From Coriobacteriia bacterium (GTDB lineage Bacteria > Actinomycetota > Coriobacteriia > Coriobacteriales > UBA8131), in NCBI GenBank assembly GCA_009784945.1, contig WQXH01000001.1:23257-87256 (forward strand): a stretch of DNA of 64,000 bases. Reading direction: 5' to 3'. The notes beneath the pieces are model-generated. The model was not told the DNA's origin and did not search any database. It saw only the letters and a list, made by a program, of their open reading frames with translations. Positions within the stretch are counted from its first letter, which is position 1, and each line of letters begins with the position of its first letter. A program made the position numbers and the translations under genes. Positions 1-64,000 of the stretch are shown here, in pieces.

Positions 1-11400: not shown

Positions 11401-11721
11401 AAGGTTCTTGAAGCTGCAGGCATTCCTGCTCGTAAAGTGAGGAGGGTACAAGAGGCACGCCCCAACATAGGTGATGAGATTGCCAACGGACAGATTGACC
11501 TGATGGTAAACTCGCCCTTTGGTCAAGATACGCGATCAGACGGCTTTTATCTACGCTCTGCTGCAGTTCGACACGGTATCTGCTACGCAACCACTATTGC
11601 TGGAGCCAACGCCATGGTACACGCCATCGAAGTAGCTCAGCGCAGTGCACAGGGCTCCGATGATTTGGCACCTATAGCTCTACAAGATCTGGAACAGTGG
11701 AGTGTGACCGCCCGTGTGTGA
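8443..11721 (+). CDS. carB: Carbamoyl-phosphate synthase large subunit
   Basis: Starts [30 protein letters not shown]. It has duplicated ATP-grasp halves (second: [21 protein letters not shown]) and a C-terminal MGS-like domain. About 1092 aa. Confidence 0.95.
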
Positions 11722-12538
11722 GCAGAGCGCTGTTAACTCACTGGCTCAAGACCACCGAGCCTTGGTGGTGCGTATAATTCATCTCACTGAGCCAAGCGAT
11801 TTTGACTCCAAGGGTGTGCAGCTTTTTCAAATAGATCTGGAGGCTGGGGAGCTGGCTGCTCAAGTGCAGCCAGGGCAATTTGTGCACATGGCCTTGCCGC
11901 AAGGCAGTCCACATATTTTGCGCAGACCCATCAGCGTATACAAGCGTGACATCTTCACGGGCATAGTGAGCTTGCTTATACAAATAATGGGAGACGGAAC
12001 GCGCTGCTTATCAAGCTTGGAAACAGGCACTCATATACCTGTGCTTGGCCCATTAGGTCGAGGTTGGAACAGCGGCAATTCTCATAGCTGTCTTTTGGTT
12101 GGAGGAGGAGTAGGAGCAGCACCCTTATACCTTCTAGCCGAGCAACTGGCTGCACGAGGTGCCCATGTCGATGTTGTATTAGGTGCAGCTACAGCAGATC
12201 TTTTGGTGTGCGAAAAAAGCTACACTGGCCTGTTTTCGTCAGAGCATGTCCACCTCGCGACTGATGATGGCAGTAAGGGTATTAAAGGTTTTACTACTCA
12301 TGTCGTTGCTCGCTTGATGCAAGACTGCACCTATCAATATGTGGCTACTTGCGGGCCGGAGCCTATGCTCAAGGCGGTAGTACTTCAGCAACCAGGAGCT
12401 ATAATAGAAGTGTCTCTTGAACGAAGGATGGCGTGCGGCATAGGTGCCTGCCTCAGTTGCACGTTTGACTCAACGCAAAGCAGGCTGCGTGCCTGTCTTG
12501 ATGGGCCAGTCTTCGATGGAAGAGAGGTGTGCTGGTGA
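11714..12538 (+). CDS. pyrK: Dihydroorotate dehydrogenase (class 1B) electron-transfer subunit
   Basis: FAD/NAD-binding fold (RRPISVY), a C-terminal 2Fe-2S ligand block CGIGACLSC, and position between carB and pyrD. The start codon is uncertain: GTG 11714 overlaps the carB stop, and downstream TTG/GTG codons are possible. Confidence 0.85.
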
Positions 12539-13464
12539 GCGTCAATCTTGCTGTCAATCTAGGCGGTCTGGGCATGAAAAACCCCTATACGGTAGCATCT
12601 GGCACTTTTGGTTCTGGTCGTGAATATGCCGAGCTTTGGGCCAGGCATGATCAGTACTCACTCAATACACTGGGAGCCCTTACCACCAAGGGTGTTTCTC
12701 TTGAGCCCTGGGTCGGAAACCCTGGAGTTCGCATTGCGGAAACTGCAAGCGGCATGCTCAACTCCATAGGCCTGCAAAACCCGGGTGTAGAGCACTTTTG
12801 TCATCATGATCTCGTCTGGCTTTCCTCTCAAGACGTGCCTGTCATCGTCAATGTGAGCGGTCATCGCAGCAACGAATATGCACAGGTCATTCGGCGTTTA
12901 GAGCAAGAGGCGGCTGTGGCAGCATATGAGGTAAATATTTCCTGTCCTAATGTTGACAGCGGCGGGATGAGCTTTGGTACAGACCCAGATGCAGCAGCGG
13001 AGGTTGTTGTTGCTTGTAGAAAAGAGACCCGTAAGCCTCTTTTGGTAAAACTCACTCCTAACGTTACTGATATAACTCAGATTGCATGCGCTGTGCAAGA
13101 AGCAGGAGCTGACGCGCTCAGTTTGATTAATACCGTAGCTGGAATGGCCATTGACCCCCTTACACGCACGAGGGTATTTGAAAGGGGAGTAGCAGGGCTC
13201 TCTGGACCAGCTATCAAACCAGTGGCGCTTCTTGCGGTTTACCGCACAGCACAAGTGGTCAGTATTCCCATACTCGGCATGGGTGGCATTAGGACGGTAA
13301 CCGATGTTGTTGAATTCCTGCTGGCAGGAGCCACTGCGGTGGCTATAGGAACTGCTTCTTTTGGCGACCCCTTCTGTGCGCCGCGCCTGGTGGCTGAGCT
13401 AGCCCACTGGTGCGAGACCGAAGGAGTGCGTTGCGTCAGTGAACTTACCCGCTCAGCTATATAA
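12529..13464 (+). CDS. pyrD: Dihydroorotate dehydrogenase B catalytic subunit
   Basis: NPYTVASGTFG, NISCPNV and the LINT..G motif; overlaps the pyrK stop. Confidence 0.9.
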   Translation: MLVSVNLAVNLGGLGMKNPYTVASGTFGSGREYAELWARHDQYSLNTLGALTTKGVSLEPWVGNPGVRIAETASGMLNSIGLQNPGVEHFCHHDLVWLSSQDVPVIVNVSGHRSNEYAQVIRRLEQEAAVAAYEVNISCPNVDSGGMSFGTDPDAAAEVVVACRKETRKPLLVKLTPNVTDITQIACAVQEAGADALSLINTVAGMAIDPLTRTRVFERGVAGLSGPAIKPVALLAVYRTAQVVSIPILGMGGIRTVTDVVEFLLAGATAVAIGTASFGDPFCAPRLVAELAHWCETEGVRCVSELTRSAI

Positions 13465-13483
13465 CCAAGAGAGGAGGCTTTTG

Positions 13484-14224
13484 ATGAATTCTTCAAATCA
13501 AATTATAGTTGCACTTGATACCGAGCCAGAGTTGGCCAGAGCGCTTGCCCGGAAACTGCAGGGTAGGGCTGATTGGCTCAAGGTTGGTATGACGCTCTAT
13601 TATGCAGCAGGGCCTGCGATCATAGCCGAGTTTAAAGATATGGGGTTTAAGGTCTTTGTTGACCTTAAGCTGCATGATATTCCACATCAGGTTGAGGGGG
13701 CAGCTCGTGTTATTGCCAAGGCTGGCGCTAACATGATTACAGCCCACGCCGCAGGCGGTGCTTCAATGATGCAAGCTGTCTGCAAGGGCGCTTCCGAAGG
13801 CTTTATAGAACGTTTCGCAGATGATAATGCAAGCGAGGCTCTCAGCAAGAATGAACGACCTATCTGCTTGGCAATTACCGTATTGACCTCCCTGGGTGCA
13901 TCCGCGCTTGCAACTACAGGGGTAACCATCGACCCTGCCCGCCAGGCTCTCAACATGGCTGCCTTGGCTAAAGGAGCTGGCATGGATGGCATCGTTTGCT
14001 CACCAAAGGAAGTAGGCCAGATTCGCCAGAAGGCTGGAGAAGGATTTGTGCTGGTGACACCGGGAGTGCGCCCAGCAGGATCTCAAAAGGGCGATCAGGC
14101 ACGTACTGCCAACCCGTCTGAGGCGCTTGCTGCAGGAAGTGATTACCTCGTCATTGGTAGACCCATTACCGATGCCCCCGACCCTTTGGCTGCTTTTGAT
14201 GCAATTTGTAAGGAGATACAATGA
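13484..14224 (+). CDS. pyrF: Orotidine-5'-phosphate decarboxylase
   Basis: IIVALD...LKVGMTLY...FVDLKLHDIPHQV. GAGGAGG (13471..13477) precedes ATG 13484. Confidence 0.9.
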   Translation: MNSSNQIIVALDTEPELARALARKLQGRADWLKVGMTLYYAAGPAIIAEFKDMGFKVFVDLKLHDIPHQVEGAARVIAKAGANMITAHAAGGASMMQAVCKGASEGFIERFADDNASEALSKNERPICLAITVLTSLGASALATTGVTIDPARQALNMAALAKGAGMDGIVCSPKEVGQIRQKAGEGFVLVTPGVRPAGSQKGDQARTANPSEALAAGSDYLVIGRPITDAPDPLAAFDAICKEIQ

Positions 14225-14844
14225 TGCAACACAAAGAACTATCGCACCCTCTGTCGAGTGAGGACATTCAAGCAGCGCTTGAGGGCTGCCAGGCAATACT
14301 CAAGGGGCACTTTAAGCTCACCAGTGGGCTTCATTCAGATACCTACATTCAGTGTTCTCGCGTGTTAGAAAAGCCCTGGCTCACCAATAAGCTTGCAGCA
14401 GAAGCGGTAGCGCGGCTGCCAAAGGAGCACGAGGTAGACCTTGTTGCCGCCCCAGCCGTTGGTGGTATTATCTTTGGCTTTGCGGTTGCCTCTGCGCTTA
14501 ACAAGGACTTTGTCTTTAGTGAGCGCACAGCTGGTATTATGGAGTTTCGTCGCTCTTTTGTGGTGCCCGAAGGAGCCAAAGTACTCGTGTGCGAAGATGT
14601 TGTTACTACCGGAGGATCGGTATGCGAGCTCATAGAGCTTGTCAAAGCCGCAAATGCGAAGGTAGAAGCCGTTGTTGCCATGGTTGACAGGGGCAAGCAG
14701 CCAGATTTTGGCTGCGCTTACCACCCGCTTCTCACCATTGAAACCCCCTCTTGGCCACCAGAGGACTGCGCAATGTGCCTGAGCAACCTGGAAATTACGA
14801 CACCGGGCTCCCGAGAGCTTGCCAAGAGCACAGCGAAGTCATAA
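14221..14844 (+). CDS. pyrE: Orotate phosphoribosyltransferase
   Basis: GHFKLTSGLHSD and the PRPP loop VLVCEDVVTTGGS; ATGA coupling to pyrF. Confidence 0.9.
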   Translation: MMQHKELSHPLSSEDIQAALEGCQAILKGHFKLTSGLHSDTYIQCSRVLEKPWLTNKLAAEAVARLPKEHEVDLVAAPAVGGIIFGFAVASALNKDFVFSERTAGIMEFRRSFVVPEGAKVLVCEDVVTTGGSVCELIELVKAANAKVEAVVAMVDRGKQPDFGCAYHPLLTIETPSWPPEDCAMCLSNLEITTPGSRELAKSTAKS

Positions 14845-14878
14845 GATAGGAGTGTCGCTATTTTGATAAGGAGATACC

Positions 14879-15190
14879 ATGCCTCTACCTAAATTGACAC
14901 CGGAGGAACAACAGGCAGCCTTAGCTAAGGCTGCTGCTGCGCGTACCGCACGTGCCGAGCTGCGCAAAAAGGTAAAAAACGGTCAAATTAAGGTCACGCA
15001 GGTTTTGCAGATGACAGAAGATCCAGTTGCCGCAAAAATCAAAGTTTCGAGCTTGCTGGAGTCTCTACCTGGCTACGGCAAGGCCAAGGTTGCCAAGCTC
15101 ATGGAAGAGTTGAATATAGACCCATCCAGGCGCGTTAAGGGTCTGGGCGAAGTTCAGCGCAAAGCCATCATAGACTACTTTAGTGAGTGA
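14879..15190 (+). CDS. mihF: Actinobacterial integration host factor
   Basis: About 103 aa with LTPEEQQAALAKAAAARTARAELRKKVKNG...LPGYGKAKVAKLMEEL. It sits in the conserved mihF-gmk-rpoZ order typical of Actinomycetota. Confidence 0.85.
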   Translation: MPLPKLTPEEQQAALAKAAAARTARAELRKKVKNGQIKVTQVLQMTEDPVAAKIKVSSLLESLPGYGKAKVAKLMEELNIDPSRRVKGLGEVQRKAIIDYFSE

Positions 15191-15193
15191 CAC

Positions 15194-15796
15194 TTGCAAC
15201 TGAATAAGAACTCAGAAGACAGTATCCCTTTGAAGGGTCGCCTTTTTGTCGTTTCAGGGCCATCTGGCGCTGGAAAGGGCACCTTGGTTTCCGCCGCACT
15301 TGAGATGCTGCCAAACTTGACGCTCAGTGTTTCTGCCACGACGCGTAACCCTCGTCCAGGAGAGGTTGAAGGGGTCAACTACCATTTTAAAAGCGACCAA
15401 GAATTTGATGAGCTCATCAGCACTGATGGACTTCTCGAGTGGGCTCGGGTTCACCAGCATCGTTATGGCACCCTGAAGGACCAAGTCAATCGAGCACTCT
15501 CTGAGGGACAAGACCTCATTTTAGAAATTGATCTTCAGGGTTATCGCCAGATAAGAGATCATGACAACGAGGTGATTTCTGTGTTTGTTGCCCCGCCAAC
15601 ACTTGAGGAACTTGAGAGACGCCTGGTGCACAGAGGCACCGAAAGCAAAGAGTCTATTGAGCAGCGACTTTGTACTGCCCGAGTGGAGATGGAAGCCAAA
15701 GACAGTTATACTGTCGTAATCGTTAATGATGACTACGAAACAGCGGCCAAGGAGCTGGTGGATTTCATAGATGAGAATAAAACTAAGGAGCAATAA
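15194..15796 (+). CDS. gmk: Guanylate kinase
   Basis: P-loop GPSGAGKGT, then ATTR.PRPGE..G..Y.F. TTG start. Confidence 0.9.
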   Translation: MQLNKNSEDSIPLKGRLFVVSGPSGAGKGTLVSAALEMLPNLTLSVSATTRNPRPGEVEGVNYHFKSDQEFDELISTDGLLEWARVHQHRYGTLKDQVNRALSEGQDLILEIDLQGYRQIRDHDNEVISVFVAPPTLEELERRLVHRGTESKESIEQRLCTARVEMEAKDSYTVVIVNDDYETAAKELVDFIDENKTKEQ

Positions 15797-16167
15797 TGTC
15801 ACTTATGCAGCCGCCCATTGACGGGTTACTGGAAAAGACCGAAAACGACAAGTTTCTACTGTGCGCAGTAGCTTCCGAGCGTGCGCGAGATATCAACGAC
15901 ATGATGCGTGGACAACGCGACCGCGCCAAGGTTCTCAATTCTGCCAACCAAATAGCGCAACTGGCCGGTCGTAAGCCGCTCTCTTTGGCCATGGAAGAAA
16001 TTGAGCGTGATGAGATCAGTTACGACAGAAACACATTCCATCAAGTCAAACTGGATGAAGAGATAGAAGTATCGATTCCCTCCGACGAAGACCTCGAAAT
16101 CGAAGCCCAGCTAGATGATGATATCAATGCCGAGCTCGGCATTGAACTAGAGCCTCAGCAAGACTAA
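15796..16167 (+). CDS. rpoZ: DNA-directed RNA polymerase subunit omega (with acidic C-terminal extension)
   Basis: PPIDGLLEKTENDKFLLCAVASERARDIN; TAATG coupling to gmk. The tail is rich in D/E. Confidence 0.9.
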   Translation: MSLMQPPIDGLLEKTENDKFLLCAVASERARDINDMMRGQRDRAKVLNSANQIAQLAGRKPLSLAMEEIERDEISYDRNTFHQVKLDEEIEVSIPSDEDLEIEAQLDDDINAELGIELEPQQD

Positions 16168-17378
16168 TGCTTGAGGGCAGCTGCCCCTATGCCTCTTTTA
16201 GCGATGCCATGAGCTTTGATCCAGCCGATTCGCAGATTTATGTTGTTCTTGTTCACTATCATGAACTTGGTCTCAAGGGAAGAAACAGGCCTACTTTTGA
16301 GCGCCAGCTCATAAGTAATATAAACAAGACACTCAAGGAGTCCGAGTTCGAGGCAAAAGTTGAGCGAATCTCTGGTCGCATACTGGTGTTTCCCCGCAAC
16401 TACGAAAAAGGGCTGGCAATGTTTGAGCTCCTGAAAAAGGTTCCTGGGGTAGCCCGGGTATCCTTGGGAGAAAAGGTCAGCAGAACTCTTGAGGGGCTCA
16501 ACCAGGGTGCACTCAGGGTACTCGAGCTATCTGAGCCCTTTAACAGCTTTAAAGTTGCTGCTCGACGCGCAAACACCAATTTTTACCTCGACAGTATGAT
16601 GCTTAATCGCGAGATAGGAGCCTATCTTGTGCAGCACACAGAGGACAAGACGGTCAAGATGACAAACCCTGATGTAACGGTGCACGTTGAGGTTATCAAG
16701 AATCAATCTTATGTGTATGCGTTCAGTAAGCCTGCTGTAGGCGGCCTGCCGGTAGGAACCGCAGGAAAGCTGGTGTGTCTGCTTTCCAGTGGGTTGGACT
16801 CTCCCGTGGCTGCATGGCAAATGATCCGCAGGGGTGCCAGTGTCACGGGCCTTCACTTTTCTGGAGCACCGCAAACAGCCGACAGCTCTTCTCACCTGGT
16901 GCGTGAGATCGCAACAGCTATGCAGCCCTACGGTGGCTTTACAGACATTCATTGCCTGCACTTTGGCAACTATCAACGCGCCATTGCCTTGGTCGTGCCA
17001 GAAAAACTCCGCATCATCTTCTATCGACGACTCATGTATGCAACTGCCTGTGAGCTTGCAGGGCGCATCGGTGCCAAAGGTATTGTTACCGGAGAGTCAC
17101 TGGGTCAGGTTGCATCGCAGACAATTGACAACATTTTGGCAGTAGACGCCGTGGCTACCCTCCCTGTGCTCAGGCCGCTCATTGGCACAGACAAAAAGGA
17201 TATCATTACCCAAGCAGAGGATTTGGGAACCTTTGCAATCTCAACCCGGAGTACCGATGACTGCTGCACACTCTTCATGCCTCGTAGTCCAGAAACTCAT
17301 GCCAAGCTCCAAGAAGTAGAAGAACTCTGGCAGACCCTGCCACATGCGCAGTGGGTCGAAGAGCTGCTCTCTGGCTAA
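16167..17378 (+). CDS. thiI: tRNA 4-thiouridine synthase ThiI (THUMP + PP-loop, no rhodanese domain)
   Basis: A THUMP-like N-terminal half and the PP-loop LLSSGLDSPVAAW, then GESLGQVASQT. The TAATG overlap with rpoZ supports 16167; ATG 16209 is an alternative start. Confidence 0.85.
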   Translation: MLEGSCPYASFSDAMSFDPADSQIYVVLVHYHELGLKGRNRPTFERQLISNINKTLKESEFEAKVERISGRILVFPRNYEKGLAMFELLKKVPGVARVSLGEKVSRTLEGLNQGALRVLELSEPFNSFKVAARRANTNFYLDSMMLNREIGAYLVQHTEDKTVKMTNPDVTVHVEVIKNQSYVYAFSKPAVGGLPVGTAGKLVCLLSSGLDSPVAAWQMIRRGASVTGLHFSGAPQTADSSSHLVREIATAMQPYGGFTDIHCLHFGNYQRAIALVVPEKLRIIFYRRLMYATACELAGRIGAKGIVTGESLGQVASQTIDNILAVDAVATLPVLRPLIGTDKKDIITQAEDLGTFAISTRSTDDCCTLFMPRSPETHAKLQEVEELWQTLPHAQWVEELLSG

Positions 17379-17447
17379 GACCAAGAGCTTACTTCTTACT
17401 CTCATCGTCTTATTTGAAGCTAACCCACTTTGTCTACTGTAAGTCTT

Positions 17448-17527
17448 CAATAATGCAGTCAGACCCTCATGTAACCCTGTCGCGTTCGCTCAACGAACGA
17501 ATGTCGCAGAGTCTGGCTGCATTATTG
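17448..17527. other. Long imperfect hairpin in the 292-nt thiI-comEA spacer
   Basis: CAATAATGCAGTCAGAC (17448..17464) pairs with GTCTGGCTGCATTATTG (17511..17527), 17 bp with one G-U. An inner CGTTCG/CGAACG hairpin is present. No T-run follows. Confidence 0.4.
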
Positions 17528-17670
17528 GCAGACCTGAGGTAGTACCAGTTTAGATACAGCTGTACTGTAGAAGGAGTAGTTTGCTCACAGTTAAGAAGTC
17601 ATTAAGCGCCAATAAAGATACGCTCTGTACTATAGAGGGGAGATTTATGCTACAGGTTTAGGGAGAGCGC

Positions 17671-18405
17671 ATGGCTAAAGGCAAAGATACGGTATTGTCA
17701 GGATTGGAAAACCTCTCTTTTGTAGAAAGGCTCAGCTCAAGATTTGAAATACCTCCGCGCCTGCTGATAGGCCTAACAGGTAGTGCAATTGTCCTACTTC
17801 TTCTGGTGGTGTTTTGGACTAGTCTTGTAAAGGAAGATGCTACCGTGGTACTAAGCTCTGAGGCATCCACCTCAGGCGCCATAGAAAATGCACCAACAGA
17901 TTTTGATAACTCCACCGCTGAGACTCAAAACACACTGCCAGTAGAACTGCCTCAGACTTTTGTAGTGTATGTGACCGGTGCAGTATCAAGTCCCGGGCTG
18001 TATACGGTATCGAGCACCAGCAGGGTGGGAGACGCAGTGCAGGCTGCAGGAGGGCTGAGCCCTGAGGCTGCATCAGCAGTAGTAAACCTTGCTCAAATGC
18101 TTACTGATGGCATGCAAATCCACATACCGAGCACCGATGAAGTCGAATCTAATGCGCCCGTACAAATAGTGCAGCAAGCTACAGACACTGCAGCGCCCCC
18201 CGGCGGCGTACCATCACTCGTTAACATTAATACTGCCGATTCTGCCACATTGCAAACGCTTACCGGTGTTGGCCCAGCAACAGCTCAAAAGATTATCGAA
18301 TATCGTACTACCTATGGGCCCTTTGCGAGCAAAGAGGCATTAAGGCAGGTATCGGGTATCGGCGAAAAGAAGTATGCCGCTGTAGAAGCCTTTATCACCA
18401 TATGA
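17671..18405 (+). CDS. comEA: Competence protein ComEA (membrane anchor, SLBB-like region, C-terminal helix-hairpin-helix DNA-binding domain)
   Basis: An N-terminal TM segment and the C-terminal VNINTADSATLQTLTGVGPATAQKIIEYR...GPF...L..V.GIG. Confidence 0.85.
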   Translation: MAKGKDTVLSGLENLSFVERLSSRFEIPPRLLIGLTGSAIVLLLLVVFWTSLVKEDATVVLSSEASTSGAIENAPTDFDNSTAETQNTLPVELPQTFVVYVTGAVSSPGLYTVSSTSRVGDAVQAAGGLSPEAASAVVNLAQMLTDGMQIHIPSTDEVESNAPVQIVQQATDTAAPPGGVPSLVNINTADSATLQTLTGVGPATAQKIIEYRTTYGPFASKEALRQVSGIGEKKYAAVEAFITI

Positions 18406-20777
18406 GGCGTCCCCTGCGACCAGTGTTGCCGATCTTGCTTCTTCCCCTGGCATCATGTTGGAGTGCAATCCTACTCGCGTCGGAGTTAGCTTATAGGCAA
18501 AGCGCAGTTACCCCTGCTCCTTCACTGACATGTGCCATAGTTATAGCAGCCTTGAGTGCTCGTTGGTTTTGTAAGGCACGGCCAAACGTGCAGGGCTCAT
18601 TAGGTGCTAAGCGCTTAGTGATAGTGATACTTACCCTCATGGCATTTTTATTGGGCTTTAGCTCAGGTGCACAGTTTTATGGAGACATTGCAGGCCAGAT
18701 AAAAGGAGGAAGTGATCTCCAGGGTCAACTTGATCTCTTGGTCATAGACGATACTAGAATGCACCTCCGCTCTTTTAGCTCTGTAGCCCTTGTGCAGTCC
18801 AGTGCGGGCGCTCATGAACGCGTGAGAGTCTTTTGGAATGACGCCAATCAGGTAGTGCCCAAAGGAAGCGTCTTGCAAACAAGAGCTAGTTTTACACCCT
18901 TAAGAGAAGACCAGCGCTACCTTTACCATAGGGGAATAGTAGGGACACTGAGCCTGTCAGTAATTGAAAACATAGGGTTTTCCTCTGGATTCCTGGGTGC
19001 TATCGATCAATTCCGGCACGACAACGTGCAAAATATTACGAGTATAGAGGGAGAAGGCGCGGCCTTGCTGCTTGGCATCCTATTAGGCTATAGAGAAAAA
19101 CTGCATGGCTCTGTTGTTGAGCAGGATTTCTTTACCTGCGGGCTTTCTCATCTGATAGCAGTTTCGGGCACCCATCTGGCGGTAATAGCCGCATTATTTG
19201 GCTGGTTTTTGAGACGCTTGCCCTTAAATCGCCCCCTTGAGGTAGCCATTTTGCTTACCGCACTACTTCTCTACGTCATACTCACGGGGCTACAGCCTTC
19301 GGCAATTCGCTCGTCCATCATGGCGGGTGTAGCTGCCTGCTCGATCTTCGTAGGACGGCGCGGCCACTCGCCTTCTGCCCTTGTTGCAGCAGCACTTGTT
19401 ATGCTACTGGTGTACCCTGCCAATGCTTATTCGCTTGGCTTTTGGCTATCGGTATTTGCAGTTATGGGCATCACACTCTTTACCAATCTTGTTGCTCATT
19501 GGATCAAAAATGCTGCACCTCTTCAAAACAACAAAGATCCTGGTGCTCTCTCTCAGGCACTAGCCTTAACGATAACAGCAATGGCAGCAACCATGCCTTT
19601 GTCTATACCTGTCTTTGCAGCCTTACCCTTGATAGGACCGTTGGCCAATTTGTTGGGAACCCCACTCATATGCCTGTCTTTAATGCTCGGCATGACAGCA
19701 CTGGTGATAACCCCATTTGCTCAAGCAGCAGGTTCATTTTTACTTGAGCTTGCTGCCTTTATCTCAGAGGCCTGCGCCCAACTAGCGGCCCTCATGGTGC
19801 GCATACCTGGAGCATCAACTCCGCTGGATATCTCTTTAGCTGGCGCAGTTTGTCTGGGCATTGGGCTTTCTGCTCTTTTGTACTATACCTGGCCTGTGCC
19901 TCATGCAAAAGCATTGCGCAGAGCCGCTGCCCTGCTGTGTGCTACCGCGTTGGCGCTTTTTGTACTCTCCCCGCTCTTCGTTAATCCAAGACTGGTCGTC
20001 ATGGACGTAGGACAAGGCGACGCCCTTCTGGTGCAGGATAGAGCAAGCGCCATTCTCATAGACACTGGTTCGTCAGACACCGCTCTTACCCATGCCTTAG
20101 CGAGAAACAAGATACGCAACTTGCAAGCGGTAATAATCACCCATTTGGACGATGATCATGCGGGAGCCCTCAGGCGTTTGCGTGGCTTGGTGTCAGTTGA
20201 CAAAGTATACTTTGCCTACGGGCTTTTAGAGCACTGCCCAGATAATGTCTTCATTGCTGAGGCTCAAGCGCTGGTGGGGGAGGCTAATGTGGGAGAACTG
20301 AAATCAGGCGATGAGTTAAAAGTAAGCAACGCTTTGACCCTTCAAGTACTTTGGCCTACAAGAATAGCCTATGAGGGTTCAAACGCTGAAAGCATTTGCC
20401 TTCTTTTACAGTACGATGCTAATGAAGACGGAATTCCAGAGCACCAAGCCTTACTGACCGGAGACTGCGAACAAGAGGAGTTGGCACTTTTACTTAAAGA
20501 ATATCCAAACCTTGAGGTTGCCCTGCTCAAAGTGGGGCACCACGGAAGCAGAAAGGCGCTTACAAGCGAGCAAGTCCAAGCACTGGGCTGCAAGGTCGCC
20601 TTGATAAGCGTAGGCGCCAATAACACGTATGGCCACCCCACAAAAAGCGTGCTTGATGCCTTGAGTGCCCATGGCGTTATAACGTTGAGAACTGACGAGC
20701 ACAGAGATATTACCTGCGTGTTAAGTGGCGATACAATTAAACTCAAGTATACTGACAGAGCAGATGTACACTACTAG
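18402..20777 (+). CDS. comEC: DNA internalisation competence protein ComEC/Rec2 with C-terminal metallo-beta-lactamase domain
   Basis: A polytopic membrane core with GLSHLIAVSGTHLAV, and an MBL domain with VMDVGQGDA, HLDDDHAGA and VGHHGS. ATGA coupling to comEA. Confidence 0.9.
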   Translation: MRRPLRPVLPILLLPLASCWSAILLASELAYRQSAVTPAPSLTCAIVIAALSARWFCKARPNVQGSLGAKRLVIVILTLMAFLLGFSSGAQFYGDIAGQIKGGSDLQGQLDLLVIDDTRMHLRSFSSVALVQSSAGAHERVRVFWNDANQVVPKGSVLQTRASFTPLREDQRYLYHRGIVGTLSLSVIENIGFSSGFLGAIDQFRHDNVQNITSIEGEGAALLLGILLGYREKLHGSVVEQDFFTCGLSHLIAVSGTHLAVIAALFGWFLRRLPLNRPLEVAILLTALLLYVILTGLQPSAIRSSIMAGVAACSIFVGRRGHSPSALVAAALVMLLVYPANAYSLGFWLSVFAVMGITLFTNLVAHWIKNAAPLQNNKDPGALSQALALTITAMAATMPLSIPVFAALPLIGPLANLLGTPLICLSLMLGMTALVITPFAQAAGSFLLELAAFISEACAQLAALMVRIPGASTPLDISLAGAVCLGIGLSALLYYTWPVPHAKALRRAAALLCATALALFVLSPLFVNPRLVVMDVGQGDALLVQDRASAILIDTGSSDTALTHALARNKIRNLQAVIITHLDDDHAGALRRLRGLVSVDKVYFAYGLLEHCPDNVFIAEAQALVGEANVGELKSGDELKVSNALTLQVLWPTRIAYEGSNAESICLLLQYDANEDGIPEHQALLTGDCEQEELALLLKEYPNLEVALLKVGHHGSRKALTSEQVQALGCKVALISVGANNTYGHPTKSVLDALSAHGVITLRTDEHRDITCVLSGDTIKLKYTDRADVHY

Positions 20778-20796
20778 ACGGAGAGACTTGACACTG

Positions 20797-21768
20797 ATGA
20801 AGAATGCAAAAACAGACCTTCTGAGCGCCTACTTGATTATCGGAAGCGACGAGCTTAAGGCTCAAACAGTCATCCAGCGACTCTTGGCACGTCTAAAGGA
20901 GCAAGGCGACCTGGACTTTAACTCACAGATTCTAGATGCCTCTAAGGAAATTGACATTTGTAATCTCATCGACTCGCTCAATACACCTCCTCTAGCCGCT
21001 CCATATCGCGTGGTAGTGGTCAAGGAAATAGACAAGGCTGCAAAAGCACTTGTAGATGAGATTATTGATTATCTGGCAAGCCCGCTGACCAGCACCGTGT
21101 TAGTCATGACTGCCTTAAAGCTCACGCAACAGTCGCGACTCTACAAAGCCGTGAGTGCGCTGGGCAGCAAGTCTATCATCGATGCCTGCGACAGGAAAAA
21201 GCCTGAACTGCCGGCAATGATACGAAAACTTGCGCAAACGTATGAAATTGACCTGAGTTATGAAGGTGCAGTCAAGATAGCAGAATTAACCGGCAGCTCC
21301 TCGGTTGCCCTTAACAATGAGGTAAAAAAGCTCGCATCATACGTATTGGCTTTAGGTAGAAGCACTGCGAATGCGGACGATGTAACCATCGTGGTTGCAC
21401 GAACAAATCAGCCTTCATCTTGGGACTTTGTTGATGCCTTCTCTCGGCGAGACATCATAGGCAGTCTGGATGTCCTCAAGCTCTTGCCTCGCGAGACCCC
21501 CGTTAACCTTCTCTATCTTTGCGTTGTGCGTCTCAGGGAGCTCTTGAGCTACAAATCGCTTATGCAGCGAGGTGAAAGAAACCTGCCCAAGGCAATGGGC
21601 AAGCCAGAATGGCAGGTGCGCAGGCTTTCGGAGCTTGCATCCAAATATGAGCTTGTGGAGCTGTCAAGCCTTCTTGCCCAAGCTGCAGAAGCAGACGCGC
21701 GTATGAAAAGTGGTGAAGATGCAAAGCTGGTACTTGAAGGAATAATCCTCAAGAATTGCCACAACTAG
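20797..21768 (+). CDS. holA: DNA polymerase III delta subunit
   Basis: It lies in the conserved comEC-holA position, is ~323 aa, and begins ..AYLIIGSDELKAQTVIQRL. ATG 20797 lies after the comEC stop; the listed 20725 start would overlap comEC by 53 nt. Confidence 0.8.
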   Translation: MKNAKTDLLSAYLIIGSDELKAQTVIQRLLARLKEQGDLDFNSQILDASKEIDICNLIDSLNTPPLAAPYRVVVVKEIDKAAKALVDEIIDYLASPLTSTVLVMTALKLTQQSRLYKAVSALGSKSIIDACDRKKPELPAMIRKLAQTYEIDLSYEGAVKIAELTGSSSVALNNEVKKLASYVLALGRSTANADDVTIVVARTNQPSSWDFVDAFSRRDIIGSLDVLKLLPRETPVNLLYLCVVRLRELLSYKSLMQRGERNLPKAMGKPEWQVRRLSELASKYELVELSSLLAQAAEADARMKSGEDAKLVLEGIILKNCHN

Positions 21769-21848
21769 CCGGTGCACAGGAATGGCAGGTAACCTATAAT
21801 GGAGCGTTGCATGATGGTTAATGGAAATAACGAGAGGATTAGTGCATT

Positions 21849-23066
21849 TTGGAGACTCAAAGTAAGAAGCTTGATGACAATAAAAGGGAGATTACGGTAA
21901 CCCTTACCAGCAGTGAGGTGCAAAAAGAAATTGACTCAGCCTACAGGGAGGCCGCAAAAAATCGTATCCCTGGATTCAGGCCTGGCAAGGCTCCACGAAA
22001 AATATTGGAAAACCACTTTGGCGGCGAAGAGTTCTTTCTTGCTCAAGCCACCGAAGACCTGGTGCAAGCTTATACACCTTTAGCGCCCGATGAACTACAG
22101 CTTGTTACCCTGGGGAATCCAGAATTCGAAGAATTCGGCATGGTGGTTTCTGGCCAACCTTTTACCTTTACCTTTAGTATTGAAGTTGTGCCTGAGCTTG
22201 AACTCTCATCGTATGACCCCATAAAAATTGAACTCCCTTCTTCTGAGCCTACCGAAGATGAGATCCAGATGCACCTTGACACCCTGCTCTCTTATAACAT
22301 CAGCAAGGATGATGATGGCAATGTCAGTATGCCTGAACTCACCGATGAATGGGTCAAGGAGACTCTGGAGTATGACTCGGTTGAAACCCTTAAGCAGCGC
22401 CTTGCGGATTCTATTAGGCAACAAAGAGAATACGAGCTCTCCATGATTCGCGAAATGAAGGCTGGCCAGGAGCTGAGCAAGCTCTTGGTGGGAGAGGTGC
22501 CTGAGTCTCTCGTTCGTCAAACCGAGCAAGAGAACTACCGCGAACTTTTTCAATCTTTGCAAAAGCAGCGCACAACGTTTGACGCCTATATAGAAAACTA
22601 TGGCCTTACACCAGAAGCTTTTCGCGAAGAAATGAAAACGCAGGCTTTTGAGAGCTCTTCCATGTCACTCGCTTTAGATGCACTCGCACGACACTTTGAA
22701 ATGATTGCCACTGATGAAGAGATCATGCAAGAATTTGAAAAGAGCGGTTTGAAGGATCCCAAGAAGCTGTATGAAGACTGGCGCAAGAGCGGACGTCTTT
22801 CTGAGATCAGGCAGGGCATTGTGCGCATGAAGGCCTCTCAACACATGATGGAAAATCTTGAGATCTTTGAGATCGGACAGCTCTATCCCATTGAGGAGAG
22901 CGAGAGCAGCAAAGAAACACCTGCTAAAAAGTCCAAGAAAGCTTCCGCTACTGGCGGTAAAACTGATAACAATGACACTGAGGCTGCAGCAAAGAGCAAG
23001 GCACCTCGTACCACAAAGACTAAATCTACTAAAAGTGAGAGCCAAAATGGAGAGGAAGAGAATTGA
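21849..23066 (+). CDS. tig: Trigger factor (with Lys/Ser/Thr-rich C-terminal tail)
   Basis: [45 protein letters not shown] start, followed by clpP-clpX. Confidence 0.9.
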
Positions 23067-23701
23067 TGGAATTAACCCCGCGTTCTACACTCATACCCTA
23101 CGTAATCGAACAGTCTCCTCGTGGAGAGCGTAGCTATGACATTTATAGCCGCTTGCTCAATGACCGCATCGTGTTTCTTGGTGATGCGATTGATGATCAC
23201 ATGGCTAATACCATCGTGGCGCAACTCTTGCACCTTGAAAGCCAGGATCCAGACAAGGACATATCGCTCTATATCAACTCACCGGGCGGTGTTATTACCT
23301 CTGGCTTGGCTATCTACGACACCATGCAGTTCATTAAATGCGATGTCTCGACTATATGCATTGGACAAGCCGCCTCTATGGCAGTTCCCTTACTGGCTGC
23401 TGGAGCAAAAGGAAAACGCTTTATTCTTCCCAATTCAAGGGTGATGATACATCAGCCAAGTGGAGGTGCGCGAGGCCAGCAGACCGAAATCGAGATCCTG
23501 GCGCGAGAAATTGCCTACGTTCGTGAGCGCATGAATGCCATACTCTCTGCTCATACCGGCCAAAGCATTGAACAAATCAACCAAGATACCGAGCGCGATA
23601 AGTTCATGAACGCCGAGGAGGCTCTGGCATATGGGATAGTAGATGAGATCTTTGAACACAGAGGCGAAAAGCCAAAGGATAAAGCCAACAAGAAGGATTA
23701 A
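23063..23701 (+). CDS. clpP: ATP-dependent Clp protease proteolytic subunit
   Basis: [19 protein letters not shown], the active-site context GQAASMA, and HQP. Confidence 0.95.
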
Positions 23702-23709
23702 TCAGCACA

Positions 23710-25041
23710 ATGTCTAGAGACTTAATAGGTTTTAGCGGAGACGGCGACTTTACAGAAATTCGCTGTAGCTTCTGCGGCAAAACTCAAGAAATGGTTCATC
23801 GACTTATTGCGGGTCCGGCTGTCTTCATATGTGATGAATGTGTAAAGCTTTGTGATGAGATGATACAAAATGATCCTATAGAGCAGCAGCTCAAGGACAT
23901 GTTGGACTCTATGGATTCGGATACGGAGTCTGGCGGCTTAGACGAGTCGCCTTTTGGAAATCTTCCCACACCTGCACAAATACACGCCCAACTCTCGCAG
24001 TATGTCATTGGGCAAGAGTCTGCCAAAAAAGCTTTAAGCGTAGCTGTTTACAACCATTACAAACGTGTTTCTCTTGGTGTGGCAACCAGCGACGAGGACG
24101 TAGAGCTGGCAAAGAGTAATATCATGCTCATTGGCCCCACTGGTTGCGGTAAGACTTTGTTGGCGCAAACGCTGGCACGCATCTTGCAAGTACCCTTTGC
24201 CATTGCCGATGCAACTGCTCTTACCGAAGCAGGCTATGTTGGCGAGGACGTGGAAAACATCTTGCTCAAGCTGATTATCGCTGCAGACGATGATATAAAC
24301 AAAGCAAGCATCGGAATTATTTACGTTGATGAGATCGACAAAGTAGCTCGCAAGGCCGAAAACCTCTCGATTACACGCGATGTTTCTGGCGAAGGTGTGC
24401 AGCAGGCTCTACTCAAGATTATTGAAGGAACGGAGGCGTCGGTTCCACCGCAGGGAGGGCGCAAGCATCCGCACCAAGAGCTTCTTAAAATCGATACCAC
24501 TAACATCCTCTTTATTTTAGGTGGCGCCTTTGTAGGCCTCGATAAAATCGTTGCTGACCGCATTGGGCGCAAAGGAGTAGGGTTTTCTGCAGAAATCAAG
24601 ACGCGGCTGGAAAAGAGCAGCTCAGAAGTGTTGTCCAAAACGCTACCCGAAGACTTACAGAGTTTTGGGATGATCCCTGAGTTTATTGGACGCATACCGG
24701 TTATCTGCGTAGTTGATGAGCTGTCTCAAGAAGACCTCATATGTATTCTTTCTGAGCCCAAAAACGCGTTGGTAAAGCAATATGAGCGTATGTTCTCTTT
24801 TGAAAACGTAGGTCTAAGCTTTACCGAAAGTGCTCTTGAAGAGATTGCCCGCGAAGCTTTTGAGCACGGTACGGGTGCGCGTGGACTCAGAGCTATTTGT
24901 GAGAGAACCCTCATGGATACTATGTATGAGCTTCCCGATAACGACAATATCGCAGAGGTCTTGGTTACCCCAGAAGCAGTGCATGGTGAGAGTGAACCAA
25001 CCTTAGTGCTAAGAGCTAAAGCACGCTCAAAGGCCAGCTAA
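23710..25041 (+). CDS. clpX: ATP-dependent Clp protease ATP-binding subunit ClpX
   Basis: Zinc finger CSFCGK...CDEC, Walker A GPTGCGKT, and the IYVDEIDK block. Confidence 0.95.
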
Positions 25042-25162
25042 AACACAATGAGTAAATTTCCTGTGCGATGTGCGCTGGCATCTACTGTCGGCAGTAGCCC
25101 AGGCATTGAATAATTGTTTGAAGAACATGTAATTTGGATATTTGAGGGTGTGAAATTGTAAT

Positions 25163-27895
25163 ATGCAGGAGTTGCCAAAACAGTACGACCCTTCTACGCT
25201 TGAAGAGCAACTCTTTAAGCTGTGGGAAGAGGCTGGATATTTTGACCGTAAAGTAGCGGGATTTGCTTGTGAGGAGCTGGCTCCTTATACCGTAGTTATA
25301 CCGCCGCCTAACGTAACCGGTGTGCTGCACATGGGTCATGCTCTCAACAACACCCTGCAAGATATTTTGGTACGCACTGCGCGCATGAAAGGTCATCCTA
25401 CACGCTGGATAGCGGGCACAGATCATGCTGGCATTGCTACGCAAAACAAGGTGGAGCAGATGCTGGCTTCTAAAAAACTGAACCGTTTTGATGTGGGGCG
25501 CGATGCCTTTGTTGAGGCTTGCTGGCAATGGCGCAGCGAATATGGCTCAACGATCATCGAACAGCTCAAGGCTATGGGTTGCTCGTGTGACTATGAACGT
25601 GAGCAGTTTACCATGGATCCTGCTTATGCAGAGGCAGTACGCAAGGTGTTTGTTGAGTGGTACAACAAGGAGCTGATCTATAGAGGCTACCGTATTATCA
25701 ACTGGTGTCCACGTTGCACTACTGCCTTGGCGGATGACGAAGTAGAGCACAGGGATGAGCTCGGAACCCTCTGGCACTTGAGGTACCCCCTTGTTGAACC
25801 AGTGGATGGCGTAGAGTATCTTGTGGTGGCCACCACGAGACCTGAAACCATGCTGGGGGATACCGGCGTTGCCGTGCACCCAACAGATAAACGCTACCTC
25901 AAGCTTCTGAATGCTGAGGCTGCTGTGATGCTACCGCTGATGAACAGGAAGATACCGCTCTTTGGCGATGATTATGTTGATCCTGCCTTTGGCACGGGTG
26001 TTGTTAAGGTTACTCCGGCGCATGACCCTAATGATTTTGACATGGGACAGCGTCAGAACCTGGAGCAAATTAATATATTTGATGAACACGCTGTTGTCAC
26101 TGAGGCAGGCGGCAGTTTTGCTGGCATGACACGCGAGCAGGCGCGCGAGGCTGTTGTGCAATCCTTAGATAAGTTGGGATTCTTAGAAAAAGTAGAGGAG
26201 CACCAGCATGCGGTAGGGCACTGCTATCGCTGTGATACTACCTTAGAGCCTTGGTTATCCGAGCAGTGGTTTGTTGCCATGCAAAAACTGGCTGCCCCGG
26301 CTATTGAGGTGGTTAAGAGCGGAAAAGTGACCTTTTATCCCAAGCGCTGGGAAAATACCTACTTTCACTGGATGGAAAACATTCGCGACTGGTGTATCTC
26401 ACGTCAGCTGTGGTGGGGACATCGAATTCCTGTTTTTTATTGCACAGTTTGTGCCTGGACAGACGCCTTGGACGAAGACCTCTTTGCATGCCCTCAGTGC
26501 GGCGGTGCGCTCAAGCAGGACGAAGATGTACTAGACACCTGGTTTTCATCTCAACTATGGCCCTTTGCAACCATGGGATGGCCTTCTGCGCCCTATGCAG
26601 ATGATGAGCTTGCCTCTTACTATCCTACGCAAGTGCTTTCTACCGCCCGCGACATTATCTTTTTGTGGGTAGCACGCATGGTGCTCTCTTCGCTCTACTT
26701 TGTGGATAAAGTGCCTTTTTATGACGTACTCATACACCCAACAGTCTTAGACCGCTTTGGCAATATAATGTCAAAGAGCCGGGGTAATGGTATAGATCCG
26801 GTGGAGCTGATCAGTAATTATGGTGCCGATGGCATGCGATTTGGCTTGGCACTGCAAGTAACCGGAAACCAAGACTTAAAGTTCAACGAAGAAAAGCTTC
26901 TTGGCTCAAGGAACTTTGCCACCAAGATATGGAATGCCTCTCGTTTCGTGTTGATGCAACTTGAGGAGTTAGGAGCTGAGGGCAAGGAGTCGAGCGCTCA
27001 AAGCATGAAGTCACTACATAACTGCATCAAGGCCGACCAATCTCAGGCCACTACTGCCGATCGTTGGATTTTATCTCGCCTTGCCCACCTCACAGAAGCG
27101 CTTAACAACTCAGAAACGACCTACGATTTTGGCGCGCGGGCGCGCTTGCTGCAACGTTTTTTCTGGAATGAATTTTGCGATTGGTATATCGAGATTAGCA
27201 AGAGCCAACTTGCCGACGATGCCTTGAGGACGTCTACCATGCAAAACCTGATATATGTACTTGACAATGCCTTGCGTCTTCTACATCCTTATATGCCCTT
27301 TATTACCGAAAAGATATGGCAATCTATTCCTCATGGGAGCACACGGCCTTCTCTTATGGTGGCTGAGTGGCCTTGTGCCAAGACGCTTGCTGACCTAGTT
27401 GATGATGTGGCAGAGATGCATATAGAGTTGCTGATTGCCGTAGTGGGAACGGTGCGCAGTGTGCGAGCACGTTACGGAATATCACCGCGCCAAGAACTCT
27501 CTGTGGCAGTAAGCACGGGAGGCGCGCTCGCAACAGAGCATACGGCCAGCCTTAGTGCCATGGAGGCAACCATAATCAAGCTGGGAAACATAGACAGCTT
27601 TACGGCAGCTCCCGGTGCTACGAAGCCAGACAATGCCAGCATCGCCGTAGTAGACGAGCTTGAGATCTATGTGGAGCTTGAAGGCTTGGTGGACTTTGCT
27701 GCCGAACGCGAGCGCCTCCTAAAGGAGCAAACAAAACTCACCCAAGAACTTCTTAAGCTCGAAAAGAAACTGGCAAACGAAGGCTTTATCTCTAAGGCTG
27801 CCCCAGACATAATAGAAAAGACAAAAAATGATGCACTGGAAGTATCAAGTGCTCTTGCTCGTATAACAGCTCAGCTAGAGGTACCTTCCGCGTGA
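25163..27895 (+). CDS. valS: Valine--tRNA ligase
   Basis: PPPNVTGVLHMGHA (HIGH), MSKSRGN (KMSKS) and a C-terminal coiled coil. 910 aa. Confidence 0.95.
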   Translation: MQELPKQYDPSTLEEQLFKLWEEAGYFDRKVAGFACEELAPYTVVIPPPNVTGVLHMGHALNNTLQDILVRTARMKGHPTRWIAGTDHAGIATQNKVEQMLASKKLNRFDVGRDAFVEACWQWRSEYGSTIIEQLKAMGCSCDYEREQFTMDPAYAEAVRKVFVEWYNKELIYRGYRIINWCPRCTTALADDEVEHRDELGTLWHLRYPLVEPVDGVEYLVVATTRPETMLGDTGVAVHPTDKRYLKLLNAEAAVMLPLMNRKIPLFGDDYVDPAFGTGVVKVTPAHDPNDFDMGQRQNLEQINIFDEHAVVTEAGGSFAGMTREQAREAVVQSLDKLGFLEKVEEHQHAVGHCYRCDTTLEPWLSEQWFVAMQKLAAPAIEVVKSGKVTFYPKRWENTYFHWMENIRDWCISRQLWWGHRIPVFYCTVCAWTDALDEDLFACPQCGGALKQDEDVLDTWFSSQLWPFATMGWPSAPYADDELASYYPTQVLSTARDIIFLWVARMVLSSLYFVDKVPFYDVLIHPTVLDRFGNIMSKSRGNGIDPVELISNYGADGMRFGLALQVTGNQDLKFNEEKLLGSRNFATKIWNASRFVLMQLEELGAEGKESSAQSMKSLHNCIKADQSQATTADRWILSRLAHLTEALNNSETTYDFGARARLLQRFFWNEFCDWYIEISKSQLADDALRTSTMQNLIYVLDNALRLLHPYMPFITEKIWQSIPHGSTRPSLMVAEWPCAKTLADLVDDVAEMHIELLIAVVGTVRSVRARYGISPRQELSVAVSTGGALATEHTASLSAMEATIIKLGNIDSFTAAPGATKPDNASIAVVDELEIYVELEGLVDFAAERERLLKEQTKLTQELLKLEKKLANEGFISKAAPDIIEKTKNDALEVSSALARITAQLEVPSA

Positions 27896-29133
27896 GCAAG
27901 AGCATGCAAACAGCCCTGGAAATTATTAGGGCGTCTTTGAGATTTGGCATCAATCCGTCACTTGAGCCAATTACTCAGGTCTGTAAGCTCTTGGGCAACC
28001 CACAACAACAGTATCGCTGCATTCAGGTAGCTGGCACCAACGGCAAGAGCTCTACGAGCCGCTATATAGCTGCCTTGCTTGGACAGCTGGGTTACTCTAC
28101 TGGCCTTTATACATCGCCTGAGCTGGTTTCGATTACCGAGCGGGTAGAAATCAAGTATGGTATCTCTAAGGCACATCAAGATACGCACGTCTTAGAAGAT
28201 GAGGAGTTTGCACAAGCAGTAATACATGTACACACAACTGCCCAGAAGGGATGTCTTGAGCTCACTGAGTTTGAGCTCATAACTGCGGCAGCTTTCGTGT
28301 TATTTGCACAGGCGCAAATAGATTATGCCATTTTGGAAGTTGGCTTGGGAGGCCGCTGGGACGCAACGAGCGTGGTGCATCCCGTGCTGGCGGTTTTTAC
28401 CGGCGTCGACCTTGAACACACCAGCATATTAGGAAACACCATTGCCCAGATTGCATCAGAAAAGGCAGCTGTAATAAAGCCAGGTAGTCTGGTGGTTACC
28501 GCGCCGACACACCGTGAAGCACTGGATGTATTCAAAGCTGAGGCTGTGCTTCAAGGTGCACGTTTTATTGAACTTGAGGCTGACAGCCTCAATCTTATAG
28601 TTGATGATGGATCCTATCAGGCACAAAACAAACTCACCGCCCTCAAATCGGTGCAGGAGTTGCTTGGGCCAGGAGCTATCAGCTGTGAGCATGCACTTGC
28701 AACACTCAACCAAACAGTAGTACCGGGGCGATTTGAGACGGTGTACACCAATCCACTTATCATCATAGACGCAGCGCACAATCCCGCTTCTGCCCTCACT
28801 CTGGCCAGCTCCTTAAGGGGGCCGATGGACATTTTACTACTGGCCGTGCTTGACGACAAGGATGCAACTGGCATCATACAGGCGCTCGCTTTGCACTTTA
28901 ATCAGATCGTAGTTACTCAAACATCCAGCTCTCGATCAGTTCCTGCACAGGAGCTTGTACAATTCGTTGAGTCAGAAACCGGCACTAGACCTCAGGCTTA
29001 TGCCACAGTGCGTGATGCCCTCACTGCCCTGCTCTTGCTGGACAAATCGATACTCGCCACCGGCTCCATAACCCTCGCCGGAGAAGTAAAGCGCCTACTG
29101 GCAAGCAAGCCAAGATGCCCTCTGTTCACTTAA
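27892..29133 (+). CDS. folC: Folylpolyglutamate synthase / dihydrofolate synthase
   Basis: VAGTNGKSST P-loop of the Mur-ligase family, in the valS-folC arrangement with an overlapping stop/start. Confidence 0.85.
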   Translation: MSKSMQTALEIIRASLRFGINPSLEPITQVCKLLGNPQQQYRCIQVAGTNGKSSTSRYIAALLGQLGYSTGLYTSPELVSITERVEIKYGISKAHQDTHVLEDEEFAQAVIHVHTTAQKGCLELTEFELITAAAFVLFAQAQIDYAILEVGLGGRWDATSVVHPVLAVFTGVDLEHTSILGNTIAQIASEKAAVIKPGSLVVTAPTHREALDVFKAEAVLQGARFIELEADSLNLIVDDGSYQAQNKLTALKSVQELLGPGAISCEHALATLNQTVVPGRFETVYTNPLIIIDAAHNPASALTLASSLRGPMDILLLAVLDDKDATGIIQALALHFNQIVVTQTSSSRSVPAQELVQFVESETGTRPQAYATVRDALTALLLLDKSILATGSITLAGEVKRLLASKPRCPLFT

Positions 29134-29316
29134 GCAGGGTTTGGTAACCTGCGCCTGAGCATTGCGATTGTTTCTCATGCCTGCATGACTACGGGATAGC
29201 TTAAAGGGTTAAGCAGTAAGGTGTGACGGTAAAATAATCGCCCCCTTAATGCTTGTGAGAGCAAGTTCTGATAGAATTACTTGGTTCTCATCAACCGATC
29301 ATCAGAAGGAAGCACG

Positions 29317-29745
29317 ATGGAAGAGTTACTTAATTCATTAATCACTCCAGAGGTACAAATGGCTATTTCATCCGTTGTGGTTGTTATTGGCATTTTTTAT
29401 CTTATTTCTATTATTTGGGTAGTACGTGACTCTTATCTTCGTGGCGCTAACCCTGTAATTTGGGGAATCGTCAGCCTCGTGCCTTTTATGGGTGCTTTTT
29501 TCTATGCGATGATGCGCCCGCCTATGTTGCTTTCTGACAAGGATGAGCAGAATCTTGACTTTGCCCTCAAACAGCGCCAGTTAATGAATTACGGAGAATG
29601 CGGAAAGTGTGGGTACCCAGTTGAGCGTGAGTACCTTATGTGCCCTCGCTGTAGCACGCAGCTCAAAAACGAATGTGCACGCTGCGGCCATGCCCTCAAC
29701 CCCGAGTGGCAGGTCTGTCCATTTTGTTGCACACCGGTTAGCTAA
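29317..29745 (+). CDS. Small membrane protein with two TM helices and a C-terminal double zinc-ribbon
   Basis: Hydrophobic hairpin MAISSVVVVIGIFYLISIIWVV...VIWGIVSLVPFMGAFFYAMM. Three Cys pairs follow: CGKCG...CPRC...CARCG; a fourth pair, CPFCC, is CxxCC rather than CxxC. GAAGGA precedes ATG 29317. The stop is 3 nt before thrS. Confidence 0.6.
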   Translation: MEELLNSLITPEVQMAISSVVVVIGIFYLISIIWVVRDSYLRGANPVIWGIVSLVPFMGAFFYAMMRPPMLLSDKDEQNLDFALKQRQLMNYGECGKCGYPVEREYLMCPRCSTQLKNECARCGHALNPEWQVCPFCCTPVS

Positions 29746-29748
29746 GCT

Positions 29749-31656
29749 ATGAGTCTTAAAGTCTGGCTTCCGGATGGCACACAAAAAGAGTTGCCCTCAG
29801 ATTCGACTATCGCCGATCTGGCTGCCTCGATAGGATCTGGCTTGGCCAAGGCAGCCCTTGCGGGCAAGCGTGGTGGCCAACTTGTAGATTTAGACACCTG
29901 TTTGCAAAATGACGACGTGGTAGAAATAATTACCGAACGTTCGCCTGAGGCTTTGGATATCCTGCGGCACTCGACTGCCCATATCATGGCCGAGGCTGTA
30001 CTAGAGCTCTACCCCAACGCCCAGTTTGGCATTGGCCCTGCCATAGAAGACGGTTTTTACTACGACATTGAACTGGACAAATCACTTTCTATTGATGATC
30101 TTGCTGCCATAGAGGCAGTTATGGAGCGTCTCATCACCGAAAAGCAGAGTTTTGCGCGAGATGAGGTGAGCAAGGAACGCGCCTATGAGATATTTGCTGA
30201 CCAGCCCCTCAAGCTTGAGTTGATTGATGAGCTGCCTGTAGAAGAAGCTATCTCTGTGTACCAGCAAGGAAGCTTTATTGATCTTTGTCGCGGCCCACAT
30301 CTTCCGTCCACCGGCCTTTCCAAGGCTTTTAAGCTCACCAAGCTGGCCGGAGCCTACTGGCGCGGAAGTTCTGAACGCCCCATGCTGCAACGCATTTACG
30401 GAACGGCGTGGTTTAAAAAAGCAGATTTGGACGAATACCTTTCCCAGATCGAAGAAGCCGAAAAACGTGACCATCGCAAGCTGGGAAGAGAGCTGGGCTT
30501 CTATATGATGGATGAACGAGCGGGCGCAGGTTTGCCGCTGTATCAGCCCAAAGGTGCCCGAGTCATCAGGATCTTGCAGGAGTGGCTTCGCCGAGATCTT
30601 TACGAACGAGGATACGAAGAGGTCATTACCCCCCATATGTACAACGCCGAGGTCTGGAAGGTCAGCGGGCACTACGATTTTTATCACGATAATATGTACT
30701 TTTTTGAAATTGATGAGAGCGAAGCCAAAGACGGCTCAAAGACCAGCGAGTATGCAGTTAAACCTATGAATTGCCCGGGACATGTTTTGATTTACGCCAA
30801 CCATCTACGTTCTTATCGCGAACTGCCTATACGTTACTTTGAGTTTGGCACCGTATATCGTCATGAATTGAGTGGCGTAGTTCATGGCCTGTTACGAGCT
30901 AGAGGTTTTACCCAAGATGATGCACACATCTTTTGTAGGTCAGACCAGCTGCTTGGCGAAATAATCGACATACTCAAGCTCATTGACCACATCATGACCA
31001 CCTTTGAGTTTACTTATTCAGCCGAGATCTCAACACAACCAAGCAAGTCTATAGGCGGTAAGGATAAGTGGGACTTTGCCACCGAGCAGCTCAGGGCGGC
31101 TTGTGAGGCTCATGGTTTGTCTTATGAGATTAATGAAGGAGACGGTGCCTTTTACGGCCCCAAGATAGATATCATGGTAAAGGATGCCATAGGGCGTACC
31201 TGGCAATGCTCCACGGTTCAAATTGACTTCAATTTTCCAGAACGCTTTGATTTGAGTTATCGCAGTTCTGACAACAGCAGTGAGCAGCCTTGGATGATTC
31301 ACCGTGCCATCTTTGGTAGCATAGAGCGCTTCTTGGGTATACTCATAGAGCATTATGCCGGAGCCCTGCCCGCCTGGCTGGCACCGGTACAGGCAGTCAT
31401 CATTCCCATAGCCGACCGGCATGCAGACTATGCTCTACAGGTGGAAGCAGCACTCAAAGCAGCGGGTATACGCGCAGAAACCGCCGCCCAAAAAGAGCCG
31501 ATGAAGGTTAAGGTAGCCCTTGCCCAGCAGCAACAGGTGCCCTATATGCTCGTAGTGGGCGACAAAGAATCTGAAGAGGGGAGCGTCAGTGTAAGAGAGC
31601 GCCGCAGTGGCGACCTCGGTGCCATGATGCTGGAGGATTTTAAGGCTCTTTTATAA
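29749..31656 (+). CDS. thrS: Threonine--tRNA ligase
   Basis: An N-terminal TGS domain, an editing domain (HSTAH), class II motifs (FRHE-like YRHELSG, HRAIFGSIERF) and an anticodon-binding C-terminus. Confidence 0.95.
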   Translation: MSLKVWLPDGTQKELPSDSTIADLAASIGSGLAKAALAGKRGGQLVDLDTCLQNDDVVEIITERSPEALDILRHSTAHIMAEAVLELYPNAQFGIGPAIEDGFYYDIELDKSLSIDDLAAIEAVMERLITEKQSFARDEVSKERAYEIFADQPLKLELIDELPVEEAISVYQQGSFIDLCRGPHLPSTGLSKAFKLTKLAGAYWRGSSERPMLQRIYGTAWFKKADLDEYLSQIEEAEKRDHRKLGRELGFYMMDERAGAGLPLYQPKGARVIRILQEWLRRDLYERGYEEVITPHMYNAEVWKVSGHYDFYHDNMYFFEIDESEAKDGSKTSEYAVKPMNCPGHVLIYANHLRSYRELPIRYFEFGTVYRHELSGVVHGLLRARGFTQDDAHIFCRSDQLLGEIIDILKLIDHIMTTFEFTYSAEISTQPSKSIGGKDKWDFATEQLRAACEAHGLSYEINEGDGAFYGPKIDIMVKDAIGRTWQCSTVQIDFNFPERFDLSYRSSDNSSEQPWMIHRAIFGSIERFLGILIEHYAGALPAWLAPVQAVIIPIADRHADYALQVEAALKAAGIRAETAAQKEPMKVKVALAQQQQVPYMLVVGDKESEEGSVSVRERRSGDLGAMMLEDFKALL

Positions 31657-31735
31657 AGCCCGCTCATGCTTTTGATTTTAAGTGCGCCAGTGGTGTGTGA
31701 CCTTCAGTTTCAAAACGCAACATCCAACTCGGGTG

Positions 31736-32542
31736 TCATAGCAGAGCCTCGTTGAGCTCCAGCCCCACGGGACAGTGATCTGACCCTAGAGCCTCGGGAT
31801 ATATTGAGGCAGAGACAATGGCATCCTTCAAGCGGTCTGACACCAAAAAATAATCGATGCGCCAACCAGTGTTATTTGCTCGCGCGTTGCCTCTAAAGCT
31901 CCACCACGAATAAGCGCCACTCAGGTCTGGATTGAGGTAGCGAAAGCTGTCGATAAAGCCTGCTTCAAGGAGCTGATTAAAGTCTAAACGTTCTTCATCA
32001 GAAAAGCCTGCGTTGCCGCGATTTGACTTATAGTTCTTCAAGTCTATTTCGTTATGCGCAACGTTGAGGTCACCACAAATCACCACGGGCTTGTGTTTGT
32101 CCAAATCAGATACAAAGCGAGTAAAGGCAGCGCCCCAGGTCAAACGTAAGTCTATGCGTGCCAAGCCATCCTGCGCATTGGGGGTATAGCAGTTAACAAA
32201 ATAAAACTTGTCAAATTCCAATGCGCACATACGCCCCTCATGGTCAAGCTCAGGCACTCCCTGGAGCCCTTTGACCACCGCATCAGAGGGCTCAAGTCCC
32301 AGGTGGTGTTGGACACTCAGTGGCATGACCTTGGTAAAGACGGCAGTACCAGAGTAGCCCTTCTTGACGGCATCACTCCAGTAATCATAATACGTGCCAG
32401 CAAGCTCAAGCTCTATTTGACCAGTCTGGAGCTTGGTTTCTTGAATCGCAAAGATGTCGGCATCAAAGCTATCAAAGATCTCGTAGAAGCCTTTTTTAAC
32501 ATTGGCTCTCAGGCCATTTACATTCCAAGAAATCAACTTCAT
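31736..32542 (-). CDS. xth: Exodeoxyribonuclease III
   Basis: MKLISWNVNGLRA at the internal ATG (32542), then ...IQETK... and SDHCPV at the C-terminus. The upstream 23 codons of the listed ORF are probably not translated. Confidence 0.9.
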   Translation of the reverse strand: MKLISWNVNGLRANVKKGFYEIFDSFDADIFAIQETKLQTGQIELELAGTYYDYWSDAVKKGYSGTAVFTKVMPLSVQHHLGLEPSDAVVKGLQGVPELDHEGRMCALEFDKFYFVNCYTPNAQDGLARIDLRLTWGAAFTRFVSDLDKHKPVVICGDLNVAHNEIDLKNYKSNRGNAGFSDEERLDFNQLLEAGFIDSFRYLNPDLSGAYSWWSFRGNARANNTGWRIDYFLVSDRLKDAIVSASIYPEALGSDHCPVGLELNEALL

Positions 32543-32638
32543 GGCAAACTCTCCTCTGTACACTCTAAAACCCACTAAGCTATTGATAGAATTATCCATC
32601 ATTGGGCACATTAGTCAAAAGGTGGTGTTATAAAACAT

Positions 32639-33331
32639 ATGTCAACGGCACATTTATTGTACGAGTCATACGAGCTTATGGTGATTTTGGGTCACTACGG
32701 CAGTGGTAAAACAAATCTTTCTCTCAATCTTGCTAAAAAGCTCAAGAAGCTCGGGCGAGAGCCTTTGATCATTGATCTTGACATCGTCAACCCCTACTTT
32801 AGAAGCACTGACTACTTGGAGCTTACCAGAGAAGAGGGCATTGAGGTTCTCGGTCCGGTGTTTGGGAGCTCAAGCATTGAAGCACCTTCTTTGAGTCCTG
32901 GTATAGACACCATGATCAAAAACGCCACAGAACAAAAGCCTGTGATACTTGATGTGGGAGGAGACCCCGACGGTGCCCGCGCGCTTGTACGCTACACCCC
33001 TGCCATTGAGCAAGTGAAGAGCAAACTGATAGCACTGGTGGTTAATACACGCAGGCCAGAAACACAATGCCTTGAAGGTAATCTAGCGATGATAGATGAG
33101 CTAGTCAGCACAGCAACACTTGCAATTGATGCTCTTGTAGGTAACACCCACCTCGCAGAATTAACCACAGATGAAATCATTCAGCAGTCATTACCGTTGT
33201 TGAACGAGCTATCAGAAGTAAGCAAGATCCCCTTAGTGTGTGTAACTGTACCCCAAGGTAGCAGTTTACAAGACTCGCTCAATGCCTTTGCATTGCCCAT
33301 AGAGCGACTCGTCAAAACCAGTTGGCAGTAA
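32639..33331 (+). CDS. P-loop NTPase of unknown function (MinD/CooC-like architecture, deviant Walker A GHYGSGKT)
   Basis: VILGHYGSGKTNLSLNLA, followed by IIDLDIVNPYF and VILDVGGD (Walker B-like). I do not recognise a specific family. Confidence 0.6.
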   Translation: MSTAHLLYESYELMVILGHYGSGKTNLSLNLAKKLKKLGREPLIIDLDIVNPYFRSTDYLELTREEGIEVLGPVFGSSSIEAPSLSPGIDTMIKNATEQKPVILDVGGDPDGARALVRYTPAIEQVKSKLIALVVNTRRPETQCLEGNLAMIDELVSTATLAIDALVGNTHLAELTTDEIIQQSLPLLNELSEVSKIPLVCVTVPQGSSLQDSLNAFALPIERLVKTSWQ

Positions 33332-33415
33332 ATAATTTTTACCGCTTGCACAAATCTTGTGTAGTTAGCATAGAAGTTGTGAGAGAATGTTCGGATATTC
33401 TTTTACGGAGGAAAA

Positions 33416-33622
33416 ATGGCAAAAGTAACAGTAAGTATTGAATATTGCAAAGGCTGTGGGCTCTGCGTTCAGTTTTGTGACCAGGAGATTATGCAGCTTA
33501 ATACCGAGGTCATTACGCAAAAGGGCTACCACCCAGCGCACTGTGTAGATCAAGAGAGCTGCAACGCCTGCTTGAACTGCGCAATGATGTGTCCCGATGT
33601 GGCCATCACGATTGAGAGGTAG
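33416..33622 (+). CDS. 2-oxoacid:ferredoxin oxidoreductase delta subunit (2x[4Fe-4S] ferredoxin)
   Basis: CKGCGLCVQFC and CNACLNCAMMCP motifs. 68 aa, immediately upstream of the alpha subunit. Confidence 0.85.
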   Translation: MAKVTVSIEYCKGCGLCVQFCDQEIMQLNTEVITQKGYHPAHCVDQESCNACLNCAMMCPDVAITIER

Positions 33623-33624
33623 TT

Positions 33625-34734
33625 ATGGGCGAGAAAATCTTAATGAAGGGTAACGAAGCCTTGGCGGAGGCTGCTATACGCGCTGGCTGTCGCCACTTCT
33701 TTGGTTATCCAATCACGCCGCAAAGTGAGCTTGCCGCCTATATGGCCAAGTATCTGCCTAAGGCTGGCGGAGTGTATTTACAGGCCGAAAGCGAAGTAGC
33801 CGCCATCAACATGGTGTACGGTGCCTCGGCTGCTGGCGTTCGTGTTATGACCTCATCGTCTTCGCCAGGCATAAGCCTTAAGGGCGAGGGCATTTCGTAC
33901 ATGATTGGTGCAGACCTTCCAGGGCTCATCGTCAATATAAACCGCGGCGGCCCTGGACTTGGAAGTATTCAACCCTCTCAAGCTGATTACTGGATGGCCA
34001 CCCGCGCAACGGGTCATGGAGACGGACAAATCATTGTCTTGGCGCCATCGACGGTTCAAGAAATGGCAGACTACGCACGTTTGGCATTTGAACTGGGAGA
34101 CCGCTACCGCATGCCAGCTATGATCTTGGCTGATGGCTTGTTGGGTCAGATGATGGAGCCAGTCGAATTACCTGAGCCCATCGATCCTAAAAGCCTTCCT
34201 GCCAAGGATTGGGCGGTCACGGGAACTCAAGGCAAGCGCAAGAACAACAAGGTTAATTCTCTCAGGTTGGCTGCTCAAGATCTTGAAGATGCGGTTCTCG
34301 AGCGCTATGCGCGTTATCAAACTATTAAGGAAACCGAGCAGCTTGCTCAACTCGAGCTGGTTGACGATGCTGAGGTGGTGGTAGTTGCCTACGGTGCGGC
34401 TTCGCGAATTGTCAGGAGTGCCATCATGCTGGCACGCGAGGAGGGTATCAAGGTGGGCATGATTCGCCCCATCACCTTATGGCCCTTCCCGACGCAGGCT
34501 ATACAGGCAGCGTGTAAGACGGCCAAGGCATTTTTGACTGTAGAGCTAAATACGGGTCAGATGGTCGACGACGTGCGCCTGGCGGTAACTCAAGGGCTAC
34601 CGGTGAGCTTCTTTGGTCACAGCGGAGGCGTGGTGCCCACCCCAACAGAAGTGCTCGTTGCAATAAAGAAGGCTCTCGCAGGGGAGTTGTTCCACATCCT
34701 GCCCTTCCGCAGCAAGCTGGAAGCAGGTGATTAA
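33625..34734 (+). CDS. 2-oxoacid:ferredoxin oxidoreductase alpha subunit
   Basis: MKGNEALAEAAIRAGCRHFFGYPITPQSE is typical of the KorA/OorA/VorA N-terminus. The delta-alpha-beta-gamma gene order matches OorDABC/KorDABC. Confidence 0.9.
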   Translation: MGEKILMKGNEALAEAAIRAGCRHFFGYPITPQSELAAYMAKYLPKAGGVYLQAESEVAAINMVYGASAAGVRVMTSSSSPGISLKGEGISYMIGADLPGLIVNINRGGPGLGSIQPSQADYWMATRATGHGDGQIIVLAPSTVQEMADYARLAFELGDRYRMPAMILADGLLGQMMEPVELPEPIDPKSLPAKDWAVTGTQGKRKNNKVNSLRLAAQDLEDAVLERYARYQTIKETEQLAQLELVDDAEVVVVAYGAASRIVRSAIMLAREEGIKVGMIRPITLWPFPTQAIQAACKTAKAFLTVELNTGQMVDDVRLAVTQGLPVSFFGHSGGVVPTPTEVLVAIKKALAGELFHILPFRSKLEAGD

Positions 34735-35497
34735 CATGACTGCAGAAAAAAACCCGATCTTGTTTGGACGAACTGCAGGACTTTCGGAAAAGGTTAACAA
34801 TTTTTGCCCTGGCTGCCTGCATGGCATAGCACAGCGTTTAGTTGCAGAAAGCATCGACAGGCTCGGTCTTATTGGACAAACCGTGGGCATCACCCCAGTA
34901 GGTTGTGCGGTCATCGCCTATGAATTCTACTCCTGTGACATGGTGCAGGCTGCTCATGGACGTGCCCCCGCTGTAGCCACTGGGCTCAAGCGCGCCAGAC
35001 CTGAAAACACCATTTTTACCTATCAAGGCGATGGAGATCTTGCTTCCATCGGCATGGCTGAAACTATCCATGCTGCCACCAGGGGCGAAAATATCACCGT
35101 AATATTCATCAATAACGCCATTTATGGCATGACCGGCGGACAGCTGGCTCCAACGTCCTTGCCGGGTCAAATTACTCAGACTTCGCCCTATGGACGCGAT
35201 GTTAAAGTTGCTGGCAACCCAATTCGCGTGTGCGAGTTACTTTCCAGCTTGGACGGCGTTGCTTTAGCTCAGCGCGTAACCGTTAATTCGCCCTCTAATG
35301 TACGCAAAGCCGGCAAGGCAATTCGCAAGGCCTTTGAGTACCAAAATGAAGGCCTTGGCTTTACCATCGTTGAGATCTTAACGACTTGTCCCACCAACTG
35401 GGGTCTTGCGCCCAATAAAGCTTTGGGATGGCTCGAGGACAACCTGATTCCGTACTATCCGCTGGGTGTGTACAAAGATATCAAGGCGGGAGAGTAG
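34727..35497 (+). CDS. 2-oxoacid:ferredoxin oxidoreductase beta subunit (TPP-binding)
   Basis: FCPGCLHG and the TPP motif GDGDLASIG...NN.IYGMTGGQ. Confidence 0.9.
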   Translation: MINMTAEKNPILFGRTAGLSEKVNNFCPGCLHGIAQRLVAESIDRLGLIGQTVGITPVGCAVIAYEFYSCDMVQAAHGRAPAVATGLKRARPENTIFTYQGDGDLASIGMAETIHAATRGENITVIFINNAIYGMTGGQLAPTSLPGQITQTSPYGRDVKVAGNPIRVCELLSSLDGVALAQRVTVNSPSNVRKAGKAIRKAFEYQNEGLGFTIVEILTTCPTNWGLAPNKALGWLEDNLIPYYPLGVYKDIKAGE

Positions 35498-35498
35498 G

Positions 35499-36092
35499 AT
35501 GACAGAGCAATTAACACAAGCTTCACAAGCTCAAAATCTTCATGTATTATTGGCTGGCTTTGGCGGTCAGGGAATCTTATTTGCCGGCAAGCTCGTTGCT
35601 TATGCGGGTCTCTTGGACGGAAGACAGGTTTCTTGGATGCCCAGCTACGGACCCGAAATGCGTGGCGGAACAGCCAACTGCTCGGTCTGTCTTTCCAGTG
35701 ATCTTATTGGCTCTCCAATAGTAACCGAGCCTGATGTATTAGTAGCTCTCAATAAACCTTCCTATGACAACTTTGTGGGCAAGGTCAAGCCAGGCGGACT
35801 GGTCTTGGTTGATAAAACCATGATAGATGCTTGCACTCTCAGAAACGACATTCGCTTTGAAAGCATTGAGGCCACCCGTCTTGCTGAAGAAAATGAATTG
35901 CAGGGTCTGGCTAATGTGGTAATAGTAGGAAAGCTCCTGCAGGCCACGGGCTTTAGCACCATACCGCAGCTGGAGATTGCCATAGAAAAGAGCGTGAGCG
36001 AAAAGCAGCTATGGCTGGTTGATCATAATAAAAGAGCTCTTGCCCTTGGCTTTGAGCATGTTTCTGGAGACGACTGCAAACAAGAGAGCTAA
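35499..36092 (+). CDS. 2-oxoacid:ferredoxin oxidoreductase gamma subunit
   Basis: LAGFGGQGILFAGK...YGPEMRGG. ATG 35499 directly follows the beta-subunit stop. Confidence 0.85.
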   Translation: MTEQLTQASQAQNLHVLLAGFGGQGILFAGKLVAYAGLLDGRQVSWMPSYGPEMRGGTANCSVCLSSDLIGSPIVTEPDVLVALNKPSYDNFVGKVKPGGLVLVDKTMIDACTLRNDIRFESIEATRLAEENELQGLANVVIVGKLLQATGFSTIPQLEIAIEKSVSEKQLWLVDHNKRALALGFEHVSGDDCKQES

Positions 36093-36112
36093 GAAGTAAT
36101 TTGAGGCGCACT

Positions 36113-36694
36113 ATGACAGAAAACACAGAACAGCAGCACAAAATACAAACTGAGCTTAAGGATCTTGGCTGCCGCTTGGCGGGACTTCGCGATGCCTGCG
36201 GCTTTGAAAAAGAAGAGTTTGCCGAGCGACTGGGCATTGGCGTACAAACGCTCTCAGCCTACGAAGAGACCGGCTTTGACATCCCCATAAGCATACTCAT
36301 GCAAGCTGCACGTCTTTGCGAGGTGGATATGGCTGTGCTGCTCACAGGCTCAAGCACCCACCTCAATACCTATCAAGTGGTACGCGCGGGTAAGGGTAGG
36401 GTAGTTGACCGTTTTCCTGGCTACCACTTTGAGGATCTTGCCTATAACTATGGCGGCAAGGTCATGCAACCTTTGTTGGTGACCCTTGAGACAAGCGATG
36501 AGCCTGCCGAGCTGGTTACCCACGGTGGCCAGGAATTTAACTATGTCGTTGCCGGTAAGGTCATACTGGTGTTTGAGAACAAGGAGATCGAACTGGATGC
36601 GGGAGACAGTGTTTACTTTAATCCGCAAATACCGCACGGACAACGCTGCGGATCCAGTCAAAGAGCGGTATTTGTCACCATAATCACCGACTAA
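36113..36694 (+). CDS. XRE-family HTH transcriptional regulator with C-terminal cupin domain
   Basis: HTH segment LRDACGFEKEEFAERLGIGVQTLSAYEETG. C-terminal cupin strands (GGQEFNYVVAGKVILVFENKEIELDAGDSVYFNPQIPH). Confidence 0.8.
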   Translation: MTENTEQQHKIQTELKDLGCRLAGLRDACGFEKEEFAERLGIGVQTLSAYEETGFDIPISILMQAARLCEVDMAVLLTGSSTHLNTYQVVRAGKGRVVDRFPGYHFEDLAYNYGGKVMQPLLVTLETSDEPAELVTHGGQEFNYVVAGKVILVFENKEIELDAGDSVYFNPQIPHGQRCGSSQRAVFVTIITD

Positions 36695-36734
36695 CTCTCC
36701 CTTTACGCCAAACAATTAACCTGAGGACTACATC

Positions 36735-38447
36735 ATGAATCATCTTCTAAAGAAATATTGCCCCCGTATTGATTTTGACTCCTACGAGGACTTCTATGAA
36801 AACTTCCAGATACATGTACCAAGTGACTTTAACTTTGCCTATGATGTCGTAGATGAATGGGCGCGTGTCGAGCCCAAGAAGATAGCCCTGATATGGTGCG
36901 ATGACAAAGGTAACGAAAAGACGCTCACCTTCTTAGAGATTTCTGAGCTCTCTAAACGATTTGCGAATGTCCTTTGTGCACAGGGAATAGAAAAAGGCGA
37001 CATCGTGCTTATGATGCTACGTCAACGCTGGGAATATTGGGTAAGTGCAGTAGCGCTGCATCGCATGGGTGCTATACTAATTCCGGCGGTGTCGCAGCTT
37101 ACTTCAAAAGACATTATATATCGTGTCAACAGCGCCGATATCAAAGCGCTTATCGCATTAGATGACGAGTACGTCATGGCTCAGATAGAAGCAGCCTTGC
37201 CTGAATGCCCTACGCTCAAGACACTTATCAGTGTTGACTCCAAGGAGATCAAACGCTCTGTAAGCACAGATGATGAACTCAGCTGGCTTTCTTGGACTGC
37301 CCTGGTTGAGCAGGCAAGCAGTGAGTGGCAACGGCCTTTAGCGCCCGAGGCCACCACCAGCCAAGACCTCATGCTTATTTACTTTACCAGCGGCACTACG
37401 GGTTTTGCCAAGATGTGCTGTCATAACTTTGCCCATCCGCTTGGGCATATTCTTACAGCCAAGTATTGGCAGCAAGTGCAGGAAAACAAGCTGCACTGCT
37501 CGGTTACTGACACCGGATGGGCCAAGTTTGGCTGGGGAAAAATCTATGGACAATGGATTGCCGGAGCTGTGGTCTTTGCCTATGACACGGTAAAATTTGA
37601 CCCCAGAAAGCTCTTGGAGTGCATACAAAAATATAGCGTAAGCACGTTTTGCGTGCCCCCCACCATGTATCGATTCATGCTTCAAGAAGACGTAAGCTCC
37701 TTTGACCTTTCTTCGGTTGATACTTTTGCCACAGCAGGCGAGCCACTCAATGCAGAGGTGACCCTCCAGTGGGAAAAAGCAACCGGCAAGCGTATACGCG
37801 AAGGCTTTGGGCAGAGCGAAGGACCCGTATTGCTGGCGACCTTCCCTTGGTTAGAGCCACGGCCTGGGTCAATGGGAAAGCCCTCACCGCTCATGAATAT
37901 CAAGCTTTTGGATAGCGAGGGTCGCGAAGCCTCAGATGGTGATGAGGGTAACATCTGTGTAACTGGGCTTAAGGAAAACTATCCGCCGGGTCTTTTTGTT
38001 GGTTACTATAAAGATGAGACACGTTCCAAAGAATCAGTTGGTGGTGCATATTACAACCTTAATGATGTTGCTTGGCGCGATAACGATGGTTACTTTACCT
38101 TTGTGGGCCGCAGCGACGATGTCATCAAGTGCAGCGGTTATCGGATCAGCCCCTTTGAGGTCGAAAGCGTACTGCTTGAGCATCCTGCGGTCATTGAGTC
38201 AGCGGTTACTGCCTTTCCAGACGAAGAGCGAGGGTTTGTGGTCAAGGCAACCGTGGTCATCACTCAACAATATGAAGCTTCTCCCGGGTTGGTAAAGGAG
38301 CTGCAAACCTATGTTAAGCAACAAACGGCACCTTATAAGTACCCGCGCATTATTGAATTTGTTGATGAACTCCCTAAGACCATTGGGGGCAAAATCAAGC
38401 GAGCCCAAATTGCTGCAAAGGACGCTGGGCGCAGCTGGCACGAATGA
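36735..38447 (+). CDS. AMP-forming acyl-CoA synthetase (ANL superfamily), substrate unknown
   Basis: YFTSGTTGFAKM (A3 core motif), GEPLN, GYYKD..., the GR.DDVIKCSGYRISPFEVE hinge and C-terminal GKIKR. Confidence 0.85.
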   Translation: MNHLLKKYCPRIDFDSYEDFYENFQIHVPSDFNFAYDVVDEWARVEPKKIALIWCDDKGNEKTLTFLEISELSKRFANVLCAQGIEKGDIVLMMLRQRWEYWVSAVALHRMGAILIPAVSQLTSKDIIYRVNSADIKALIALDDEYVMAQIEAALPECPTLKTLISVDSKEIKRSVSTDDELSWLSWTALVEQASSEWQRPLAPEATTSQDLMLIYFTSGTTGFAKMCCHNFAHPLGHILTAKYWQQVQENKLHCSVTDTGWAKFGWGKIYGQWIAGAVVFAYDTVKFDPRKLLECIQKYSVSTFCVPPTMYRFMLQEDVSSFDLSSVDTFATAGEPLNAEVTLQWEKATGKRIREGFGQSEGPVLLATFPWLEPRPGSMGKPSPLMNIKLLDSEGREASDGDEGNICVTGLKENYPPGLFVGYYKDETRSKESVGGAYYNLNDVAWRDNDGYFTFVGRSDDVIKCSGYRISPFEVESVLLEHPAVIESAVTAFPDEERGFVVKATVVITQQYEASPGLVKELQTYVKQQTAPYKYPRIIEFVDELPKTIGGKIKRAQIAAKDAGRSWHE

Positions 38448-38482
38448 GCTAGTATTGAACTCAGAGCGATAGGAGAGGTTTG

Positions 38483-39994
38483 ATGGCCCGATATTACGAA
38501 GAAGTTGCACACACCTTTAATGAGTATCTCTTGGTACCAGGATATTCATCATCAGAGTGCCTGCCGGATAAGGTATGCCTCAAAACACCGCTCGTACGCT
38601 ATAAATGTGGAGAGGAGCCTCAACTCACGCTTAATATACCGCTTACCTCCGCCATAATGCAAAGCGTAAGTGACGACACCATGGCTATCTCTCTCGCCCG
38701 CGAGGGAGGCATGTCCTTTATATACAGCTCGCAGACGGTGGAATCCGAGGCCGAGATGATTGCTCGTGTCAAGGATTACAAAGCTGGTTTTGTGGTAAGC
38801 GACTCCAACCTCAGCCCAGATATGACTTTGGAAGATGTCATGAAGCTTAAGGAGGCGAGCGGACATTCCACCATGCCGGTTACCATTGATGGCACTCAGC
38901 ATGGCAAAGTAGTGGGCATTGTTACCAGCAGGGATTATCGTCCCAGCCGTACACCTCTTGATGCCAAAGTAGCAGACTTCATGACCCCACGAAAGAAACT
39001 CATCGTTGCGCCTGCAGAAACAACTCTTAAGGAGGCCAACGACATCATTTGGGATCATAAGCTCAACGCACTTCCTGTTCTTGATAATAATGACTGTCTT
39101 CTTTACATGGTGTTTCGCAAAGACTATGCCTCTCACAAGCAAAACCCCTTGGAAAACCTCGATGAGCATAAACGCTACATAGTAGGCGCTGGCATCAATA
39201 CTCATGACTACACCGAGCGTATTCCCGCCTTAATCGAGGCCGGAGCCGATGTGCTTTGCATTGATTCCTCAGAGGGCTTTACCGAGTGGCAGCAACGCAC
39301 GCTCACGTGGGTGCGCAGTCAATATGGTCAAGATGTTAAGATTGGTGCCGGCAATATTGTTGACAGAGAGGGTTTTCGCTTCTTGGCTGAGGCGGGCGCT
39401 GACTTTGTCAAAGTAGGTATAGGCGGCGGCTCTATCTGCATTACCAGGGAGCAAAAGGGTATAGGACGCGGACAGGCTACCAGTGTCATAGAAGTTGCCA
39501 GGGCGCGCAATGAGTACTTCGAGGAAACCGGCATCTACATACCCATATGCTCTGATGGCGGCATCGTCTACGATCATCATATGACCCTGGCCTTGGCTAT
39601 GGGCGCAGATTTTATGATGCTCGGACGCTACTTTGCCCGCTTTGACGAGAGTCCTACCAACAAAGTTACCATTAACGGCAACTACATGAAGGAATACTGG
39701 GGAGAAGGTAGCGCACGTGCGCTCAATTGGGCACGCTACGCCCAAGGAGGCGCCAAGAAACTAAGCTTTGAAGAGGGTGTTGATTCGTATGTTCCCTATG
39801 CTGGCGCCCTTAAAGATAATGTGGGTGTAACTCTTGCCAAAATGCGTTCGACTATGTGCAACTGCGGCTCACTGAGTATTTCAACATTCCAAGAAAAGGC
39901 CAAACTGACTTTGATTTCTTCCACCTCCATTATTGAAGGTGGTGCGCATGATGTCATGCTCAAGGATCAGGTCAACATGTTGCCGCCACGCTAG
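38483..39994 (+). CDS. guaB: IMP dehydrogenase (long, CBS-containing form)
   Basis: [19 protein letters not shown], a CBS pair, the catalytic loop [22 protein letters not shown], and [21 protein letters not shown] precedes ATG 38483. Confidence 0.9.
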
Positions 39995-40005
39995 AAAGTA
40001 GTTTG

Positions 40006-41082
40006 ATGACTGCTGCAAGAACAAGAACAAACAGGCTGATGGTGAAGGAAGTCCCCCTAGGGGCAGGCTCACCGCTTCCACTGCAGTCCATGCTGACCAC
40101 TTCTACTCAGGACGTTTGTGCCTGCCTCGAACAGGTACACCGCTTGCAGGAAGTAGGGTGCCACATAGTGCGCTTGGCGATAGAAAGCTCAAAGGATTTA
40201 GACGGATTCGAGGCTGTGTGCAAAGAAAGTCCTCTGCCCGTAGTAGCAGATATTCATTTTAATCATACACTGGCAATTGAGGCAGCAAAACGAGGAGCAG
40301 CAAAGCTGCGTATAAACCCAGGAAACATCGGCGATGCCCAGCGAGTCAACGCCGTTATTGAAGCAGCAAACAAGGCCGACATCCCCATTAGGATAGGTGT
40401 CAATGCGGGTTCTTTGGAAGAAGATCTCAAAAAGGCACATAATCTCACACTGGCTGAGAAGATGGTTAAGTCTGCCGAGCGTTCGGTTGAGCACTTTGAG
40501 GAGCGCGGTTTTTTTAGCATTGTGCTTTCTGCTAAGGCTTCTGACGTGCCCACCACCATAGAGGTCTACCAACGCCTATCAATGAGCCTTCCTCATATAC
40601 CACTTCACCTGGGGGTGACTGAGGCAGGAACTGCCTGGGAGGGGAGCATACGCTCTGCTGTAGGCATTGGCACCCTGCTGGCTGTTGGCATAGGCGACAC
40701 TCTTCGCGTCTCACTCACAGCTGACCCCATCGAAGAAATTCGCGTAGCTCGCGCCTTGCTCGCGGCACTGGATCTGGGTGCAGACGACCGTGCTACCCTC
40801 ATCAGTTGCCCCTCCTGCTCGCGCTGCAAAGTAGACCTGTTTAGCATTGCCAACACTGTTGAACAACGTCTTGCCGCCATAAAGAAGCCACTCAAGGTTG
40901 CCGTCATGGGCTGTGTGGTAAATGGGCCAGGGGAGGCCGCTGGTGCTGACATAGGCGTAGCCTGCGGCAAAGGAACTGGTGTAATCTTTTCTAAAGGCAA
41001 GGTGCTCTATACTGTAGAGGAAGCACAAATAATTGACGCGCTCCTGAAAGAACTTGAAATCGAGGAAACTACATGCCACTGA
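40006..41082 (+). CDS. ispG: 4-hydroxy-3-methylbut-2-en-1-yl diphosphate synthase
   Basis: VADIHFNH, RINPGNIG, and the C-terminal Fe-S cysteines (CPSCSRC ... GCVVNGPGE). Confidence 0.9.
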   Translation: MTAARTRTNRLMVKEVPLGAGSPLPLQSMLTTSTQDVCACLEQVHRLQEVGCHIVRLAIESSKDLDGFEAVCKESPLPVVADIHFNHTLAIEAAKRGAAKLRINPGNIGDAQRVNAVIEAANKADIPIRIGVNAGSLEEDLKKAHNLTLAEKMVKSAERSVEHFEERGFFSIVLSAKASDVPTTIEVYQRLSMSLPHIPLHLGVTEAGTAWEGSIRSAVGIGTLLAVGIGDTLRVSLTADPIEEIRVARALLAALDLGADDRATLISCPSCSRCKVDLFSIANTVEQRLAAIKKPLKVAVMGCVVNGPGEAAGADIGVACGKGTGVIFSKGKVLYTVEEAQIIDALLKELEIEETTCH

Positions 41083-41102
41083 TTGATGCAAGGCTCTTAC
41101 GT

Positions 41103-42818
41103 ATGAGCCAACTCTATGCTCCCACACTCAAGGAAGATCCGGTAGACGCTGAGGTAATCTCGCACAAGCTGCTGTTGCGCGCTGCCATGATGCGTAAAGT
41201 TGCCGCAGGGGTATACTCCTTTCTGCCCCTGGGCTTGAGGGTGCTGCGCAAGGTTGAACAAATCATACGTGAGGAACAAGATCGCATAGGTGCGCAAGAG
41301 ATGATTATGTCTATCATTCAACCAGCCGAGCTTTGGCACGAAAGCGGCAGGTGGGATGTCTACGGCCCCGAGCTCATGCGCTTTTTAGATCGTCATGATC
41401 ACGGCTTTGCTCTGTCGCCTACACAGGAGGAGCTTATTACTTCTCTGGTGCGCGATGAGCTTCGCTCTTACCGTGAGCTACCCAAGAGCCTCTATCATAT
41501 TCAATGGAAGTATCGCGACGAAATCAGGCCACGCTTTGGGCTGCTGAGAGGGCGCGAGTTTGTCATGAAGGACGCCTACAGCTTTCATGCTACCCAGGAG
41601 TCCTTGCAAGAGCACTACGACGAGCAGTCCGCCGCCTACGGACGCATTTGTGACCGGCTCGGACTTGACTGGCGTCCTGTAGAGGCCGATAGCGGACAAA
41701 TCGGTGGTAGCGTAACCACCGAGTTCATGGCGCTTGCCGAAGCGGGAGAAGACGGCATTCTCTATTGCGACTGCGGTTTTGCGGCCAATGCTGAGGTTGC
41801 TCTTGCGGAGTTTGAGCTTGAGGAATATCGACCACACGAAACCAATGGCGAGCTTACAAAAATACATACCCCAGAGATTGCAAGCATTGAGGAGTTGACT
41901 AGCTTCCTTTCAATTGACAAAAAGTCTACCGTCAAGGCCTTGGCAACAAAGAGTGCAGACGGTGCTGTAACTCTGTTGTTCATTCCCGGAAGCCATGACC
42001 TGGCAGCCATCAAGGCAGATCGACTCTTGCCTGGATTTACCTTTATGACCGACGAAGAGATGGAGGGAGCCGGCTTGGTCAAAGGCTTTATGGGGCCCGT
42101 TGGCCTGCCCGATAAAGTACGAGTCGTGGCAGACAGCTCTCTTAGAGAGCTCTCTCGTTGGCTCACTGGAGCCAACGAGAGTGACTATCACGTGGCTGGC
42201 GCAAAGCCAGGGCGCGATTTTGAGGTGGACAGCTGGGCAGACCTCAGCGTTGCGCTACCTGGAGATGCTTGCTCGGTTTGCGGTCTGCCACTCAAGGGCG
42301 CACGCGGCATAGAGGTAGGCCAGGTATTTCAGCTGGGCACCAAGTATTCCGAATCTATGCAAGCAAGCTTCATGGATGCGGATGGATTAGAGAAGCACTT
42401 CATTATGGGCTGTTATGGCTGGGGGGTGACTCGAAGCATTGCCGCTGTCGTCGAACAGCACTATGATGACAACGGCATCATATGGCCTATCAGCGTTGCG
42501 CCAGCAGAGGTTGTCATTATTCCGCTAGCCTCTGGCGATGAGGAGGTTGAACCCACGGCAGAAAGCTTGGCAGAGCTCCTTACAGAGAGGGGCATTGAGT
42601 CTGTTATAGACGATCGAGACGAGCGCGCTGGCGTTAAATTCAATGATGCCGACCTCATTGGCTGGCCATATCAGCTGATTGTAGGAAAGCGAGGGCTTGC
42701 AGAGGGTATAGTTGAGCTTAAAACCCGTGTCACCAACGAAAAGTCCACTCTCGCCCTTTCAGAGGCAGTAGACACTGTTGAAGGGCTCGTACTCGAAGCC
42801 AGAAGGAGCTACCTGTAA
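41103..42818 (+). CDS. proS: Proline--tRNA ligase (bacterial type with INS editing domain)
   Basis: MSQLYAPTLKE..., class II motifs (FRDE-like KYRDEIRPRFGLLRGREF), an insertion domain and an anticodon-binding C-terminus. ATG 41103 is preferred over 41073, which overlaps ispG. Confidence 0.9.
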   Translation: MSQLYAPTLKEDPVDAEVISHKLLLRAAMMRKVAAGVYSFLPLGLRVLRKVEQIIREEQDRIGAQEMIMSIIQPAELWHESGRWDVYGPELMRFLDRHDHGFALSPTQEELITSLVRDELRSYRELPKSLYHIQWKYRDEIRPRFGLLRGREFVMKDAYSFHATQESLQEHYDEQSAAYGRICDRLGLDWRPVEADSGQIGGSVTTEFMALAEAGEDGILYCDCGFAANAEVALAEFELEEYRPHETNGELTKIHTPEIASIEELTSFLSIDKKSTVKALATKSADGAVTLLFIPGSHDLAAIKADRLLPGFTFMTDEEMEGAGLVKGFMGPVGLPDKVRVVADSSLRELSRWLTGANESDYHVAGAKPGRDFEVDSWADLSVALPGDACSVCGLPLKGARGIEVGQVFQLGTKYSESMQASFMDADGLEKHFIMGCYGWGVTRSIAAVVEQHYDDNGIIWPISVAPAEVVIIPLASGDEEVEPTAESLAELLTERGIESVIDDRDERAGVKFNDADLIGWPYQLIVGKRGLAEGIVELKTRVTNEKSTLALSEAVDTVEGLVLEARRSYL

Positions 42819-42909
42819 ATCATGGAAGCTTTACCAATACTGCCTTTTGCCACTTTGCCATCAAGCGATTTTCTGAGCAATTCTCTCAGTACGTGTTGCT
42901 AAGCTGCAC

Positions 42910-43794
42910 ATGATTTCTGTCGTACACACTGTCATGTTTGTATTCATCTTTGCCTTTGGTGCAATGATCGGCAGTTTCCTCAATGTGGTTATTTATCGTC
43001 TTCCAAAAAAGGAAAACTTTGTCGCGGGGAGTTCCTACTGCCCTCGCTGCAATCACAAGCTCAAGGCTCTCGATCTTGTTCCCATTGCGAGCTACCTCTT
43101 TCTTGGCAGAACTTGCAGATATTGTAAACAAGCAATCTCACCTCGATATATGCTCATTGAGGGGCTCACAGGTGCCTTGGCCATTTTAAGCTATGCGGCC
43201 TTCTTTCCACCTGCCGGTTTTTTGCTCAGTATTGACCCGACGCTTGTCTTTGTTGCAGGCGCCAAGGAAGTCGGGCTGCTCTCACCTTGGTTTCCTGTTG
43301 ACCTACCCGCCTCTGTTGGCGCTTTGATTGCTGCTGTCATGGTGTTTACGCTGCTTTGCGTCTTGATCGTTGTAACCTTCATAGACGCTGATACGATGGA
43401 AATACCCAACGCCTTGCCCCTATGGATAGTGGTACTGGGCATCCTCAGCTTTGCCTTTGGCTCAACTGCCACATTGCCTTGGTACGACCATCTCATCGGC
43501 GCAGTTATCGTAAGTGTACCAATGCTTTTGCTCGCTTTTTTTATCGTGGGCTCTTTTGGAATGGGTGACATTAAGCTTATTGCTGCCGCAGGCCTCCTCC
43601 TTGGCTGGCAGCTAGTTTTGGTAGCTATTTTCACTGCCATCTTGATAGGAGGCGCTTGGGGCATCTACCTCCTGGTAAGCCGCAAGAAAGGGCGCAAAGA
43701 GCACTTTGCCTTTGGCCCGGCGCTCTGCTTTGGCATAGCCAATAGTATTTTTTCAGGCCAACAAATCATCAACTGGTACCTGGGATTCTTCTAG
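42910..43794 (+). CDS. pilD: Type IV prepilin peptidase (A24 family) with N-terminal zinc-binding domain
   Basis: CPRCNHKL...CRYCKQAI (N-terminal Cys pairs), a polytopic membrane protein, and the catalytic-Asp contexts FIDADTMEIP and GMGDIKL. Confidence 0.85.
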   Translation: MISVVHTVMFVFIFAFGAMIGSFLNVVIYRLPKKENFVAGSSYCPRCNHKLKALDLVPIASYLFLGRTCRYCKQAISPRYMLIEGLTGALAILSYAAFFPPAGFLLSIDPTLVFVAGAKEVGLLSPWFPVDLPASVGALIAAVMVFTLLCVLIVVTFIDADTMEIPNALPLWIVVLGILSFAFGSTATLPWYDHLIGAVIVSVPMLLLAFFIVGSFGMGDIKLIAAAGLLLGWQLVLVAIFTAILIGGAWGIYLLVSRKKGRKEHFAFGPALCFGIANSIFSGQQIINWYLGFF

Positions 43795-43839
43795 CGCTGA
43801 GCTATACTGGAATTTGTTAATACTCATTATGGAGGAAGT

Positions 43840-44922
43840 ATGAATAAGAAGGACTTGCTATTTCTCAAGGAGCTTACTGAGGCTCCTTCGCCAAGTGGAT
43901 TTGAGGTGCCTGCGGCGGATATTTTGCGCAAGCGACTTGCAGAAGTGGCAGACAGTGTAGAGACGAACGTACTTGGTAGCGTTCACGCCACACTCAAAGG
44001 CAAAGGCAACGGGCCAAGCGTCATGATAGCGGGTCATCTTGACGAGATTGGTCTGATGGTTACCTATATATCTGATGAAGGTTTCATCAGTTTTGAGGCT
44101 ATTGGTGGAGTTGATGCGGCAGTCTTACCAGGCATGAGGGTAAACATGTATCCAACCGGTGAGGAGTCCACGCAGGGGCAAGTTCTACGTGGGGTGATGG
44201 GACGCAAGCCTATTCACCTCATTGAGCCTGATGATCGCAAGAATGTCACAAAAATAGAACAGCTCTTCATAGATGCAGGCTTGGATGGCAAAAAGCTTAA
44301 AAAGCTGTTGCGCGTGGGCGATCCCATTACCTATGGCGTTGGCTTTGAGGAATTTGGAGATGGGTTTGCGGTGGCCAGAGCCTTTGACGATAAAATCGGG
44401 GTCTGGGCAGCTGCGCGTGTCTTGGAAGAAGTCAAAAAGGCCGGAGGAGCAGCCGGAGATGTTATAGCTGCTGGTACCGTGCAAGAGGAGATAGGGCTGC
44501 GCGGTGGCATTACCTCTGCCTACGATATTAACCCCAGCATTGGCATTGGTGTAGACGTTGGGCACGCCACTGACTACCCTGACATCAACAAAAAAAAGTA
44601 TGGACAGGCAGACTGCGGCAAGGGTCCCATCATAGCTCGTGGGCCTAATATCAATCCCGTGCTGTTTGAGAGAATGGTAGCTGCTGCCAATAAACTTAAG
44701 ATTGCTTATCAAATAGGCCCAGAGTCCAGGGGCACTGGCACCGATGCAAATCCCATACAGCTTTCTCGCGGCGGCAAGGTGGCGGGGCTGGTAAGCATAC
44801 CCACCCGATACATGCATACCCCTACAGAAGTCATCATGCTCTCTGATCTTGAGGCAGCGGTTAAGATTATCACCTGCTGTATCTTGGATTTGGATGAGAA
44901 AGCTGACTTTGTGCCCAGGTAA
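43840..44922 (+). CDS. M42 family glutamyl aminopeptidase / FrvX-like peptidase
   Basis: LTEAPSPSGFE, AGHLDEIG, AFDDKIG and QEEIGLRG motifs. Confidence 0.85.
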   Translation: MNKKDLLFLKELTEAPSPSGFEVPAADILRKRLAEVADSVETNVLGSVHATLKGKGNGPSVMIAGHLDEIGLMVTYISDEGFISFEAIGGVDAAVLPGMRVNMYPTGEESTQGQVLRGVMGRKPIHLIEPDDRKNVTKIEQLFIDAGLDGKKLKKLLRVGDPITYGVGFEEFGDGFAVARAFDDKIGVWAAARVLEEVKKAGGAAGDVIAAGTVQEEIGLRGGITSAYDINPSIGIGVDVGHATDYPDINKKKYGQADCGKGPIIARGPNINPVLFERMVAAANKLKIAYQIGPESRGTGTDANPIQLSRGGKVAGLVSIPTRYMHTPTEVIMLSDLEAAVKIITCCILDLDEKADFVPR

Positions 44923-44927
44923 ATGCG

Positions 44928-45407
44928 ATGACTAAAGAGCAGCCCAAACAAAAGGTGCTCGCCAAAAACAGGCGAGCTTCATTTGATTATGAGATTCTCG
45001 AAACCTTTGAGGCGGGAGTAGTGCTCTCCGGCACCGAAGTGCGCTCACTTAGAGAGGGAGGCGGGCAGCTCACCGATACCTTTGCCCTTGTACGCAAGGG
45101 AGAGGCGTGGCTGCATGGCCTGCATATAAAGCCCTACAGCCACGGCAACCGAGCAAACCTCGATCCAGATAGAGTGCGCAAACTTTTGCTGCACAAAAAA
45201 CAAATACGACATCTAGGCGATAAAACCGCTCAAGACGGACTGACCCTTGTGCCTATTGTGCTCTATTTTAACGAAGATCAACGTGTTAAAGTGGAGCTGG
45301 GTCTTTGCAAGGGTAAAAAGCGCTATGATAAACGACAGAGCATTGCTAGCCGAGATACTAAGATCGACATTGAGCGTGCGCTCAAGGCACGAAATCGCGA
45401 AGGTTAG
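44928..45407 (+). CDS. smpB: SsrA-binding protein
   Basis: NRRASFDYEILETFEAGVVLSGTEVRSLR and a C-terminal basic tail. No tmRNA gene is seen nearby. Confidence 0.95.
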   Translation: MTKEQPKQKVLAKNRRASFDYEILETFEAGVVLSGTEVRSLREGGGQLTDTFALVRKGEAWLHGLHIKPYSHGNRANLDPDRVRKLLLHKKQIRHLGDKTAQDGLTLVPIVLYFNEDQRVKVELGLCKGKKRYDKRQSIASRDTKIDIERALKARNREG

Positions 45408-45450
45408 CAAGCAAGGCAACCGGTGCGTGCAAAAGAAAGAGAGGCCTGGT

Positions 45451-46824
45451 GTGACATCTCCTGTTGTAGTTGTTGGACATCAAAATCCAGATAATGACTC
45501 TATCAGCTCAGCTGTTGCATACGCCTACCTGAGCAATGAGCTCGAGGCTCGCAAGCTTGAGGCAAATCCTGCCTATAAACCGCTTGCGCATCTAGCGGTG
45601 CGACTCGGTCCAATGCCGCCCGAGAGCACGTGGATACTGGAATCTAATGGATTTGCCATACCTACGCTGATCAGCCATGTTTGTGCACGCGTTTTAGATG
45701 TGATGACACCTAATCCCATATCTATTGCACACAGTGCCCCCCTGATCGATGCTGGCAGGATGCTCAGGCAAAACAATCTGCGTTCTTTGGTGGTAACAGA
45801 TGATGACGGCTTTTATTACGGACTCATTACCACACGCATGATAGCCGAACGATATATTGCCGCCACCGATGTACTTGAAGAGGACGACTCTAATACTTCT
45901 GCCGTAGTAGATGACTTGCTTGCCTCCCTCAAGCAACGAGTAGGAGACTTAACCGAAACTGAAGTGCTTGTATTGGATAAGGAGGGGCTACTCAAAGAGG
46001 CAGTCGAAGACCTTATGGCCAGCTCCTTAAGAGAAGCCGTAGTGCTCGACGATGACCATCGCTGCATAGGAATAGTCACCAGAACCGACATCACCACGCG
46101 CCCCAGACGCAAAGTCATGCTGGTAGACCACAATGACACTATATTGGCTCCACGTGGCATTGAAGAAGCCGATGTCCTGGCAATTATCGACCATCATCGC
46201 ATAGGCGATGTGTCCACTACATCACCCATTCAATTCCTCAATCTGCCAGTAGGTTCAACGGCCACTATCGTGGCTATGGAGTTTGTAAAGCAGGCAGTTG
46301 AAATACCCCCTGGTATTGCCAAGGTGCTCCTTTCTGCCGTTTTAACCGATACGGTAATCCTTAAGTCTCCCACGACCACACAAACCGATAGAGAGCAGGC
46401 CGCCGCCCTTGCTCAAATAGCTGGCGTGAAAGTACAGGAATTTGGGTACGAGGTCTTTACGCATCGTGGCTCCGGAGGAGAGATTTCTGTTGATAAGCTC
46501 GTGGGAACCGATGCAAAGGAATTCCAGATTGGAGAGGTCATGGCGCTCGTGTCTCAATATGAAACCTTTGACCTTGCTGCGGTAATGGAGCATGAGGATG
46601 AGATTCGCTCAGAGATGCGACGCCTGATGGAGCTCCATAACTATGAGTTTGTCTTGCTCATGGTAACAGACATCATTGCTGAAGGCTCACAATTCATGTG
46701 TGAGGGCAATCGTCGTATTGTCAACCGGGTTTTCAACATCAACTGTATAGGCGTAGGTGGAACGTGGATGCCTGGTATATTGAGCCGTAAGAAGCAAGTA
46801 GCTCCTCGCATCCTGGGCAGCTAA
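45451..46824 (+). CDS. ppaC: CBS-domain-containing family II (DHH/DHHA2) inorganic pyrophosphatase
   Basis: VVVGHQNPDNDSISSAVAYAY (DHH motif I/II), an inserted CBS pair, VDHN, IIDHHRIG, and a DHHA2 C-terminus. GTG 45451 is preferred; the listed 45247 start overlaps smpB by 161 nt. Confidence 0.85.
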   Translation: MTSPVVVVGHQNPDNDSISSAVAYAYLSNELEARKLEANPAYKPLAHLAVRLGPMPPESTWILESNGFAIPTLISHVCARVLDVMTPNPISIAHSAPLIDAGRMLRQNNLRSLVVTDDDGFYYGLITTRMIAERYIAATDVLEEDDSNTSAVVDDLLASLKQRVGDLTETEVLVLDKEGLLKEAVEDLMASSLREAVVLDDDHRCIGIVTRTDITTRPRRKVMLVDHNDTILAPRGIEEADVLAIIDHHRIGDVSTTSPIQFLNLPVGSTATIVAMEFVKQAVEIPPGIAKVLLSAVLTDTVILKSPTTTQTDREQAAALAQIAGVKVQEFGYEVFTHRGSGGEISVDKLVGTDAKEFQIGEVMALVSQYETFDLAAVMEHEDEIRSEMRRLMELHNYEFVLLMVTDIIAEGSQFMCEGNRRIVNRVFNINCIGVGGTWMPGILSRKKQVAPRILGS

Positions 46825-46838
46825 GATTGGGTGAGAAG

Positions 46839-47924
46839 ATGAACGACCAACACTATATGAGCAGAGCAATAGAGTTGGCCATGAAAGGTGGTGGCTGGGT
46901 CAATCCCAATCCGCAGGTGGGTGCCCTGGTGGTTAAAGACGACCGTATTATTGCCGAAGGGTATCACGCCCGTTATGGCAAAGCACACGCAGAACGAATT
47001 GCCTTGGCAGCTTGCACCGAGTCTCCCGCAGGCGCAACGCTTTATGTCACCCTTGAGCCGTGTTGTCACACAGGCAAGACTCCTCCCTGTACAGAGGCAA
47101 TCATCCAGAGCGGTATTTCTCATGTTGTTATTGGATCCAGCGACCCCAATCCTCAGGTAAACAGTAGGGGAGTAGACGAACTTCTCAGAGCTGGCATAAC
47201 GGTTGAGTCTGGTTTCATGAAAGAGAGGTGCGACCAGATTAATAGAATTTACTTTCATTACATGGCGCATCACACACCCTATGTACTGGCAAAGTATGCC
47301 ATGACACTTGACGGAAAGGCTGCCACTCGCACCGGAGCTTCTCGCTGGATATCCGGTGAGGAAGCACGAAAGGATGTACATCATCTCAGAAACCGCTATG
47401 CGGCCATAATGGTTGGCATCAATACCGTGCTGTCAGATGATCCCTTGCTAACCTGTCGTGCAGAGGGTGGTAAGAACCCCCTGAGGATAGTCTGTGACTC
47501 ACAGCTCAAAATACCACTGGAGTCTCAGATTGCTCAAACCGCTCGCGAGGTGCCCACCTTGATAGCCACTGTCACTTGCAACCAGGCAAGGCAGCAACAA
47601 CTAGAGGCTTTAGGCTGTTCAGTTGAGCTTCTTCCAGCTAAAGAAGCAAGGGTGGATTTAAAGGCCTTTATTGAGGTGATTGGTAAAGCCGGTATAGACA
47701 GCATTTTACTCGAAGGCGGTTCGGAGCTGCTAGGCTCAGCCTTTGATGCTGCCATCGTGCAGGCTGTACGTTGCTATATTTCTCCCCAGCTGTTTGGTGG
47801 CAATGAGGCTCCTTCTCCGCTTGGAGGCAGAGGAGTTGCCACTCCACAAGATTCCTTTAAACTACGCGGTGTTGAGGTGTCTTTCTTTGGTAATGACTTC
47901 TGCATAGAAGGTGAGGTAGAGTAG
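46839..47924 (+). CDS. ribD: Bifunctional riboflavin biosynthesis deaminase/reductase
   Basis: HAERIAL...PCCHTGKTPPC deaminase zinc site, plus a reductase half (KYAMTLDGK). It begins 15 nt after the ppaC stop; TTG 46827 is an alternative start. Confidence 0.9.
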   Translation: MNDQHYMSRAIELAMKGGGWVNPNPQVGALVVKDDRIIAEGYHARYGKAHAERIALAACTESPAGATLYVTLEPCCHTGKTPPCTEAIIQSGISHVVIGSSDPNPQVNSRGVDELLRAGITVESGFMKERCDQINRIYFHYMAHHTPYVLAKYAMTLDGKAATRTGASRWISGEEARKDVHHLRNRYAAIMVGINTVLSDDPLLTCRAEGGKNPLRIVCDSQLKIPLESQIAQTAREVPTLIATVTCNQARQQQLEALGCSVELLPAKEARVDLKAFIEVIGKAGIDSILLEGGSELLGSAFDAAIVQAVRCYISPQLFGGNEAPSPLGGRGVATPQDSFKLRGVEVSFFGNDFCIEGEVE

Positions 47925-48584
47925 GTGTTCACAGGTATTATTGAAGAAGTTGGTTCTGTAGGGAGCGTTAGGCGTGGTAAGACCTCATCTACACTAACCC
48001 TCTTGGGCAAAGTGGTTTTAGGTGACCTTAAGCTCGGCGACTCAGTGGCGGTTGATGGTGTGTGTCTTACCGCAAGCAAGCTGAGCGCTACTGGTTTTAG
48101 TGCCGATGTCATGCATGAGACGCTCGCTCGCTCGACCCTCGGAAGACTGGCTCAGGGCAGCGCAGTTAATCTTGAGCGCGCTTTGTCAGCGCAGGGTCGC
48201 TTTGGCGGACATATTGTTTCTGGCCATATAGACGGGACAGGCGTGCTCACGAAAATTCAAAATGACGACAATGCGGTGTGGTACACAGTTAGGGCTGATG
48301 CCGCCATCTTGCGCTATGTGGTACTCAAGGGCTCCATTACCATTGATGGCATCAGTCTCACGGTGGCACGGGTGCTTGACGATGGCTTCAGTGTGTCTCT
48401 CATACCTCACACTCTCAAGGAAACGGCGCTTATCAACAAAAAAGTGGGAGATGCGGTAAACCTCGAAAATGACATTATTGGCAAGTACGTTGAGAAGCTT
48501 CTCGCCAGCCCTGCAAAAATCAATATGCACAAAGAGGCTAACAGCACGCTCACACGTGACTTTTTAGTAAATAACGGCTTTTAA
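47925..48584 (+). CDS. ribE: Riboflavin synthase
   Basis: MFTGIIEEVG, a duplicated lumazine-binding repeat (GDSVAVDGVCLT / GSITIDGISLT). GTG start abutting the ribD stop. Confidence 0.9.
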   Translation: MFTGIIEEVGSVGSVRRGKTSSTLTLLGKVVLGDLKLGDSVAVDGVCLTASKLSATGFSADVMHETLARSTLGRLAQGSAVNLERALSAQGRFGGHIVSGHIDGTGVLTKIQNDDNAVWYTVRADAAILRYVVLKGSITIDGISLTVARVLDDGFSVSLIPHTLKETALINKKVGDAVNLENDIIGKYVEKLLASPAKINMHKEANSTLTRDFLVNNGF

Positions 48585-48593
48585 GGAGAAACC

Positions 48594-49823
48594 ATGACCA
48601 AGCAGATCAACTATGATGCAAGCCAGAACTTTGACTCTATCGAAGATGCTTTGGAAGCACTGCAAAAGGGGGAGATGATATTAGTCATTGACGATTATGA
48701 TCGCGAAAACGAGGGGGATTTGGTATGTGCTGCAGAGTTTGCTACGACCTATAACATTAACTTTATGGCAACGTATGCCAAGGGACTTATCTGTATGCCG
48801 ATGTCTGCGGAGTTTTGCGAGCGACTACAAATCCAACAAATGGTCACCGCCAATACCGACAATCACGAGACTGCCTTTACTGTGTCTATAGATCATGTGG
48901 ATACCACCACGGGTATTTCTGCTGCAGAACGCTCTCTGACGGCTCTTAAGTGCGTTGAAGATGGAGTAAAGCCAGAGGATTTTCGACGCCCCGGACATAT
49001 GTTTCCACTACTCTCCAAGCCAAATGGTGTGCTCGATCGTAATGGGCACACTGAGGCTACCGTCGACCTCTTGCGACTTGCCGGGCTTAAGGAGTGCGGC
49101 ATATGCTGCGAAATCATGCGCACTGATGGTGACATGATGAGAACCATGGAGCTGATTGATTTTGCCAGGGAGTGGAATTTCAAGATTATCACCATAGAAG
49201 ACCTTCAGTCTTATCGAAAAACACATGACAAGCTTGTAGAGCGCATTGCAAGCCCCAAGATGCCTACTGAATTTGGAGAATTTATTGCTCATGGATACGT
49301 CAACAAACTTAATGGGGAGCATCACCTTGCGCTGGTAAAGGGAGACCTTGGCAGTGGCGAGGATATCTTAGTACGCGTGCACTCTGAGTGTCTTACCGGA
49401 GATGCCTTTGGGTCGTTGCGCTGCGACTGTGGAGACCAATTCAAGGCTGCCATGGCGCAAATAGAAAACGAAGGCAGAGGAGTGTTGCTTTACATGCGAC
49501 AAGAAGGCCGTGGCATCGGACTTATCAACAAGCTGAAGGCATACGAACTACAAGATGCTGGTATGGACACTGTAGAAGCCAATAGCGCGCTGGGATTTGA
49601 TGGAGATCTACGCGAGTACTTTGTGGGCGCACAAATACTCAAGGACTTGGGTGTCAAATCATTTAGGTTGCTCACCAATAATCCTGAAAAAATCTATGGA
49701 TTGCAGGGATTTGGACTTGAAATAACCAACCGGGTGCCCATTGTCACTGAAACGAGCTCTCATGCATGGGGCTATCTCAAGACAAAACAGGATAAAATGG
49801 GACACATGCTTGAGATGGACTAA
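48594..49823 (+). CDS. ribBA: Bifunctional 3,4-dihydroxy-2-butanone-4-phosphate synthase / GTP cyclohydrolase II
   Basis: [14 protein letters not shown], and the GCH-II zinc site CLTGD...CDCG. Confidence 0.95.
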
Positions 49824-49938
49824 GGGTCTGTGCGCCTGTTAACATGTTTTGCGGTCGTTCGCCGACTCAACATGGCAATCCCTGGCTAGCTCTGCAACAA
49901 TAGCTTTAGGAGCTTAATTGAGATAATAAGGAGTAAGA

Positions 49939-50406
49939 ATGAAAAAGTATGAAGGCAAGCTCGTTAATAACGATATCCGCATCGGCATAGTTGCAGCACG
50001 TTTTAATGAGTTTATCACCAGCAAGCTGCTATCAGGTGCGCTTGATGCGCTCAAGCGCCATGATGTTCACAGCGATGTAGTAGACATAGCTTGGGTGCCT
50101 GGTGCATTTGAAATTCCGCTGACGGCCTCAAAGATGGCTAAAACCGGACGCTACGATGCCATAATATGCCTCGGCACGGTAATCAGGGGTGGCACTACCC
50201 ACTATGACTATGTTTGCAGTGAGGTAACAAAGGGAGTGGCAGCTGTTTCTCTCAGCGAGGGTCTTCCCGTGCTCTTTGGCGTTCTGACCACAGAAAACAT
50301 CGAACAAGCCATAGAGCGCGCTGGTGCCAAGGCGGGCAACAAGGGCTACGAATGTGCCCTCAGTGCCATAGAGATGGTCAACCTGCTACGCGCAATTGAC
50401 TCGTAA
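49939..50406 (+). CDS. ribH: 6,7-dimethyl-8-ribityllumazine synthase
   Basis: [36 protein letters not shown]. Confidence 0.95.
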
Positions 50407-50455
50407 CGTGAGGTAACACACGCTCAAGGATGCACCTGCAACGAGGAGATAACCA

Positions 50456-51520
50456 ATGAATATCAGCATGCAAACAACGACAGCGCCAAAACCTAAACCT
50501 CAAGACGAGAGTAAGCTCGGTTTTGGCCAGGTTTTTACCGATCACATGTTTCTCATGAATTACGACGAAGGCGAGGGCTGGCACGATCCGCGCATTGTAC
50601 CTTATGGCAAGATTGAACTGGATCCAGCTGCCATGTGCCTGCACTATGGACAAGAGGTTTTTGAAGGGCTCAAGGCCTATCGAAGTGCCCAAGGTAAGGT
50701 GCTCTTCTTTCGACCTGAACAAAATATGCAGCGCCTTAACAAGTCGTGCGAACGACTTTGCATTCCGATGCTTGATGAGGACTTTGCCTTAGAGGCCATG
50801 AAGGCTCTGGTAAACCTCGACCAGGATTGGATACCCCGTGCAGAGGGCACCTCTCTTTATATCCGCCCTTTTGTATTTGCTATTGACCCTGCCGTTGGCG
50901 TGCACCCGGGCAAGCATCTGATATTTGCCATCATTCTTTCTCCCGTCGGAGCATATTACCCCGAAGGCATTAACCCAGTGAGAATCCTTGTGGAGACAAC
51001 GTATGTCCGTGCAGTCAGAGGCGGCATGGGCAATGTTAAGTCAGCTGGCAATTACGCTTCTTCTCTCAAGGCTCAAGGCGAGGCCAGCAAACTGGGCTAC
51101 TCACAAGTGATGTGGCTTGACGCCATCGAGCGCAAATACATTGAAGAGGTTGGCGCTATGAATGTCTTCTTTGTTGTAGATGGCGAGGTCATCACGCCCG
51201 CACTTGAGGGCTCCATCTTGCCTGGCATCACTCGCTTGTCCAGCATTGAGCTGTTGCGCTCCTGGGGCTTAACCGTAACCGAACGCCGTATTTCCATTGA
51301 TGAGGTTGCCGCGGCAGCTGCCGCCGGCACGCTGGAAGAGGCTTTTGGTACTGGTACAGCCGTAGTGGTTACCCCTATAGGTGAGTTAAAAGTAGGTCAA
51401 GAAGATGTTGTTATCAACAACGGCAGGATCGGAGCTGTTACTCAACGCCTCTATGACGAGCTCACTGGCATTCAGTGGGGTCGTACGCCTGATACGTTTG
51501 GGTGGGTTACCCCGCTTTAA
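50456..51520 (+). CDS. ilvE: Branched-chain amino acid aminotransferase (fold type IV)
   Basis: FTDHMF, YGQEVFEGLKAYR, and the E.GAMN.FF and LPGITR motifs. Confidence 0.9.
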   Translation: MNISMQTTTAPKPKPQDESKLGFGQVFTDHMFLMNYDEGEGWHDPRIVPYGKIELDPAAMCLHYGQEVFEGLKAYRSAQGKVLFFRPEQNMQRLNKSCERLCIPMLDEDFALEAMKALVNLDQDWIPRAEGTSLYIRPFVFAIDPAVGVHPGKHLIFAIILSPVGAYYPEGINPVRILVETTYVRAVRGGMGNVKSAGNYASSLKAQGEASKLGYSQVMWLDAIERKYIEEVGAMNVFFVVDGEVITPALEGSILPGITRLSSIELLRSWGLTVTERRISIDEVAAAAAAGTLEEAFGTGTAVVVTPIGELKVGQEDVVINNGRIGAVTQRLYDELTGIQWGRTPDTFGWVTPL

Positions 51521-51538
51521 GACTGCAGAGGATATTGA

Positions 51539-52054
51539 GTGCGATTTGTTGCAGTAAAATCGGGGGATGATATCACCCTGCTCGCAAAGATGGCAAAGGA
51601 GATTTGGCTTGAGTACTGGCCTGATCGCATTGGGCTTGCGCAAACACAGTATATGATTGAAAAATATCAAAGCGCACAGGCGATAACTCAAGCGATTGGA
51701 GATGAGGGTTATCTCTATTATATGCTCGCTCATGGCGAGGAGTTCGTTGGGTACACTGGGGTTTGCATTGAGGAAGACTCTCAGAGACTCTTTGTATCAA
51801 AGCTCTATTTATATAAAGACCAACGTGGCAAGGGCTACGCTACCAAAACAATTAGACTCCTTGAGCAGCTGTGCAAAGAACATGGTTTGACGGCAATCTA
51901 CCTGAGCGTTAACAAGTACAATGATCTGGCTATTTGCGCTTATCAAGGCAACGGTTTTGTCATCGTGGATAGCATGGAAACGCCCATTGGCAGTGGTTTT
52001 GTGCTAGACGACTACCTCATGGAAAAGCCCCTGCTCAATCAGCAGCGTACATGA
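51539..52054 (+). CDS. GNAT family N-acetyltransferase
   Basis: Acetyl-CoA binding block QRGKGYATKTIRLLE and a GNAT beta-bulge region. GTG start. Confidence 0.7.
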   Translation: MRFVAVKSGDDITLLAKMAKEIWLEYWPDRIGLAQTQYMIEKYQSAQAITQAIGDEGYLYYMLAHGEEFVGYTGVCIEEDSQRLFVSKLYLYKDQRGKGYATKTIRLLEQLCKEHGLTAIYLSVNKYNDLAICAYQGNGFVIVDSMETPIGSGFVLDDYLMEKPLLNQQRT

Positions 52055-52104
52055 CTCCTCGACGCCATCGCTATACGACTGCTTTACCCTACACGTTTTC
52101 CGGC

Positions 52105-52866
52105 TTAGTGGGCACGCAATACCAGATAACAGTTAAGCAAGCTGGACCTGCCGTCAGAAACGAATCGACTAACGAGCAAGGTCTTGTCTGACACACGCTC
52201 AACAAGCTCATCTATCTCTTCGTCAGTAAAGCTGTGACAGTAGCGATACACACCTTCAAGCTTGTTCCAGTCAAGTAAAAAATCATTGTCTTCCAGCTTA
52301 TCAAGTCCTAGCTCTTGCAGAGCAACTTCATGTGTCTTGAGCGCCTTTGCCCTGAGGCCAATGTCGTTTAAAAACTGCCAAAAGGTTACAATAATATAGC
52401 CTCCTGGACGCACTTGATTTACCAGACAGGAAAGGAGCCTGGCTCGATTCTCCTGTAGCGGCGTATGATGCATAAACCCAAAGCATACAGCCAGATCACA
52501 CAGAGGTGCGTGGAAATGCTCGTTTAAGTCGAGGTCTTCTAACAGCACATCCAATACGTCCAGCTGCTGATAATGTGCAGTATGACCTTGAGGCACCAGG
52601 GGCTCGCAGTTATCAACAGCATAGTACGTCCACGCTGTGTCACTCAAGAGCACATTGCTCAAAAAACGCTGATACCTCATATTACCGCAGGCCAGGTCAA
52701 AGACTTGCAGTTTTGATACCCCACAAAGAAGGTTATCCTTAATAAGCTCAAAGCTGGTATGCCATCCCGGCCAGGCAGATTGACGTGTTGAAGAAAAAGA
52801 GTCCGAATGCTCCCGGTAAAAAACCGTATTGAGCACACTCAATCGTTGCGCGGTGTCAAAATCCAT
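52105..52866 (-). CDS. Class I SAM-dependent methyltransferase resembling Trm9 / ALKBH8 methyltransferase domain
   Basis: SFSSTRQSAWP (compare Trm9 HFSQTRYKPWP and ALKBH8 HFSSTRHTPWP, from memory). SAM motif I is VFDLACGNMRY, and the MHH block is GFMHH. The C-terminus has FLLDW and VYRYCHSFTDEEIDEL (compare YRYYHLYREGELAE). It is divergent from an Elp3 gene. Confidence 0.65.
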   Translation of the reverse strand: MDFDTAQRLSVLNTVFYREHSDSFSSTRQSAWPGWHTSFELIKDNLLCGVSKLQVFDLACGNMRYQRFLSNVLLSDTAWTYYAVDNCEPLVPQGHTAHYQQLDVLDVLLEDLDLNEHFHAPLCDLAVCFGFMHHTPLQENRARLLSCLVNQVRPGGYIIVTFWQFLNDIGLRAKALKTHEVALQELGLDKLEDNDFLLDWNKLEGVYRYCHSFTDEEIDELVERVSDKTLLVSRFVSDGRSSLLNCYLVLRAH

Positions 52867-52908
52867 AAATGCATTCCATATCCTGATACTCCGTACGAAT
52901 AACTTGTT

Positions 52909-52923
52909 TTCTATAGTATAGAA
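52909..52923. promoter_or_regulatory. 15-bp perfect palindrome in the 68-bp divergent Elp3/methyltransferase control region
   Basis: TTCTATA-G-TATAGAA contains TATAGT (+) and TATACT (-) hexamers. These could be back-to-back -10 elements and/or an operator. Confidence 0.3.
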
Positions 52924-52934
52924 TACTTACCAGC

Positions 52935-54746
52935 ATGGATGAGATAGTCTTAGATATACTCGAACAGCTTAAAAGCCCCAAGGGACTTGATGACAAGCGC
53001 CTGGCGGCGGTTTTCCGCAGGCACAACAAGGTTCTTGAGCGGGGGAGGCGGCAGTACTCAAAAAAGCGTCTTTTGCCGTACTATCTTAAGATTAAAGAAA
53101 CAGACCCCAAGCTCTGGGTCAGTTGGAACATAGATGAAAATCTAGAGCGTGAGTTTTTAAAAAAGCTCAGGGTTAAGCCACGAAGAACTGCCTCTGGTGT
53201 AGCTACTATTACGGTCATCACAAAGCCATGGAGATGCTCGAGCAACTGCCTGTATTGTCCCAATGACCTCAGAATGCCAAAGAGCTATTTGAGTGATGAG
53301 CCAGCGTGCCAACGTGCTGAGCGGAATTACTTTGATCCCTACCTGCAAGTATCTGCGCGCTTGCGCACCTTGATTCAGATGGGGCATATTACCGACAAAA
53401 TCGAAATGATAGTCCTGGGCGGAACCTGGAGCGACTATCCCGAGGGCTACCAGCTCTGGTTTATGACCGAACTGTATAGAGCGCTGAGTGACGCTGGTCA
53501 AGACATGAGCAAGCATGCTCGCGAGCGGCGGCGGCTCTACAAGGCTCACGACCTGAGCAATGACGAAGATGAGTTGCGTGAGTTTGTAGAGGTCAAGCAG
53601 GGGCTCATCAATCGTGGCCTGCTCAACTACAATCAGGCTGTAGATGAACTCTATGGCAGCCAAAGCGCCTGGGTTCAAGTGTCAAGCCAACAAACTGCAA
53701 GCTTTGAAGAACTCAAGTATCAGCAAGACCGTAACGAAACTGCAAAGCATCGCATGGTAGGACTCGTCATTGAAACCCGACCAGACCTCATTTCTGCCAC
53801 AAGCCTCACCATGCTCAGGCATCTCGGCTGTACCAAGATACAAATGGGAGTACAGAGCCTTAACCCGAGGGTGCTTGAATACAATAACCGAAGCATCAGC
53901 GTAGAGAGTATACGTTCTTCCTTTGCGCTTCTTCGCATTTTTGGCTTCAAGATTCACGCTCACTTCATGGTAAATCTATATGGATCTACTGCCAGCCAAG
54001 ACAAGTTAGACTACGCTCGCTTTGTCAATGACGCAGACTTTATACCCGACGAAGTCAAGTTGTACCCTTGCGCCCTTATTGAAGGAACCCAACTCTGCTT
54101 ACACTACGCAGACAAGAGCTGGCAGCCTTATAGCGAAGAGGAGCTCGTTGACGTACTGGTTGATAACACCTTGCAAACCCCACCCTTTGTGAGGATTTCT
54201 CGGATGATACGAGACTTCTCTGCGCCAGATGTGCTTGCGGGCAACAAAAAAACCAATCTCAGACAACTGGTAGAGCGCACAATAGAACAAAGCAATGAAA
54301 AGATAAGGGAGATCAGGTATCGCGAAATCAGTACCACTAGCCTCGAAACAGATAAACTCGAGCTAGAAGTTCTAGATTACACCAGTTCAAATACTAAGGA
54401 ATACTTTTTGCAATGGGTCACCTCAGATGACCAGATAGCAGGGTTTTTACGTCTATCACTCCCCCTTTTAGGCTTTGTTGCAAAGAACCAAGAATGGCTG
54501 CCAGTAACACCACAAGACGCAATGATTAGAGAAGTGCACATCTACGGAAAAGTAGCTGAATTACAATCGATAGGGGAGGGCGCACAGCATACTGGTTTAG
54601 GCAAGCAGCTTATTGCCACTGCCTGCAATATCGCTCGGGAGCAAGGATATAAGAGACTCAATGTTATCAGCTCAGTGGGCACGAGAGAGTACTACCGAAG
54701 CCTGGGCTTTGAGGACGGCGAGCTTTACCAGCAATTACCTCTCTAA
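52935..54746 (+). CDS. elp3: Elp3-family radical SAM / GNAT enzyme (tRNA U34 carboxymethylation type)
   Basis: KPRRTASGVATITVITKPWRCSSNCLYCPNDLRMPKSYL (Cys triad), GHITDKIEMIVLGGTW, TKIQMGVQS, and the C-terminal GNAT REVHIYGKVAEL...QHTGLGKQLI...ISSVGTREYYRSLGF. These are collinear with eukaryotic/archaeal Elp3 as I recall it. Confidence 0.85.
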   Translation: MDEIVLDILEQLKSPKGLDDKRLAAVFRRHNKVLERGRRQYSKKRLLPYYLKIKETDPKLWVSWNIDENLEREFLKKLRVKPRRTASGVATITVITKPWRCSSNCLYCPNDLRMPKSYLSDEPACQRAERNYFDPYLQVSARLRTLIQMGHITDKIEMIVLGGTWSDYPEGYQLWFMTELYRALSDAGQDMSKHARERRRLYKAHDLSNDEDELREFVEVKQGLINRGLLNYNQAVDELYGSQSAWVQVSSQQTASFEELKYQQDRNETAKHRMVGLVIETRPDLISATSLTMLRHLGCTKIQMGVQSLNPRVLEYNNRSISVESIRSSFALLRIFGFKIHAHFMVNLYGSTASQDKLDYARFVNDADFIPDEVKLYPCALIEGTQLCLHYADKSWQPYSEEELVDVLVDNTLQTPPFVRISRMIRDFSAPDVLAGNKKTNLRQLVERTIEQSNEKIREIRYREISTTSLETDKLELEVLDYTSSNTKEYFLQWVTSDDQIAGFLRLSLPLLGFVAKNQEWLPVTPQDAMIREVHIYGKVAELQSIGEGAQHTGLGKQLIATACNIAREQGYKRLNVISSVGTREYYRSLGFEDGELYQQLPL

Positions 54747-54771
54747 TACCCTCAAACGTCTGCCACCCTGC

Positions 54772-55668
54772 TTAAGCGGAAAAAAGATCGGTGCTCAGAT
54801 ACTTCTCGCCTCTGTCTGGAAGAATAACCACCATGACACCGCTCGAAAGCTTTTCTATCTCCCTCACCGCTGCGAGCATGGCTGCCCCACTTGACATGCC
54901 AACAAAAATGCCCTCTTCTTGCACAATGCGCCGTGCCATTTCATAGGCCTCATCGGTATCTATGAGAATGCTGTCGTCTATTTCAGTGATATCATATATC
55001 TCTGGAACGATTGCTTCGGCAAGGCTTTTAAGCCCCTGTATGTAGTGACCTAAAACAGGCTGAGCCTCAATAATCCTCACCGAGGGGTTGCGCTCCTTAA
55101 GCATCATGCCCACTCCCATCAGCGTGCCCGAGGTGCCCAAGGCAGACACAAAATGTGTAATGCGCCCGTTTGTTTGCTCCCAAATCTCCTCAGCAGTAGT
55201 TTTGTAGTGGGCAATCTTATTGTATACATTTGAGAATTGGTTGGGATTGAAGTAAAGTTCGGGATTAGCTTCTACCAGCTCCTTAGTCTTAAGAATTGCG
55301 CCATCGGTGCCCAGGTCGGCGGCGGTGAGGATAATCTCTGCTCCAAAGGCCTTAATCATCTTTTGGCGCTCAATTGACACTGCCGAACTCATCACTATCT
55401 GCACCCGAAAGCCCTTTACAGCCCCTATCATGGCAAGCGCAATGCCCGTATTGCCAGAAGTAGCCTCTATGATGATTTTTCCCTCATCTAAGATTCCATC
55501 AGCTTGCGCCTGCTCCAGCATTTTGAGCGCAATACGATCTTTGATGCTACCGGTAGGGTTAAAGCCCTCTATCTTGGCGTAAAGCTCCACCTGAGGGTTA
55601 GGATTAAGGGCATTAATGCGCACCAAGGGCGTATTTCCTATGGTGTCGAGGATGGTGTCAAATATCAT
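54772..55668 (-). CDS. cysK: Cysteine synthase A (O-acetylserine sulfhydrylase)
   Basis: IGNTPLVRIN, the PLP lysine context NPTGSIKDR, and GTSGT. The internal ATG at 55668 (MIFDTILD) is preferred over 55713. Confidence 0.9.
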   Translation of the reverse strand: MIFDTILDTIGNTPLVRINALNPNPQVELYAKIEGFNPTGSIKDRIALKMLEQAQADGILDEGKIIIEATSGNTGIALAMIGAVKGFRVQIVMSSAVSIERQKMIKAFGAEIILTAADLGTDGAILKTKELVEANPELYFNPNQFSNVYNKIAHYKTTAEEIWEQTNGRITHFVSALGTSGTLMGVGMMLKERNPSVRIIEAQPVLGHYIQGLKSLAEAIVPEIYDITEIDDSILIDTDEAYEMARRIVQEEGIFVGMSSGAAMLAAVREIEKLSSGVMVVILPDRGEKYLSTDLFSA

Positions 55669-55716
55669 AAGTTCGCCTTGTCTCACTTGTAACAACCTGT
55701 TTATTATACTCAAGAT

Positions 55717-55810
55717 AGTGCTAAAATTTGATGGTCAGGCAATAGCCGGGTCCATAGTGGACAACAGAGTAATCTGTGGGACTTCCTTAGTTTGAGGAAG
55801 TCTTTTTTTT
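55717..55810 (+). promoter_or_regulatory. Structured 5' leader of the CDF transporter gene; possible NiCo (czcD-motif)-like metal riboswitch with terminator expression platform
   Basis: The strings are CAGGCAAU (55736..55743), AGCCGGG (55744..55750), hairpin GUCC/GGAC (55750..55762), AAC, hairpin ACAGA-GUAA-UCUGU (55764..55777), then GGGAC (55778..55782). GGGAC is shared with the 5' arm of an intrinsic terminator. These strings and their order resemble conserved junction nucleotides of the czcD/NiCo motif as I remember them, but a P2-equivalent hairpin is not evident. Confidence 0.4.
55779..55810 (+). terminator. Intrinsic terminator 32 nt upstream of the CDF transporter start
   Basis: GACTTCCT (55780..55787) pairs with AGGAAGTC (55795..55802) around a 7-nt loop, followed by T8 (55803..55810). 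It sits in a divergent intergenic region, so it can only act on a + strand leader transcript. Confidence 0.75.
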
Positions 55811-55841
55811 GAGATAGTAATGTGCGCAGGAGGTTAAGCTG

Positions 55842-56903
55842 GTGCAAAAGCATAAAACAAAAGATGTGAGCATCCAGGAGTCTGTGCCGCCTGAGATAAC
55901 TACAGATGCACAAACTTGCAATACAGCAGCGCAACAAACGGCCAAGGAAAAGTCTCGTGTTGCCACACTCTCTGTAATATCAAACAGCTGCCTAACCACT
56001 TCTAAGCTGATAGTTGGCTTTTTGAGCGGCTCGGTGAGTATTTTTTCTGAGGGCATACATTCGGGAATCGATCTCCTTGCTGCTTGTATCGCACTCTTTG
56101 CTGTAAAACAATCCGCCAAACCAGCGGATTCGCGCCACGCCTACGGGCACGGAAAGTTTGAGAACCTGGCTGGCACCATAGAGGCGCTTCTCATCTTCAT
56201 TGCCGTAGTCTTTATCGTAAACGAGGCAGTACAAAAGATTTTTCATATCATCACTGGCAACAGTGGCGAGGTGGGCGATCTGGCGCTGAGTCTTGGACTC
56301 ATCGTCATGGGTGGCTCAGCAGTAGTCAATATTGTCGTCTCTACGCTTTTGATGCGTGTAGCAAAAAGAACCGATTCTGTAGCTTTGGAGGCAGATGCTA
56401 TGCACCTGCGCACCGATGTGTACACCTCTGCAGGCGTATTCTTTGCCCTGCTTATCATTAGGTTTACCGGATGGCATATTTTAGATCCTATTATTGCCCT
56501 CTTTGTGGCTGCTTTGATACTTAAGGCTGCCTATGACCTACTTAAGAAGGCCTTCTTTCCACTGGTTGACATCAGTCTGCCAAAGGAGGAAACTCAAATC
56601 ATTACCGAGGTTCTTGCCCTTCATGATGATAAATTCGTAGAGTTTCATGATTTGCGCACGCGCAAGGCCGGGGCAGATCGACATGTAGATTTGCATCTGG
56701 TAGTCCCTAAGTTTATGTCGGTAGCTCAAATGCACGAGGTTTGTGATGAAATCGAGTTCGATATCAGCAAACGGCTTAGGAGCACACATATATTGATTCA
56801 TGCCGAGCCTTGTAGTATTGACAACAAGCAATGCCCCTATGAAACTGGGTCGAGCGATTCCTGTCAGCACTGCAATAGCCAGCCCCAATCTATGGTTGAG
56901 TAA
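55842..56903 (+). CDS. Cation diffusion facilitator (CzcD/ZitB-like) metal efflux transporter
   Basis: LSGSVSIFSEGIHSGIDLLAA (TM2 metal site), HLRTDVYTS (TM5), and a C-terminal cytoplasmic domain ending in a Cys/His-containing tail. GTG start with GCAGGAGG 8 nt upstream. Confidence 0.85.
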   Translation: MQKHKTKDVSIQESVPPEITTDAQTCNTAAQQTAKEKSRVATLSVISNSCLTTSKLIVGFLSGSVSIFSEGIHSGIDLLAACIALFAVKQSAKPADSRHAYGHGKFENLAGTIEALLIFIAVVFIVNEAVQKIFHIITGNSGEVGDLALSLGLIVMGGSAVVNIVVSTLLMRVAKRTDSVALEADAMHLRTDVYTSAGVFFALLIIRFTGWHILDPIIALFVAALILKAAYDLLKKAFFPLVDISLPKEETQIITEVLALHDDKFVEFHDLRTRKAGADRHVDLHLVVPKFMSVAQMHEVCDEIEFDISKRLRSTHILIHAEPCSIDNKQCPYETGSSDSCQHCNSQPQSMVE

Positions 56904-57639
56904 TGCTCAACGTAGAAAACTCCATTTTAAGCAGATCAATTTGCAACCACGAGTGCCTGAGACTTAGTGGCCTGCCAACTAAGAGTTTTACCGCCTCTGC
57001 GATAGCCAGGCTGGCGACGACCGCAGGCGCAAACGCTGGGTTGCCTGTAGCGCACTTTGCTGTATCTTCATTTACTTCTCCTATGGCACTCTCTCCTGCG
57101 TCTTGGGCAGTGCCATAGAGTTCAGATATCAGGCGGTCTTTTGGAAGACAAAGCCCCAGCATGCCGTACCATCCATTTATTGCCGCAAATAACAAAGGGA
57201 TGCCCAGGGTCTCGGCAGCATGTTCTAGCACCAGTCGCGCTGCAATTGAGTCCAAGGCATCCATTGCTAAATCTGCGTTAGCGAGAAGCTGCTGAGCATT
57301 TCCGCCACCAAGACAGACGGTGTGTGCCTCAATACAAACCAAATTGTTGATATGCTCCAGACGCTCTTTGGCAGCCAGCACCTTGTAGCTTCCTATCGTT
57401 TGCTCAGTGGCAGTGAGCTGACGGTTGAGATTGGTCTCGTCATGACAATCACCGTCTATAAGGACGAGCCGTCCAATGCCGAGGCGCACTAGCTGCTCAG
57501 CCATGTAGCCACCCAAGCCCCCCATGCCAACTATTGCCACACTGGAATTACCAAGAGCTTTTTGCTCGTCGTGGCTAATGGCTGGATAATTCCTGTTGTA
57601 GCGTTGCGAAAAGTTACTCTTTTGCATTTCTGACCTCAT
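56890..57639 (-). CDS. ThiF/MoeB/HesA-family E1-like adenylyltransferase
   Basis: Nucleotide-binding loop VAIVGMGGLGGYMAEQLVRLGIGRLVLIDGD, ~249 aa, no rhodanese domain. Its 3' end overlaps the CDF gene end by 14 nt (convergent). Confidence 0.8.
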   Translation of the reverse strand: MRSEMQKSNFSQRYNRNYPAISHDEQKALGNSSVAIVGMGGLGGYMAEQLVRLGIGRLVLIDGDCHDETNLNRQLTATEQTIGSYKVLAAKERLEHINNLVCIEAHTVCLGGGNAQQLLANADLAMDALDSIAARLVLEHAAETLGIPLLFAAINGWYGMLGLCLPKDRLISELYGTAQDAGESAIGEVNEDTAKCATGNPAFAPAVVASLAIAEAVKLLVGRPLSLRHSWLQIDLLKMEFSTLSITQP

Positions 57640-57798
57640 GATGAGTGTTTACATGCTGACAAAAAGATTATAAGATGGTGCTGCCTTGCCAAAGTGCTAC
57701 CGTTGCACTTAATTTTACTTGGTAAGACGTTTTGCAACCCAGATTATAGTCTAATAGACTTCTGAGTATCATTAGACAACGTAAACAAGGAGACATGA

Positions 57799-59781
57799 AT
57801 GATAAGTTGCATGGGGCACATTCTCGAAGTTGACCTTTCCAGTGGGATGATTACCAAAACAGCAATCCCTGATGAAATCTATGAGCAGCTTCTTTCTGGC
57901 AAAGGTTTGGGGGCTTGGTATCTCTATAAAAACATACCAGCAGGTGCAGATCCGCTGGGTCCAGATAATGTATTGGGGTTTGTCAGTGGCGCTTTAACGG
58001 GCACCAATGCTCCTATCTGCGGACGCTGGTCAATTGTCACCAAATCTCCTCTCACCGATGGCTGGGGAGATGCAAATTGTGGTGGGAACTTTTCTCCCGC
58101 TATCAAAAAGTGCGGTGTGGATGCCATTTTCTTTAAAGGCATAAGTCAAAAGCCTGTGTACCTTTACGTGGATGACGAGGTATGCGAGCTGCGAGATGCG
58201 GCCGACTACTGGGGACTAGATGCAATAGAGTCAGAAGCAAAGCTTATCCAAGACAACACAACAGGTAAAAAGCCCAGTGTTGCTGTTATTGGCACGGCAG
58301 GGGAGCAACTCTCGCTCATCTCGGGCGTATGCAACGAAGGAGGGCGCATTGCGGCACGCTCTGGCGTTGGAGCAGTCATGGGAAGTAAAAACCTCAAGGC
58401 GCTCGTGCTCTTAGGCTCCAAAAAAATTGCGTGTTTTGATAAAAAGACTATGAATGCATTTAACAAGGAGCTTGCTGTTAAGATAAAAAAGGCGTATCCG
58501 GCTGGCTTTATGAAGGGCGCAACCTACGGACTGCTCGGCACGGTTTTTGGCAAGTTACCCATCAACATGCCACTTGACGGCTCTATCAACATTGGGCCTT
58601 TGAGCAAGTGGGGCTCCTCTGTTAATACCGTCTTAGGAGTTCAAAGCGGCGATGGTCCCGTCAAAAACTGGGCAGGGAGCCCCAAAGATGCCAAGTGGGT
58701 CTCAAAAAAATACAATCCGGACAGACTCTTTGATAGAGAGATACAAAAATACAACTGCTATTCGTGCACGCTGGGCTGCGGTGCTGTGGTTAACACCAAG
58801 GATCTCTACGATGGAAAATATGAGCACACTCATAAGCCTGAGTACGAGACGGTGGATGCCTTTGGCCCTCTATTGCTTAATGATAATCTGGATTCGGTGC
58901 TGCGGATAAATGAGATTACCAATCGGGCGGGCATAGATACTATCTCGGTAGGCAATACGGTGGCTTATGCCATTGAGTGTTATGAAAACGGTTTGATTAC
59001 CAATCAACAGACGGGAGGCCTCAAGCTTACCTGGGGCAATCATCAAGACATTGTCAAGCTTGTTGAGATGATCATTGCACGAGAAGGCATAGGTGACCTG
59101 CTGGCTGACGGTGTAAAAAAGGCCGCTGAGCATTTTGGTCAACAGACGCAACAATACGCCATGCACATAGGGGGGCAGGAGCCTGGTCTCCATGAGCCCC
59201 GGCAAGACTTGCAGCTTGCTGTTCACTTCATGACTGATCCAGCGCCAGGCAAACATACCATTGGGTCTGGCATTGCATATGGCAACATGGCACTTTGGGA
59301 TGTATGCAGCTGGGCTCCTGTAGCCAGACCAGAAAACAAGAAAAAGGCTCGAATGCCCAGCGAGACGCTGGGCAAGGCTTCTGCCGCCACTGCCTGCTAT
59401 ACGATGTTGGTGGACGGAGCAGGCGGCTGCTACTATGGACAGATTATAGGTGCACACAACTGGAAACTGGTTTCTTACCTCAACACTGCAACCGGCTGGA
59501 GCAAGACAGGCGATGAATACATAGAAATTGGCAAAAGGATACAAACACTCAGAACCCTCTTTAACGTTAAGCATGGCGTCATGCCAGCAAGCAGGGAGCT
59601 TCCCAAAAGGCTTGAAGGCAAGCCCCCTCTCAGAAGTGGGCCGCTCAAGGGTGCCACTATCGACACCAAGGAACAGGCAAAGCTTTACTGGAAAGAAATG
59701 GGTTGCGATATGAGCACCGGAGCACCTCTTGATGAGACGGTGGCTCAATTAGGGATACCCGAACTGCTGGGCAGGACATGA
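57799..59781 (+). CDS. aor: Aldehyde:ferredoxin oxidoreductase (tungstopterin AOR family)
   Basis: ILEVDLSSGMITKTAIPDE...GKGLGAWYL N-terminal domain, 660 aa, and a Cys-containing Fe-S/pterin region (CYSCTLGC). AAGGAG lies 6 nt before ATG 57799. Confidence 0.9.
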   Translation: MISCMGHILEVDLSSGMITKTAIPDEIYEQLLSGKGLGAWYLYKNIPAGADPLGPDNVLGFVSGALTGTNAPICGRWSIVTKSPLTDGWGDANCGGNFSPAIKKCGVDAIFFKGISQKPVYLYVDDEVCELRDAADYWGLDAIESEAKLIQDNTTGKKPSVAVIGTAGEQLSLISGVCNEGGRIAARSGVGAVMGSKNLKALVLLGSKKIACFDKKTMNAFNKELAVKIKKAYPAGFMKGATYGLLGTVFGKLPINMPLDGSINIGPLSKWGSSVNTVLGVQSGDGPVKNWAGSPKDAKWVSKKYNPDRLFDREIQKYNCYSCTLGCGAVVNTKDLYDGKYEHTHKPEYETVDAFGPLLLNDNLDSVLRINEITNRAGIDTISVGNTVAYAIECYENGLITNQQTGGLKLTWGNHQDIVKLVEMIIAREGIGDLLADGVKKAAEHFGQQTQQYAMHIGGQEPGLHEPRQDLQLAVHFMTDPAPGKHTIGSGIAYGNMALWDVCSWAPVARPENKKKARMPSETLGKASAATACYTMLVDGAGGCYYGQIIGAHNWKLVSYLNTATGWSKTGDEYIEIGKRIQTLRTLFNVKHGVMPASRELPKRLEGKPPLRSGPLKGATIDTKEQAKLYWKEMGCDMSTGAPLDETVAQLGIPELLGRT

Positions 59782-60014
59782 TTAAAGTTCGCATCTTGCC
59801 GCCCCCCGGCTGGAAGGCAAAAAAGCTTGATGAACGTTACTGGCTGGAGCTACCTGATGGAGCAACTTTGGCTGACGCTTTGGCGGCAATAAAAATGCCC
59901 AAGCTTGTGGCTAAGGCATTCTTTGTGAGCATTAATGGTGCTCTTGCTCGTCCTGGTGATGAGTTGCTAGATGGCGACTCAGTTGCCTTCTTTCCCATTG
60001 TCACCGGAGGCTAG
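59778..60014 (+). CDS. MoaD/ThiS-family small sulfur-carrier protein
   Basis: 78 aa, beta-grasp-like, ending ...FFPIVTGG (C-terminal Gly-Gly). ATGA coupling to aor. Confidence 0.75.
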   Translation: MIKVRILPPPGWKAKKLDERYWLELPDGATLADALAAIKMPKLVAKAFFVSINGALARPGDELLDGDSVAFFPIVTGG

Positions 60015-60231
60015 CTGTTGTCAAAAAGCCTGATGCTACGGATACCTTTCATAAGGACTCCTGGCCTTAACACGTTAAGAGCTAAAAGGGCACGGATTTA
60101 AACATACTGAGCGCAACGAGCGCGCAACGAGAGCGAGCACCGTTATCGTTTGTGCTAAAGAGCTCGTTATGCTACTATTCGCTATCTGTGTTAACCCTGA
60201 CTTTGTCAGGAAAGAGTGAGGAAGGCAACCC

Positions 60232-60495
60232 GTGGCAAATATCAAAAGCCAAAAGAAACGTAATATTACCAACGAGAAGTCTCGTCTGCGCAATAAAGCT
60301 GTCAAGAGTGAGCTACGCACACTTACCCGTCAAGTAAAGGATGCCGTAGCCGAAGGCGATAGTGAAAGAGCTCAAACAAGTGCTTCCAAAACGTGCAAGA
60401 TGCTCGACAAGGCAGCAAGCAAGGGCGTAATCCACAAGCAGCAAGCAGCCAATCGTAAGTCAGGTATCACCAAGCTGGCAAACAGCGTTGAGTAA
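60232..60495 (+). CDS. rpsT: 30S ribosomal protein S20
   Basis: [32 protein letters not shown] start after GAGGAAGG. Confidence 0.9.
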
Positions 60496-60522
60496 CTAAG
60501 TCTTAAGCGTATCATTACGACC

Positions 60523-60557
60523 AAGCAGCGAGTCGCCACGGCAACTCGCTGCTTTTA
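60523..60557 (+). terminator. Intrinsic terminator of rpsT
   Basis: AAGCAGCGAGT pairs with ACTCGCTGCTT (11 bp) around a 10-nt loop, followed by TTT. Confidence 0.8.
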
Positions 60558-60694
60558 ATGTATGCCAAGGAACATGCAACTTCGTAGTTACCTCATAGTT
60601 GCCTCGCTGTTGCGCTTGTGCGAATCTCTTGCACTCTCAACACGTAAATTGTGTTAGTATACTCATTCGTATTTGAGCGCATTCATAGCTCGGC

Positions 60695-60770
60695 GGGCCG
60701 TTAGCTTAGTTGGTAGAGCAGGGGACTCTTAATCCCAAGGTCCGGGGTTCGAGTCCCCGACGGCCCACCA
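60695..60770 (+). tRNA. tRNA-Lys (anticodon CTT), CCA encoded
   Basis: Manual cloverleaf: acceptor GGGCCGT/ACGGCCC, D arm GCTT-AGTTGGTA-GAGC, anticodon loop CT-CTT-AA, T arm CGGGG-TTCGAGT-CCCCG, discriminator A, then CCA. 76 nt. The 27:43 position is a G-A mismatch. Confidence 0.9.
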
Positions 60771-60831
60771 GACACATACCTGATAGCCCAACGGGCTGTC
60801 AGGTATGTGTTTTTTAGTCGGGGGCTCGAAC
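60750..60831 (+). repeat. Direct repeat copy 1: tRNA-Lys T-loop-to-3'-end + terminator + inverted T-arm fragment
   Basis: CGAGTCCCCGACGGCCCACCAGACACATACCTGATAGCCCAACGGGCTGTCAGGTATGTGTTTTTTAGTCGGGGGCTCGAAC. It recurs 190 bp downstream with a 1-nt T indel and one substitution. Confidence 0.9.
60772..60815 (+). terminator. Intrinsic terminator directly after tRNA-Lys
   Basis: ACACATACCTGA pairs with TCAGGTATGTGT, with an inner TAGCCC-AAC-GGGCTG extension, followed by a T-run. Confidence 0.8.
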
Positions 60832-60939
60832 CCGAGAGGGACGAGGGCGTTTAACGGGGCGCCAGTGGCGCGCCGTAGCCTGAGTTCGCGAACGAACGGA
60901 GTGAGTGAGCAGGGTGTGGATTTGCGTAGCAAATACACA

Positions 60940-61020
60940 CGAGTCCCCGACGGCCCACCAGACACATACCTGATAGCCCAACGGGCTGTCAGGTATGTGT
61001 TTTTAGTCGGGGACTCGAAC
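60940..61020 (+). repeat. Direct repeat copy 2 (orphan tRNA-Lys 3' fragment + terminator copy)
   Basis: Same ~81-bp sequence as 60750..60831 but not preceded by the 5' two-thirds of a tRNA. It contains a second terminator hairpin (60962..61004). Confidence 0.9.
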
Positions 61021-61103
61021 TGATTTTAACACCAGTTACGCCAACCTATTTGGCTTAATGTGCTATAGTTTTGCGTTGCTGCACAAGGTGGCAGCTATTG
61101 TGT

Positions 61104-61180
<77 letters not shown>

Positions 61181-61258
61181 TTTCGCTTTCTTGCGTGCCC
61201 TGCACGCAAGATAATAGCTTAAACTGAAAAGTCTCAACTGATTATTGAGGTGACTTGA

Positions 61259-61711
61259 GTGATAGGAATAACAAAAGCGGAGCCAGAAGATCTGGAAAAG
61301 TTACTTGAGCTTCAGTATAGCGCCTATCAAAGCGAAGCGCAGATATATGATGACTATTCCATCCAACCGCTTACTCAAACTCTGAGCGAGGTTAAGGAGG
61401 AATTTCATAAAGGCGTCATTCTTAAGGCTGTGAGCGATGGCATGATAGTTGGCTCTGTGAGGGAGTATGCTGACGGCAACACAGTCCATATTGGTAAGCT
61501 TATGGTTCACCCAGACTATCAAGGCAAGGGAACAGGGAGGCGCCTGTTGTCCGCGATAGAGTCAGTGCTTTATCGGAAGCGGTTTGAGCTATTCACGGGA
61601 TCACAAAGCGAGAGGAACCTGCATCTGTATGAAAGCGCAGGATATACCCGTTTTTACGAGGAAGCCGATAAAGCCGGAGTAATTGACATCTATCTAGAAA
61701 AAAACTGTTAA
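61259..61711 (+). CDS. GNAT family N-acetyltransferase
   Basis: HPDYQGKGTGRRLLSAIE acetyl-CoA binding motif. 150 aa, GTG start. Confidence 0.7.
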   Translation: MIGITKAEPEDLEKLLELQYSAYQSEAQIYDDYSIQPLTQTLSEVKEEFHKGVILKAVSDGMIVGSVREYADGNTVHIGKLMVHPDYQGKGTGRRLLSAIESVLYRKRFELFTGSQSERNLHLYESAGYTRFYEEADKAGVIDIYLEKNC

Positions 61712-61787
61712 ACCTAAAGGAAAACGCTGAGCTAATAGTCTTATTGCCAGCGATTGGATTGAATCGAATAAACGGGAAGGCGCCATC

Positions 61788-62768
61788 TCAATAGAACCGC
61801 TCAAGGTCAAGCGCAGTGCGCAACTCATGGTGAGCCTTTGCAAACCCAGGATTACGATATTGAAGACGCTTCTCCATCCCTTGGGCAAGCTGCATGGCAA
61901 CCCTCTCAGTTTCCATAGGACTGTATATATGGGCGCTGGTCACAGTAATCAATAAAACACCCAGTGTGGCAAGGCTGTTGCGCTTTGTGGCATCTTGGGT
62001 TTGTTCTCTGGGGGCGAGGTGATGTTGTTTGCTGTCATATTCTACTGCTAAGTCATAGTCTGGCCAGTAGAGGTCGCAGCGGTAGGTGTTCTTGCCGGAA
62101 ACCCGTCGAGCAGTCGAAGCTGGTTTTACTGTTGCGTTGAACTTAGGCTTCAAAAGACCATATCCGCCATGCTTGTACGGGAGAGTTAAGAGCAAAAAGA
62201 GCTTGCTCTCCATCGGAGAAGCAGAGTTGTTGGCGAGGTAGCGCAGAACGCTTGAAAAACGTCTCTGCGCAAAAGTACCTTCCGTTTGTGATAAGAAGGA
62301 AGCAAGCCTTTCTACGCTGGACAAGCAGGGACGATTGAACAGGCGCTTTAGCATAGTCTCGGGGCTGCCGTAGTTGATGTTGGGGACAGAAACAGCGTAA
62401 GAGCCACAGAGCTCGAGGCCCAACTCCAGGAGATTTGGCAAGCTTAGCACGCGGCTCATCTGGAAGAAGCACAACTCCGGAGAGCTCACCATCAACCCTC
62501 CACCAACATCGACCACCGCACCCGGCGGGACCTGTCCGCTATGCAGATGCGGCCTCACCCCAACTGGCCACTTCCTCCCACCAGGCTTGCTCACTGCTAC
62601 ATCTAGAGGTCTCGAAAGCCCTAAGTCCCTTAGCTGGCGAATTCTAACAGCAGGGGGAAGCCTTTCCGGGAGAGCCTGCAGTTGTTGTGCGCGCCCTTCA
62701 AGAGCTAGCCGCGCATCGCAGATCCTCCAGTACTCAAGCGCCGATTTATGTGAAAGTAGTATCTCCAT
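61788..62768 (-). CDS. DUF559 / Vsr-like endonuclease-fold domain protein with N-terminal wHTH-like region
   Basis: The C-terminal YRCDLYWPDYDLAVEYDSKQHH... pattern (D..WP....(A/V)(V/I)E(Y/V)D) is typical of DUF559 proteins common in Actinomycetota. The function is unknown. Confidence 0.65.
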   Translation of the reverse strand: MEILLSHKSALEYWRICDARLALEGRAQQLQALPERLPPAVRIRQLRDLGLSRPLDVAVSKPGGRKWPVGVRPHLHSGQVPPGAVVDVGGGLMVSSPELCFFQMSRVLSLPNLLELGLELCGSYAVSVPNINYGSPETMLKRLFNRPCLSSVERLASFLSQTEGTFAQRRFSSVLRYLANNSASPMESKLFLLLTLPYKHGGYGLLKPKFNATVKPASTARRVSGKNTYRCDLYWPDYDLAVEYDSKQHHLAPREQTQDATKRNSLATLGVLLITVTSAHIYSPMETERVAMQLAQGMEKRLQYRNPGFAKAHHELRTALDLERFY

Positions 62769-63056
62769 GAGGGTATTCTAACAGAGATGCTACAAATTCA
62801 CGATTTTGCTAGGATGCTACAATGCAACCATTTGTGCACTATTGCTAAGCCGCTGGTAGATGACCAGTGCTCTTGACGAGTAAAAGAGTAGCCAGAAGCA
62901 GTGAAGTGCAAAATACCAGCATAATCGTGAATCCGAAACAATCATGTGCAATGACTGCCTCAGTGGTGCATTTGCTCGCACCCGCACATTAACTAATGAC
63001 ACAAATCTCATGCAACCTTGTTTTGCCTACCAGCAATTATGTTAATGTCCTTTATG

Positions 63057-63070
63057 GTCAACCCGACCAT
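63057..63070 (+). repeat. 14-bp direct repeat, right copy - candidate attR core
   Basis: GTCAACCCGACCAT is identical to 61168..61181 and is not part of a tRNA here. Confidence 0.8.
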
Positions 63071-63108
63071 CAAGACTATTGAGACTACAGGCCTCAATAG
63101 TCTTGATG
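63068..63108 (+). terminator. Perfect 16-bp hairpin immediately after the distal tRNA-Pro repeat (probable ancestral tRNA-Pro terminator)
   Basis: CATCAAGACTATTGAG (63068..63083) pairs with CTCAATAGTCTTGATG (63093..63108) around a 9-nt loop. The tail CTTTGTATT is only weakly T-rich. Confidence 0.5.
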
Positions 63109-63206
63109 CTTTGTATTACAGGAATTCATCCGGCAAAGAGTGAGGGTGTTAAGAGGGGGACCAATGACACAGGGAATAGGCAACGGACGTGTTGCGTGCT
63201 GAGCTT

Positions 63207-63215
63207 TGTTATAAT
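63207..63215 (+). promoter_or_regulatory. Candidate extended -10 promoter (TGTTATAAT) for asp23
   Basis: TGnTATAAT lies 42 nt upstream of the asp23 start. No good -35 was found. Inspection only. Confidence 0.3.
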
Positions 63216-63256
63216 TTGTTCTTCAATCAAAACCAATTGCTCAGGCGTAACAAGAA

Positions 63257-63646
63257 ATGCTGAGGTTTACCATGACTGAACTAATCGATTACACAGACGG
63301 ACCAATAGGGGGCTCACTAGTCGTTACCGACAACGTTATTGCTGACCTCATTGGGTACGCTGCCCTGGAAAGCTACGGTGTGGTGGGAATGGCTGCTCCA
63401 TCTTTGCAAGATGGATTCGCCAAACTTCTACCGGCTAGAGCGCTCCACAGAGGAGTTGTCATACATAATAATGAAGAAGGTATCAGCGCCAGTCTCTACG
63501 TTGTCATTGAATACGGTATGAATCTCTCTACTGTTTCAAATAATCTAGCCGACAGAGTGCGCTTTGTTCTTGAAGTCTACGCTGGACTCAAGGTAAAAGA
63601 CGTTTTGGTATACGTACAAGGCATTCGCACCTCGCCACGAGGCTAG
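63257..63646 (+). CDS. Asp23/Gls24 family envelope stress protein
   Basis: GGSLVVTDNVIADLIGYAALESYGVVGM...V.V.I.V.YG. Followed by a DAK2-domain gene (conserved yloU-yloV-like pair). Confidence 0.85.
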   Translation: MLRFTMTELIDYTDGPIGGSLVVTDNVIADLIGYAALESYGVVGMAAPSLQDGFAKLLPARALHRGVVIHNNEEGISASLYVVIEYGMNLSTVSNNLADRVRFVLEVYAGLKVKDVLVYVQGIRTSPRG

Positions 63647-63731
63647 CTGAGCCATTTTTGGGACTTGCAAATTATTACCCCCCTTTTTTTGAAGAGAGCA
63701 AGCCTCCCACTGTCGATAAGGAATTATATAC

Positions 63732-64000
63732 ATGAATAAGCTTTCACCACAACATTTCATACAGGCTATCTGTGCCGCTGGACAGGCGCTGGGCGATAAA
63801 AAAGAAGACATCAATCGCCTTAATGTCTTTCCGGTGCCAGATGGCGACACAGGCACCAATATGTCCCTCACCATTGACACGGTTATAGACGAGCTTTCCA
63901 AGCTCACCAAAGATGCCAACAAGACAGATATTTTTAGAGCGGTCACTCATGGCTCGCTCATGGGAGCACGCGGTAATTCAGGAGTAATCACCTCACAGAT
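63732..64000 (+). CDS. DAK2 domain fusion protein (YloV-like), 3'-truncated by the window edge
   Basis: This is an open frame from ATG 63732 to the window end, absent from the ORF track because no stop is reached. Translation: MNKLSPQHFIQAICAAGQALGDKKEDINRLNVFPVPDGDTGTNMSLTI...GARGNSGVITSQ, typical of the DAK2 N-terminus. Confidence 0.85.
   Translation, partial: MNKLSPQHFIQAICAAGQALGDKKEDINRLNVFPVPDGDTGTNMSLTIDTVIDELSKLTKDANKTDIFRAVTHGSLMGARGNSGVITSQ

Follow-up and report, generated by a model that had tools for sequence, protein, structure and literature searches.

A trimmed-down leader of probable NiCo (czcD) riboswitch identity upstream of a CDF exporter gene in a Coriobacteriia bacterium

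Background

Within the window (the whole stretch of 64,000 nt of Coriobacteriia DNA that was analysed), a 173-nt spacer (positions 55669–55841) separates a cysK gene on the minus strand from a plus-strand gene coding for a CDF-family metal exporter, raising the question of whether the exporter gene is controlled by a metal-sensing leader RNA, and if so, of which class. A preliminary description of the spacer had suggested a NiCo (czcD)-like riboswitch, possibly a reduced variant, with an unrelated attenuator as the alternative. Riboswitches of the NiCo class lie 5′ of metal-efflux genes, which code for CDF/czcD proteins or P-type ATPases, and bind Ni2+, Co2+, and Fe2+ cooperatively at approximately micromolar concentrations, with a conformational change. 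The segment 55733–55783 of the plus strand folds into a four-helix junction with the junction nucleotides of the NiCo (czcD) class, and we consider it very probable that the leader is a metal-sensing riboswitch of this class and that it serves the CDF exporter gene downstream as an ON switch at the level of transcription. It is a trimmed-down variant of the known class, from which it departs in a sub-threshold Rfam score, a minimal P2 helix, and a G at position 9.

Results and discussion

Genes and expression signals around the spacer

The spacer is bounded by the divergent gene of a CysK-like PLP enzyme (54772–55668, minus strand; PALP domain, ATG at the complement end 55668), which lies outside the switch, and by the CDF gene (55842–56903, plus strand, GTG start at 55842), whose product of 353 aa contains the Pfam domains Cation_efflux and ZT_dimer; both neighbours had been named correctly in the preliminary description. 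The sequence AGGAGG (55828–55833, plus strand) is readable as a Shine-Dalgarno site 8 nt 5′ of the GTG codon, and 31 nt separate this start codon from the end of the terminator discussed below. A consensus scan, in which the count of promoter-like sites was not above shuffle expectation, returned the site TTGTCT, 18 nt, TATTAT (55678–55707, plus strand); judged from this site, the leader would start at approximately 55714–55717.

The exporter scores 244 bits with TIGR01297. Its closest equivalog models are those of MntE and FieF, both below cut-off, and the NCBIfam models of ZitB and DmeF score much lower, none being at cut-off. HxxxD motifs are present where TM2 (HSGID) and TM5 (HLRTD) are expected, and the C-terminal tail (residues ~320–353) is rich in Cys and His (HAEPCSIDNKQCPYETGSSDSCQHCNSQ). 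The 3′ end of the CDF gene, whose stop lies at 56903, shares 14 nt (56890–56903) with the 3′ end of a convergent ThiF-family gene (249 aa, minus strand, ending at 56890), leaving no space for a terminator between them. An ELP3-like radical-SAM/GNAT protein is encoded upstream of cysK (52935–54746, plus strand), and the order ELP3-like/cysK/CDF is common to the window and locus L081 of a Coriobacteriia MAG. Downstream of the ThiF-family gene, a 660-aa ORF (57799–59781, plus strand) codes for a putative aldehyde:ferredoxin oxidoreductase, followed by two tRNA genes (60695–60767 and 61104–61177, plus strand).

The aptamer fold and its junction nucleotides

The helices P2, P3, and P4 are predicted in the MFE fold as well as in the centroid fold and, together with P1, frame a four-way junction. 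P2, of which the preliminary description had found no convincing form, is a minimal hairpin of three base pairs (GGC/GCC, 55738–55740 with 55745–55747) capped by the loop AAUA; with −2.6 kcal/mol for the 10 nt of the hairpin alone and −4.0 kcal/mol with flanking bases, it is predicted to be marginally stable. P3 consists of GUCCA, the loop UAG, and UGGAC (55750–55754 with 55758–55762), and P4 of ACAGA, the loop GUAA, and UCUGU (55764–55768 with 55773–55777). The strings listed in the preliminary description (CAGGCAAUAGCCGGG, GUCC-AUAGU-GGAC, ACAGA-GUAA-UCUGU, and GGGAC) are all present; two of the connections between them were misread, as the separate G placed between AGCCGGG and GUCC is a duplicate of the third G of GGG, with which P3 begins, and as “AAC” between P3 and P4 is the single A55763 between GGAC and ACAGA.

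In the crystal structure of the class, metal is bound by A9, G40, G41, G42, G82, and G83, both G-triplets (G40–G42 and G81–G83) being described as metal ligands; C11-G83, A12·G40, G42-C55, and A56·G81 are the terminal pairs, A12 and A56 making the terminal G·A pairs of P2 and P4, respectively (bioRxiv 10.1101/2025.08.02.668262). All structurally named junction nucleotides, i.e., C11, A12, G40–G42, C55, A56, G81–G83, A84, and C85, are present in the spacer. In crystal numbering, C11 and A12 correspond to positions 55736 and 55737, the J2/3 triplet G40–G42 to 55748–55750 (G55750 also starting P3), A56, the partner of G81, to 55763, G81–G83 to 55778–55780, A84 to 55781, and C85 to 55782. A55737 and A55763 are invariant alignment columns, and both G-triplets are invariant among the relatives with an equally short P2 (the mini-P2 group, see below).

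Position 9 differs. An A is found there in the Rfam consensus and in the crystal structure, whereas the Rfam alignment of the P1 5′ strand (G-G9-U10-C11, 55733–55736) puts G55734 at this place. The N7 of A9 is an inner-sphere ligand, together with G40, of Co3 in the third metal site of the crystal (bioRxiv 10.1101/2025.08.02.668262); a G still offers an N7, so that the third site may persist.

For P1, two registers were compared. The outer register of the Rfam model (GAUG/CUUC, three of four pairs formed in the window) is only 57% paired across the relatives and was discarded. A continuous register RGUC/GACU fits better, with C11-G83 in 39/40, U10-A84 in 38/38, G9-C85 in 36/37, and R8-U86 in 33/37 leaders (16 A-U, 16 G-U, 1 U-G). 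This register is without covariation, GUC/GAC being invariant in the 37–40 leaders compared, so that the agreement is a fit and no proof. Since G9-U10 can pair with C85 and A84, P1 of the window can be read as a continuous short helix of four base pairs without internal loop, putatively formed by 55733–55736 and 55780–55783.

Rfam and motif scores

The one credible match in an Rfam scan of 55400–56100 (701 nt; E ≤ 10) was NiCo (RF02683), at 55721–55786 over the full model (1–96 of 96) with 28.7 bits and E 3e-4. This comparison had been proposed in the preliminary description, and its outcome supports the riboswitch assignment made there. The score falls 8 bits short of the NiCo gathering score of 37 bits, which is an operational threshold and not a structural feature. 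The deficit arises because 21 inner P2 positions of the model are reduced to 2 nt in the spacer, and because of the A9/g10 substitutions, “GAgC” before AGGC reading “GGUC”. A scan of the whole window at gathering thresholds accordingly reports the two tRNAs alone and no riboswitch, so that default annotation would miss the element.

The window contains a single copy of the motif CAGGC-N4-GCYGGG...CAG...CUGYGGGAC, and none of 100 shuffles contains it. A covariance model built from 16 relatives, with the window left out (R2), matches 55722–55788 with 82.3 bits (E 1.6e-20) in a search over all 64 kb. The next-best R2 match, at 40045–40109 on the minus strand (13.4 bits, E 0.21), was considered as a second copy and rejected as noise.

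The terminator and the switching strand

The arms GACUUCCU (55780–55787) and AGGAAGUC (55795–55802), followed by T8 (55803–55810), belong to an intrinsic terminator (55778–55810, plus strand) that was identified by terminator scan and folding, the only plus-strand site reported by the scan. Its stem comprises 12 pairs (55778–55789 with 55793–55804) and its loop is GUU. The terminator had been described before as lying between cysK and the CDF gene just 5′ of the Shine-Dalgarno site, with GGGAC in its 5′ arm; both statements hold, and the stem is longer than first drawn. Across the 1-kb region, terminator-like sites are no more numerous than in shuffles (one found, 1.3 expected), so that support for the terminator comes from its conservation in relatives: hairpins that start with GGGAC and end in a U-run, their 3′ arms carrying substitutions, occur in almost every mini-P2 relative, the exceptions being L100, which is cut by the contig end, and L092, which has a run of only four U.

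The 5′ arm (55778–55789) includes the invariant GGGAC within GGGACU (55778–55783), that is, the second G-triplet (G81–G83), A84, and the P1 3′ strand, which together make up the switching strand. Aptamer junction and terminator thus exclude each other. Since the terminator fold is lower in energy (−29.3 kcal/mol) than the aptamer with continuous P1 (−16.9 kcal/mol), the default state is OFF, i.e., termination, and metal bound at the junction would have to act during transcription for read-through to occur.

A competing hairpin is also found in the Peptococcaceae/Desulfotomaculia leaders L010 (1419–1560), L014 (1363–1500), L013, L032, and L050, where it is followed by a short or interrupted U-run and, directly thereafter, by GGAGG. 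Translation may be the level at which these leaders act, or termination may be coupled to control of the Shine-Dalgarno site; the terminator of the window, in contrast, is clean.

A terminator-competing ON logic has been published for the NiCo class (bioRxiv 10.1101/2025.08.02.668262), members of which sense Fe2+, Co2+, and Ni2+ near 1 μM, Fe2+ being argued to be the physiological ligand (PMC9389577). By analogy, a leader starting at about 55715 would form the P2, P3, and P4 hairpins. When metal is scarce, GGGACUUCCUUA (55778–55789) would pair with 55793–55804, and the resulting terminator with its U8 tract would stop transcription before the gene. When Fe2+, Co2+, or Ni2+ rises, ions would bind the G-triplets 55748–55750 and 55778–55780 at the four-way junction, lock P1 (55733–55736 with 55780–55783), and keep GGGAC from the terminator; with the terminator blocked, RNA polymerase would read through into the exporter gene. 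The metal response of this RNA, and the choice among the three ions, are thus predicted from the class.

Relatives of the leader and covariation

Homologues of the CDF protein number in the thousands, and the closest of them (63–70% identical) stem from metagenomes, Coriobacteriia/Eggerthellaceae MAGs, and Desulfosporosinus. Three sets of loci (designated L with a number) were compared: 80 from a genome collection; ten metagenome contigs whose CDF proteins are the nearest homologues, together with the contig of the window itself; and 17 matches of a metagenome scan for the mini-P2 motif. Thirteen of these 17 matches are real leaders (11 distinct sequences), and the other four (L090/L103, L094, and L095) were discarded as false positives, being high-GC, apparently coding, and without terminator.

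At least 17 distinct mini-P2 relatives lie 5′ of related CDF genes and keep both the mini-P2 and the terminator. The CDF proteins of 16 of them are about 63–70% identical to that of the window; in L096, the element precedes a CDF gene of a different clade and the terminator is of a different design. The leader signature CAGGC-NNNN-GCYGGG occurs in L082, L083, L085, L088, L089, L092, L093, L096–L100, and L105–L108, with AAUA, GAUA, UAUA, AACA, AAAC, AAAA, GAAA, or GAUU as P2 loop. The genes upstream of mini-P2 loci vary (tRNAs, EF-Tu, an HTH regulator, TetR, CysK), and the differing contexts of L082, L083, L085, and L105–L108 indicate that the RNA travels with the exporter gene. A covariance model built from 13 mini-P2 sequences (R1) recovered 40 elements from 100 sources, all located directly 5′ of a CDF start.

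Comparison of the homologous spacers, the second check that had been proposed, revealed covariation in P2, P3, and P4. Across the 40 leaders, P2 is 99% paired, with GC 26, GU 12, and AU 1 at the first pair, GC 37 and AU 1 at the second, and CG 31 and UA 5 at the third. The first pair varies between G-C, G-U, and A-U within the mini-P2 group, and compensatory changes affect all three pairs across the wider family of CDF leaders. P3 is 91% paired, with changes on both sides at four of five pairs. P4 is 94% paired and likewise shows compensatory changes, its first pair being G-C in 23 leaders, G-U in 15, and A-U in one (the window), and its third pair G-C in 20, A-U in 15, and G-U in 5. The covariation score of 0.321 was reached in none of 500 shuffles (0.178 ± 0.011), and pairing fell to 27–42% when the 3′ partners were slid as a control; the 40-sequence alignment was fitted to the model and thereby favours the structure, and MAFFT alignments show the same substitutions. 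The leader is thus homologous to the NiCo class in sequence and structure, with conserved architecture and conserved association with an efflux gene.

The element is not universal in this neighbourhood. L081 (1437–1560) and L001 (1401–1520) represent the closest syntenic genome (Coriobacteriia MAG WRBR01000026.1; CDF 69% identical), and their short cysK–CDF spacer contains no NiCo-like element. The syntenic locus L106 (329–588), which stems from the sample of the window (ERZ27264051), has one. Presence or absence of the riboswitch therefore differs among close relatives, and its control is dispensable where it is missing.

Many mini-P2 leaders have the extended −10-like sequence TGGTAYYTT about 16–20 nt 5′ of GUCAGGC (L082, 1355–1375; L085, 385–400; L097; L099; L107, 360–375; L108, 1030–1045), where the window has TATTAT/TATACT (55702–55710). 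Its position would imply that transcripts of these relatives begin only about 10 nt before P1. A further variation concerns J2/3 of CDF leaders from Syntrophomonas/Syntrophomonadaceae, the first G of which is replaced by A or C (ACCAGG in L008, 1344–1410, L015, 1358–1425, and L028, 1360–1425; ACUCGG in L017, 1353–1419, and L025, 1353–1418), while the remaining fold and the terminator are kept. The replaced base is equivalent to G40, which binds metal and pairs with A12, and these leaders may represent a further variant with altered metal binding.

A series of short-P2 leaders with G at position 9

Among the leaders of this CDF clade, P2 forms a series from three base pairs through 5–8 to 10 or more, with the window at the minimal end: P2 extends over about 10 bp in the Rfam model and in the construct that was crystallized, and over 3 bp with the loop AAUA here. 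G9-U10 occurs in all 36 short-P2 leaders, and A9 is kept in the four long-P2 leaders, which are from Bacteroidales (L059, L060, L075) and Actinomycetes (L056). The Bacteroidales long-P2 leaders pass the Rfam threshold with 54–56 bits, L056 scores 30.6 bits, and the short-P2 “GUCAGGC” leaders score 23–30 bits or go unreported.

In the NiCo class, the helices contact each other only via the junction, and folding proceeds without long-range tertiary contacts; the tips of P2 and P4 can be replaced by foreign aptamers, the chimeras keeping an EC50 for Co2+ of 0.84 μM (PMC7962493). These properties make a shortened P2 plausible. The stability of P2 nevertheless matters, as the M3 mismatch mutant is inactive (PMC9389577).

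Full-text searches returned no description of a minimal-P2 or G9 czcD subtype; as the literature was covered incompletely, this speaks weakly for novelty, and specialists may already be aware of short-P2 members. As a conjecture of fairly low likelihood, the “GUCAGGC” leaders with G9-U10 and short to minimal P2 could form a distinct and widespread natural czcD subclass of anaerobic Firmicutes and Coriobacteriia-like bacteria that falls systematically below the Rfam threshold, and whose ion number or metal window (e.g., Fe2+ in strict anaerobes) may differ from those of Eba, Lmo, and Cce.

Alternative readings

Several observations count against the NiCo reading, namely the sub-threshold score, G9, the marginal P2, the poorly conserved outer P1, the missing element in L081 and L001, and a promoter recognized as a consensus match; with all of these weighed, we continue to hold the assignment with considerable confidence.

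The alternative that fares best would keep the NiCo descent and change the function: G9, U10-A84, and the minimal P2 may have shifted metal stoichiometry or selectivity (e.g., two sites instead of three, or Zn2+/Mn2+), making the leader a functionally distinct subclass. The strict association of G9-U10 with short P2, set against four long-P2 forms that keep A9 5′ of the same CDF clade, would agree with such a shift, as would the role of A9 as Co3 ligand, the consistent scores of 23–30 bits as against 54–56 for canonical leaders, and the greater proximity of the exporter to the MntE/FieF models than to those of ZitB/DmeF. However, the six G ligands of both triplets are invariant, the N7 of G may leave the third site unchanged, the regulated gene family is that of canonical members, and the length of peripheral helices often varies within riboswitch classes. 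We therefore regard a functional shift as unlikely.

A decayed NiCo relic that no longer senses metal, its terminator serving as a constitutive attenuator that lowers CDF expression, would account for the truncated P2 and the sub-threshold score, and absence of the element from the closest syntenic relative suggests a relaxed need for it. But every junction nucleotide is kept in at least 17 diverged copies, whose CDF proteins are mostly 63–70% identical to that of the window, the mini-P2 is maintained through G-C/G-U/A-U substitutions, P3 and P4 show compensatory changes, and the overlap with the terminator is preserved. Such constraint disfavours decay, which appears very improbable.

An unrelated leader (a protein- or tRNA-dependent attenuator, or another RNA family) that resembles NiCo by chance, the alternative raised in the preliminary description, is barely credible: the overlapping Rfam matches that might suggest one, bglG-cis-reg (16.3 bits, E 4.2) and L10_leader (15.3 bits, E 6.1), are noise far under their gathering scores of 80 and 44 bits, as is snoZ266 (E above 4, score far under gathering), the NiCo-specific motif is missing from all shuffles, and P2 shortens gradually from the canonical long form through 5–8 bp to 3 bp, always 5′ of one CDF clade.

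Implications

The basic picture of the NiCo class, to which we assign the leader, is unchanged by these findings. Default Rfam annotation under-counts the class, since 36 of the 40 detectable leaders of one CDF clade stay below the gathering score, and a regulator is thereby missing from the metal-homeostasis regulons of Desulfosporosinus-like bacteria, Peptococcaceae, Syntrophomonadaceae, and Coriobacteriia-like gut bacteria. If the conjecture of a subclass should be true, the 3-bp P2 would make the aptamer of the window, about 51 nt long when both P1 strands are included, the smallest natural one of the NiCo class. An aptamer of this size tests the view that the junction alone matters for metal sensing, and may provide a compact scaffold for Fe/Co/Ni biosensors. 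The invariant A9-to-G exchange at a ligand position defined by the crystal is a natural probe for the role of the third metal site, and bears on the question of whether Fe2+ is the physiological ligand.

Comparison with known systems

The leader shares with canonical NiCo RNAs (RF02683; crystal structure 4RUM from an Erysipelotrichaceae bacterium; Eba, Lmo, and Cce as studied members) an arrangement of four helices about a four-way junction, the strings C-A-GGC...GCC-GGG and C-A-[P4]-GGG-A-C at that junction, the location 5′ of a CDF exporter gene, and a terminator that competes with GGGAC/P1 3′ strand. It differs from them in P2, which has about 10 bp with a bulge in the canonical form and 3 bp with a 4-nt loop in the window, and in P1, where A9 and g10, part of an internal loop opposite A84, are replaced by G9 and U10.

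Closer counterparts are the short-P2 “GUCAGGC” leaders of Peptococcaceae, Desulfotomaculia, Desulfosporosinus-like bacteria, and Syntrophomonadaceae (L006–L050, L068, L089, L093, and others), which have the G9-U10 type of P1, the CDF clade, and Rfam scores of 23–30 bits in common with the window; CDF identity is 47–56% for the loci of the genome collection and about 65% for L089 (P0058). Most of them have a P2 of 5–8 bp and a P4 of the CGG/CCG type, whereas the window, together with L010 and L014, marks the 3-bp extreme. Their expression platforms, in which the P4 3′ strand and GGGAC pair with a longer downstream arm, are unlike that of the window.

Like the leader in the window, as interpreted here, the yybP-ykoY (Mn2+) riboswitch is built on a four-way junction, senses metal, and switches on a metal exporter. 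The Rfam scan of 55400–56100 gave no yybP-ykoY match at E ≤ 10. The two classes differ in architecture, as yybP-ykoY has docked helices and a distal Mn2+ site, whereas NiCo RNAs bind metal at the junction (bioRxiv 10.1101/2025.08.02.668262).
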